Assembly: GCA_964270895.1 (NCBI GenBank)
Contig: OZ185436.1
Source of the DNA: Podarcis filfolensis
Lineage: Eukaryota
Reading direction: 5' to 3' (one strand)
Length of the DNA stretch: 64,000 nucleotides
Shown one piece after another: positions 1-64,000 of the stretch. Made by a program: the position numbers and the translations under genes. The notes below the pieces were generated by a model. That model did not search any database. It was not told the origin of the DNA and worked only from the letters and a program-made list of their open reading frames with translations. How positions within the stretch are numbered: position 1 is the stretch's first letter; each line of letters opens with the position of its first letter.

Positions 1-637
1 TCTGCCTTCCTGGTGAATCATGGTGCAGATGGCAGCGCCATTTTCAGAGCTATAAACAGTATAATTGTCATAGCTCTTTGAATGGTACTGCCATATGTAC
101 CAGAAAAGCAGCATTTAGATGTGTAAGGGCTTTGGGTCAACTGAACTGCCTTTGTAAATTACTGTATATGGAATTCTAAAGTGAGCTTGAATGCTATGTT
201 AAGCTTTAGAGGATATGCTCCAAGAATGTTCTCACCTGCAATAAATCCAAGTATATGTCAACAAATTGATCATGCAGACAAGACATTGAGCAGCAGCTCA
301 ATGACAAAATGACTAAGATCAAAACAAATAACCAGCAGGTTGTTTGCTTGAATGAATGGTGTATTTCTACAGTGATGTATGTTTAGCATGCACATGTGCA
401 GGTGTTTAATGGATCTCTTTCCAATAAAGCTACAGAGCAAATCTGCTTTTCGGTATGACTTTAAATATTTCCTTCAATATCTGCATGCACTGGTGGACAG
501 AATAGTACCCATAATTTGTGCTGTAAATGCAGAAAAATAACATGATGAAAGACTGTAGTAATGAAAAAGGGAATGATACAGAGAACATGGTGAAACAAAG
601 ACCACTTTCCCCTAAGACTCCTCTAACTTGGTGTGGA

Positions 638-710
638 GGGCCTGTTGCTTAGTGCTAATGTGCCTGTTTTACATGAAGATGGTTCCAGGTTCAATTCCTG
701 GCATCTCCAG
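638..710 (+). mobile_element. Degenerate tRNA-derived squamate SINE head (Squam3-like)
   Basis: B-box GGTTCAATTCC followed by TGGCATCTCCAG. Confidence 0.6.
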
Positions 711-1114
711 TTTTATGACAATCTGGTTTTAATGGTAGATGCAAAAGACCTGTGCTTTTGACTCTTAAGATCCATTGTTTGTAACAGGCAAATTGAGCTG
801 GAATAAGTTTTCTTCCTTTGCTCCAACCTGTGACTCCTTGCATTCTGTGCTGTTGATTGTGACTGGCATGGTTGGCTGTTTGACCTATCATATTGTACAT
901 CCGAGAGTATGTAGAGCAAACTTTTCTCTGCTCCTCTCCAGGTCACTCTCTCTTATTCAGCGTCAGGCATAATTCATTTTTGAGTTCTTTGTTCATCTAC
1001 CATGTTGCCCTTTTTATTCACTTGTATACGCATTACATTTCCTGATCAAATGAAATAAAAAGATGTTTAAGTCACATACATATAGAACAGACATTTTCTT
1101 TATTTCTTTGTATA

Positions 1115-1328
1115 CAGTGGTACCTCTGGTTACATACTTAATTCGTTCCGGAGGTCCGTTCTTAACCTGAAGCACCACTTTAGCTAATGGGGCCTCTCGC
1201 TGCAGCTGCGCGATTTCTGTTCTCATCCTGAAGCAAAGTTCTTAACCCGAGGTACTATTTCTGGGTTAGCGGAGTCTGTAACCTGAAGCGTATGTAACCT
1301 GAAGCATATGTAACCCGAGGTACCACTG
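1115..1328. mobile_element. Tc1/mariner (Tigger/pogo-like) MITE
   Basis: TIRs CAGTGGTACCTC...GAGGTACCACTG, TA flanks, internal GTAACCTGAAGC repeats. Confidence 0.9.
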
Positions 1329-2404
1329 TATAAGAGTTTTACATCTCCAGGGGATAAAATGCAGTAGGTGATTTCAAACCTCCTTTAGTTCTTTATGGCA
1401 ATTTTGACTCGCCCTTTTCAGTTGAGAGCCAATTCTGTTTTAATGTTTGGCTAGTCTGTTGGGCCTTTTCCTACTACTTGTTTTCTTACTTTTTCCATTC
1501 TTTTAGTGTGTGATCAAAAATCTTTAGCCCTCTCAAAAATACAAGGGTACAGCAATCTGTGCCAAAGCAGCCATTGTAGTGCTGACCCTGTTTACTTCAA
1601 TAATTACCTGAGCATTGCCTCAAGCCATTAATCAAGTGGTGCAGTTTCCGGTTTAATGTCATCCTGCAGCATCTGTAACAGCTGAAGGCAGATATATGTC
1701 ACTTTGCTCCTCTCGCATTTGTTCTGTAATTGACAGTCTGCTCCTGCCAGGCCTAATTATGATCAAGCCTGTTTTACTGTGAGTTCTCTACAAGAAAAGG
1801 CTTCACCTAGACTAATTTTAACTATTAAGATGGATACATTGGTGAGGATGTTGTACCTAAAATGTAGCGATTATCATCTAATGCTGCGGTAGTCCGTAAA
1901 TGAATTCCAGACGAAGGTTTTGTTTTGTTGGTAGTGTGCACTTAACATTCGCCAAACTGTCAGAGATAGCAGTGAGGTGGTCTAATGTCAGTGAAGTTAC
2001 ACAATATTTTCACCAGTACAAATTGATCTAGAATGTGTTTCCTCTGACACAGATGGAAGCTCTTGCACAGAATGTGTGTTTTATCTTACCCCTGCAATGA
2101 GGGATTATTTATTATTAGATTATTAGCTTAACTCGCCATGCTTGTTCTATATACACACATCTCAAATTTGTGCTCTTTGAGAATAGCCTGTTTGGGTAAA
2201 TCTGGCTTATGTGCATTGGGTTTTGTTTCTGTTTTACTCTCAAGTCATTAGCTTCAATAAAATCAGTGAACATGCTCATTTTTACAGAATAAGAAGGGTA
2301 ATGAATTGGTCGTTCTTGTAGCATAAATGGTAATGATTTCATGAATGTGTGAGGATGAAGTCCTTACAACATGGGTGCAATTTGTATGTATGTCTTATGT
2401 TAGT

Positions 2405-2628
2405 GGGTCAAATCCACTGAGACAAAAGTTCCATCAGCGCAAGGATTTCTGCTTGCGCAATGGAATATACTCCCTACCCCCTTCCTTGTGGACCCCTAAA
2501 TCTGCCCTAGATTTCCCCTCAACCATCTGGAGCAGGTTTGAGAGTGGATGGTATGGAGGGCATGGGAGGGAAGTCTTGTACAAACAGAATTTCTTGCGCT
2601 GATGGGAATCATTAGAGAATACCTCCCC
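2405..2628. mobile_element. Non-autonomous DNA element, probably PIF/Harbinger-like
   Basis: GGGTCAAATCC start; about 32-bp internal inverted repeat (2429-2460 vs 2577-2608). The superfamily is my inference. Confidence 0.5.
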
Positions 2629-2888
2629 AGACCTGCATGTCATTGGCTGTGTTCACGCAGCACTTCATTCCATTTCTCTGGTGTTTCCCTAACTGTGATT
2701 TCAACATTATATTTACAGTTTCACATAATGCAAAAGCCACTTTAAGAAAACCAATGCAATGTGGTGCATTTTAAGTGTTCATTTCCATGTTATTTGATTC
2801 CAGGGGGGGAAAAATGCTGCCACCTTAACTCAGAAAACCAAGTGGGGTTTTCTGTTGTTTTTATACAGGAATCAAAGGGGAAACAGAA

Positions 2889-3050
2889 GCAGCCTGGATA
2901 GCTCAGTTGGCTATAGTGTGGTGCTGATAACACCAAAGTTTCAGGTTTTATCCCCATATGAGACAACTGCATATTCCTACATTGCAAGGGGTGGGACTAG
3001 ATAATCTAACCTGAGGGTCTCTTCCAACTCTACAGTTCTATGATTCTATG
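2889..3050 (+). mobile_element. tRNA-headed SINE with CR1-type 3' tail
   Basis: TAGCTCAGTTGG A-box; tail GGGACTAGAT...CTTCCAACTCTACAGTTCTATGATTCTATG. Confidence 0.8.
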
Positions 3051-5390
3051 TATGGAAAGGATAGGAGAGCGATGATGTTGTCCAGTGTTGATTGTTGTGT
3101 CACAGCATTCCCACTGATGTGAATGAAATTTAGTGTGGCATGTCAGTATACCTGTCAAAAATCCACAATTCCATAACACAAGCACTGCAATGTGAAGGGA
3201 ACACTGGAAAATGAGGCAGAAGTGCCAGTGTTATAGTGAGAAAATTAAAGCCATATTCCCCACATCTTAATGCATCCGTATCTGTAGAAATATTTTTTGT
3301 ATGAGGAACAATTAATTATTATTAATTACTTGAGACTGACAGGAGGGCAGAGGTTCCTATCATGTCCTTCTGTATACCCTGCAGGCCAATTAACCCCTTT
3401 AGCTACTGGATTAAAATACTGTGAAAAGTGCTGATCCTAAGGATAGCACAATGTGTTACTACAATTAAATGAAGAAAATGACTGAGATCAAGAGATTGCC
3501 TGAAGCACTTAATTGGAACTAATTAGGCGAAGTGATTTACAACAGAGGATGGAAGTGAGCAGTGCAGATGGCTCTCATTGGCTCAAAGATACAGCTGTGA
3601 CAAACTGATTCATAAAGCTGCATATCTGGAACAGTCTGTTCAGTAACACACACATTCTCTCCCTCAAGTTCTCTGAATAAATTTTCATGAAAATATCCAA
3701 ATTAGAGGCTGTTAACTTTCTCAGCATGAAAGTTGCCAATGAAATGATGGATTGGGCGGGGGAGGGGCTGGTCTGAAATTAAGAGGAATTCACAGTTGTA
3801 CTTCAATACCAAGCTGGTTAAAAACACAATAAAATATGGAGCGAGGGAAACATAAGGTATATTTATATAAGGCAGGGGAAAGTGTAGCCTTCTTGGTGAT
3901 TACCGTTGGCAATGCTGGTTGGAACTGATGGCAGTAGGAGTCCTACACCTGCAGAGCCACAGGTTTCGCAGCCCTGATGTGAGACATGTGCATACTCAAC
4001 ATGGTTTAAACCAGGTTTCCTGAACTTGGTGCCTTCCAGATGTTTTGGACCACAAGTCCCATCAGCCCCAACCAGCATGTTCGAGGATGATGGGAGCTGT
4101 AGTACAGCAACCACTGAAAAATACATCTCATGGCCATAATTTTCCTTTTAACTGCTAAAGGCCACGCAAAATGAATTTTGCAACCTCTTTCACATTCCTT
4201 TGTGGTACTTGGTTCTGAGCTCACTCGGGAGCCATTCCCAAATGTTTGAGAATTATTTTGCTCATCACAAAGAGGGAGTATGGCGCAGGCCTTGATCTGA
4301 TGACAATAGTCAGTTTATGGTAGTATTGTAAGGAGCTAGCATATAGTTAATGAAGCTTTATATCACTTGTGAAGTCATTGGCATGTTATGTTGTGGCAGA
4401 CCATATTATATCTGGGCTCAAAGGAAGTTCGCTGATTGGAGGAACTTTCAGAGTCACCCAGGGCGCTACTGAAATTTGAGATCCCAAGGTCCGCCACTTG
4501 TCAGGTCTGCCTAATTGTTTGTTGGTCTCCCTAATTGTTATCTTACATGCAGTTCTAGAGAAAAATACAACATGACTCAAGTATCCCAGAGCAGACATCA
4601 AAGGAGAGAGAGAGAAAGAGAGAGAAAACCCCACTTCATTTCTGCATTAGAATTCTAGAGGCTTCAGAGACATAGCTTTGTTATATATATATTTTATCTC
4701 TCTAGAGGGTCTTCTGCAGTTCAGTGAAAGTACTCGTTAGTTGCTGTCTGATGCACTTTTGCCTCCATGGAAGCTAATTTTGTCTAGGAAATTGTTCTCA
4801 TGTACATGCCAGCTCTTTGCTGCTATGTTTAATCATCAACTACACGGAGAAAGCTTTGGTGACAGTAAATGTTGTGTGAAGTACCTAAGGGGTATTTATT
4901 CTAAAAGCATTGACTACTGAACCTTGGAAAACTTTTACCTCATAGAAAAAAAGATGCAGTGAATTGAAGGCAGCCTGGTGTGCAGCAATGTCACACCGTC
5001 AGAGATGCTGTCACACTGTCAGAGAGCACACCTGTTAAATGCAGTGTGCACAGTGCACAACATATCAGGCTTCACCATGCAAGCCCCTCTGAGCATGCTG
5101 TTTTGTCAGGCAAATACCCTGCCTGCTTTTGAAGAAATTGTATTGTACTGATGTTTACTATAGGTTTCATGTAAAGAGCATCATGGGAATTTAGCAAGAC
5201 TTTGGTTCATTCTATCTTTCTGCTCTTTTCACATTTAATGCACAGGCACAGTTTCCTTTCAAAGGCAGGAAGTATTGGATGTAGCTTGCCCTTCTGCTAT
5301 GAGAAGATGGCATTTAGACAAGGTCATGCTGATATTGACCTTGGAGATATTCTACATCCCCAAGGGATGTCCTATACACAAGAACAAAAT

Positions 5391-5590
5391 GGGCCAGATT
5401 CAACTAACTTGTCCCACTAGCAGAAGCCCATGTAAGGACTTGCACTGGGGCTTTCCGCCTCCCCAAAATCCACTCTGAAGTGTCAGGAGAACCCCCAGAA
5501 CTGCACATGAGAAGAGCAGAGGGGAGATTGTACCAGCAAGCAAGCAGAAATGCTTTTGCCGGTGGAATGTTTGCAACATCACAACATTCA
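5391..5590. mobile_element. Related non-autonomous DNA element
   Basis: Starts GGGCCAGATTCAACTAAC; similar to 9086-9318 and to the reverse complement of the end of 46981-47206. Confidence 0.55.
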
Positions 5591-5752
5591 GTTCTTCCCA
5601 GTATTTCAATGTATTCTGGAGTACAGGTGAGTAGAAGGTAAATTGGGTCCTGCTGGCAGGTTGCTGTATGATTTGTAGAAGAGTGACTGTGCTCTCTGAG
5701 CCACTGTTTTGCACTTGGCTCTTCCCACCTCCCTGGCCTCAAGATACATATG

Positions 5753-6002
5753 CAGTCGTACCTTGGAAGTTGAACAGAATCCGTTCTGGAAATCCATTCG
5801 ACTTCCAAAACGTTCAGAAGCCAAAGCACGGCTTCTGATTGGCTGCAGGAAGCTCCTGCAGGCAATCAGAAGCCGCAGAAGCTCCATCAAACATTTGGGT
5901 TCCAAAGAACATTCACAAACAGGAACCCTCACTTCTGGGTTTGTGGCGTTTGGAAGCCAAAACGTCTGAGTACCAAGGCGTTTGGGATCCAAGGTATGAC
6001 TG
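5753..6002. mobile_element. Tc1/mariner MITE (CAGTCGTACCTTGG TIR family)
   Basis: TIRs CAGTCGTACCTTGG / CCAAGGTATGACTG; internal palindrome GCTTCTGATTGGCTGCAGG...CCTGCAGGCAATCAGAAGC. Explains ORFs 5709-6024. Confidence 0.85.
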
Positions 6003-7387
6003 TATGTCACCTCTGTATACTTAGGCAGTGATTGCTCTTGGTAATTAGTATCCATATAAAGTTTAAGTGAAGTTAGATACCTAATGTGGATTAATATATG
6101 TGCAATGATTGTACTGAGAGTGAATATCTAGGCAAGGTAATTGAAACACTGCTCCTGACCACTGGGATTCCTGCTCTTCTTTCTTTTCCAGTCATGTTTT
6201 TGTCCCACTTTCCCTCCAAAGAACTTAAAATGGGCTACCTGTATTGATCCTGTTCTGTCTTAGTGATGACCCTGTTTGGTAGTTTAGGCTAAGAGATGTA
6301 CTGCTTGCTGGCATGTAATGCTAAGAACTTAGTCCTTATGAGCAAACATTCTGTCTCCTGAAAAGATCACAGGCACTTTGCTCCTCCCCTGCTGTTTTGC
6401 TGCTGAGCTAGACTAAGCCATTGTTTGGTTTAGCATGTCGTCCAACTCTGTTTTAAAAGAAAATAAGTTAAACTGAGGCAGCTGACTTACTGATCATTTT
6501 TTCCTTTATATATATATTATGATTATTCATAAACACAACAGTAAAAAAACAAATAGAGGAGGGCCTGCCATCGAGGAGCTTATAGCCTAATATAAAAGGA
6601 GGATGAAAAATATTGCATTAATACAGATAGTGGTCAGACTGACTTTAAGAGTCCCAGTTACACAGTAGCTTCTGCTATATTTCCAGCTGATCCACAGGTT
6701 ACTACTTCATGGTTTCTTATTGGAATTAAAGAGAATTTGCTTAAAACTGCAGCAATTAATCATGGTAAGGTCTTGCATAATGTTTTTAAATACTTTTAAA
6801 TTTTGAGAAGTTTCTCTCTTCTTTTTTTGTCTGGCTGGGTTGATACTTTGAGTACGCACATCTGATCGCTTAAATAAATGATCAAACATAACAAAAGCCT
6901 TTGATTTTGGTGTTTGAACTGCTCTTGATAGTAAAAAATATTCAGGAGTACCGGTATATGATTAAATTGGCTCAAGCCATTGGAAACTCTCGTTTAACAT
7001 TATGGCAGACTGTTCTATTGATGGCTATGAAGATTTTATGATTACATACAGTTATTATCTCACAAAGCTAAATGCTATTGCATGGAAAAGACCCTCCAGA
7101 GATATCTACAGAACAAGGGATTAATGTGCAATTCTAAACCATTTGAAGATGGAACAGTAAGGCAGCCACAGAGATAATAAAGTTTAAATTGCTCATGTAA
7201 ATCTTTGAATGTTGGAATTTAATCACATCAAAGATCAAATGAATCGGCTAATAGCTCCCCTGATAGAAAAAGAAGACCCAAATGATTTACTGTTTCTCAA
7301 GATGGCTGATCACAATAATAATTCATTGGTTCTTTTTTCTTAGCTATAAACAAAAGATGATTTTGCATTTGAAACAATAGTTTATTA

Positions 7388-7523
7388 CAGGCATATGCAA
7401 ACTCCGGCCCTCCAGATGTTTGGGACTACAATTCCCATCATCCCTGACCACTGGTCCTGTTAGCTAGAGACGATGGGAATTGTAGTCCCAAACATCTGGA
7501 GGGCCGGAGTTTGCCTATGCCTG
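7388..7523. mobile_element. Palindromic hAT-type MITE
   Basis: CAGGCATA...TATGCCTG termini, near-perfect fold-back, perfect 8-bp TSD GTTTATTA. Confidence 0.9.
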
Positions 7524-9085
7524 GTTTATTAGGTAGGCAGCATTAAGAAATAAACAGGTCCACTGTGGGGCAGTTGTCAAATGTCACAAGAGTATAACAC
7601 CCAACTGTGTGATGCTAGTAGTGCCTGAGAACGAAATGAACTCTGCTGTTCTGAGGGCCCCTAAATGTGGGGAAGCAGAGCTACATGTATAAATAAATAA
7701 GTGTGCATCACCTGTCCTTTCCTTTAGACTTTTCTTTGCCCATGAAAATCAAATTCAAGTAATAGCTGCAGTATCTCACAGTGCTGTGTTAATGGCTTTT
7801 TCTTCCTATTATGTAACAAAATGGTGAGATCTCTATGTCACACATGGATCCCTAACACAGTTCTCATTTAGGAGATTCTTTATTCCTTCCATTTCCAAAC
7901 TGAGCTTTTCAACTGCCAATTGAGGGACTTGCAATCTGAGTTTGATTCTCATGCCTGGTGGAAAATGCTTTATAACTAAAGGAAAAGGTGAAAAATATCA
8001 AAACTAGGATTGCTGCCATGATGGGAAGAAACCCAAATATTAGTTTAAAGGTCACATTTATTCCAGCACATGCTGACTCCTGACATATTCCAATAAATCT
8101 TATGTTGAGACTTTGAAAAGATCAGCAAAGATTAGTTTTAGTGAAGTATTTAGATGAATGTACAATGCAGTGAAGCAACAAGGGGGTGTCAGGGATGGAA
8201 TTATTCATTATCTGGGAGGATGGAAAAATCATCACACGAGGAAACTGGCATGTCCAAAAAGGCTTCATTTCAGCATAGGCCACGTTCCCATTTATTTCTT
8301 ATTTTCAAAAGGTTATAAACACGACATAAGATTTAGACTGAGCATCCCATTCTCCACATCCCCACCCTGAAAATATGTTTTGCTGTTCAGAAGAAATGTA
8401 TGTTATAATCACACTTCAAGTGGTACAAATTGTACCACCTACATGATCTTTCTCTGCATATTTATTTATTTATTTATTCCATTCCATTATATTATATTTG
8501 TTAGTCACTTGTCTCTCCCAAAGCAACTTACATCAAAAGCAATTAAAAACAACCAAGTAAGAAACCCAAAAACAAAGCTATACAAGTAAAAGACAGGACT
8601 AATATAAACATGGCCCAGTAAAAGAGGACTCATTGCTGCCCTTCAAAAATTAAGAGAAAAGCCTTTGCTTCTATAGGTGGGTGGCTCTATCTAGTTTTCT
8701 CAACAAGCACAATGAACGTGTTCCTTTAAATTACTTAGAATTCCAGTCTCTCAAACAAAAGAGCCCCACAGCAAATTAAGTTGCCTGGCTAAAGTGACAT
8801 GTCTTCTACAGGCACTTTCTGAAACGTTTCAAGCCTTTCCCTGTGCGAATGCTCCTAAAAGCAGTTGGAATGTGTTTGTCCCACAATAGCTTACCGTGCT
8901 GTAAAAATGAAACCAATTGATTCTAAGATTCTGTATTTCATCTTCAAAGTTCTTAGATTTGGGGCAGTGGAGAAGATTTGAAAACTTGTCTATGATCCTT
9001 GAAGAGGCAGAAAGTAGAAAGGAATCTCTGAAATGGTAAACTTATGAGTGCAAGGTGTTTTTATTATTATTAAAGGAAACTGTTG

Positions 9086-9318
9086 AGGCTGGATTCAGCT
9101 AACTAGTTCCACTAGCAGATGCGCATGTAAGGAATTCCAGTAGCGCAGTGGGGCTTTCCCCCCCACATCCTCACCCCCATGCATGCCTGCCCCCCTCAGA
9201 TTGGCTTGGAGGATCAGGAGAACCTCCAGAACACCTTGTGGAGGGAGGAGAGATCATTCAGCCATGCATGCAGAAATCCTTGCACTCACAGAACAATCAC
9301 CTTAGTACTACATTGGAT
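9086..9318. mobile_element. Related non-autonomous DNA element
   Basis: GGCTGGATTCAGCTAACTAGTTCCACTAGCAGA start, collinear with 5391-5590. Confidence 0.55.
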
Positions 9319-9924
9319 TTGTTCCTCTGTGATTTCAGGAAATGTACGGTAGTTTCCTGTTTATTACCTGAGAGCTTATCTCAAAAATGAAAACTAGCAG
9401 CTATTTTGACACAATGTTATTCTTGTAGTTTGGGGTATGCTTTTTTACACATACATCTTTGAAAACTTGAAATGGTTGTATGGTTCATTTTAAATTTCCT
9501 GGTTTTTAAATGGAAGTCTGTGTTATCAACTCCTAAAATTACACATTAGAGTTTATGGGGGCTATTATGGGGGCTACATTAGCTGTGACTTACGATTTCA
9601 TCAGACCCGGCTGTTCTTATCTTCCCAAGTGAAGTTCTTATTACTATAAAGAAAAAAAGGAGAAAATCAAGGCTACAGGAATCCATGCCCTGGGAACATC
9701 TCACTAGACTACTGCAATGTATTTGGTGTGGAACGAACTTTGAAAATTATCCAGAAACTACAACTGGTGCAAAATGCAACTGGCTGAAGCATCACAGACC
9801 ATAGTTTGCCAGATCTTCAAGAATCCATGCTGGATGCCAGTTTGTTTTGGGGCACAATTCAGAATGTTGCTTGGGACTAGAGTGCCTGAATAATAGCTGC
9901 CTCCCATTTGAAATACACTGATGG

Positions 9925-10153
9925 TTAAAACCACAGTAGTGCCCGCCCTGTTGAATGCCCTCCCACCAGATGTCAAAGAAATAAACAACTATCTGACTTT
10001 TAGAAGACATCTGAAGGCAGCCCTGTTTAGGGAAGCTTTTCATATTTGACAAATTATTGTGCTTTAATATTTTGCTGGAAGCCGCCCAGAGTGGCTGAGG
10101 AAACCCAGACAGATGGGTTGGGTAGAAATAATAATAATTATTATTAGTTATTA
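9925..10153 (+). mobile_element. L2 LINE 3' end
   Basis: ...GAATGCCCTCCCA...GAAGGCAGCCCTGTTTAGGGAAGC...GCCGCCCAGAGTGGCT... followed by an (ATA/ATT)n tail. Confidence 0.8.
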
Positions 10154-10836
10154 TCTTCAGAGCCATGCTCAAAATGCCGTCACTATGTGAAATAAAGCAA
10201 GTGGCAGCGTGGATCAAGGTGCCTCATCCCCTAAAAAAAACTCCTCCCTCTGCTCATTTGCTAGATCCTATCCCTCCTATCTTATAGAAAGCTTAAAGTT
10301 ACTAAAAGTTACAACATTACTTGACCATAAACTGAGTTGTGTGACTTAAAGAAATTGTCTAAGCTATTGTATAGCAGTTTTCCAAATTGCAGAATGGTCC
10401 ATAATGGAAGTCCCATCTTATATCAGGTCCAAGTCTGTATTGGGATTCCTCATTCTCAGGAAACCCTTCAGATGCTACTAGATTTGCAAAGTATATGATT
10501 CATTTGGTAGCTATCCAAGCGTAGCTTGGAATAAATGTGTAATACATCTTCTGCGTGAAAGGATGCTATACAAACCTATCCTCTAGTACTTTTTTAAAAA
10601 TTCACCTAGCATTATATCAGTCTCAAAGACAGGCACTTTTGGAATGTGTGAGCATCTTGATTGTGAATGCAACCATGGCAACTGGGTTTTAAAAAGATTA
10701 GCTGGGTATCTGGCTGCTCCTTATTGTGTTCATTGGAGGGGAGACTTATTTTAGTTTAAAATGCTTATATGTATTAACAATATAGCCCTTAGGTTAAAGT
10801 CTAAGTTGCTCAAAGCCATTGCACAAAAGCTGAGTA

Positions 10837-10878
<42 letters not shown>
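10837..10878. repeat. (AAT)14 microsatellite
   Basis: Direct reading; produces the poly-Tyr in ORF 10751-11008. Confidence 0.98.
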
Positions 10879-10879
<1 letters not shown>

Positions 10880-13777
10880 GACCACTGGCTGTCTTGGAAT
10901 GGGTCTCTGAATTTTTATTTGCACCACTGGGCTAATAATCATAATTTGTATTGGTGTAATAAACACAGTCTCATCTGCTTCAATTACAGGAGGTTGTTGA
11001 AGTAGCATTTCTTAATTAAAGGGTTCGGCTCACCTTCAGCTTCTGTTTGTTTTGACAACCGTAGTATTGAACAACTCGATGCACCCGTGAGCTTGAGGAA
11101 CACTGTAGCTTAGATCTAGGTTTGCTATGTTATTACCATCTGCTTGTTGGACTCTGAGGGCACTTAAGGGTCAGACACCTGTAATTTCTGGCTATGTGCT
11201 GATTTGGATGTCTACCAGGAAACTGTGTGTTGAAAATAACAACAGCCCACCAAATATTTCAATAGGTGCATGGAAAAGAATAATAATTTGCCATCACACT
11301 TGCTCGCAACCCTACGCTAACTCGGCTACTCTCAGCCAAGCAACATACATCAATATTGGCATGAACCATGTCAGAGATGTTGCAAGTTAGACCTATAAGA
11401 AAATGTTGACATGCTGCCTGCTTTTGGTTAGGTTTTCAGCTGCTCCTAGCCTCCATGGTCAGACACAGGATATTGCCATCGAGCCCTGCTTGCTTATATA
11501 ATTGCCCAGTTTTTAAGGCAGTGATCTGGTATAGCAAAAACCCTTGTTCTTTGTGATTACCAGTAGCAGAAAGATCCAGGAAACACTTTACAAAACAAGT
11601 TTTAATTTTCAGGAAATGAAAAGCTTATGACAGTTTTATAATACTTCTTATTGTTGAGGTTGTTTATTTACCCTGGTTGCATTCTTTGATAACATGTAGT
11701 ATTTACAGAATTAAACCAGCTTGCTTTAGCTTAACTAAACATACTGTGAGATTATTCCACATTACATATGTGGGTAGCGGTAAATTCCTCCTCCTGGGAA
11801 AGGGTGTAATTTCTAAGGCAGTAGAAGGCTGCACAAACCTATTATTACTCTCCTAATTAGGCTTGTTATGAATCTGTATTTTATTTCACTTCTGGCAGCG
11901 AGGCCTGTGACAATGGTTGGCGGTGTGATATTACGGAATGACTGTGAACAATCAGTATGTGATGAACAAAGTTGTCAGCAACAAAACACAACACAGCTTC
12001 TGAGAGAAGGGGTAGGTGTTGGTTTGGCATTAAAACCTCATGCAGATACAAAACGATACGGGCAGGAAAGCTGTCTAGGGTTAGGACCTAGGGCTGTATT
12101 TAAAATGATCAGGGAACAAAGTTTTGAACCGAGTTTCTTTGCGGGGGAAGGAGGTTGCTTCAGTACTCCTGAACTTTCTGCACAGTTAAAAAAAGTAACA
12201 ATAACAAAACTTACTACAATGGATTCTCTTTATAGACAAACTGTTGGAAACAGAATCCTTAACATTGTGCCATTTAAAAAATCATAATTTCATAGCCTTG
12301 GATGAAGTGCTTTCCATGCAAGGCTTTCACTCCACAACAGCCATGCTTGGTCCACCCACATTTTGCAGGACATCCACAATGTGCACCCAGTTGTGGACCA
12401 TCTGTGTTTTCTCTGTGGCTCTTCCATCTTTTGGCAGACCAGAGTGTCCAACTTTTAAAAAAGAGTCAGGGTAGCACTCTTTCTTTCAGTTGAGAGCTAT
12501 TGCCTCCTAACCTGAGAATGTAGATTTCCACAGGGAAGAGGCATTGGAGTCATACAGCCGCCATAGACATTGTATCTTGGCAGGTGCCATTAAAAGGATT
12601 GCAGAGGGGGAGGATCAGGGGAACAGTTTTCCACACTGCACTAGAAAGAACAGGAGCTGTGCACAAACAGCATACGCTTCAGCTCAGTAGCCTGCTTGAA
12701 GATGCAGAAGGCAGTATTGGAGTGCCAGAACCACTCCACAAAAAATGTAGTTTTAAGCAAGTGGAAAAGACAGAGTGGAAGCCCCCTTCTTCATCTCTAG
12801 GTGAGAGAGCAGGTGGGGGTGCAGAGAAATCTCTTTTCCCTTCATGCTTAAACTGCCCGGCTCAAATAATGATTACTGTGATGCATGCAGTGAGAGCAGC
12901 AAGTTCCTGACCTCTACTAAGCAACTTAAATGAGCTTTCAAAGCCATGTCCCTCAGCAGACACACAAGTGCTGGGGTTTGTGGGGGTTTTTTTGCTTAGA
13001 CATGAGCAGCATCCAAACTAGACAAGTGGGATTCATATTCCATTCAGGGCAGTTGCCTCCCAAGGAGGAGAAAGCCATTACAGTACTAGCCTAAAAGGAG
13101 AGTTGGCCATAATTTTCTCTTTCTCTTCTCTCCTCTATTTCCCCCTGTCTCCAAGGATTTCTCTGACCTAACTCAATTCTCCTGTTCATCTTACTAGACT
13201 ATGTTTTTGGTCCATTCTTTGGATCCTAGAAGATTATTCAGGTGGTGAGGAGTGTGGCGGGGTAGGAGGATGTGTCTGAAATGTCTGAGAGGGAGCTGTC
13301 AGCTATCTTACTTAGCCTTAAAATGTGGCAAAGGGTTTTCCTTCACTTCCACCACTCTTTTTTTTGCTTTAATTAAAAAGGTTCTACTATGTGCACAGGG
13401 CTCTCTTTCTGATGGCCACGCTTCCTAGCAGACCACAATATGTTCAGGGGCAACTAGGCCCAGAAAATTTCAGATAAATTTCTCCCCTACCCCCCAAGAA
13501 AGAAACAGAATATCTCTCATTGTCCTTATTTTGAGGAAACTGGTGTGTGGAGGAAGGTTTGTCAAGTCCTACTAGACACACGTGTTCAAAAAATTACTGC
13601 CAGCGTTATCTTTAACGTTCCATTTCTTAGAATAAATTAGGAAATAAAATAATAATATATAAAATTGGGAAATAAGCAACAAAGACTCTGTAAATTTATG
13701 GAAGATCAGGAGGCTGAGTATTGTTGGCCAAGATGGAAAAGTTAGATTGACCACAATGAGCAAGTTCAAATCTAATG

Positions 13778-13821
13778 CATTGATAAAAACCTACAAATAA
13801 CATTGATAAAAACCTACAAAT
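13778..13821. repeat. Local tandem duplication, period 23 (CATTGATAAAAACCTACAAAT x2)
   Basis: Direct reading. Similar small duplications at 4989-5025 and about 14327-14365. Confidence 0.9.
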
Positions 13822-13915
13822 GAAATGTGAGCTACTGAGACAGATTTGCTCTTGAGGATATTTTCCTGAGGAACAAAGACTATGGCACTTTTAAATCCCA
13901 TCAGGTGATGGTATA

Positions 13916-14245
13916 TGAAATATACTCAGAGTCGCAAAGTGATTTCATGCTCTTTATTCAGCTCATAGTGGTGAGGAGGAATGAATGAATGTCCCCTCAA
14001 AGTATCTGCTTTATATACATTATTTACACAATGGGCTGCACATGATTGGCTAATTCCGGAATTCTACTGTAAGCCAATCAGGTTGTGGATTCACTTCTAT
14101 CTGGAGCATGATTGGGTGGTTCCTGCCAACCAATCATACTGCTGCATTGTTCTAGGACCAATCAGACTGCTGCATTCTGAATCCTATTGTTCTAGGACCA
14201 ATCAGACTGCTGCAGTTTGGATCCTATTCAACTCAGTACATAACA
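13916..14245 (-). mobile_element. Solo LTR (330 bp) in an HTR4 intron, antisense to HTR4
   Basis: On - it begins TGTTA and ends TTTCA. Perfect 5-bp TSD GTATA (13911-13915, 14246-14250). Six CCAATCA boxes, TATATAAA (14017-14010) and AATAAA (13958-13953), in U3-R-U5 order. Confidence 0.88.
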
Positions 14246-14817
14246 GTATACTTTCACTCAGCAAGCAAAACAAACAAAATGGCTATTTTCCCCAGGAATA
14301 TAAATGTGTGTTCTTTCCCACCCACCCACTTTTTGAGTGGGTAAGGCACTTTTGAGTGGGTAAGCTACTACGAAAGCAGTTTTTCTTTTCTTCCCGCTTG
14401 TCAGCAAATATGCAAAGAGCTGGTTTTTAACACATTCTGAAAGAGCTGGCTATCTGCCCTCGCTTCATAGCCTCCTGAAGCATCTGGACGCTTTCACTGT
14501 GCCCTTTTCAGCAGACACCTTGTGTCATTTGAAATGCCTAGTTCCAGCCTAAGACTGCAAATGTTAGGATGGGCTTGATTATTTGGTTCACATAAGCATA
14601 TGAGTTTTGAACATTTCTTTTTCTGAGTAAGTCAGTCACTTTGTACTTATGGCCTCATCCTCCCACACCCAAAGAGGTGAGATCCAACCTGTTTGTCTGT
14701 TGGAGTAAAAAGAGTTCTGAATGTATTCTTGAAAAACACAGCTGTTCCTCACAGGAACATAACTAGGACAGTGCCAGTTGGGTGCTTGTGAATGACTCTG
14801 AATCTAATCTCTGGGGA

Positions 14818-15150
14818 CAGGACTGGCCCAATACATTTTGACACCTGAGGCAAATCACAAAATGGCATCCCCCTCTGCCAGGGAAGAAGGGGTGGGTGAA
14901 AACCTACATCAGGAAGAAGGGTGGGAAGAAACCAGCAGCACCTCCTATTCACCTAGAGGCCACTGTAGAGCCGCCAGGGGTGGGGGGCAACGAGGAAGTG
15001 GCAGATTCAGCCGCCAAGGAGTGTGCTACAGCTGTTGTGGCAGCAACAGAAGCAGGCGATGCATTCCTGGGAGCCCACATCTGCTGCCCCCCATGGATCC
15101 TGCCACCTGAGGCAGTTGCCTCACATTACCTCATGGCAGGGCCAGCCCTT
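14818..15150. mobile_element. hAT-type non-autonomous element
   Basis: CAGGACTGGCC...GGCCAGCCCTT termini; TSD TCTGGGGA/TCTGGGAA. Explains ORFs 14838-15177. Confidence 0.7.
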
Positions 15151-17184
15151 TCTGGGAAAGACACTGGTATCAATTGAAGCACATCGTCAAGAGGTTCTAA
15201 AGAATTAGATCAGGGGTAGCCGGCGTAGTGCCCTTCCAGTTGTTGTTGGGCTCCATTTCCCATCTGCTCCACCCCAGCTTGGCCCATGATCAGGGAGAAT
15301 GGGAGTTATAGCTGAACAACATCTGGAGGGCACTATGTTGACTACTTTTGGACTAGTTCCTGTTCACAGCCTGCTGCTATATAACAGCCGGGAGTTGGCT
15401 TGAGCACAAGGGGAAATGTGCTGTTGGGTGACTCAGCACCAGAACCACAAACTAGTAATTACTGGTGATCAGTGGAAACTTCCCCCCCACTGAACTCTGC
15501 AGAGAGGTGGGCGGGCTGTGCACCATTAAGGGACTGCAGACTCACAGAATGTCCTCCATCTTATTGCTTTGATGGGAGTTAAGTGAGCACAAGAAATAAC
15601 AGAAACCAGAAGTGGTAGTCGTCAGAGCTTGATCGTGTTGCTATTTCCCAGAGAGAGCTTTCTGTGATGATTCATGCTCAACAGGAGGTTGTGAGCTCTG
15701 AGAAATTCTCATAAAAACTTCTGTATTTGAAATCAGCTTTATGCTATAACTAATACTGCATCAAACTATCTGTGATGGCACAAAGTATGTGGAATTGACA
15801 GAAGTGTATTCTAATGCTTATGGGGTTTTGTTATGCTGCAGCAATTTAGAGCTATGGGAAGATTGTCTCATTTTTAAAATAAAGCAACTCCGGAAAGAAC
15901 TATTTCTATTGTCGATTGCTGAAATGTCTCAAGACTGTAGAGTAACAGCCGTAATTCCATAGCTATTTCCGTTTCTGGGATAAAGTAAGGCAAGATAAAC
16001 TACTAAGTAATCTCTGACCCTCGGAAAAGCAGATTTAATGACTGCATTAGGTAATGGAAAAAGAGTAGATGAAGCACAAAATAGCGCTTTGAACCATCAC
16101 GGTTTTCACTGTGTCCTGTATGTGATGCTAAAGTTACTGCTTCCTAAAATTCTGTCTTGGTACTACGTCTTAGAATTGTGAGCAAGACTTTAAAAAAAGC
16201 TGAATTTAGCTAACTTTCCCTGTAATTATTGGCTCCTGGCTTTATTTTTAAATCTAAAAAATAGATTGTACTTAGTTTTAAAAAAATTACCTGACTCTAT
16301 GTCCCATGGATCTGAGTACTCCTCCCGTCTAGTCTTCTCCCTCAACATCCTATTATCAATAATGCACCATTATGTCTGAATCCTGGGTTTCAATCTGAAG
16401 TCTGAGGTCAACTGTGGTCATGCATACAGAGATTTGCTTCCCTGTGCATGCACACAGGTTTTTAATTTTTGGGGTGGAGAGGCCTTATGCCTAAGACTGA
16501 GCTAGAGAAGAAACTGTGAGGGGAGGGTGTTGCAAAATGATTCTTCACGCTTCTCTTTTGTCCAGTTTTTAAAGCCCATGTGGCTAAATTATTTCTGACA
16601 ATTTTTGAAAGGTGTTCTTAGACTCCTATGAGTCACATACTTCAGCAGGTCCACGCATTCCACAGTACACTGTGCAAAAAACACTAGTCTCAGGCTGCTC
16701 TGGTTCAGAAGGAGGGGGGGGGGAGGGAGAGATTTATTAAAAGCAGTACATTTTTATTTCCTCTACTCTGTCACAACAAAGTAAGACTTAATATTAATTA
16801 TGTCTGTTCTTCTGCTTCCTTTTTTTCTGCCAAAGGTTTACTAAAAGGTTCAGTAAACTTTCAGCAGCGGAAGAAGATGAGGAAATATATTTAATAAAGG
16901 TTTGCTTTCCCATAACAGAGCAGAGGAAGTCAAAGCGTACATTTTCTTTTCATAATAAATGTGTCTTTCTCTTCTCCAAAACCTTGTAGATCATAGAACT
17001 TGGGACTATAGCTAAAAAGAGAGCTCTCAGATAACTTGGCAGTGGAGGGTTGAGATTAGGTTAAAACATTCTGAAATTCAGTTTTTAAAAGATTAAAGCA
17101 TGACTGAACCTGAGATCTTCTGCACACAAAGCATATGGGTAGTTCCCTTTTGTGATTCTTCCTGCTTGGATGGCTATCTCCAGA

Positions 17185-17760
17185 GGGTACTTGGGGTTGT
17201 TCGGCTCCATGCTGATTTCAATGTGGGGATGCCACAGGGCTCAGTGCTGTTCAACATCTACATGAAGCCACTACAGGGCTTTGTTGTGCATTTTTTTACC
17301 CTTCTAATTGTATTGCTGTGTTTTTCAGCTTCTATTGTTTTTAATTTTGTTTTAATGTGAGTCACTTCAAGTTATTTAGTAAGAAAAACACCATCAGCAT
17401 TGGCATAAAAATAATTGTCAGCAGTATGTTGATGATACGTGGCTCTGTTTCTCCTTTACACCTGCTGGTGTGGCACTGGATATGCAAGGCCAGGCATAGG
17501 CAAACTTAGCCCTCTGGATGTTTTGAGACTACAATTCCCATCATCCCTGACCACTTGTTCTGTTAGCTAGGGATGATGGGAGTTGTAGTCCCAAAACATC
17601 TGGAGGACTGAGTTTCCCTATGCCTGTGCTAGGCCAATGTTTGGCATCGGTAATGAACTGAATCTTTATCCCGATAAGACTGAGGTGCTGTTAGTGGGTG
17701 ATTCCCTTGGATGGGGTTAGACTCCCTCTGAAGGAGCAGATGAGCCCTGTTCCTGGATGT
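17185..17760 (+). mobile_element. Degraded L2 reverse-transcriptase fragments (interrupted)
   Basis: Translates to GMPQGSVLFNIYMKPL, LNLYPDKTEVLLV and LDGVRLPLKEQ, which are typical L2 ORF2 motifs. Confidence 0.75.
17491..17626. mobile_element. Palindromic hAT-type MITE (same family), nested in a degraded L2
   Basis: Same termini; 8-bp TSD TGCAAGGC/TGCTAGGC. Confidence 0.88.
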
Positions 17761-19385
17761 ACTGTACAAGTCTTAAAGTGCCTTGTGTTCACTAACTGAT
17801 GTGCATATGATTGTGTCAAATCAGCTGCTTCCAGCAACTACTTCTACATATAAACCTTCCAGTGTGATCTACTGACTGGTCATAAAAAACAGAGGCTATT
17901 CTCAGGGCTTGCTTCCCACCTGTGCCCTAAAATGATAGAGAAACAGATGCTTCACAGCATGCAATAACAAACATAGTCATCCTAATCTCTCTGCTTTGTG
18001 TTCTTATGATGCAATTGTGAATTATGTTGTTTGCATTTGTAATTATAGAGCTGAACAGATGGTGGAAGGCTTATTTCAAGGCAACACATCTACTAAAATA
18101 GCCTAGTCTGGGCTCCTAAGCAATTGCTAACTGTAAGCCTGAATCATTAGAATTGGGGATTATTTACTTTCTCTTTTTCATATAACCAGGGGAAAGAGGG
18201 TTTAGCGAGATGGGAAGTGTGAAAAACAGTGGATGTTATTTAAAATTGCAGCAGCCAGGTGGAACTGATTTCTACAGTTGTATATTTGTACCTTAAGAAA
18301 ATGTGAGCCAAGAAGATTATCGAGCCATAATACTTGACACCAACTTTTTTCTAGATTTCTTTTTTAAATTATACCTTGCACCTTCTGTCCCATAAGTTTC
18401 CCCAGGGCCCCAGTTCGAATTCAGAAGTGGGGTAGGAGACTATCTAGTTAAAACTTGAAGTATCCTTAGTTAAGTTTTTACCTACAGGTTAGCAGAAAGT
18501 ACCCATATGCCTTTAAGCCATTCCCTCCCTCTCTTGTTTAACTCATAAGTAAGTGATGTATCTGTGTGGCTGGTGATTACCTGTCCTGTTTGGGTTCTTT
18601 TCTCTCCAACCACCCAAAAATAGAGGTTCAACACTGCACTGCTTCCATCTTGGTTTGTGTACTGATAGCAGAAAGAGGTGTCTAGATTAAGCCTGATTGC
18701 TACCTCCTTCCCAATAGAAAATCAGCAGGTGATGATGTGTTGGTGCAGGAGTAGAACTCTGGGCTCAGTCTGGAGCCTCATCCCACAACAAATGGCCATC
18801 ATATTTCAGTACTGCCCCAGCCATACTGGGCAGTGCACCAGAGAGCTTGTATCAGCCCCCCAAAATGTGGCATACCAAGCAGAGTTGGCCTGTAAAAGGT
18901 GCTGCTACTAAATTTTGGAACTGACCAGGTTGCAAGGACAATATTATTAAGGTGGGTTCCCTTATGGGTCCAATCCTTTGAGGTGACGTGTCCACAAGTT
19001 GTCTATATAGGAGAGAGTGGAAGTTTGTGTTTGTACTAAATAGGATAAAGATTTTTGCTAATCTGTACAGCTAACTGCATCTGATAATTGTGTATCCAAA
19101 TGATGCAGGATAACTAGAAATACTTGGTTTTCCTTTTAGTCACTACATTTCAAATTAAAGTCATTTTCCACAGCCAAGTAGTTTAGTGCACATGTTCTTA
19201 GCTCACATCCACATGATGCATTTAAAGCACTCTTATATCGCTTTAAACAGTCATGGCTCCCCCCCCCCCAATGTAACTTGTTAAGAGACACCCTGCTTAG
19301 GCATATCAGAAAGGCTCTCCCCGCCCCTGGCATTCCTTGCACTTGTTCTAATGTGGTCTTTCCCTCCCTTCCTCCTTTTCTGTAG

Positions 19386-19473
19386 GTATACAGTCTTGTA
19401 TAATGGGCAACCCCAGGAACATGACAAGCTTCCGATCCATAATGACCCAGAATCCCAAGAGTCCTGCTTCTGA
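19386..19473 (+). CDS. HTR4: HTR4 terminal coding exon, 5-HT4(a) splice variant: (R)YTVLYNGQPQEHDKLPIHNDPESQESCF*
   Basis: Polypyrimidine tract plus TAG acceptor (AG 19384-19385). The phase-2 translation closely resembles the mammalian 5-HT4(a) tail (YTVLHRGHHQELEKLPIHNDPESLESCF) including the -SCF PDZ ligand. Convergent with FBXO38 as in mammals. The 7TM exons lie upstream of the window. Confidence 0.95.
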
Positions 19474-22400
19474 CTAAGGTCCCAGAATGTGATCTGCCAT
19501 GCAGGACAGTTGCAAGATGATGGTGCACCAGGAACCTATTGCCAGATCAATGTTGTCTGCATTGCCATAGTGCTCTCCTCTACTGATTTGACATCAGCAG
19601 CAACAGCAAGGATGTGCTTACCAACCGGAAGGATTAGGCAGTCTGCAGAGAGGAGGAGGGAGGTCCTTTTTTTGTTGCTGCGGAGTGATGCCTGGAAAAG
19701 TCATAGTGCTTTGCATGTGATGCGCAAACAGTAAGCAACATGCTTGATGGTTCTTGCATTTGCTTCAACAGATGTGTCTATACACATCTCTCTGTCTCTG
19801 TCTCTCTTTTGTATTGCTATGTGGCAACAATATGAATCTTCTCCCAGAATTTGACTTGAAGTGCTAATATCAAACCACACTTTTGCTTAACCAAAAAGAA
19901 ACAAGGAACTGATACTATTTTTCTCAGCTGTTTTTAATTGTGAGCTTTTACTCAAGAAATGTACTCCCCCAGCTGTGCAAGAAGAAAAGTGGCAGTCACG
20001 CTATGCATGTTCCCCCACCCTAGTATGTCTCCTGGCCAAAATAAGTTGAGGAGCACGAATAGCCCAAAGAGAACTACGTTGTGGCCTAGGGATATGGAAC
20101 TGATTGCGGTATGAAGTGCTGCAGGCTCCCACCAAACTGATCTACTGTGCACAATGTGAAGATTAAACGATGAACAGTCGCAGATTCTATCACTAAGATG
20201 TCTCCATCTGCCCCCTCAGTTTGGAAAACTGATTGACTCATTTACTTGCCCCATTTTGCCAAAAGCTGGCTCTGTGGCTCAGGGACTGTGTGTGATGGAC
20301 CAGTAGCTACTTTTGTGTCTTAGGGTTTATCAGTATTTGCTGATGACCCCAGGCAGTAACAGGAGCAGAGCCCTCAGTTAGGGAGTAGGCAGGCACCCAG
20401 GTGGGAATCCAGGTACATGATGTAAGACAGGGAAGAAGACACTAGAGGCAGTTGCAGTGCCAACAGCTGCTGCTTACGTGAGAAGGGTGGGACAAGTAAA
20501 TATGCCTTCTGGAATGGCCATCTTGGTAGGAGACGGGTTGTTCAGAATGATGAGGAAGTCCCAGGACTAAGGCTCTATTGAGCTAGGCAAAGATTCATTG
20601 GCTCCCTAGGCTGGGACAGCTGCCTGAGTGCTGTTTCAGCTGGTGGGACCTGTAATGCTGTTTATGTGGTACCCACAACTCCTTCAGTGGAGATGCTGCC
20701 TTGGTGGCAAGATGTTGGAGCCTGCTGGAGGTCCTGGTTTGAGACCCCTAGCACCTTTGCAGGGCTTTTTTCTTTTCTTTTCTAATGCTTTATTGGAACT
20801 TCAGATATTTTCCCTGTGCAACTGTCCCTCAAAAGGATGTCAGCCATGCTTATGTCAGCAGTTTCCTGCATGCAGATGTTACTGCCTTCCTTATCAGTGG
20901 TAGCTCCGCTTTTCTTTGCATGTTATGTTTATCAGCTTTGCTGTAGACCGAAGGACTCTGGGAGTTTGATTTTCACATCATGAGAAATGTACAGATCCAA
21001 GCATGGATCTGTATTCTCCTTCAATGAAGATCTAACCTAAAGATGATAACCTCGCTCTGGACAACAGGTATTTTGTTACATTGTGTAATTATGTACAGAT
21101 ATTTTTTTTAAGTGTATAGGAGAAAAACATTATTTATTATTATTTTAAGGGAATTTTTATTTTCCCATGGACGTCTTCTGAGTTTAGGAGCTAAAACATT
21201 TTCATTAGTGTTTTGTTTTTTATTTAAAAAACAGTTTTATTTTTCTGTTGCCATGTGACAGCTATTCACTGTTTTAAAAGAAGAAGGAAAAGACAGCTTT
21301 TATAACAAAACAAATGCAATTCAAAGGACATTTCATTGGTCTACTCTTGTTGAGAGGATGAGTCTATGGCTTTTACCCTGGTGTTGCTCTGCAGACTCTT
21401 GTTGCTTGTGCAGCTGGCCCCAAACTATGGGGACTTAGAGTGCTATTTTACTGTGCCCAGTCTCTGCTGTACACAGGTGCAAAGCGTACTTCATTCTGCT
21501 GGGTAGGCTCTAACCAGCCTGTGCAACTAGCTTTACAGATTAGCGTAACCCAGCTGGGGGTGGGGAGAAATCCTTTGGATATTTTGCATGCTCGCTGTTG
21601 TGTGCTGCCATACCCAAAGGGAAGTGAGCAGAAGCATGAGCTTTATGAACCCCAGAGAAAACTAGACTGCACGATCTCACCAGTGTTGTAAAGGCAGAGG
21701 AGCTAAAATGGGCCACCCGTGTGGCCCTGTGTTGAGACTAAGTGATTCACTTCTTTCATACTTGTCCTGCTCCGCAGAAACTAGAGAACCTGGAACAATG
21801 ACATATCAGCTGCCAAATTTACATTTTAACCTTCCTCTTCACCACCCACAAGGCCAGCCCATGCTGCTTTGTTTTTGAGGGGAAGCTGCCACTACCACCA
21901 CATTACACATCATATTTTGCCTGCCCCTCCACCTCTATGGGCAATTCTGGAAGTTAGCCTTTATTCTGCTGCCCTGCACCCTGTCTATGTCAGATGACAG
22001 CCAGCAGATTGCTTTCATCAGGAAATCCAGCCATCTTCACCTTTCATTGAAATATTCTTCCTCCTCCCAACCACATGGGAGCCACTTACTCACAAGAAGC
22101 TCCTGTGTGACTGAAATGACCAAACCATGTGAAGAGGCAATACTTGCTTGCATCTTTCTCATGGAATGAGCACCATTCCAGGAGCAGGTATAGATTCCAG
22201 GAGAAAGACCTACCCAAGCAGCCCTGCTTGGAGATACAGTGGTACCTCGGGTTAAATACTTGATTCATTCCGGAGGTCCGTGCTTAACCTGAAACTGTTC
22301 TTAACCTGAAGCACCACTTTAGCTAATGGGGCCTCCTGCTGCTGCCGCACCGCCGGAGCACGATTTCTGTTCTCAACCTGAAGCAAAGTTCTTAACCTGA

Positions 22401-22870
22401 AGCACTATTTCTGGGTTAGCAGAGTATGTAACCTGAAGCATATGTAACCTGAAGCGTATGTAACCCGAGGTACCACTGTAATGCAGCTTTTACATGGCTG
22501 CATGCAGTGCTTTTTCTGGGGGTACACATACCCCTAAACATTTTGTGAATCTAAGTTTGGCCTCATTGAGGGGCAGTATTTCAATATGAGTAGGAAAATG
22601 AGAGTACCCCTAAAGATTTTTTTAAGGAAAAAAAGCACTGGCTGGATGAATGTCTAAAAACTACCTATATGGTTTTTTAAAATGTATACTATGTCCAATA
22701 ATCTGAAAACCAAATTTCATTAAAAATTGTGTGGGTCTGGGATTTGTGCCACTGAGAGCTCATATGTAAGCTTGGCTGAATTATATTATTGTGAACAAGT
22801 GCAGACTCCTTTATCTGACATATTTGGAGGACATGATTTCCTGTTGAATAAAACAGTGTTTTATTGACAA
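19474..22870 (+). other. HTR4: Probable HTR4(a) 3' UTR; end uncertain
   Basis: Follows the stop. AU-rich block at about 21070-21260. First AATAAA I found is at 22847-22852, with more at 23220-23225 and 23343-23348. Confidence 0.4.
22237..22478. mobile_element. Tc1/mariner MITE, same family as 1115-1328
   Basis: Same TIRs, TA TSD, near-identical body with an extra internal segment. Confidence 0.9.
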
Positions 22871-25800
22871 GTGTTGGTCATTCTTCAAAACTCTTCCCAG
22901 CTATAGCAACTGTTCAGGGTGATCTGTTTCTTCTCATGGTCCATTCTCTATAGGGCATAAACTGAAAAACAATGAATCCCAATGAAAAAGCAAATATGTT
23001 GGGTTCTTTGGTGATAAACTGAAATGCCAGCACTGATTTTTGCAGGAGTTTGTAACAATGCCTCCTAGATTTTATGTTCCTACGTGTGATCTGTGACAAA
23101 CACTCTAGCTCTTCACTTCATGGAAATAACAGGCACCTGTTAAGATACTGTACAGAAGCACTGACTGCACCATTCTCAGTAAGCTCTGTTCATTTCTAAA
23201 TCATGGTAAAAGGAAATCTAATAAAAGCATTTCACAAACAGAAGACTGATGCATATAAAGCAGAAGATCTGAACAGGAGTGCAGAGGAGAGGTCAGACAC
23301 TTCAATTAGAAGTTGATCAGCCCTGTCTAGAAGATGCAAAGCAATAAATGGATATGTGCTTCTCAAATGCCAGGGGTACAAGCTGATAGAGATTGCCTGG
23401 CTTATGTGAGAGGTTCAGCTAAGTGACTGCCACAGTTTTTGTGCACCAGGCGGTCAGTCTAATGGTGTGCCATAAAGCAGAATCTTTTTTTGAACTAGTA
23501 TTTAGGAAGGAAAAGATGAGTAATATAATTCAGTGTTGAAATGCATGCTTTCAAAGCTATTCCTTTTGAAGGGGAATCATATACTTAAAATCTGGCACAC
23601 TGTACAATTGTCAGAAGTCATGCATATAGGACACAGTTCCAGCAATGTTAACCATATGAAGTACCGATGTGTGGGAATGTTGATTTTAAAGGCTCTCTGC
23701 AAATGTTTGCACTCGCTCCACAATTGGAGGTGTTGCTGCCTAACCAACCCCTTCCGTTTGTGCCTTAGATCGTGGTGGTGATGGTTAGCTTGTCTTTAGG
23801 ATCTGGTATTTAGCCTTATACTTTGTTGAAATAGAGGGGTTCCATTTCTCTCTCAATATTAATGGTTGATCATTTAGCATGAACTTGTGGGGGGGTTGTT
23901 GTTTTTTTGTAAGCTATCAAAGCTAGAGCCATCCTGTGGTAATACATTACATGAGTTTATTAAGCAGCATACGAAGAGCTTTCTTTTATCAACCTGGAGC
24001 TCCTTGCCAATTAATTTCATTGAGAGAGCTAAAATGTGTAGTCTTAAGAGAAAGCCCATTCAGTCTATCCACTTCCCATCACTATTGATGATTGTTTTCT
24101 TCCTTTTAGTTGTCTTTTTCTAAACTGAAAGTACCAACCTCTTTGGCTCTTCTTCATAAGGGTGGTGTCCTCACCGGTGGTAAGTCTAGTCATGGTTTTT
24201 TGCATTTTTCCAGTTACAGTTTGTATGCTAGAAGATCATACAAATACATGATCCAGCAAAGGAGAGACAGATACAGACACAAAACCAATATGTAAGTTTG
24301 GAATACTGTGGACCCTGAGAAACAGGATTGCCAAGAGAGGTTCTTGTAGTTAATGTAGAATGAAGCATTACATCTGGTGCTTATTATTATTTATTTCTTT
24401 GAATTACCACTTGCTTACTGCAGAGTAGACTCTAGTTATAATGCATGAATGAGCCCAAGGCTATTGATAAAAAGTCTGATCAGGCAAAAGCTTTTCATGT
24501 GTCCTCCCTCACCCAAATGGAACTGCTTAACTGTAAGGGTGATCAAGGGATAGCACTATGTTTTTTTTATGTACTAGACACAATAAGCATATTTTTTAAT
24601 GCTGCAAGCACAATCCATAAAACAGAACTGTGACAGCAGTCAGGCGCTGGAAAAATTTAGCAGATGCATGGCATTTGTTGAACGTAATTACAATAGAGAT
24701 AGCAGAAAGCCAAAGATGGCTACAGAATCTTCTAGTGCTTGTAAATAGTCATTCTGTAGGAATCTGTGAAAGTGTTTTGATCTGTCAACTTTGCTTAATA
24801 TTTAGATGAGTCTTTAGCTCATTGACTGTTCCCTTCCTCAACTGATAATTTCCAGGCAGAGTTTAGGAAGATCACACATTTGTCTTCTTAATCCTGAAAA
24901 GGACTATTTTTAGTTTCTCCGCTGCAAACCAGAAGAATTACAGGAAGACCGACCAGCCTGAAGGTGGAATACTGGTCATGTTAGCCCCATTAGGGGCATA
25001 GATCTGAGTCTCGCACATGTAGCTCAGGGCTCAGACAACTGCCAGACAGGTGGCAGCTGTGAAGGACACACGGCCGCAAGCTGTGGCATACTAGGAAGTG
25101 CCAAATATCCACCCAACCACACTTTTTATTTAATGGTAAAAACTTACTGTGAGTATGATGAGATGGGCAGTAAGTACATCCACTTTGGCTCCACAGTCCC
25201 CAAAGGTAGTACCTAGGAGAACTGTGGAGCATATAGCAGGTAGACCTCTTGCTATTTGAGTGTCTTCCTTCGTCCCACATCCCTAAAGTTGCCATTTTAG
25301 GAGCTGCGCTCACTTCCTCTCATTTTCAGAAAATATTTAAAATAGTGATGGGCTTCTGCATACTTGCTGCTGGCAGGCACCTTCCCTTGCTGCTCACCTG
25401 CTCCAGCTAGCAGACCAGCCACCCACTACCCACAGTAGTGATGGGAGTGGTGAGATGGCAGGTGGTGGCACTGGCATTTGGGTGAAGATCAACCCCACAA
25501 CCCTCCTCAAAAGGTAAGAAAGGAAAGAGAAATGGGATGATGATGGCCATTAGAAGATGGGCAGTAACAACCAGGAAAAGAACAGCTGTAGCAGCATCCA
25601 CTAAAAGTAAAAGTTATTGGGGGGGGGTCTACCAGAAGTGCCAAAGTTGTAGTGCCCCCCCCCAGGTATTTAATCAAGGGCCTCCTAAAACCTGGCACTG
25701 CCTCTGAGACCAAATAATGCAACTTTCATTTTTGTTCAGTTTGCTTTCCAGGCACATAGTAAGTTTCATGTCTGGCCTCTGTGACCCAGGAAGTTGTTGC

Positions 25801-26106
25801 TCCAATCTTGCTACAGAATGAAAGAAGGGAAGGCACCAGCACAGAACAAAGACCTCAAAAGGTACAGTGCAAACAATGGAAAGGCCCAACATGTCCACAG
25901 GGCAACTGAGCGTGTTAGAACAATTCTGTGGACGCTGGGTTAAGAGTCTTCTCAGATCACCTTTGAGGTCTGCTGTATTTCAAATCTTCATGTTCTTAGT
26001 TTGTTATCCCTCACTTCCAGCAGCATGAGCCTAGCAATATTATGCGTACAGAGTCAGGAATCTAGGAAGCTGCATTGCACCAGATATTTGCTTTTCTAGC
26101 CCAGTA

Positions 26107-26334
26107 CAGTAATACCTCCGCAACCGTTCACCTCGTCTAGCGTCCATTCCGGTGAACGTCCGCAGCAAACCCGGAAGTACTGGAACGGGTTACTTCCGGG
26201 TTTGCTGCTCGTGCATGCGCAGAAGCGCATACTGCTCCACACACATGTGCAGACGTGGCGCTTTGCCCTGCGTCCTTTTCGGCTAGCGGCCAGGGCTCCA
26301 GAAAGGATCCCGGCCACAAAACAAGGTACGACTG
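26107..26334. mobile_element. CpG-rich Tc1/mariner MITE
   Basis: CAGTAATACCT...AGGTACGACTG termini with TA on both sides; perfect internal 18-bp inverted repeat. Confidence 0.8.
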
Positions 26335-29250
26335 TACTGTCTACTCTTAACTAGTAGCAGTTTTCTGGGGGCTTAGATAGGAGTCATTCCCATCACTTGC
26401 TATCTGATTTTTAAATTTGTATTGTGAGGGCCTGTCTAAATAAGGCAGTTTTCAGAAGATGTCTAAAGGAAGTCAGGGAGTATTCCTGCTGAACCTCTAC
26501 TGGTAGGTATTTCCATAGAACAGGGCCTGCCATATCAAAGGCTCAGCCCCCAGTGAAGGCCAGCCATATGACAGGTGACCACTAGAAGTTTCCCATCAGC
26601 AGATATCAGGGCTTGTTCACACTTCTGCTTATCCCATGCATAGAAAGCATTGGTCCGAGAGGTTTTTCATTTGCCCCGTGCTTTCTAGGCATGGTTGAGC
26701 TCTAAGTGATAAAAGTGAAGCATAAGGAGTCAGGTGGAACTTTAAGGAGCTTTGGCCCTCAGACACTTAATACTGGTCATCTGCCCTGCAACATCAAACA
26801 GCCCCATGCTTCTCTTTGAACCATGAGAACCAGCTTGGGGACATTCAAAGAGCAGTATAGGGCTGTTTGCAAAAGGGCTTTCAAACAGCCCAGCGCTTTG
26901 AAGTCCAAGGGGTTTCAAAGCACAGCAGATCTGTCAGATTTGGTCCTCCAGGGCTGGGGAGATAAGGATCTAGAAAAAGTTTCCCCTCTGCTGAGAAAGT
27001 CCATTTATATAACACAGCCAACACTACCATCACATGTACTGTGGTGGGTAGTAGATTTTGGGTGGCATTGAATGGAGACAAGATGTCAATTACTGAATGT
27101 ACTGAAAATCTTTTGCAGTCTGAGAGGAGGACATTGCAAAGGAAAGGGTTCGTTTGCTCCTTCTACCCACCCTCCTTGGTTCCACGGAGCTGGGGCCACC
27201 CCTTTGAACAATGGGCCTGCCATGTGAAGTTGGAAGGAAACTGAGCTGGGAGCACATGAATGGGAGGGATGCCTAATGGCACACAATCTTCTCCCAGGCC
27301 AATTCCCTCTCCCTCTGTAATGCCATAATCTGCTGTGGGTGTTCCTGCTACAACTAAATGGACCATTGAAAGGCAAACAGACTGGAAAGAGGCACCCCTG
27401 GGGCCAGTTCTTACATCCTTGCTGTCTGCCTTTCAGTCACTCCGCATTTGAGAGTTTAGAGTTAGAGGTTTCACAATCAATCAGTGGTGGAAAAGACTGG
27501 CTGATAACACCACAACTGCCAGCCTTGCTGTGATTTTCCTAATAACGGTTTCTGGAGAGATGGAGAATTTTAGGTTGTACTTTTCCCCAAATGCAGGATT
27601 TATCTTACCTGCCCACTCAGTTCTCTGATGACACATCTCCTACCAGTGACGTGGTTCTGCTGTGCTTACCCATGAACATTATTTGGTAGATAACAGATTT
27701 GATGCAATAACTACAGCACACTGTTCAGGAAGTATAATACAAGACACCAAAGTATGTTTACTAACCAAGGTTTCAGCTGCAAAGCATGAAACTGAAAATA
27801 TAATCTCTCTCCACCTAAGCTCTGAGAGCCATGAGTGTGACAGAGAACCAAAGCAAAATCAAATTTAATACTTCAGCACGGGCTTCCTTGCCTACTTATT
27901 TTCACTCCGTGAATGCTTGGCAGTTAGGGTTTTTACATGAATTCACAGGAGTTACTCCCATTAATGGACCCAGCAAATAAATACAGTGTATAGGTTCCAA
28001 CAATCATCTTTCAGGCACACACACAAAAAAACCACCCCCAAACCTACTAGTAAGCATTTGAAAGAACCTAGATATATATATATGTACACGCTACATTCTT
28101 ACTAAAGGTATTAGTCCTAACCCTATTTACCTAGCAATAAGGTCCACTGAATTCAATAGGACTTACTTCTGAGCAAATTGGTCAGGATTACAGCATTACA
28201 GGCAAGCATCTTCAACAAAATTTTTTAAAAAAGTGTTTTTCTAGTACGGCTCCAGGAAAAAAATGTGATCCTGTAGCTAACTTTAGTATTCTGTTATTTT
28301 TGTTCAGTTTTATATATTTTAAAACCGAAACACCAATGCAGGTAAGTGATTTAAGTTTTGTAATGCAGCTACATCTAGGGGTGGAACAGGGCAGTGCACT
28401 GACAGCTGGATTTTTTTATAATTTATTTTGTCTGGATACCAAGATGAGTTTCTGGCTACTTTTGAGACTTCTTATGCAACTGGACAAAAATATGAAACCC
28501 TTTATGTTTATTCTTGGAGATCCATTAGTTTTAATAAAGTTATGTACCAGGGAGAGATCTGTAATGATAAAACTTTCAATCACGTCAGGAATGTTTTGCA
28601 GATATCCCTGTTGTAGTTGGAATGCAAGATTCTGCTCTCTCGCAACATATTTATGAAGAGTTTTAAACAAACAGAAGATTAAAGGGTAAATCAAGCAGAC
28701 TGCATTCTTAGTTTACTGAGGCTTGAATTCCATTCACAATTTGAAAGGGAATAGATTATGCAGGCAGATAACCCTCGGAACTGTTCAAGTTAGTTACCTC
28801 TAATGCTCATATATGATCTTCTTCAGCTATTTGGGGTTATATTTAGAAGCTATACTCCCAAAATAGGGATGGACATCATCAAAGCTTGATATCAAACTTA
28901 TTTGCAGATGTTTTCTAATTTATATCTCACTCCTTGATCTCAGAAATGTGGGTTTTTGTGTTTTTGCCAGTTCCACTAAAAATACAATCTTCACATATTG
29001 TATGTATTATTATAGGTATACTATTATAAACATAGCATACACGTGCACAGTCCAGGTTTCCAAAAGTAACCAGCGCATAAAAAGATAGTGTTATATGCAT
29101 TGTGGTATACATAAAAATACTTACACATTAATACTGTTGCATGCCACCCCCCACTCTCCCGAGTGGTGCAAAATTGCTGGGGTTCCAGCACTTTTCCAGG
29201 GTTTGCGTTTCCTTTGGAACGAGGTACAACAGAGAATGTGGTATCTTTGT

Positions 29251-29376
29251 AGACAGCTCAGTTAGCAAAGCACAGAACTCTTAATGTCTGGGTCATGATT
29301 CCTGCATTGCAGGTTGTTGGACTAGAAATAGGTGACCCTCAAGGTCCCTTCCAACTATGCAGTTCTATCATTCTAT
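29251..29376 (+). mobile_element. Same SINE family, internally deleted and decayed
   Basis: CAGCTCAGTTAG head; GGACTAGA...GGTCCCTTCCAACT...TTCTATCATTCTAT tail. Confidence 0.65.
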
Positions 29377-31755
29377 TTACACATATATACCATCTGAGCC
29401 TACAAGTGAGGGGATCACAGCAACAACACCCCAATAGGGTCTCGCTTCTCCCATAGCTGCAGCCTTGAATTCAAACAGAAATCAAGCATCACTTTGTCAC
29501 TCTGCCTTCCCAGCCAGCTGCTTCTAGCTCACATCACTCAACTCTCAACTCTGGCCTTTGTCTTTCTATCTACCAGTGAGCTAAGGAGCCTGAGAATCAA
29601 CATGGCTTCTTAAAATGTAAGTTCTCTCTCACTAACCTTTTTGAGTTCTTGAGTGTGTCAATAGGTATGTCAATAGGCATAATCTGGTAGACCTGGGAAG
29701 CATTGCATTTGAAGAGATAAGAAGGACAGTACCTAATAAATCTGTATCTGTTTATTGCTGTGCAGATAAACATGAAATTCCTGTGAAGATTGGAGAGACA
29801 TCAGTCTAAATATAACTGTAAATGTGTACCAAGTGTTCAGGTAAGCATCTTTTTAGTCTCTCTCAGTATGGTCAGACAGTGTGTCCATCCACTGCAATCA
29901 GTGGTTAAGAGTGTAGATTTCTAGCCCTTAATTTTTGTCAGCTTGTAGTCAGTTCAGCCTATCAAAGCCGGAGGTGAGAGCTACCACATCCCCAGAATCT
30001 ACCCTCTTTGGCAGAAATGTTAAGACTCTGAATTCTAAGTTAATTTTAGCCCTCAGCCCAGAATTGAGAAACCATCAAGCAGTTGCACACCAAATGATTA
30101 TCTGAATAGACACATCCTCACCATGTCCTTTGCATGTTGTCTCATCAACACCCAGTGGGTCTGGAAAACTAATTGCTGTTGTATAGCCTCACAGTGTCTG
30201 GAACATATTTTGGCTTTAAGAGTTGATTTCCACTGAACTTGTAAATATAGGTTGATCTAGTTCTTTATTCCTCAACACAATGTCAGCCCAACAGGACTAT
30301 ACAGTACAGGAAATCTGCTGGCTTTAGGAGTGACTCAACAAATTCCATCAAAAATGTGCAAAGCTGTTTCATGTGTGCTGAGGGATGCAGGTCCACAAAT
30401 CTTGCGAACTGGGTGATTTAATCTGCCAGTAGATGTGTAGCAGAATATATGCAGATTAAAGATCCTCAACAGTTAGGAACTAATATAATTGATTCACTCT
30501 AATTGATCCACTTTCTCAGCTCATTTGAATTAATGGAACTCTTGATTCAAAGCTCCCGCACTAGTTGCGTTGGGGTGGTGGGAGTCCTCAGGAGAGTAGA
30601 GACCAAAAGTCAGTAGCTATTCAAGTTCTAAATCTTTAGAACTTGATGATTACTTTCAAAGCCTTAAACAGAACTGTCTTCACCTATATGTTCAGCTCTA
30701 TACTGGAGGACCCAATGAGATGCCCAGCAGGAAAATCTATTTGGATGCTTGGTCCATGAAAAGGACCAAGCCATCTTTGTGATGGCTCTTTCCTGATGGA
30801 ATTCTATCCTGGCAGTTAGGCAAACACTCTCTATGATTTTCTTTAAATAAGCTTTGAAAATATCCTTTCATAATGGTTCCTGAAGTTCAAATTGGTATTG
30901 CAGGCAATGGGAGCCATTCTCCAAGGCCAATTTTATTGTTTAAATGTAATGAGGTTAATATTGTTGCATTAACTCTTTTAATTACTTAATTTTATGGACT
31001 GCATCCCACTTTGTCTCTCCATCCAGCTCTACTATTTCCCATTGGATGCAACCCCTCTTTCTATTTGCTGGTGTGATCTCTGCTGCTAGGAGCTAGTGCA
31101 AAGCCTTAAACTGAGGGAGGGAGTTGGGGCAATATGACTGCTGCCCAATTGTCCTGCCCCACACCTTCTGCTGTGGTTGCCATAAGCAGCAGGGCTGAAG
31201 GTGTGGCTCTGCAAAGCCCTGTTAGGAAGTTGTAATTTGAGAATGGGTGCTTCTCATTCTCAAAATTGCAGTGGGGTGAAGGTCTTCTAAATATGAATGC
31301 ATGCACCAAGAAAATAAAATCCATGGAAGTGGGAGATTTTCAGGGTGCTGAATTCTGTGCCTCCGAAGAACACACAACCTTGATTGTACAGCCTTTCCTC
31401 TTGCATTTCATATCCATTCACTCAGACACATTAATTAATGCATAAAACACAGCTTTCAGCAAAATGCAGGGAGATAAGCTCTCTAGAGATGCACGAAACA
31501 GAAGAAATAAGATTAGATTCCAGCCATTTGCTGAACAGGAAATGTGTTCATATCCAATTACTACTAAACGGCTGGATCTTTTACTTCAACCTTGATTATA
31601 TAACCTTCCTGTGTCAATAACTCCACATAACTGCCAATCTTATTTATGCAAATATCCAGAATGCTCGCATAATTTGGTATCTCGAGGTTACTGAGACAAA
31701 AGATGATGCACTGCTCTATAATTTCCATCTTCAGGGTTTACGATATTCTGAGTTT

Positions 31756-31761
31756 TTTATT
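31756..31761 (-). terminator. FBXO38: Candidate FBXO38 polyadenylation signal (AATAAA)
   Basis: TTTATT on + about 800 nt past the stop, with U-rich TCTTTTGTCT downstream on the - strand. Confidence 0.55.
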
Positions 31762-32552
31762 CACAGAATAGCATATCAACAATGGGATTGGAAGGTGAGT
31801 TCCCTCTCTTTTCTTGCCATTCTATACAATAAAAACCTAGCCAATATTTTTTTATCAAGTGTATTTGCATCTTTTTAGAAAGGCAGTGTATCCTAGAGGA
31901 GGAAACTGCAACAGAAACCATTTTTTAATGCATTGCTTTATCTTGCACTCTGGCCCACAAACTTTCTGAAATAAGATAAAGTTCTCAGTTTGTGTGTCTG
32001 TGCTTATACTGACTGTTTTCTATAGGCCCACTTAGCGCCTCTGATTTAGTTCCCAGTGAAAAATGCATGCGACTCAAAGACTGTTCAACAGATTTACTCA
32101 GAATGGATTCTTAAGGATACTCAAGAGGAAAAAAAGGCACAGATTAAAAGAATCCTGTGACTCCCAAACGTAGCATATGGAAAGTTGCCCATGGCAAACA
32201 AAAATACTGCTATGAATAAAATGAGCTAAAAAAAATTCAAACTTTTCTCCCTTGCCATAATTAGTTGCCTTCATTAAAATGGAACTTTAAATTACATTTC
32301 TTAATATAAACATATGAAATAAAGTCAACTTCAGGATTTTTTTTTTCTACGTAGAGTCCTCAGTGTACAATGCAACTTCTCATTATACATTTGCTACAAA
32401 CTCTGTCCCAGTAGGCATTGGGGCAATTGTGAAGCACACAAGTTCCAAGACCTCTCAGTGCACTAAGGTAAGTGGAAGGAATCCACTTGCTTTCTTTGCC
32501 GGCGACGCCAGTCAAAAGGAAGGAAGGGCTAGAAGGCTGCAGCCTGATCCCG

Positions 32553-32783
<231 letters not shown>

Positions 32784-33851
32784 TTATACTCGCTTTTAAA
32801 AAGCAAGGAGTATTTTCTCAGGCATAAGCATCAAACATTCAAACTGAAGTGTAAGCAATACAAAGAAATGGAAAAAAATATATGGCTATTCCATTTAGCC
32901 TAATAGTGCACAGGGGTCACCATCCTTTTGGAGAAAACTGGAAAAAGCATTGTGGACACCAGAGCCTCTTCTGCTGGGTACAACAGAGTGCTTCTTTCAA
33001 GCCAAGTTTTGGTGGGGAAGGGGAGAGAGGGAACCTTGCTGCCATGAACACCATGCTGGTGACCCTGGTCCACAACATCGACTTTAACATAAACTTTCCC
33101 CTCATTTGAAGCAACTGCTGTCAACAGGGCATGTGTGACTGTCCTCTCTTTTCACCCAAGCACATCCTGCAACACTTTTTAACCTGCTTTCTCTCATGAC
33201 TGAGCTTCATTGCTTTAGTGTTGTTTGCCACAGAACTGGAGAACAATAGAACTAGAAAGCATCTCGAGGTCATCTAACCTCGTCAGTCCTCCTTGCATGT
33301 TTTCTGCCTAGCTGGAATGTGTCCTTGAGCTCTAATTGACTCTTGCTTGCATGGATGGAGGACAGGAAACGGTATGTATAAAACGAGTCTACTGTACAAT
33401 GATAAGATTTACATTAACTATTCCTTTGACTTTGGCCCCACCCACCACTGGTATGTGGCCCATGGAAGGTTGCCTAGAAATATGGCCCTCCATATGAAAA
33501 AGGTTCCCCACCCTTGCCATATATAACCTTACCTTACTCAGCAGTTAGGAAATATCCTTCTAAATAAAATTGTCTTCACCTGATGTTGACAACTTGCCTT
33601 TCATACCTTAGTGCATTCCAGAGTCTGCCCTGAGCCCTAGCAGAATGTAACTGCTGACTTGCTGGAATACAGAGCAAAGCTTCACTCCCAGATCGGAATG
33701 AATAAGGAGGAACTTAAGGCCTTCTCTCAGAAAGCCACTCATTTCAATGAAGCTTTACTGAATGTCAAAGGTGGGCACTGCTTTGGGTATGTTTTGAGCA
33801 GATGGGCAGCACAAATGTTCTACATCAGTAAAGATATTTGCATTCACTTAC

Positions 33852-33965
33852 TTTTTTCATCATCCTCAAAGTCATATCTGGCATAGCCATTAGGCTCAGC
33901 TGTTCTGAGTGACCTCAACCAGGGGAAATCCGTTATCATAGAGTACGGGGCACCATCCACAACAC
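33852..33965 (-). CDS. FBXO38: FBXO38 exon 21: [38 protein letters not shown]
   Basis: 114 nt, TAG/GTAAGT sites, phase 1-1, matches the orthologue. Confidence 0.97.
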
Positions 33966-34451
33966 CTATGGCAAAGGCAATTGGAAAGAGAATAAGGAAA
34001 TTTTCATGCTGCTTCGTCAGCTGTAATCCCCTCTGTTCAACCTACAACTGCCTTTGAGGCCAGTCTATGGAAAAATGTGTGTGCATGTATTTGTTCAGTG
34101 GTAAGATGTGTGCATTGAGGTGGATAGACTGAGTGCACCCACTGGGTCTGCCACCTCTGTACACACCTGACCATCACACATGAGATGATGTAGAAATTGA
34201 GGGGTATAACCTGCTCAAAAGGAATAGATTAAACAGGGAGGAGGAGGAGCATTATATGTAAAGGATGTGTCCACTTGTGAAGAAATCCATTGGAGCATGG
34301 AAGGCAGATTGAGAGCATATGGGGTAAAAATGGTAGGAGAAAGAACAGTGACCTTACTGCTACAGACACCCAAGGACTTGGATGGTGCCTTCCTAGAGCA
34401 GATTACCAAACATTCAAAAAGGAGACATACAATAGCCAAAATGGAAAATAA

Positions 34452-34812
34452 AGGTAAAGGTAAAGGTACCCCTGCCCGTACGGGCCAGTCTTGCCAGACT
34501 CTAGGGTTGTGCGCTCATCTCACTCTATAGGCCGGGAGCCAGCACTGTCCAAAGACACTTCCGGGTCACGTGGCCAGCATGACAAGCTGCATCTGGCGAG
34601 CCAGCGCAGCACACGGAACGCCGTTTACCTTCCCGCTGGCAAGCGGTCCCTATTTATCTACTTGCACCCGGAGGTGCTTTCGAACTGCTAGGTTGACAGG
34701 CGCTGGGACCGAACGACGGGAGCGCACCCCGCCGCGGGGATTCGAACTGCCGACCATGCGATCGGCAAGTCCTAGGCGCTGAGGTTTTACCCACAGCGCC
34801 ACCCGCGTCCCT
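34452..34812 (-). mobile_element. Young full-length Sauria SINE (Podarcis-type) in FBXO38 intron 20
   Basis: tRNA-derived head GGGACGCGGGTGGCGCTGTGGG with B-box-like AGTTCGAATCC; (ACCTTT)n tail; CpG-rich; 14-bp TSD AAAATGGAAAATAA (34438-34451, 34813-34826). Confidence 0.95.
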
Positions 34813-35394
34813 AAAATGGAAAATAAGCAGTAGCAATTATAAGCTTTAAAACAATTGCTTATCTGGTGTATTTTTTACTTGTTCATGCAACAAATACAAT
34901 GCTATCCTACTTTATGGGGTTTTCATGCTAAAGAGTGCACAGAAATTTTGCTGTTCTGCCAATTTAGGTACTTGATTCACAGCACTGACTGAGCTGATTT
35001 TGCATCCTACTTGAGTGTAATGCAGGTTTGGATAAAGTTACTCAATCCATCTTATGTATGAGTCTGAGTGACAGGTGCATTGTTACATATCTTTAGGTGC
35101 CAGGCAAAAGCATTCCTCTTCTTCAAGGCCTTTGGCTAATTTAACAATCTATGGCCTTTTAAGCTGCATCGGGGGATGTCATAGTTTTTGTTCGTTATGA
35201 TGTAATGTATTTTGTGTTTTTATATTGTAAACTGCCCTGTGATCCTTGCATGAAGGGTGGAATAGAAATTTTAAAATAATAAATAAATATAGTCATGGCA
35301 TGGAAGACTTCAACTACCCTGATATCTGTTGGAACTCAAACAAGTATTTTCTTGAGAAACAGAATATACCGGTAAATGTCTCCATAATGCTCAC

Positions 35395-35498
35395 CTTCTA
35401 ACGTGTACATGTCTCTCCCCCAGGGGTACTTTGTATATTTTTTCAGGTCATCTTCTGTTCGCGTAGCTTCAGGGAAGAACTCATATTTAATAAGTTCT
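35395..35498 (-). CDS. FBXO38: FBXO38 exon 20: [34 protein letters not shown]
   Basis: 104 nt, TAG/GTGAGC, phase 2-1. Confidence 0.97.
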
Positions 35499-37795
35499 CT
35501 AGAGGGGGAAAACAAGTACAACAAATATGAGTAAGCATGGAATTCTATCTGAGAAATATGGAATATCTGAACCATGGAATTCTGTCTGAGAAAGAGACGT
35601 TATAATCCAGTTTTGTTTTTAACCACTTGGCTGGTCACCATAGGTGACCAGGAATTTCACAATCGGGGGGGGGGGGGTACCAAAAAAGAGATTAACTCCG
35701 CCTCTGGCAGCCCACTGCATTTCTATGCTGTGTGTGGAGGAGGGTACTTTGCATCCTCCCCGCCTATAAATCTGGGATCTGTTAGGCCCAAGGAACCACT
35801 GGATTCTGAGAGCCCCACAGCAGTAATAGTCAACCAAGACAGATGACAACAGTGGAAAAGTCTAGGCTCAGTGTAACTTCTTTGGAAGTCTAATTGCCTG
35901 TTGACATCAAAGAGACTTATTTTCTTGATGCAGAGAGTGACTACCCTAATGTTATTTGTTGGTAACAGGGACACTTTGGTAAGAGGCGGAGAAACATCTG
36001 TGACATGGCGAATAACGAATTCTTTACAACCTTGGAGATGGTGGAATGTGCTTACAAAGGCATAAGAAGATGAAGAGACATTGGTGACACTTTACAGCAG
36101 AAGAACTGTGGGGCACCCATAAAAGACTGAATAATCTACAAATCCACTTGCTGACTCCGTACCCAAAATGACATAAAAGGTGAAAAAAGTTGACCCAATC
36201 TCTATTCAGACTCACTTCCAGAAAGCCTTACATTTCACCCCATTTCATTCATTTGTTTTTATTTCCTAGTTTTATTCCCTGCCTCCTGTCTTGCCTCCTT
36301 TTTGCTGTTCCAGTTCACAAAAAGGATCTTTTATTCACCCTTTCCTCCCCTGCACCCTCAGCACTGCATTGTTGGTTATGGACTTTACTCTGCAACACGG
36401 AGTTTTTCAATGATCAGGAAACTTAGAAGGGTTTTGAAAAAGCAAACACATCAATCTGAGCTGCAAGGAGTTATAGGCTTAGGATGCCTTTCAAATTGCT
36501 TTGACTGATTGCTTTGTCAATGCCATTATTATGCTGGTTCCTATTAAGTTCCTATCTCTGATTCTCATACTGCCTGAATTCATGTTTTGTTATTTCTGTA
36601 CTGCAGACCTGCAATGTTAATTCCCTACTGTTCCCGTGTTGAGCATTTTGGATCAATAAACCATTTAATTTGCTTCTGCTACGATCTTGAGCCTCTGGTC
36701 CTTCTCGCTAGTTACACTTTACTCACTGGGGTGCAAGCGGGAACACAGATTAATACTGCCCTGTGGAGAAACCAAGCAGGATGCTGGTGGAAGCACTTCA
36801 TCTCCCGCTGGCCCCAGAAAGTGATGCTCCCTCCTGAATATCCCAGCACAGAAAGCAAGAGAGCTGATAGCAGAGGACAGAGCGTGCCTTCCTTCTGCTG
36901 CCAGTATTCTGTATTTCTTTGCTGGACACTCAGCAGACAAACCTCCTGCACACCTAGCAAAGAAATATAGTAAGCCAGTGGCAAATGGAAAAGCCATTCT
37001 CTAACTCCTCTGCTTGGTTCCTACGCTAGATGAACAGGACACCCCCACCACATGTCCAGCATAGAAACACAGGGAGATGGAGGAGAAGGGACAAAGCAAT
37101 ATGTGCTTTGTCATTAGCATGCTTGGTTTCTACGTGTTGGGTATGCAGTAGGTGAAGCTCTTTTCTGTGTGATGGAGATAGAACCCAAATGGGCCTGTGG
37201 AGGAAGGAGGAATCACTCATTTCTAGCCTTCATAGCCTTCAGAATGTTTCCCATGCCTGCTTTTCACTCATAAGAGAGGCAGACAAAGGAGCGATGGCGT
37301 GCTCTGTACATCCAAACGCAGGCCCTCCTAAGAGTAAAAAACAGGCTAGTACCTGGGGGGTGGGTGGAGTAACTTACAAGGCTGTGATAATATAATGAGG
37401 ACAACAGTTATTGGACTTGAACCTACTCTCATTCCACTGGCTCATAAGGAAGACCCCTTATAGATATGAGGATTAGACAGAATAAAACTTAAGATGAATC
37501 ACTACATTCACACAAGAAAAATACAATGAATACGCCGATGTTTCAAAACACCATCAGCTTTTAAACGATTCCGAAAAGGATTGATGTCTACATCACACTA
37601 AGCTGGGGAGGGGAACCTGCAGTTCTTGCTTGAATAAAACTCCCATAAATCTCTGGCTGTTGGTTATGTTGGCTGGGGCTGGTGGAAATTGGAATCCAAC
37701 AACATCCTTGGGGTGGTGGGGGGAGAGAAGCATAGGACCTTTCTGACTCACAGATATATATTTATCCATTACAGTTCTATTCAGAGAGAGACTTA

Positions 37796-38020
<225 letters not shown>

Positions 38021-38369
38021 CTATCACCACTCCAAGTTTCCTGATAAAATATGCCATACTTCTCTTTTGAGAAAGCTGCAAGGAACAAAATAGCATGCAT
38101 ATGATGAACAGATTCTGTACATGTTTTCCAATGAAGCTCTGCCAACACTTACAAAAAGGAGACTTACCAGGGCACCTGATTTTCATTTATCCCCAATACT
38201 TCTGCACCTTATCCCATTTGGTTCTGAAGTTCTCAGGAGCAGCTTTATTGGGGTGCCATTGGAAGCTTATCAGAGTAGTGAGGATTAAGAAAAACCTGAT
38301 GCAGAATTGTTTTCTGATAATGCAGCACCACTGCATACAACCCACTTAGACATGCAAATTTCTCATTTA

Positions 38370-38705
<336 letters not shown>

Positions 38706-39084
38706 TTACAAATGTTGGAAAGGCTGTGTTGTCTTATTGCCAATTTGTATGCATTTAGGAACAATAAAATCTTAATTTGCACTTATTTGTTCTCCTAGGG
38801 TAAAATTAGGAAATGAAAACTAAAAGCATAAAAAGTGAGAAGTATGACTATGTCTATGCCTTATGTCTTCACTGCTGTCTTATCTTTTTCACCTCCCTGT
38901 TCTATCATTATGCAGAAAAATTCTGATAGCCCAGAAAAAAGGAAAAGAAAGAACACCCTTTAGCCCATTAGGTTGGGAAATGAAGCTGCCAGGAATCTAG
39001 AAGCACTGACAACTCCTCCTATCCCAAAATTATAACCCTATCTGGAATGTGAAAGCTTAACAGCAGTCATTACTCAAGCATTTA

Positions 39085-39655
39085 TTTTCTTTTTTAAAAA
39101 TTACATTCATTAAAAATATCAGAGACGCTTACAACAATCATACACAAAACCATACACTAAAAACCCTATCAAAAAGTAAAAATCAGAAATCAGCTCACTA
39201 TTGTGGAAAGATGTATTCTTAATTGCCTGCATAAGCCTGGTGGAATAGAAAGGTTTTCAGCAGGCATTTATAAGTTGGCACAGAAGGCACCTGCTGAATC
39301 TCTGTTGGTAGAGGATGCCACAATACCAGGCCAATGACACTACAGGCAGAGTTTCTTCTTGTTGTCAAATGAGTGTCACCAAATGGGGGAATGATCAACA
39401 AGGCTCCTGCTGATGATTTCAGTGACTGAGCTAAGATATAATGGTTCAGGTGATCCATGAGGTAGCTTTGACCAGAGTTGTTCCGGGCTTTGTAAATTAA
39501 TACAAGGACCTTAAACCTGGCTCTATAGCAGATGGGCAGCAGGTGCAACTGTTTTAACAATGATGTCATATATTGTTGGCCAGATGCTCTCTTGCTGCAT
39601 TCAGCACCAGTTGGAGCTTCCAAACCTGGTCCTAGGGCAACCCCACATCGCAAGT
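39085..39655 (-). mobile_element. L2 LINE ORF2 C-terminus plus 3' UTR
   Basis: ORF 39219-39653 reads LKQLHLLPICYRARFKVLVLIYKA...LWHPLPTEI...LKTFLFHQA. Confidence 0.9.
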
Positions 39656-40105
39656 GTTACAGAAACCCGACTTCATGATTACCAACACATGGGTTACAGC
39701 ATGGAGTATAGCTGGTGAAATGGATAGGGTTGTTTCCAACTATCTCCTCTTGGTTTGTGAAAGGCTCTTTGCTCCAGGGGAGGGATGTGGTTGTTGCACT
39801 TTCCCCTTTCTCCCACTGCACTACCACCCATGCTATTTGAGAGTTCCCCAACCCACTGGATCAGACTTTTCCCCTCAAGGGAGAGCAGAAGGAAGGAAAC
39901 AATCAATGAAAATATCTCTTCCATTCATAGAAGCCTCTGCTAGATTGAAGAGCCTTCTGTGAGCAGAGGGACACAATGGCTAGAGTCCATTATGTTCAGA
40001 AAATTAAACAAGGAAACCCTGTGGTGCATCTGGAGATGTCCCAAGTCTGATGAAAATGTATACAAGTTTCCCAGGCATCAACAATTACAATTAAAGTATA
40101 CATAC

Positions 40106-40208
40106 CGTGAATAAACATCATTTTAGGGCAGTCTTTCAGCACTAGATCTGTTATGCCACAATTTGTCAAAGTGATCCCAACAAGGTTTTTTGATTTCAGT
40201 GTAAGAAC
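40106..40208 (-). CDS. FBXO38: FBXO38 exon 17: [34 protein letters not shown]
   Basis: 103 nt, CAG/GTATGT, phase 0-1. Confidence 0.97.
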
Positions 40209-40718
40209 CTGGAGAAATTAATTTTCAAAATTAAAGACCACTACATGAACCACACACATACAGACAAACAAAACATTTACCAATGGTGGTGAAATCGGGG
40301 CAACTAGCATCTTCTGCAGAGTGTGAGCAACATCATAACATAATGATGTGGAAATATTTGACGGGACTCAAGCAGGATGGTTAAAGGGATCGACTGACAT
40401 ACCATTCTACTAGAGGAACTTCTTCCTCCTTGCCTGCTGGTCTTTAGCAGCAAAGATACTCAGACTACAAGCCAGATATGCACTGCACACAAAGAACTTG
40501 CAGTAAATTCTGTTGAAATGAAACCGAAGAATTTGCTTGCTATCCCCTTAAGACAGAATGTGATTTTTCAGTTTGACAGTGCCCTTTTAAAAAAATACAG
40601 TCAATTGCGGAGTAGACCTTGAACCAAAACATTTTCTGCAGCATTTAGGGGCATTCATCCATCTAGGCTGTCAGCAAGATGGCACAGGTTTCCAGCTTGG
40701 GGCTCAAAAAGGCCTTAC

Positions 40719-40819
40719 CTGGATATGGTCATCCTCAATCACAGGATCGCTGGTGCTTGTGGACTTGTCGGCCGTCCGTTTTCGCTTCACTGAATGCCTG
40801 GGCTTTGGTTTGGTCGCTT
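40719..40819 (-). CDS. FBXO38: FBXO38 exon 16: [34 protein letters not shown] (basic NLS-like KRKR)
   Basis: 101 nt, CAG/GTAAGG, phase 1-0. Confidence 0.96.
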
Positions 40820-41010
40820 CTGGGAACAAAAACAAATGAATAAAAGATTGGACATTTCTTATTTGTGAGCAGCTGTAACAGGAATTGCAGAGTCATTGTG
40901 AATGGTTTCTTAGATTAATGAGGGTCTTGGAAGTAGCTGGCCTGCAGTGTTTAGTAATTGTTGTTATTTTCGGTTTATACTGAATACATTTTGCTACACT
41001 TATATATTGT

Positions 41011-41012
<2 letters not shown>

Positions 41013-41049
<37 letters not shown>

Positions 41050-41066
41050 ACATACACACACACACA
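41013..41066. repeat. (TG)17 abutting a (CA)-rich tract
   Basis: Direct reading. Confidence 0.95.
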
Positions 41067-42819
41067 AACAAAATCCAAATAAGCATATGTTCAACTATCT
41101 AAGTTTGATAAAGAGGTCCTGGAGCACACAAAAACTTGCACAGTACTTCATGTCATTTGGGCTGAACTAATGAACGCCTTGCCCTCATGTAGATTTTGGA
41201 ATTGCTCTAGGACTGTAACCTGAAGCATATTTAGCAGAAAAAAAGCCTTAACTGGGCTCAGTGGAACTTACACCAAAGTGAAACATGGTGAGGTTCAGGC
41301 GGTGGTAGGACTTACAACAGCGCAAACAAATAGTGTTAAACCCTTAAGGTTGGGTTGAGATCTGCCCCTCTGCGAACAAAGGCTCATTTTAAAGGATCCC
41401 CCAAGTATCCAGAACAGTTTCTGGGAGGCAAGGAATAAGAGCCCTCAGAACAAAGATGCCTCCCACCCTACTGCCAGTGGGAGCATCTTGCTAAATGAAT
41501 TCCACTTATCTAAACTCTAGCTCCAGCCTCTAGCTTTGAATCATCTACCTATGTAAGTCTGAAACTACTTCTACCACTGCAGGAAAATACAAAGCCTTAG
41601 TAGTCCAGCGGATTACAAAAATAAAATATTTGTCTAAATAGTGGTTTAGATGAAGACATGAAAAGACTTAGTTCCTCGTGGTATTTTTTTCAGATATTGT
41701 TGAAAGGTTATAAAAAACCATTAAAACAAAATATAAACAACCAATGTGGTTGGATGGTGTGAAAGGGGCACAGCTGAGAAGGGAAAGTTCGGTATTAGGA
41801 CCTATGCGCTCTTTCTGTTTAGATTCGCGTCCAATGCATATTTACCCTGGGTCTGCACACCTGCAGGGAAGTGACATTTACAGGAGCTCTGCTCACTGAA
41901 GCAGACAAGAGAAGGGGACATGCGGCATAAATATCATCTCCCTGCCTGCATACAGCAAGGAAGAAGAAAAACGGTTTGAGAATTGCAGTGCTTGGAGAAG
42001 TCATTGTACTTTTAGCACCCCAGGAAGGGGGGGGGGGGAGATGGACTACACTACTTAAAAATAACAACCACAGAAACACAGTTCATTGAAGAAATAATAA
42101 TTTAGGATTCCTAATTTCCTTAGAATTACAATACATCCTTCCTTTGGGTAATAAGGAAGCACATAGGAAATATACTTGGGCACTAATTTTGCTGAGTAAC
42201 TTTTGATAAGTGTGTCTTCAATAGGAAAACTTGGGCATGGGACACAGCTGATGATATGCTGTGCATCATGTCTCCCTTTTTCTCTTTTATTGTACAACAG
42301 GATATTTTAATGCCACCACCGTCACAGATGTGTCTGTGGAGGGGATATATTGATTGAAAATGTACTGTAACTTTTGAATAAATGTTTATTTATTTTAAAA
42401 AGTCTATTTCTCAGTTCGCCTTTGGCTCAGCCTTGTTGAAGTCTGCAGGGCCCCTGCAGAACAAGGTCAACAGGCACCACACTCAGATGGCCAGAAAATG
42501 TCAGTAAAAAAAGCACTGTGGTTACAGATACACACCATTCAAAAACAAGTCTTATAATTGGGATATTACATGAAACAAATTCAATAGGTGAAAAAGAAAA
42601 AGAGTTGCTCAGAGGAATACAGCCACTTTTATCTAGATTTTATATAGCTTTGAATGATTAGGGTTGTTTTACTTAATATGTGATGGAGAAGAAAAAAACA
42701 ACATTTTGATGGATTCTGTCCAAAGAGATCTCAAAAAGGCAACTAGATTGTTTTAGCGAATATTTAATTCACTAAAATACAGCCATCAGCAACCTCAGTT
42801 TTTACAGTCTTCATTTGCT

Positions 42820-43400
42820 AAATATTTCTTTTCTCTCTCTCCAAATAATCTTTATTAGTTTTCCGGTTACACACTCCACATACACATAATGTGTTGCATT
42901 TTACATTTATACTTACTCCTAAGCGCTGACTTCCTTCCTTCCTTCTGGTTTTTTTTATATCACATATAATTTTATCACATTATTTTCATCCATTTTGTAT
43001 ATTGTTATTCATTTTCCATATTTGTCCATAGTATATCCATAAACAAATAAATCCTCCTGTTTATACAATTCTTGTTGTCTGTCTGTATTCATTTACAACT
43101 ACTGTTAGTTATATTACCGGTAATCTCCTTATACATTTTGCTTATTATTTTCATTATCCATCACTTTTCTTAATCTTTCCCGTTATGAGGTTTATTTCCA
43201 ATTCTACTGGTTTCACTATTTCATCTTATCTTTCCTATATATGGCATAATTTTTTCCCATTCTTTTTGAAATGTTTCCTTTCCCTGCTGTCTAATTTTCC
43301 CTGTTATATGCAGGGAATAAGCAGAAATAGCCATTTGCTAAATATTTCAATAAATGTTAAGTTAAAAGAAGTGCAGAATAATTTCAAAGCATGAATTTCC
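42820..43400 (-). mobile_element. L1-like LINE 3' end
   Basis: The - strand encodes TGKIRQQGKETFQKEWEKIMPYI* (squamate L1 ORF2 end), then an AT-rich UTR with AATAAA. Confidence 0.7.
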
Positions 43401-44171
43401 TTTGCATTTCTTTTTTAAAAAAATAAAAATAAAAACCCACCTAAATACAGCACCCTTCAGATGTTGGGGGACTCTCACCCCCCCATCAACCACAATCATC
43501 AAAGCTAATGGGAGCTGGGGCCCAACAACATTTGGAGGGCACAATGTTGGCTCTCTCAGAATTACAGACAACATGTAAGAAGTTATTTTGATTAGGGAAA
43601 CCTCTAGCTTAGGTTGTAATAAAATTAATAGACCTTAATCATTAAATAACAAACAATCATTAAATAGTCACTAAACCAAGTGAGGTTTAGTGACTATTGT
43701 TTTTCAGTTTTAATAACCAATATTTTTCTTTAGGTTACCATCACCCTTTTCCTCCCACCATATAAAACAGCAGTGATCCTTTCAACACTCCGAGAAAAGG
43801 AGCAAATCTCAATATTTCATGTATCGATGCTGAACAAAATTAATTATTTTAACTACTATAATTCAAAGTACTTAAAGCAAAGAATACGAAACTGATAATT
43901 TCTGAAATATATGTGTATGTGTGTGTGTGTGTTCTTGGTATAAGCTTTCGTGTGCAAATTCTTCCCACTCCCCCAAAGTAATTTTACTCTTGGAAAACAA
44001 ACCAAAGACCTGCGAAAGCAAGACGTGCCTCACCAAATAAGCACTTGAATTTTGGAGGGTAAAATGAAGGGAAGCCTTAGACTATGGAGGCAGAATGAAC
44101 ATGAGTACACATGTGCTTACGCTGTTACTTTCAAACAAAACATGCAGTAGGATTGCCATATTACATGTTGT

Positions 44172-44192
44172 CAACAACAACAACAACAACAA
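44172..44192. repeat. (CAA)7 microsatellite
   Basis: Direct reading. Confidence 0.95.
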
Positions 44193-46062
44193 CGGGAAAC
44201 TCCACCCATCAATCATTCAAAGTGGGTAGACAAAATGCATTACAGGATAATTAATTCACATTAAGAAACGTGCACTATCGCTTAAAGGTACACATATGTA
44301 GTTGCATGTTGGTATGGCAGAATGTGCCCCAAAGGTCAACAGAATGTTAACTTGGGATGAATGTAGGCCTACTGCTGCAGTGAGCAGAAGCAGAAATGCA
44401 ACATGATCTTCCCAACTGCTTTGCACACACATGAACATCAATATGACCAGGGCCAACAAGTTACAATTTGAGGCCACCTGGACACCCTAAGGGGCAGCAT
44501 CTTGCTCCCAAACGTAAGCTGCATCTCTGAAAAGTAGCATGAGATCTGGCACAAACCAAAGCTGGTGATGGGTAGTGGAAGTGTGTTAGCTTTCCCTGCC
44601 TTTTTGCCTGCTGGGTCATGACAACGTACCTTCCGCCATTCCTCTTCTACTCAGAGCTGTATGGAGCAACAAAAGCTTGTCTCGGCCTCTACCAGGTAGC
44701 TGGAACCTCAGGGCAGCTCTAAGGGACAAGCTTTCTCTATGCCCTTCCAGCTCAGTCTCTGCCTGCTTGGTGGCTGAAGCTCCACCTCCTCAACAGGCGC
44801 AGAGAAAAAGCAACCATGCCTATGTCACAGCGGGAGCCATCCTCTGAGCCAATCTGATTGATAGCGTCACTCGACTGGTGTCTTGCGAATGAGTCTTTCT
44901 GGGTGAAAGACTCTGACCTTAGTTGATGATCTCCCAAACCGGAAAGAATCACCTTGAATTGGAAGTCATTATCTGGTCTTGCTATGTTTAAGGGAAACTG
45001 CTCTGAGAAGAAGTATGCAGCAAGAAAAATATCTCTTCTGATAGGAACGACTGAAAATGAATGATTTCCTGGAATCTAACGGGTTTTTGACAAGCACACA
45101 TTTAGGAGCGAGTCTGAATCAGTCCTGCCTTTAATCAGGTTAAGGAATAGCGATCCTTTTGATTTAATTTTGCTTGGAGTTATATTACCTTGTGATTATA
45201 GGATAAATGGAATAGAGAGAGAAGTAATTATTATTTTTTTATAAAACTGTTCTAGAATATATGACTTTTGCACTGCTCTCATTAAATATGTTCCTAAATT
45301 TCTTGCAATTATTTTAACCATGTTTTATGTAAATATATATTTTTGTAATGGGAGCTGGGTGACAAGTCTGCTGAACCTACCATTTATGTGCCAAACAAAG
45401 CCTCAGCAGAAGGTTGCTCCCTCTCATGGGTGAAATACCAGTTAAGCCCTGATTCCTGGAACTAACTCCTAACTGGAAGGTATTCATAAAAACTTCCTGA
45501 AAGCGGCTATAAATGTGGCATCTGCACCGATCTAATGCAGTTCCGAGCCAGAAGTTTCTTTTTGCTCTCTGCTTACACTCAGCAACGCTCCCAGTCTCCA
45601 GCTCAAGAACTGGAAGGAAGACTTGGACTTGTTCTGCATCCCAGAGCCTGGATGGGCCATCACCTAAGATGGCTGCACCCAGCATAGAACTGCTCTACGC
45701 TTTCAAAAAACATATACCAGAAACAATATGATTTAGGTGTGGTGAGAAGTTTCAAAGGCTTATGTGATCACAGAATCCAGTCAATATTCACCAAGTAGCT
45801 ATCAGTAAGCTTATGTTTTCATTTTGAAAGCAGGCTTCAAATCAGTTTATAAGTATTTGTATTTCAAGGAATCTCCCCCCACAAAAAAATACTCTCTCAA
45901 AGAGCCAGTGCTCAATTATCAACACCCAAAACAAACCAACACAAGAACAACAGAGAGAAAATGGCATTTCTGCTCTGACATTACGATAATGTGGCTGGTC
46001 CTCGCCCTTCTTTGACAATAATAGACTGCTTTGATGCAAAACTTGGATAAATGAAACCATAC

Positions 46063-46761
46063 CTGACTGAGACACCAGAGGCACATGGGAAAGTCTGCTT
46101 CTGGCTCTCGTGAGAGGCCTGCGAGGGTAATCTTCATTATATTCCATTTCGTATCTCCCTTGCTGTGAAGGAGGGCTCCGTTCCTCATTAGCAGTCCCAC
46201 AGACTCTCTCATTAGTCCTCCCATTGCTGGCCTCTCCTGAAGAGCCACAGTTTGGTAATGTTCTTAGGGAGAATTCTGCCCCTCTCACATTTGGCCCATT
46301 CATACCACAAGCTCCACTGGTAGATGGGCATTCGCCACCCGAGACGCCATTAGTCCTCCTTTGCTGGTTCTGGGGCATATAGCAGGAACACCTGGAGCAC
46401 AATGGCTTCTCCTCACTGTCCCTCTCGCTGGAGCTTTCACTCTTGCAGAGACACTTCCCAGAGTCCTCTGTTGCTGCGGAGGGAGCGTCACTGCCGCTAT
46501 CAGCCGTTTTCATACCATCTGGGCTTGGAGACGCTGCAGTGTCCGAGGCCCCCGGAGGCCCAGTGCCGCCACCACAACCAGGGTAACAATCCTTGCTTTT
46601 GTTCCTTTCCGCTGTCACGTCACTGGCCGCTTTCATATCCGCTTTAATTTGCTCACTGGTGACCTGACAGCCTTTCTCGCAGCTGCTCTCCTCAGAAAGA
46701 AACAGTTTCACCCGGCTGGCATTGCACCTCTTCCGCAGCGGAGCTTTGCCTTTACCGCTCA
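46063..46761 (-). CDS. FBXO38: FBXO38 exon 15 (large, Ser/Gly-rich): VSGKGKAPLRKR...EDYPRRPLTRARSRLSHVPLVSQS
   Basis: 699 nt inside ORF 45842-46816; CAG/GTATGG; phase 1-1; conserved motifs EESSCEKGCQVTSEQIKADMKAA and RRPLTRARSRLSHV. Confidence 0.96.
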
Positions 46762-46980
46762 CTGCAACAACAACAAGGACGAAAGGGAAGAGAGCTACGA
46801 TGTGATAGAAAGTCATGGAAACGCACCCTGTTAGTTATCAACACACCCCAGACAACCTGGTGAGACACCTGCTGCGACTGTTGCAACATTATTCCAAGCA
46901 GGAAAAGATATTGTGCAGATATGTTGAGTTACTTCACTTACTAGAGGTTCACGCCTTGAATCAGTATGTTTAAGCATATT

Positions 46981-47206
46981 GGGAGGAATTCAACGTAGCA
47001 CTAAGCAGACTGCTCTGTCAGCACAAGCACTTCTACTTGTCTGATGGAGTGATCTGCCCTCTTCTCCCCCTGCCTATGGTTCTGGGGGTTCCTTCCCTGC
47101 CCAGGGCTAACTGGAGGCAGGGTGGGAGGAATGGGGAAGTCTTTTGTGCTAGCAGAAGTCCTTGTGCACACTTCCACCGGTGGCACTACTTAGTTGAATC
47201 TGACCC
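46981..47206. mobile_element. Related non-autonomous DNA element
   Basis: Ends TTAGTTGAATCTGACCC, the reverse complement of the family terminus. Confidence 0.55.
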
Positions 47207-48195
47207 ACTGTACTGCACACAGTCAAGCTGCTCAACAGGCTCAAATTAGTTGTTGCACCTAATTTCTTCTTACGGTAGCTACCTAGTTAACAAGAAACAT
47301 TTACAGCCCTGCCATTTATTTATGAGAATCTTAGTTTTCAAATAATTTCCTTTCTTCCTGGACTAAGTTGTTCAAAAGATATGTTGATAGCGCCCCAACC
47401 CACCCCTGATGCACTTACCCCTCAAGTTTACACTGGCATACTTTTTGACCAGAAGGTACGGCTTGTGGAACAGTAAAATGTCTACAGTATCCTGGCCTCC
47501 TGCCTCATATTTTGCTGATGTGCCTTGTCCCCACTTTAGATTGCAGGGAGGCTGTGCAAGAAAGACACAAGCCGTGAAGAAATAAAGGTAACTGGGATCA
47601 AATCCCTCAGGAATCTGCTAGAGAAATACATTACAGATGCTTAGCCTGTCAAATCTTAGCAAAACATGTGGAAGTTTTCATCCAAAGCTTTTGAAGTTGT
47701 TCAGTCAATTCTGAATGAGCCTACATGCAAAAAGGATTGCAATTCACTTTAGAATTCAATTCCTCATTATGTATGAACTTGGGGGACTGCAGTATAGTCC
47801 AACCACAGAACACAAACCAGAATCAAACTGTTGTACAATTTGGAATTACAAATTGAACCGCAATCCAATTGATGGAAATCACCCAATAACTGTGATCAAA
47901 GGGACTATGAATACCAAGTAGCCTATTTCAATTACAGCAGAGCTCCCTCACACAAGTGGTTTTGGTGGCAACTACACCACCACTGTCAAGTAAGAAGGCA
48001 TCACTCTTGCAGCTGATCTGCAGAAATATGGAAAGAACAACAGAAATGGACATGAGGGAAATCTATCTATCTTTCTAAAGCTGAACCACAACCACTGTGA
48101 ACAACATTCCATAGAAAACTTGTTTGTGCATTTTATGCTTTGTAACACAACAAGGAATATTTTTACGACATGTATGAAGAAGCGAAAATTCTCAC

Positions 48196-48375
48196 CTGAG
48201 GGCTCCCGGATTTCCACTGAATCTCTGACTCTCTCCTCTCCATCTGAGTAATTTTGTGCAATGCTATTTGTAATACAGGATCTTGAGGTGGCTGTATTCT
48301 CATCCTCATCTTCACTGTCTGAGTCATGGACAGTAATAGGTGCTAGCTTTACATTTGGCTGAAGGCCACTGGGCC
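48196..48375 (-). CDS. FBXO38: FBXO38 exon 14: GPSGLQPNVKLAPITVHDSDSEDEDENTATSRSCITNSIAQNYSDGEERVRDSVEIREPS
   Basis: 180 nt, CAG/GTGAGA, phase 1-1. The N-terminal half matches human GPSGLQ...ITVHDSESDDEE. Not in the ORF track. Confidence 0.92.
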
Positions 48376-50469
48376 CTGGAAAAGAAAAGAAAGTTCAGCA
48401 ACCAACTAGCATGCTTTCCAGAGATCAGGGTGCTTTAATTCACCTGACTGAGCAACTTACTCCTTCGAAACATGCATACAAAGTAGTTGGTTTTTACATG
48501 GTTAGTTGGCATACCTAAGGACCTTCTGCACTCATACACCTGGCTAGGTCTCTCTTCACAGTTCCCCTCAAACACCAACAATGCACAACACAGTAGAAAA
48601 GAACGAACAAAACACAACATGTACTGCATTGTGTTTGGATCTGGAGTTATTCTTAGTGTTACGCTGTGATCTTCTCCTCTTACTTTATTAACCCCTTCCC
48701 CACCAATTTGATCAGCCCACCTCACAATCCACCAATCTGCACTGCAATTAGAAAGCACAATGTGCTTTATAAATTGCAGGCGCTGTACTGAGATTAGGGA
48801 TGAAATCCAACAGTACATCCGCCAGCCAAATTGACACAATTGACAAAAAAATTCCCTGCCCCCTGCAATCCTTCTACACTCCCCCTCTAAATCTGCTCCA
48901 GAAAGTTAGAAGACCCTCAGGAGCAGATGAATATTTGTATGTGTGGGTGGCAGAAGGGCCATTCAATGTTGGCTATTGCCCTACGTCCTTATTGTTTCTT
49001 GCACAAACATGGAAAAAGCAAAGAAAAATTAAAGCCACAAGGTATCTCACAGCAGCAAAGATGTTTACAATTAGAGGTGGGCTTCAAGACTTCTCTAAGG
49101 GTGAAAAACAACCACCTCTCCTTGGTTAAGGCGCCACATGTGTACAGGCATCTCTGTACAGCATAGGACCCTCAAGAAGGGGGGGGAGGCATTATGTAGA
49201 TCAAAGGTAGAAACTGAGGAGAAATTATATGTAACAAAATGAAGCAAAGGAGAAGGATCTGGACACAGCCAGAATCAAAGCTGAAACAATTTGAAGCACG
49301 CACACAACTGTGTGCTCAAACGCTGAATTTTATCTAGCTGTACAAACATCAGGATGATGGCAAGAACTCAGTTTTAGAATTTCTTATTCCCTAAACTGGA
49401 AATAGATCTGGGAAATATTGACAATGTGGTGATGTATGAAGAGGTAGCTCTGAAGTTGGTGATACTAATTTCCGCACTGTTGATATTGGGCAGCAAAATG
49501 GAACCATCTCCAACTTCTTGAGAAAAAGCAGGTTAGCGAATTAAAGTAAGGATGAATTTGTAAGAGAACGGCAAACAAATGAGGTACCCAATCTCATTTA
49601 TATCCCCTTAGCATTTACCGAACAGAGAAGCACTGGGTGGAAGTAAGCCCATGGCCTACTGTGGGATCAAACTGACATTTTCCTACCTAGCAAATATAGC
49701 TGCTTATGATTAAAACGCACACTGCAAATGGAACTTTTTAAGAACAAGAAATTAACCACACAACATCTTAGAGACTTTCAGGGCCAAACCAGAAGAAGCA
49801 TGGAAGCATACAAACTGTTTCACAACTATTCTTGGTTTGACTTTAACGCATCTGTGAAGAGCTCCAAATCAGACTGGAGCACGGAAAGCACTGCTTAACA
49901 CTTTATTCACAGGATATTACTGTGATCAAAACCCTGCCCCCTCCTGGCTACTCTTCCCCCTGCAGGGGAAACCATACTAGGTCATCATCAATTTGGCCCT
50001 GAAGGAAAAACAGCTACTGACACGGTGGAGGTGCAATTCTGATTCCGTAAACAGCCTAGATGGAAGAGAATGAGCCGCTCCCCCCACCCTAATTAAATGC
50101 ATGAGTTGAAAACAGAAATTGTTTGGAGACATGCTGCAAGTCTCCCACATCAAGTCAACTTTGATCCTGTGTACAAAGATATCTAATGTGCTGTAAAATA
50201 AGTGACTGAGAACAAGCTGCTTGGGTGATTAGTACAATTTGCTAATACCAATTCAGCTTCTCCTTTTGGGGGCTCCCCTATGATACTATTAAAAGGTTGC
50301 AAAGAGAGGAACACTGGCCATGAGACCACGTGCAATCAAGGCAACTCAAGACACAGCATATGATCATCTTAAACACCTCACAAGTTATTAATTACATAAA
50401 AGTATAAATGTCAGGTAACACATGCAAGAAACCCCCGTCACCTGCATTGCAAACTTAACAATCAACAGA

Positions 50470-50690
50470 GGATGTCTTGGCAGTCAGAGTACAGCTAGTT
50501 GGAGCTTGCAAATCCATAGTTCAAATCTTGCCTTGATTATTTGGCCTTAGGTAAATCACTATTGGCCCCTATATCTGCAATATGGAGGTAATAATAGTGG
50601 CTTACCTAGCGGAAGTGTGCTCAAGATTTCTGAGATGATGTGTACACAACTCTTTTTGCATCTGAGAAATGACTATAAATGCTAAATACC
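50470..50690 (+). mobile_element. MIR-like CORE-SINE
   Basis: ...ATCTGCAATATGGAGGTAATAATAGTGGCTTACCT...CTATAAATGCTAA resembles the CORE domain. Another fragment lies at about 63490-63590. Confidence 0.65.
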
Positions 50691-50870
50691 ATGGTTAATT
50701 TTAGGCTATAGAATTATTCAAGTTCACTGACTTCACAGTTCTTAAATAGTTTGCATTATTAATTCTAAAATAAATGCTATTGATATCTCTAAGCAACAAA
50801 CAAACAAACATTTTTTTTGTAGTAAGTCAATGAAGCCTGCAAATGGATGGGAGAGATCCTGACAAGTTAC

Positions 50871-50990
50871 CTGCTTGTTCTTCATCAACTTCCATGGGAA
50901 GAAGTGCCTGATTAGTTGCAGAGGCTTCACTGCGGCTCTCTGCCATAGCCACTCCATCTTCCTGTGCTACCTCCTCCATTTCATTCAGTG
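50871..50990 (-). CDS. FBXO38: FBXO38 exon 13: ALNEMEEVAQEDGVAMAESRSEASATNQALLPMEVDEEQA
   Basis: 120 nt, CAG/GTAACT, phase 1-1. Confidence 0.95.
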
Positions 50991-51890
50991 CTGCAAAGAG
51001 AGATAAGAATGACTGAGATAAGGAGGATGAAGACACCACTCTTTATTAAGGAGGCAGAAGCTGGTCACACATAATTGCATGACAATCTTAGGAAGGCTCC
51101 AAAGCACTGCGACTATGGAGGAGCATCTGTCTTTGCCCGGGAAACTTAACAAGGCAGATCTCCACTAATCTGAAAGGCATTTAGATCCATTTCTATATTG
51201 TAGCTTTCGATGAGGATTCTGCCCTTTAATCATTCTCAGACAGAAAATGGGGGCCTTCATGCCAAAAGAAGAAAGTGAATGAAAACTGAAACTACTAATT
51301 TAACTGTATAATATTTATGGTGGTTGTTATACCAGGAGCATTAAGTCACTTTAGAGCTGTTAAATAGGAAGAAAGTACCATTAACTGGTTTTAAGTCCTC
51401 CTGCTGTGGCAACGTTATATATTGACGAGAAATGAGAAAAGTGTTATTAATGCCAAATCAAAATGAATAGCTTTATAGCATTTTATGGCAGTGTTAGGCG
51501 TTGCTCAGATGCTTAGGAAATGCTTGTGAACATTAATAGCCTGAATATCAATTGGAGATGTTAATGTGTGCTTTATTGGTTAATAAACCAATAATAGTCC
51601 AAAGCGCCTGGAGACAGTCAGGTCAGGTATCCACAGCAGTGACCAGAGGGGAAATGACTGCTAGGAGCAGTGCAGAAAGAAGAAACGCCATGGTACAACT
51701 GCATCAGCACAAGCAGATGCCTTCATCTGAAAGAAAACATGACTCCCATATTGGTCTCTGCAGCCACAGCAGGCGCTGTAACTCTCCAGTGGTTTGACTT
51801 CACCCCCAAAGGCGCCCTCCCAAGACAGATGGATGCCGACCAATTTACTGGTCCAGTACTAAAAACAAACAAAACTGTTTCCTGAATTAC

Positions 51891-52110
51891 CTTCTGCTGC
51901 AATCTGCTGTTCTTCCACCTGCTCCTCCTGTCGCAGCTCGTTCTCCTCGTTCTGGTCATTTGGTTGCTGGTGGTTGTTATGGTGTATATTGGCATTATTG
52001 TTCTGGTGATTATTATTGTTGTCGTTTTCATTGTTGGAGTTCTGATTGCTGACCAAAGCAGAGGAAACACCAATCCCAGTGCCTGCACTAAGACCTACAC
52101 GAGCACAACC
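51891..52110 (-). CDS. FBXO38: FBXO38 exon 12: [27 protein letters not shown]... Asn/Gln/His-rich ...QQIAAE
   Basis: 220 nt, CAG/GTAATT, phase 0-1. Confidence 0.96.
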
Positions 52111-52879
52111 CTGAAATGCAGTAAAAATTGTTGACAGCAACTGGCAAGAGGCTCCAAAACAAAACACAGTTTGAAATCGGCGATATCTTCCATGATACAT
52201 AGACCACAGTGTACTGCTTCTTAAACAAAGAGATTTGAAGCAAGCAATTCCACATTGCCAACTGCTCTTAACCTCTGCATGGCCATTTCAAACCTCCTGC
52301 CCTGAGACAAGTGAACACTTCCCATGAGCCAAACCAATAAGGTTGTGATGTACAAGTCAATCATGATACTGTGAGCTATACGACGCTACTTTTCTGGTTA
52401 CCAGTTGGTTCAATATGAAGAGACAGAACACTACAGGTAACATTAGGAAGGTGTTGTGAGTCATCACACTATTAAGACAAGGAAGTACAACATGCTTTTG
52501 CAGAAATCTATTGTGTAAATTTATTCTATTTATGGAGGCGAATACGTAATCGTGGGAAAATGTAAGAGGGGATATGAAGTTGGTTTGTAGCCAAGGATGC
52601 AACCCTACTTACTGAACAGTAAACAACATTAATGTAGTGGGATTTACTTCTGAGTAAACATGCACATGACTGCACAGCAAGTGAATAAAATTTCACGATG
52701 GCTATAACTTTCCTCTGTGGTTGGCTTTGCCTTGCCTTCTGCTTCCTCTCCTTCCCCATCCTTTGGGGCCTTCATCTCTCACTCTACTTCCTCAAATCCC
52801 TTGCTGTTGCTCATTTATATTTCTTCATTTACGTTTCAAGACAAAAGCCGCACTCGTCACTGCTCACATTTATTTTATG

Positions 52880-53130
52880 TTTGCTTTTTAATATGTATTT
52901 TTATTAAAGATTTCTTGGTTTACAAAAGTATGTGCAATATCTCTTTTTTCAAGTTACATTTTCTATAAATCAGTTTCATTTGCTGAGACTTTAGTGTTAC
53001 ATTAGGAAGAAAGGGGGAAAAGAGGTAGAGGGGGCGTGGTGAGTGGGGGTGGGATCGGGTGGCAATGTTTCTATTTTACTTCATGTATGTGTGGGGTTTT
53101 GTGTCAGCGTCGCTTGTGCAGGTTCTCACA
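52880..53130 (-). mobile_element. L1-like 3' UTR fragment
   Basis: C-rich tract then AATAAA and an A-rich tail on the - strand; family assigned by recollection only. Confidence 0.45.
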
Positions 53131-54024
53131 TTTATTTTTAACCCTTGATTTCTCACCATGTCAAGCAGAGAAGTATCTGCATCTTTCCCTAGTCTGGTGC
53201 AAACTGGTTGCTAAGCAAGCAAGCAAGCCTGAGATAAGGATAGGAACTGGAATAGCAGCTTCTGATGATACAGAGGTACAGCTGTCTTTCTAAAGTAGAA
53301 GACAGCAGTGCTGTACCATATGCAGTCCCTAGGGAGGAAGGGACAGGTGTGTGTGTGGGGGGGGGGTGCTCTTTCCTGGGTGAGAGGCTGTAGGCTTCCC
53401 AAACATATGCTATTATTTCAGCCTGTCTCAGCTTTTACATAATCCCTCTCCATCAAGGCAGACAGATTCACAGAAGTGTGATACATTGCTACAGAATATA
53501 TGTAGTGAAATATGCAAACTAGTCATGGCTCTCTGGTTTTTGATAGTCTTCCAGTATTGTTCAATTTTGGGCAAAGTAAGAGATTCCATGACATAACAAA
53601 TCTAATTTTCTTAAGCATGAAATTAAACCAAATGAAAAGAAAGGGGGAATGCAAAATATAAAGATCTGCAAGAATTCCAGCAAAATGAGATCGTTGCAGC
53701 GATGTAGACGTAATTCAGACATTCTTGTAACAAGCTTCTTGCTCATTATAATTTGCAGTATTTATACTAATTACAATGTAAATAGTAATTATAGTAGTAA
53801 TTATACTACTATAATTTGCAGTACTGAACTTGTTTTCATTTTCATGTTACTGCTTTCCTAATATGGTCACTGAACCATGGTTTGAACATTTAAAAACAGT
53901 TACCTGAAGTACTTTTTAATCAGAAGTTTAAAAAATACATACCAAAAGTCTAGTATATTTCACATACCCTAAAGACATTTGAAGCACACAGCAAAGTACA
54001 CTTTAAAAAACCCAAACACCTTAC

Positions 54025-54167
54025 CTTGGGAGGTTCCCGGAACATCTGGTCCAGAGAGATAAACTCCAGGCTTGGCAGTAACTCAATAAACTGACTAAAT
54101 GAGTCTAGTTTTATTGCATGGCATCTCACCAAGGTGAGATCAAACAGCCGAGTCCATCTTGAATGAT
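54025..54167 (-). CDS. FBXO38: FBXO38 exon 11: [48 protein letters not shown]
   Basis: 143 nt, TAG/GTAAGG, phase 1-0. Confidence 0.96.
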
Positions 54168-54929
54168 CTATTGCAGGGTGGGGAGAGTGAGCGAAATAAA
54201 TGAACTTAATTAACAGATTTCTTACCTAAAATCTGCTTAACTATTCCCCACTTAAAGTTCTAAGTTTCAATTTAGAATCGTCACCATTCTAAAAAAGGTA
54301 TACTTCCTAGCTATTCTGATGCATCCACTCTTAACTGAGGTCCTTTGCCTACTCAGAATGCCAAAAAACAAGTGACTAATAAAATCTAGCCTTTTGCAGT
54401 TAGTTGCTAAGACAGAACAGAAACTGTCACTATGGCCCAAAAGAATTTAGCTTCCTAATTGAAAATGTATTCTCTTAATTTTGGTATAGACAAGAACTGA
54501 ACTCCATTTCTTAGAGACTGGAGTTGTGTAGCACACAGTCAATTAGCTCTTAGAAGGGAAATAAAATAGGGAAAGGAAATAATTTTGTTGACTGTCCAAG
54601 ATTTCATTTAATCAGTAGGTTTTAATGGAAGGAATCATTCTGGTAGGAGCTTCTGTTCATGAAAGGTCCCCTTTATGAGCCCAACTTTCATTCTATGAAC
54701 AAAATAAACTTTAATGGATCCCACCCATTAAAATCTGCTGGCTAAACTTGAAATTTTAGTCAATAGCAAAGTGGCATTCCCCCTTCTATTGATTACTTCT
54801 AGGGATCTCAAAAGTTTCAGGGTACACAATTCCTGGTGGCTTGTAGGTGGAGTAGATGGAGAACCCCCATAGCATGTGAACGTATTAGAATAGCCAGGAA
54901 GTACGGATTTCTTTATAATGGTGGCACTC

Positions 54930-55450
54930 TGCCTTTTTACCCCAACAAACCCAAATACAATTTATCAAATCATCATCATCATCACCAAAACAAGATCAAG
55001 GCATCTAGTATGCAGGCAATTAAAAGCGGAAGAATGGGATATGTTCAAGAGATATCTACAAAAAAATAACAGTGATATACTATCTATGGCACCATTTGAA
55101 TGACCCTTGTGAATATAAAACACTGAGAAATAAGGGAAAAGGGTACAATATGTTGTAAGCAAGTATTAGAAAATATATTAAGAGTAAGGTAATAATCATA
55201 AGTACATTCACTATTATAAGTGTTAATTATATCGTGAAATGATGGGAAGTTTACTTTATATTATTTTATGTTATTCTATGTTATCGTATTCTATTTTAGT
55301 TTAGTTAGAATTTATGAGGAAAGAGAATGTTTAAGTCTAAATTAATCTTTCACGTTAAATTTATTTAAGATTATTTTTCTTTCTTTGTACTTGTACGTGT
55401 GAATTTAACATTGTGTATGATACCAAGGAACTTCAAAAAAGTTTTTTTTT
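54930..55450 (+). mobile_element. Decayed L1-like 3' end
   Basis: EEWDMFKRYLQK motif followed by an AT-rich UTR. Confidence 0.45.
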
Positions 55451-55789
55451 TAAAAAAAAGCGGCAGCAAATCTCTGAAAGAATATTCAAATTTGCTTACC
55501 AAAAGCTCAAAAAAATAAATAAAACCACTCTGAATTTTCATCAAAAGCCAAGAGAGATGGTGTCAAACAAAACATCTCAGGAAAGGGTGTACACAGTTAG
55601 GGTAACACAGTTAAGGCCCCATCTCTGGTTGCCACCTGCTTAAACTCTGAAGTCATACTGGAACTTAAAGGTGTCTATCCGAGAAGTGTAATAATCACTA
55701 ACAGTGGTCAATTTAATTAAGTGGGGCTGCATTTCGTTTGCTAAAGTGCTTTAACCCCTTAACCAGATATGTTCTTGTGCACACAGTAC

Positions 55790-55960
55790 CTGTGATCCAA
55801 CTGCTTGGATTGTGCAGATGAGGACAGTTGTATATAACAAGGTATTTAATGGAAGAGAACACTTCATTCACCGCTTTCATTCCAATGTCTGTGATGATGC
55901 CTGGATTTTCAACCACGTCAGCTAAGCCATATTTCACGAGGTCCGCATTAATCATTTTAC
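55790..55960 (-). CDS. FBXO38: FBXO38 exon 10: [56 protein letters not shown]
   Basis: 171 nt, CAG/GTACTG, phase 1-1. Confidence 0.96.
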
Positions 55961-57035
55961 CTGGGGTCAGGGGGAAGAGAACAGAAAAAAATAGCAACTT
56001 GCTCTTTCCCTAATTCTCTACAGCAATTCAGTCTGGGCACTGAATGAGCGCTTGAGTTTATCTGCTGGACCCAAACAATGGGATCAGTAAAGCAGGTAAA
56101 GTGAAGCCTTTAAAAATCAAAGTGCTTCAAAAGGTTGCAATTTCAACCATCATTGGTCTATAAAAGATACAGTCTTTATATTGCCTTTCACTTGTTTTAA
56201 ACTAAAAACCTTATCCATCAGAACTGCCAATGCAATCTCCCTGCCCCTTGCTTTATAAGGAATCAGTATGTCTAGTTGTGTCCCCCCCCCATAAGGGTAC
56301 AAATCACAGGGCTGGGTACGCAAGGGAGCAGGTATGAAGTAATAATGACATTACAACCGACCTGCCATCACATCTATCAATATAAAACATCTCCAGAGAC
56401 TTAGGATATTTACATTTGCTGCTTGCCTGGGATGAATGTCAAGTGAGCAGGCAAGTGGGAAATACACGTCCCTTCCTGCTCCTGAAGTCTTGCTTGTGCC
56501 AGTCCCTAGACTAGCACTGGTCAAAATGTTTGTCCCTGTCTCCTGGCAAATCAGAAAGAGCAGCAGCCCTGAGGCAGGAGCCACAATCCTCCCCTGTATT
56601 TCTATGGCTGGGGAAATGCCAACACATGCTGTGATTATTTCCTCTGCACTTGCACACTTATTCGCTTCTCTTCTGGAAAGAGGGACAGTTCATATGCAAT
56701 AGGCAGAAAGAAAAGGAGGAAGGGATAGCAAAAAGAGCTGCCTTCCAATTTGGACTCAAAATAGTGCATGACACTATCATAGCGTTTTCATGCACTACTG
56801 ACTCCACACCACATGGGAATTCTGAAGAATGTGGATTGTTTCCATACCACCAACAGATGACACCACAAAATCCAATGCCCACATGTCCATATTTGCACAA
56901 GCTATTTTAGTCTGTGTAAGACATCTGCAGGTGTTATCATGGAAAAGCATCAACAGGGAACTAGAGGCTGCTCATGCATTACACAAGGATGCATCATACA
57001 GCAGCTGGCCTCTCTAAGATTAGAAGCATATAGAC

Positions 57036-57156
57036 CAGGGATGGGAACCTGTGGCCCTCCAGATTTATTGGCCTCCCATCAGCATAGCCAATAATCAGAT
57101 ATGATGCTGTTGGATTGCAACTCACATCTGGAAGTTGAAAGGTTAGCTCATCCCCG
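57036..57156. mobile_element. Older hAT-type MITE
   Basis: CAGGGATGGGAACC...GGTTAGCTCATCCCCG termini; degenerate TSD ATATAGAC/ATCTAGGC. Related decayed copies at about 4010-4110, 15210-15345 and 43450-43555. Confidence 0.6.
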
Positions 57157-57230
57157 ATCTAGGCAGATAACATCCAGATCTACCCTAACATCTGACAGAT
57201 AACCCAAAGGAAAATTGAAGGATTTCATAC

Positions 57231-57361
57231 ACTGCAGCAAAAACTCATCAACGTATCCAAGATGTAGTGTTTCAAATTGTGGAAACTCCAATTCTGCCAT
57301 TTTTAGTGCAGAGAATACTCCATCTTTGGTTAGGGAAGGCTGGATTCGTACTTCGTGCAAC
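57231..57361 (-). CDS. FBXO38: FBXO38 exon 9: [43 protein letters not shown]
   Basis: 131 nt, CAG/GTATGA, phase 2-1. Confidence 0.97.
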
Positions 57362-57714
57362 CTGAAAAGAGAGGAAACAAAATGAGAAAAGCGTAGACTA
57401 ACAAATATTTCCTGGCACAGAATATGCACATTCACATAGGAGACAATACTTCTATTGTTTGTAACTTGCAAGAAGAATATGCCTATCACTGTGAGAGCAA
57501 TCTCAGGCTGTATACCATAAAATAGGCTTAAAACCACAATCGTCAATAATTTTTTAAAAAGCAAGGAGCAGATAAAATAGCAGCAAAAGCAACACCAATA
57601 CCACATCCCTGACAAAAATTAATATCTTAATAAAATCCTGATCAAATCAATGGGTCCATAGCTAGCACTGAAAACTCATAAGGGCCAGTTGTCAGTCACA
57701 GGTCTAAGAGGAGG

Positions 57715-57911
57715 GCGTTCCATACTTAAGGCATCATGGCAGAGAAGGCCCTTCCCTTGGTTGTTGCACAACAGATTTCCATTAGCTGCAGAGCAACCAA
57801 AACAGCTTCCTTAGCTGATCCAAGCCCACAGGCGAGTTGATATGGAAGGAGACACACCTTCAAATATTTAGATCCCAAATTGCTTAAGGCTTTATAAGTC
57901 ATTATTAGCAC
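57715..57911 (-). mobile_element. L2 LINE ORF2 fragment
   Basis: TYKALSNLGSKYLK..LLPY...RAFS motif. Confidence 0.8.
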
Positions 57912-58137
57912 CTTGAATTTGGCTCATCAACAAATGGGCAGCCAGTGCAATATTGTGAGGATTTTAAAAAATACGCTATGATGAAAAATAAGGCATTGCA
58001 GAATTAAAAGCAGTGCACAGAATTCACTAACATCAGTATGCAAAGGTCTATTAATATGACTTTTGTGTATAAACATAATGGTGACTCACTGGCAAATAAA
58101 ATTAAAAGGAGAAAGACTGCTGAAATGATTCAAGTAC

Positions 58138-58231
58138 CTTCGTGCAGCAGTTATGATGAGGTAGCCAAGGTCCACTTCCAGAGCATTCTTGCAGGCTCCC
58201 AGAACTATAGTGTGCAAATTTCTAAAGCCCC
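58138..58231 (-). CDS. FBXO38: FBXO38 exon 8: [32 protein letters not shown]
   Basis: 94 nt, CAG/GTACTT, phase 1-2. Found by manual translation. Confidence 0.96.
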
Positions 58232-59271
58232 CTGTTGATAGATAAGAGGGATTCACTATATTTGAGTATCAATACTAAGCCTCCCTGGAATAATTATGTA
58301 CACAGTGTCTTGGAGAAACAACAGCAAAACTCTACAGTTTCATCTCAATATAGGCTCCACCAATCCTTGTCTATAAAGGATAGTCTGACTAAAGAAACAA
58401 ACTTAAATTTGCTTCAGCACATTTCTATTTATTGAGCATACATCAATCTCAATGCTTGTACCCAATTACAACACACTCACAATAGACCAGCTGAAATAGC
58501 TGGACCTGAATAACTTAAATCCATTGATTTCAGTAGGGTTACACTGAGTATGACTTAGCTAGATACAAGTCAGTATCAAAAAAAAAACACCCCTGTGTGC
58601 TCTGCAATATCTGAGTGGAATGATGTGTCTCTTTTTATCATGGATGCACAGATTGGGAAGCAGCTGTTAGTATATTTCTGAGCTGTATACATGGAATAAA
58701 AAAGGACACCGATTCTCAAATGTTGGCAAGTATATAATTTTTCTCCCAACAGCAATTAATTAAATGGCAGCAAATGTGTTGTCTGCAACCTCCACAGGCC
58801 ATTCACTGGTGTGAAGAAAGACTTCCCCACTGCCTTTTCTAGCACGCTTAATATCTCAACAATAAAGCCCTGTTACAGCACTTTCAAATACAGCAGACAT
58901 TTGACACCCACAATGCTTCTTTTCACAATGGATAGATTGCATGAGAAGAATCTAGCTGAATATCAATGGAGGCTCTGGTTCACAGAAAATGGTGTGTTTG
59001 TGAACAAGCTAAGGCTAGCATCACCTACAGCATGGTGAATGTACATGCTGGGACCATGAGTGAACAAGTTCTTAGTCTCCCATGTAGTCTAAGGCAAAGT
59101 ATTCAGCATCGTGAAATCCAATTATTGGTTTAAACTTTAAAAAGAAATATCTAAATTTACCTATTACCTTCACTTGCTTTCACACACCACCACAAAGTCT
59201 TAGAAAAGTAAATACTGTCAGTAGTTGGTTTCAAAGAACAAATTTTGTATTGCAAGTAAGAGACTGCATAC

Positions 59272-59409
59272 CAGATCTCCAGCTGTCTTCTACAACATGC
59301 TGAATAAGACCCCCGAGGAAGGGAACTCGAACTAATTCTAGATGTTCCAGATTTCGGGCAGAAGCCAATCCTGTGACCAAGGGGACATACTTCAACGAGT
59401 TTGTGGGTC
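59272..59409 (-). CDS. FBXO38: FBXO38 exon 7: [46 protein letters not shown]
   Basis: 138 nt, TAG/GTATGC, phase 1-1. Confidence 0.97.
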
Positions 59410-59870
59410 CTACAAAAGACAGAAATATTCCAGTAGTCAGCATTCACTGGTGAATGGCTAGGTAAACATTTTTATGTACAGCAGCAACATCATTATAATG
59501 CTCATAGATGACTTTTCAAACATTGTACCCAAGTGGGGAAATGGTTTGCTTACTAGTACTGAAAAGAAAATGCAGAAAATGCCCATATGAACAGATTTAC
59601 AGAGCTATAGTTCTGTATTGCTACAGAAGCACTATAGGAAGTTCCATGTTGAAAGCAACAACACACCTGGAAAACATATTAGATAAAATTGCCAGCAAAG
59701 ACGTAGTTCAATTCTCACAATGTTAAACTGACTAAATAGTCATTTGGTTGTTAAGCAAGTTATTTGCTATTTCCTTATTCAAACTTACTTTGAACACAGA
59801 TCCACATTCACTGTTAGTAAATGAGAAGCATACCCTCCCCTCCCAATATAAATTCGAGAAAGGGACCTTA

Positions 59871-60068
<198 letters not shown>

Positions 60069-60261
60069 TCAAGGACAAACACTTAAAGGCTTAATTTTTG
60101 TAGGGGTGTGTGCAAGCAATACTTGCAGACTAGTACTTTAGTCTGCAAAGGAAACAGTGTTCAAGCTGAGAATTCAGCACAAGTGAAATAAGTGCGCTTT
60201 CTGATTTCACAGCTTTTCAGTCATGATGTATCCACTGGAAGTATTTCACTACAATGCTTAC

Positions 60262-60427
60262 CTACTAAGTGCAAAGTCTGAATTTTAGCTCCTATTGGTA
60301 TTTTTAGTTTATTTTCAGCTGGAATTGGGAAGGCACCATTGCGATTTCGAAACTTTCCAAGGATGTGAACTTGTGGCATGTATGTCCAAATGGCTTCTAC
60401 CAGTTCCAAGTGGGAAGTTTCAACTCC
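60262..60427 (-). CDS. FBXO38: FBXO38 exon 5: [55 protein letters not shown]
   Basis: 166 nt, TAG/GTAAGC, phase 0-1. Confidence 0.97.
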
Positions 60428-61535
60428 CTAAAGCAAAAAACCAAAAAACCCAGTATAGAATGATGGGAAATCTCAATCATTAGCATAAGCGCTCTCGCAC
60501 ACACACTCTCTCTCAAGTAACAATTAGTAGTAAGAATAATCTTCAACATTTGAGCTCTTTCAATTCATGTAAGCAGCAGTAAAAAAACCGAACTCAATTG
60601 ACACATGCATTTCTTAGTTATGATGTTGTAATAACTCATGCCTAGCTTACACTGCAATAGATCTAAAATTCTAAAGTTTACTTTTACTTGCTAGTGATTG
60701 ATACACCTACCTTTCCATAAATCCCAGGCAACTAACAATAAAAACATGCAACTAAATTATCTTAACATCAATTAAGTTTACAAATTCAGTGCTATAAAAA
60801 CAGAAAGAAATTAATCCAATTAGATTAAGTATTTCGAAACTTCAAAAAAGGTTCGAAGGAATACTTCAACTTTTTTTAAGCCTAAGTATTGAAGTTCAGA
60901 TAAATTCCTCAAAGAAAAGAATTCAAAAGTTTTATATAGGTGGAATTACACAATGGAAAACAGACCTTGATTTCCAATGTCAAAATCAGTAGCTACTGCA
61001 GAAGGCAAGAGAATCTGATTTTTTTTAATGCAGTAGAATATGCATAGGTCTCATAGATGAAAGGTAAACCTTTTTAACATGACGGTTCTGAAGCTACCAA
61101 TTTGCTCTGTCACCTGTAATCAGTTTTTGGACCTTCCCGGCCCACCCTTCGTTCTGCATATAATCCACATATCGTGCAAACAAAAATAAGTGATTAAATG
61201 GTGTAGATTCACAGACATATGAATAGCTATTTGTACATTATTTTCCAGTCACATAATTTCTGGCCCATCTGTTTGCAACAGTTGGATTTTAAGGAGAGAA
61301 TTCAAGATTTAATTAAAAGCACAGCTGAATAATAGCTGAATCTAAAATTCAGTTGCTGTAGCTAATAATATGATAAATAGCTATAAGTGAATGGAACTGA
61401 ACAAAATCCATGAGATACAGCACCATCTGCTGTTTTGTACAACCATATCCATCCCCTCACGCCCCACAAGTATGATCAAGGATCACAACTGCCATATGAA
61501 CATGTATGTTTATATTTTGAATATACAACACCTAC

Positions 61536-61699
61536 TAGTAGATTTGGGCAAGCTTGCAGGGCTTCTAGAACTCCTGGAATGCTGAAAGCTTCATAACCAC
61601 GAACTCTGCGCCTGTCCAGGTGCCTGGGGTGAAGCCCATATAGCTGCTCAATATCTGGCATTTTCTTCAGCAATGTCAGGAAGCTGGAATCTGTGAATC
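61536..61699 (-). CDS. FBXO38: FBXO38 exon 4: [55 protein letters not shown]
   Basis: 164 nt, CAG/GTAGGT, phase 1-0. Confidence 0.97.
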
Positions 61700-63189
61700 C
61701 TGAGAAGATGACACATATTTTATCTCTGAGGAAGAAGAGAAGTATAGATATGCAAGGAAGACGGATGGTGCAGTTTACAATCCACACATAATGGAGCAAG
61801 GATTTGTGTTGCTTTCTTTGTTTTATTTTACCCCACATGCATCACCACCCATGCTTTGGACAAACGCAAAAAAGAGGAACCATATACTTAATTTTGTTAT
61901 TCTAGAACTCAAATTCTAGAGCTCAAAGGCAAGGCTAGAGAACTACAAAAGTACTTCACTGCTTAGACAACAACAAAAATTTGAGTACATACAAGAAGAG
62001 AGTATGGTTGATTAGTCAAGTTTTGACAGAAATAAGAGTACTCAAAAAGGTGGAATCTAATTTGGACATGATCCAGCTAAAGTTATGCATTTCCCCCACT
62101 GTGGATATAAGCTGAAGATGCTTAATTTGCAGAATAAGAGGGGACTAAAATGCTTTGACTAAGTTATGTCAACTTTTTTTTTACAATCCTTTTGGCACAA
62201 ATATATGTTGGCTTCCCCACCTCCCCATTTTGTAATTGAGCACATTATGTTACTGCTCATATACTCATAATACACTGTTTGACTCATTTTTCCTGCTAAC
62301 AAACCAAGGCCACCTGTCCCTTCATTCTTTCAGCCATTCTCATTTCCCCTTTTAAAGTTGGGTACCATATTTTCTTGCTTTGGACTATTATAACTGTCCC
62401 CAGCCTTCCTGGCTCAAGATGATCTTCCTCTTGTTTCTATGTGCATCCAGAAAACAGCAACTAAATTTTTATTAGGCATTTTAAATACTGATTGTACTTT
62501 ACAATCATTTGGGGTGGGTGGGTGTGTAAGCTATTTCACCATCAGCAGGTTTAGAACAGGAAATGAAGGGTTGTCTATTAATTAGATAAATCATGTAAGG
62601 AATGGCTTTTGAGAGATATCATAGCAACTACACAGTATTTTGACATGCAGAAAACATGTCTTCTTTTGTATTTTCCATTGTCTAAGTCAGTGGTTTCAAA
62701 TTTTCTGTTTTCAAGAAACTCTTCACTGATTTGTCCAACAGAAAGCACTGTCTTAAAGAGGACTCAGTGCATATTTTAGGCTATACACAAAGTTCACATG
62801 GGACATGGCCGAGCCTCCTGTGCCTCACTGTTGCCCTTCTTGAACCAAGTGCTCAACTAAAAACACACCAAAACACACAGGTACATAAGGCAGAAGATTG
62901 GTAATAATAGACAAGATATTTAAGAAAAGCTTATCTGCCATTACTGACCTCCTCAGTGGAGAATACAATGTGACATATATTGCTCTAAGCCTACACCTTT
63001 CCCCCGCCCCCCTTGATACTGTGTTTTTATATTTTTGGCATGTTTTATTGGTGGCTCCTTATTTTGTACTGCTATTATGATTTCCTTTAAAATGAAACCT
63101 ATACAAAGGAAAGAGGAAGGCCTCCATTTTTAATCTCTCAGTTCTAGAAATCTTGGTACACAAACATTTGAAAAAAAATTGTTCTAGAT

Positions 63190-63325
63190 CAGCCATAGGC
63201 AAACTCCAGCCCTCCAGATGTTTGGGATGACTATTCCCATAATCCCTAGCTAACAGGACCAGTGGTCAGGGATGATGTGAATTGTAGTCCCAAACATCTG
63301 GAGGGCCGGAGTTTGCCTATGCCTG
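63190..63325. mobile_element. Palindromic hAT-type MITE (same family)
   Basis: Same body; perfect 8-bp TSD TTCTAGAT. Confidence 0.9.
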
Positions 63326-63958
63326 TTCTAGATAGGCACTAAGTAATACCATGGGGTGGGGAAATAAGAACAGCCACAGCGGCAAACTTCGGTCCATGCA
63401 CATGTAGGGTTTTCAGAAGTTTTTAATTCCATAACTTTATCTAACAATCTTTGGCAGAGGGATCATTCAGTCCAGCAAATTCAAAGGATAGTCTTGGGCA
63501 AGTCACTCACTCTTGGCCCCAGTTCCCCAGCTGCAAAATGGGAGGTATAGCATCATCTTGCATAAGGTTGTAGTGAGAACAAGGAAGGGTCACATCTGAT
63601 ATTGCCATATTGTCCATCAGAGTGCACCTGCAAGTCACAAAAGGGAATGACAAAAAAAGGCATCAGAGGGACTTCTGCCATGTCTCCTTGTGAACTGAAG
63701 ATGGGTAAAAGTCCTTCTGCTGCTCCAATTCTTATCAAAGGAGTGGCTTGAGGATGCACTCCTATGAATAGAAACAGTTGCTAGCACTGGAAGGGGTCCT
63801 GAGAAAATACTCCATAAAGCCATGGTGCATGCAAAAAGTGCTATAGAAATTTAGAATCCATGAAATGCTTTTTAAAAACAATGGCTTGTAACAGCTATAA
63901 TTTAAAAGCATAAGATATACTGCAATGCATCACTACCCTGATTAAGAGCAACACTCAC

Positions 63959-64000
63959 CAGTGGGCATATATTCCCACCAGCGGCCTGCGCAGAGATCCA
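63959..64000 (-). CDS. FBXO38: FBXO38 exon 3, 3' part (truncated by the window edge): DLCAGRWWEYMPT
   Basis: Matches human VDLCAGRWWEYMPSG; GTGAGT donor at 63958-63953. The F-box exons lie beyond the window. Confidence 0.93.

What the first reader, a model, noticed from the sequence alone, without database searches (positions are those of the whole stretch)
44630..44880. Hidden exon in FBXO38 intron 15 ending in a strong-Kozak ATG in frame with exon 16: candidate internal start for an F-box-less decoy isoform
Seen (- strand): ...GAAGAGGA ATG GCG GAA G|GTACGT, with ATG at 44639-44637, G at -3 and +4, and the donor at 44629. Phase 1 joins exon 16 exactly ([18 protein letters not shown]...), giving 924 nt of ORF = 307 aa with the basic NLS-like motif and the conserved C-terminal domain but no F-box, LRR-like region or disordered middle. 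A CCAAT box (44849-44853) and a TGACG half-CRE (44869-44865) lie about 210-230 nt upstream. The same frame is open for 53 codons, so acceptors at 44788 (GAG, good pyrimidine tract; 159 nt) or 44773 (CAG; 144 nt) would instead give an in-frame cassette. Known: FBXO38 is an SCF substrate receptor (reported partners include KLF7 and ZXDA/B), and F-box-deleted receptors act as dominant negatives. Inference: an internal promoter could produce a built-in antagonist of SCF-FBXO38.
Basis: partly seen in the sequence, partly recalled or inferred. Interest (0 to 1): 0.7.

Follow-up and report, generated by a model that had tools for sequence, protein, structure and literature searches.

The report
Young cassette exon, not internal start

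Summary
All quoted letters and coordinates are correct (ATG 44639-44637, donor GT 44629-44628, phase 1 into exon 16 at 40819; 53 open codons).

The decisive evidence is a public protein. P0159 (UniRef A0A670JEW5, Podarcis muralis FBXO38, 1172 aa) equals the canonical protein plus a 29-residue insertion exactly between exons 15 and 16. The window's equivalent is 44716-44630. The "start" ATG is therefore an internal Met codon of a cassette exon.

Nothing supports an internal promoter:
- There is no CpG island.
- The CCAAT box is deleted in Zootoca, and TGACG reads TGATG in the three relatives.
- The exon is no better conserved than the intron around it.
- The ATG-to-GT spacing is one base shorter in Rhineura (wrong phase), and the pair is absent in Elgaria and Python.
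- No short FBXO38 protein in the searched collection starts this way.

In this species the acceptor is weakened (GAG, with a frame-breaking TAG 2 nt upstream). In Zootoca it is absent.

Verdict: an ordinary, lineage-restricted, neutrally evolving alternative exon. Low interest.

The parts
44630..44716 (-). 87-nt in-frame cassette exon (window equivalent of P. muralis L001:22332-22418). It would insert 29 residues between exon 15 and exon 16.
   Evidence: P0159:840-868 is the insertion. The L001 exon translates to it exactly, and the window exon is open in the same frame.
44717..44721 (-). Acceptor region TAGAG. The AG at 44718-44717 corresponds to the CAG acceptor of P. muralis but has G at -3. 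A competing TAG (44721-44719) 2 nt upstream would shift the frame onto a TGA.
   Evidence: P. muralis reads TTACAG|, the window TTAGAG|, and Zootoca TTACGA (no AG).
44624..44632 (-).
   Evidence: It is the same site as the end of the P. muralis cassette. It is kept in Zootoca as AAG|GTGCGT and in Rhineura as GAG|GTGTGT, one base closer to the ATG.
44637..44639 (-). In the P. muralis model it is an internal Met codon, third from the end of the cassette.
44849..44869 (-). The ATTGG/CCAAT box (44853-44849) and TGACG (44869-44865) proposed as promoter elements.
   Evidence: The letters are confirmed. The box lies in a 28-nt stretch deleted in Zootoca, and TGACG is TGATG in P. muralis, Zootoca and Rhineura. 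CpG observed/expected is 0.24-0.32.
44551..44944 (-). Old single-copy intronic block that holds the exon. It is present at the orthologous spot in Rhineura, Elgaria and Python and carries a decayed inverted-repeat motif.
   Evidence: nhmmer results, alignment, inverted repeats in Elgaria.
46063..46768 (-).
40719..40819 (-). Exon 16 (101 nt), encoding the NLS-like [12 protein letters not shown] peptide.

Best explanation
The stretch is the 3' end of a young, lineage-restricted alternative cassette exon of FBXO38: 87 nt at 44716-44630 on the minus strand.

This adds 29 residues to the disordered linker just before the basic NLS-like motif. The ATG is simply a Met codon inside that exon.

Inferred:
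- The exon arose by chance creation of splice sites in an old, neutrally drifting intronic block.
- It is used at low or tissue-limited level, since NCBI's isoforms X1-X4 lack it.
- In the window's own species its use is less certain. The acceptor has changed from CAG to GAG, and a TAG lies 2 nt upstream that would put a stop codon in frame.

It is not a promoter-driven first exon and does not make an F-box-less protein.
For: - **Protein model.** P0159 (UniRef A0A670JEW5, P. muralis, 1172 aa) is collinear with canonical P0117 and identical apart from three substitutions, the first-residue mismatch and a 29-residue insertion at the exon 15/16 junction.
- **DNA.** On P. muralis DNA the insertion is an 87-nt exon bounded by ...TCTCTTACAG| and |GTACGT (L001:22332-22418).
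- **Window.** The window has the same exon, open in frame.
- **Origin of the model.** RNA-seq of five tissues plus embryos exists for P. muralis and was used for annotating it (PMC6431182).
- **Neutral evolution.** The exon's identity sits at the 43rd, 62nd and 35th percentile of equal-sized windows of the intron against P. muralis, Zootoca and Rhineura. In the three pairwise lacertid comparisons, 3 of 4, 1 of 3 and 4 of 5 classifiable changes are nonsynonymous.
- **Restricted distribution.** There is no AG acceptor in Zootoca. The ATG-to-GT spacing is one base shorter in Rhineura. There is no ATG/GT in Elgaria or Python, and the block is undetectable in Phrynocephalus and Gekko.
Against: - No RNA reads could be laid, so use of the exon in the window's species is untested.
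- Support in P. muralis is one database model whose evidence trail I could not inspect.
- NCBI isoforms of P. muralis, Zootoca, P. raffonei and P. lilfordi all lack the insertion.
- A search with the exon's own open frame found no protein of 31-100 aa in the collection.
- The window's acceptor is weaker than that of P. muralis.
Confidence: 0.6

Rival explanations
1. Nothing functional and nothing used in this species. The ATG and GT are chance letters in neutrally evolving intron, and the P. muralis model records rare cryptic splicing or is an annotation artefact.
For: - Conservation is at intron background.
- About 0.7 comparable ATG-donor pairs per fitting phase occur along the gene strand.
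- The acceptor is weakened in the window and absent in Zootoca.
- No short protein carries the exon's frame.
- The NCBI isoforms lack it.
Against: A model built without transcript evidence is unlikely to achieve that for a sequence no other species' protein has.
Confidence: 0.3
2. One reading: an intronic promoter (CCAAT box, half-CRE) starts a transcript in about 44700-45000. The ATG at 44639 starts translation of a 307-aa F-box-less FBXO38 that antagonises SCF-FBXO38.
For: - The ATG has G at -3 and +4 and is in phase with exon 16.
- The donor is a real splice site in a P. muralis model.
- The ATG and GT are kept in P. muralis and Zootoca.
Against: - There is no CpG island.
- The CCAAT box is deleted in Zootoca, and TGACG is not kept in any of three relatives.
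- The promoter block is 64% identical in Zootoca against 88% for the intron.
- The phase is broken in Rhineura, and ATG/GT is absent in Elgaria and Python.
- No protein of 167-530 aa starts this way.
- The one model that uses the donor reaches the exon from exon 15.
- Survival of the five letters in the two lacertids is what neutral drift predicts (0.78 and 0.52).
Confidence: 0.04
3. In the window's species the exon is entered through the TAG acceptor 2 nt upstream. That puts TGA in frame and makes it a poison exon, sending a share of FBXO38 mRNA to nonsense-mediated decay.
For: The window reads TTAGAG|CTG, where TAG is a better acceptor context than GAG. Starting 2 nt earlier gives Leu-Pro-stop. 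Human FBXO38 has a validated low-inclusion cryptic exon with a premature stop in another intron (PMC6634423).
Against: There are no reads. The change is a single derived substitution, with no sign of selection.
Confidence: 0.05

Closest known systems
Young, lineage-specific alternative cassette exons created by exonisation of intronic sequence
   Same: - AG...GT boundaries arise in non-conserved intron.
- The length is a multiple of three.
- The exon is absent from most annotated isoforms.
- It evolves at the neutral rate.
- It is restricted to a shallow clade.
   Different: No repeat origin could be shown. The block has no second copy in about 350 kb of held sequence, whereas many such exons derive from transposable elements.
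Human FBXO38 cryptic exon between exons 9 and 10 (158 bp, 8-13% of junction reads, premature stop; PMC6634423)
   Same: Same gene, and a low-level unannotated exon inside an intron.
   Different: It lies in a different intron, is not homologous, is frame-breaking rather than in frame, and is documented by reads and qPCR, which the lizard exon is not.
F-box-deleted dominant-negative receptors and internal-promoter N-truncated isoforms
   Same: Only the arithmetic fits: an ATG in phase with the C-terminal 304 residues.
   Different: There is no promoter signature, no conservation, and no transcript or protein model starting here.

Membership tests
Cassette (internal alternative) exon | AG acceptor and GT donor flank the exon | tested here: met
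   P. muralis has CAG|...|GTACGT and the window GAG|...|GTACGT. Not met in Zootoca, which has no AG.
Cassette (internal alternative) exon | A transcript or protein model joins it to both the upstream and the downstream constitutive exon | tested here: met
   P0159 against P0117 in P. muralis.
Cassette (internal alternative) exon | Keeps the reading frame (length a multiple of 3, no stop) | tested here: met
   The exon is 87 nt and open in the window, P. muralis and Zootoca.
Functional (selected) alternative exon | Conserved above the flanking intron, with an excess of synonymous change | tested here: not met
   Percentiles are 0.43, 0.62 and 0.35. Most changes are nonsynonymous, though there are too few for a formal test.
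Alternative first exon with an internal promoter | Transcript 5' ends at the exon | not testable with these tools
Alternative first exon with an internal promoter | Promoter signature (CpG island or conserved core elements) | tested here: not met
   CpG observed/expected is 0.24-0.32. CCAAT is deleted in Zootoca and TGACG is lost in three relatives.
Alternative first exon with an internal promoter | An annotated or assembled product that starts at this ATG | tested here: not met
   None of the 34 hits of 167-530 aa starts this way. The short forms start inside exon 15 or in the 3' end of the intron.
Alternative first exon with an internal promoter | Start codon and phase conserved in relatives | tested here: not met
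   They are kept only in close lacertids, at the neutral expectation. The phase is wrong in Rhineura, and the pair is absent in Elgaria and Python.
Intronic pre-miRNA or structured RNA | Stable hairpin or a match to an RNA family | tested here: not met
   Fold z-score is 0.03. The only Rfam match at E up to 1 is a 16.8-bit SCARNA7 hit elsewhere.
Transposon-derived exon | Other copies of the block in the genome | tested here: inconclusive
   There is no other copy in the window or in seven loci, but no whole lizard genome could be searched.

The most novel reading that the evidence does not exclude
The exon doubles as an alternative first exon. A weak intronic promoter in Podarcis-like lizards starts transcripts upstream of 44716, and the Kozak-type ATG at 44639 yields a 307-aa F-box-less FBXO38 that competes with the full-length receptor for substrates.
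Probability: 0.04. Interest if true: 0.55.

Novelty: already known. Interest (0 to 1): 0.12.

Why it matters
It matters little beyond annotation. The window's species probably shares a Podarcis-specific optional 29-residue insertion next to the NLS-like motif of FBXO38, and a public P. muralis model already records it. It is a tidy example of how a "strong-Kozak ATG plus donor in phase" inside an intron can be the tail of a young cassette exon rather than a start site. It also shows that conservation at intron background is the quickest way to deflate such a candidate. If the exon proved abundant in some tissue, its position between the conserved RSRLSHVPLVSQS motif and the basic motif could be tested for an effect on nuclear import.

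Tried and rejected
- **RNA reads.** only counted composition and motifs over them locally.\n- **Repeat origin.** There is no second copy in the window or in seven loci.\n- **Known RNA.** Rfam and tRNA scans were blank apart from a chance-level SCARNA7 hit.\n- **Hairpin or miRNA idea.** This was prompted by two-strand nhmmer matches. The fold is no better than shuffles, so I rejected it.\n- **P0060.** This 309-aa protein with 54 members looked like the predicted isoform. Lengths were derived by arithmetic, and database proteins were used instead.

Full report
**1. The observation**

- On the minus strand the window reads GAAGAGGA ATG GCG GAA G|GTACGT. The ATG is at 44639-44637, G stands at -3 and +4, and the donor GT is at 44629-44628.
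- ATTGG (CCAAT on the + strand) is at 44853-44849, and TGACG at 44869-44865.
- Exon 16 starts at 40819 behind a TTCCCAG acceptor and ends at 40719.

A tblastn map against a full-length FBXO38 protein shows the large upstream exon ending at 46063 as TCA G|GTATGG. The canonical junction also donates one G to a G|AA Glu codon, so the phase argument is correct. The frame is open for 53 codons upstream of the donor. The 307-aa figure follows by arithmetic: residues 876-1179 of P0117 plus three.

They are plausible but not verified.

**2. Whose genome, and what could not be done**

The FBXO38 exons are 98-100% identical to those of Podarcis muralis and P. lilfordi, and intron 15 is 95% identical to that of P. 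muralis. The window therefore comes from a lacertid close to, but not the same as, P. muralis.

- The look-up of sequencing runs listed 18 probable RNA runs.

**3. Intrinsic features**

- There is no CpG island. Observed/expected CpG is 0.24-0.32 at 45000-44500, although G+C rises to about 0.5.
- The block is not repeated in the window.
- It matches no Rfam family (one chance-level SCARNA7 hit elsewhere, 16.8 bits against a gathering score of 65) and no tRNA.
Markov simulations give one in 2.8% of introns.
- Along the whole gene strand I count about 0.7 such pairs per fitting phase. For a reader scanning 64 kb, the motif alone is not significant.

**4. Protein evidence**

The exhaustive HMMER search with a C-terminal exon returned FBXO38 representatives.

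Searching the 5.8-billion-protein collection with the C-terminal 303 residues of a database protein (P0012:824-1126, admitting proteins of 167-530 aa) gave 34 hits, and none begins MAEEATK. The tempting one, P0060 (309 aa, 54 members, Logan assemblies), begins MFLFPE. That is the pyrimidine tract of the intron just before exon 16 read through, so it is an ORF call on contigs that keep the intron's 3' end.

A second search listed full-length orthologues. All NCBI isoforms of P. muralis, P. lilfordi, P. raffonei and Zootoca are 976-1179 aa.

I then printed what precedes the exon-16 peptide in every fetched squamate protein. One differed: P0159 (UniRef A0A670JEW5, "F-box protein 38", P. muralis, 1172 aa) reads ...SRRGMAG|[10 protein letters not shown].
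- BLASTP against canonical P0117 shows it is collinear, apart from a 29-residue insertion (P0159:840-868) exactly between exon 15 and exon 16.
- On P. muralis DNA this is an 87-nt exon, L001:22332-22418, bounded by ...TCTCTTACAG| and |GTACGT. Its translation equals the insertion.
- No other fetched FBXO38 protein carries the insertion, so it cannot be a homology projection.
- RNA-seq of five tissues and embryos exists for that species and was used for annotating it (PMC6431182). That P0159 rests on such data is my inference.

The window's equivalent is 44716-44630, open in the same frame.

**5. Conservation**

I fetched the gene from P. muralis, Zootoca, Rhineura, Elgaria, Phrynocephalus, Python and Gekko.

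| Species | ATG and donor at the aligned site |
|---|---|
| P. muralis | ATGGCGGGAG\|GTACGT, same phase |
| Zootoca | ATGGCGGAAG\|GTGCGT, same phase |
| Rhineura | ATGGCAGAG\|GTGTGT, one base shorter, so out of phase with exon 16 |
| Elgaria | Homologous block found by nhmmer (E = 1.7e-19), but neither ATG nor GT at the aligned site |
| Python | Block found (E = 1.1e-06), with an ATG nearby but no donor |
| Phrynocephalus, Gekko | Block not detectable |

- Survival of the five letters in the two lacertids is what the intron's own divergence predicts (0.78 and 0.52).
- In sliding windows the candidate exon sits at the 43rd, 62nd and 35th percentile of intron identity against P. muralis, Zootoca and Rhineura.
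- The proposed promoter is among the least conserved stretches in Zootoca (64% against 88% overall), because a 28-nt deletion removes the CCAAT box.
- TGACG reads TGATG in all three relatives.
- Inside the 87 nt, most of the few substitutions are nonsynonymous.
- The acceptor is CAG in P. muralis. In the window it is GAG, preceded by a TAG 2 nt upstream that would put TGA in frame. In Zootoca it is absent.

**6. What the block is**

The block is an old, single-copy piece of intron found only at the orthologous position in each locus. It carries a decayed inverted-repeat motif (TCTCTGC.CCTGCTGGG / CCCAGCAGGCAGAGA), which explains the two-strand nhmmer matches. The core does not fold better than shuffled sequence (z = 0.03), so I dropped a miRNA reading. 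A transposon origin is possible but unshown.

**7. Verdict**

Its use in the window's own species is uncertain because the acceptor is weakened.
- The human FBXO38 cryptic exon (PMC6634423) lies between exons 9 and 10 and is only a precedent, not a homologue.
- The exon is already in a public gene model, shows no sign of selection and needs no new mechanism, so interest is low.

Noticed in passing
window 40820-40837 (minus strand), and P0060: A cluster of 54 Logan-derived proteins (representative P0060, 309 aa, from another vertebrate) starts MFLFPE. This reads out of the last ~18 nt of the intron before exon 16, probably from a TTG taken as a start by the gene caller, and runs through the spliced exons 16-22. 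The window has the same letters. It suggests contigs with the 3' end of this intron retained, or transcripts starting just upstream of exon 16, in that taxon.
   Followed up: partly
window 44551-44944; L004:20491-20817; L006:25264-25483; L002:31150-31573: The intronic block holding the exon is found at the orthologous position in Rhineura, Elgaria and Python. It matches its own profile on both strands because of a decayed inverted-repeat motif. There is no other copy in about 350 kb of held sequence.
   Followed up: partly
window 7387-7528, 17522-17631, 63183-63332: Three copies of a short palindromic repeat (TTTGGGACTACAATTCCCATCATCCC...), 72-92% alike and in both orientations. It looks like a MITE-type lizard repeat.
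   Followed up: no
window 1112-1330 and 22234-22480: Two direct copies, 92-93% identical, of another interspersed repeat.
   Followed up: no
P0061, P0063, P0009 (mammal-type proteins): Some short or alternative FBXO38 forms join ...VVNGPD directly to the exon-16 peptide. They use a donor inside the large exon and skip its last part.
   Followed up: no
window 43820-43957 (+): A weak SCARNA7 match (16.8 bits against a gathering score of 65, E = 0.26). Chance level.
   Followed up: no
L003 around 24200 (Zootoca) against window 44826-44853: A 28-nt deletion in Zootoca removes the CCAAT/ATTGG box and its neighbours. A further insertion of about 30 nt in Zootoca lies just downstream of the donor region (alignment A2).
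   Followed up: partly
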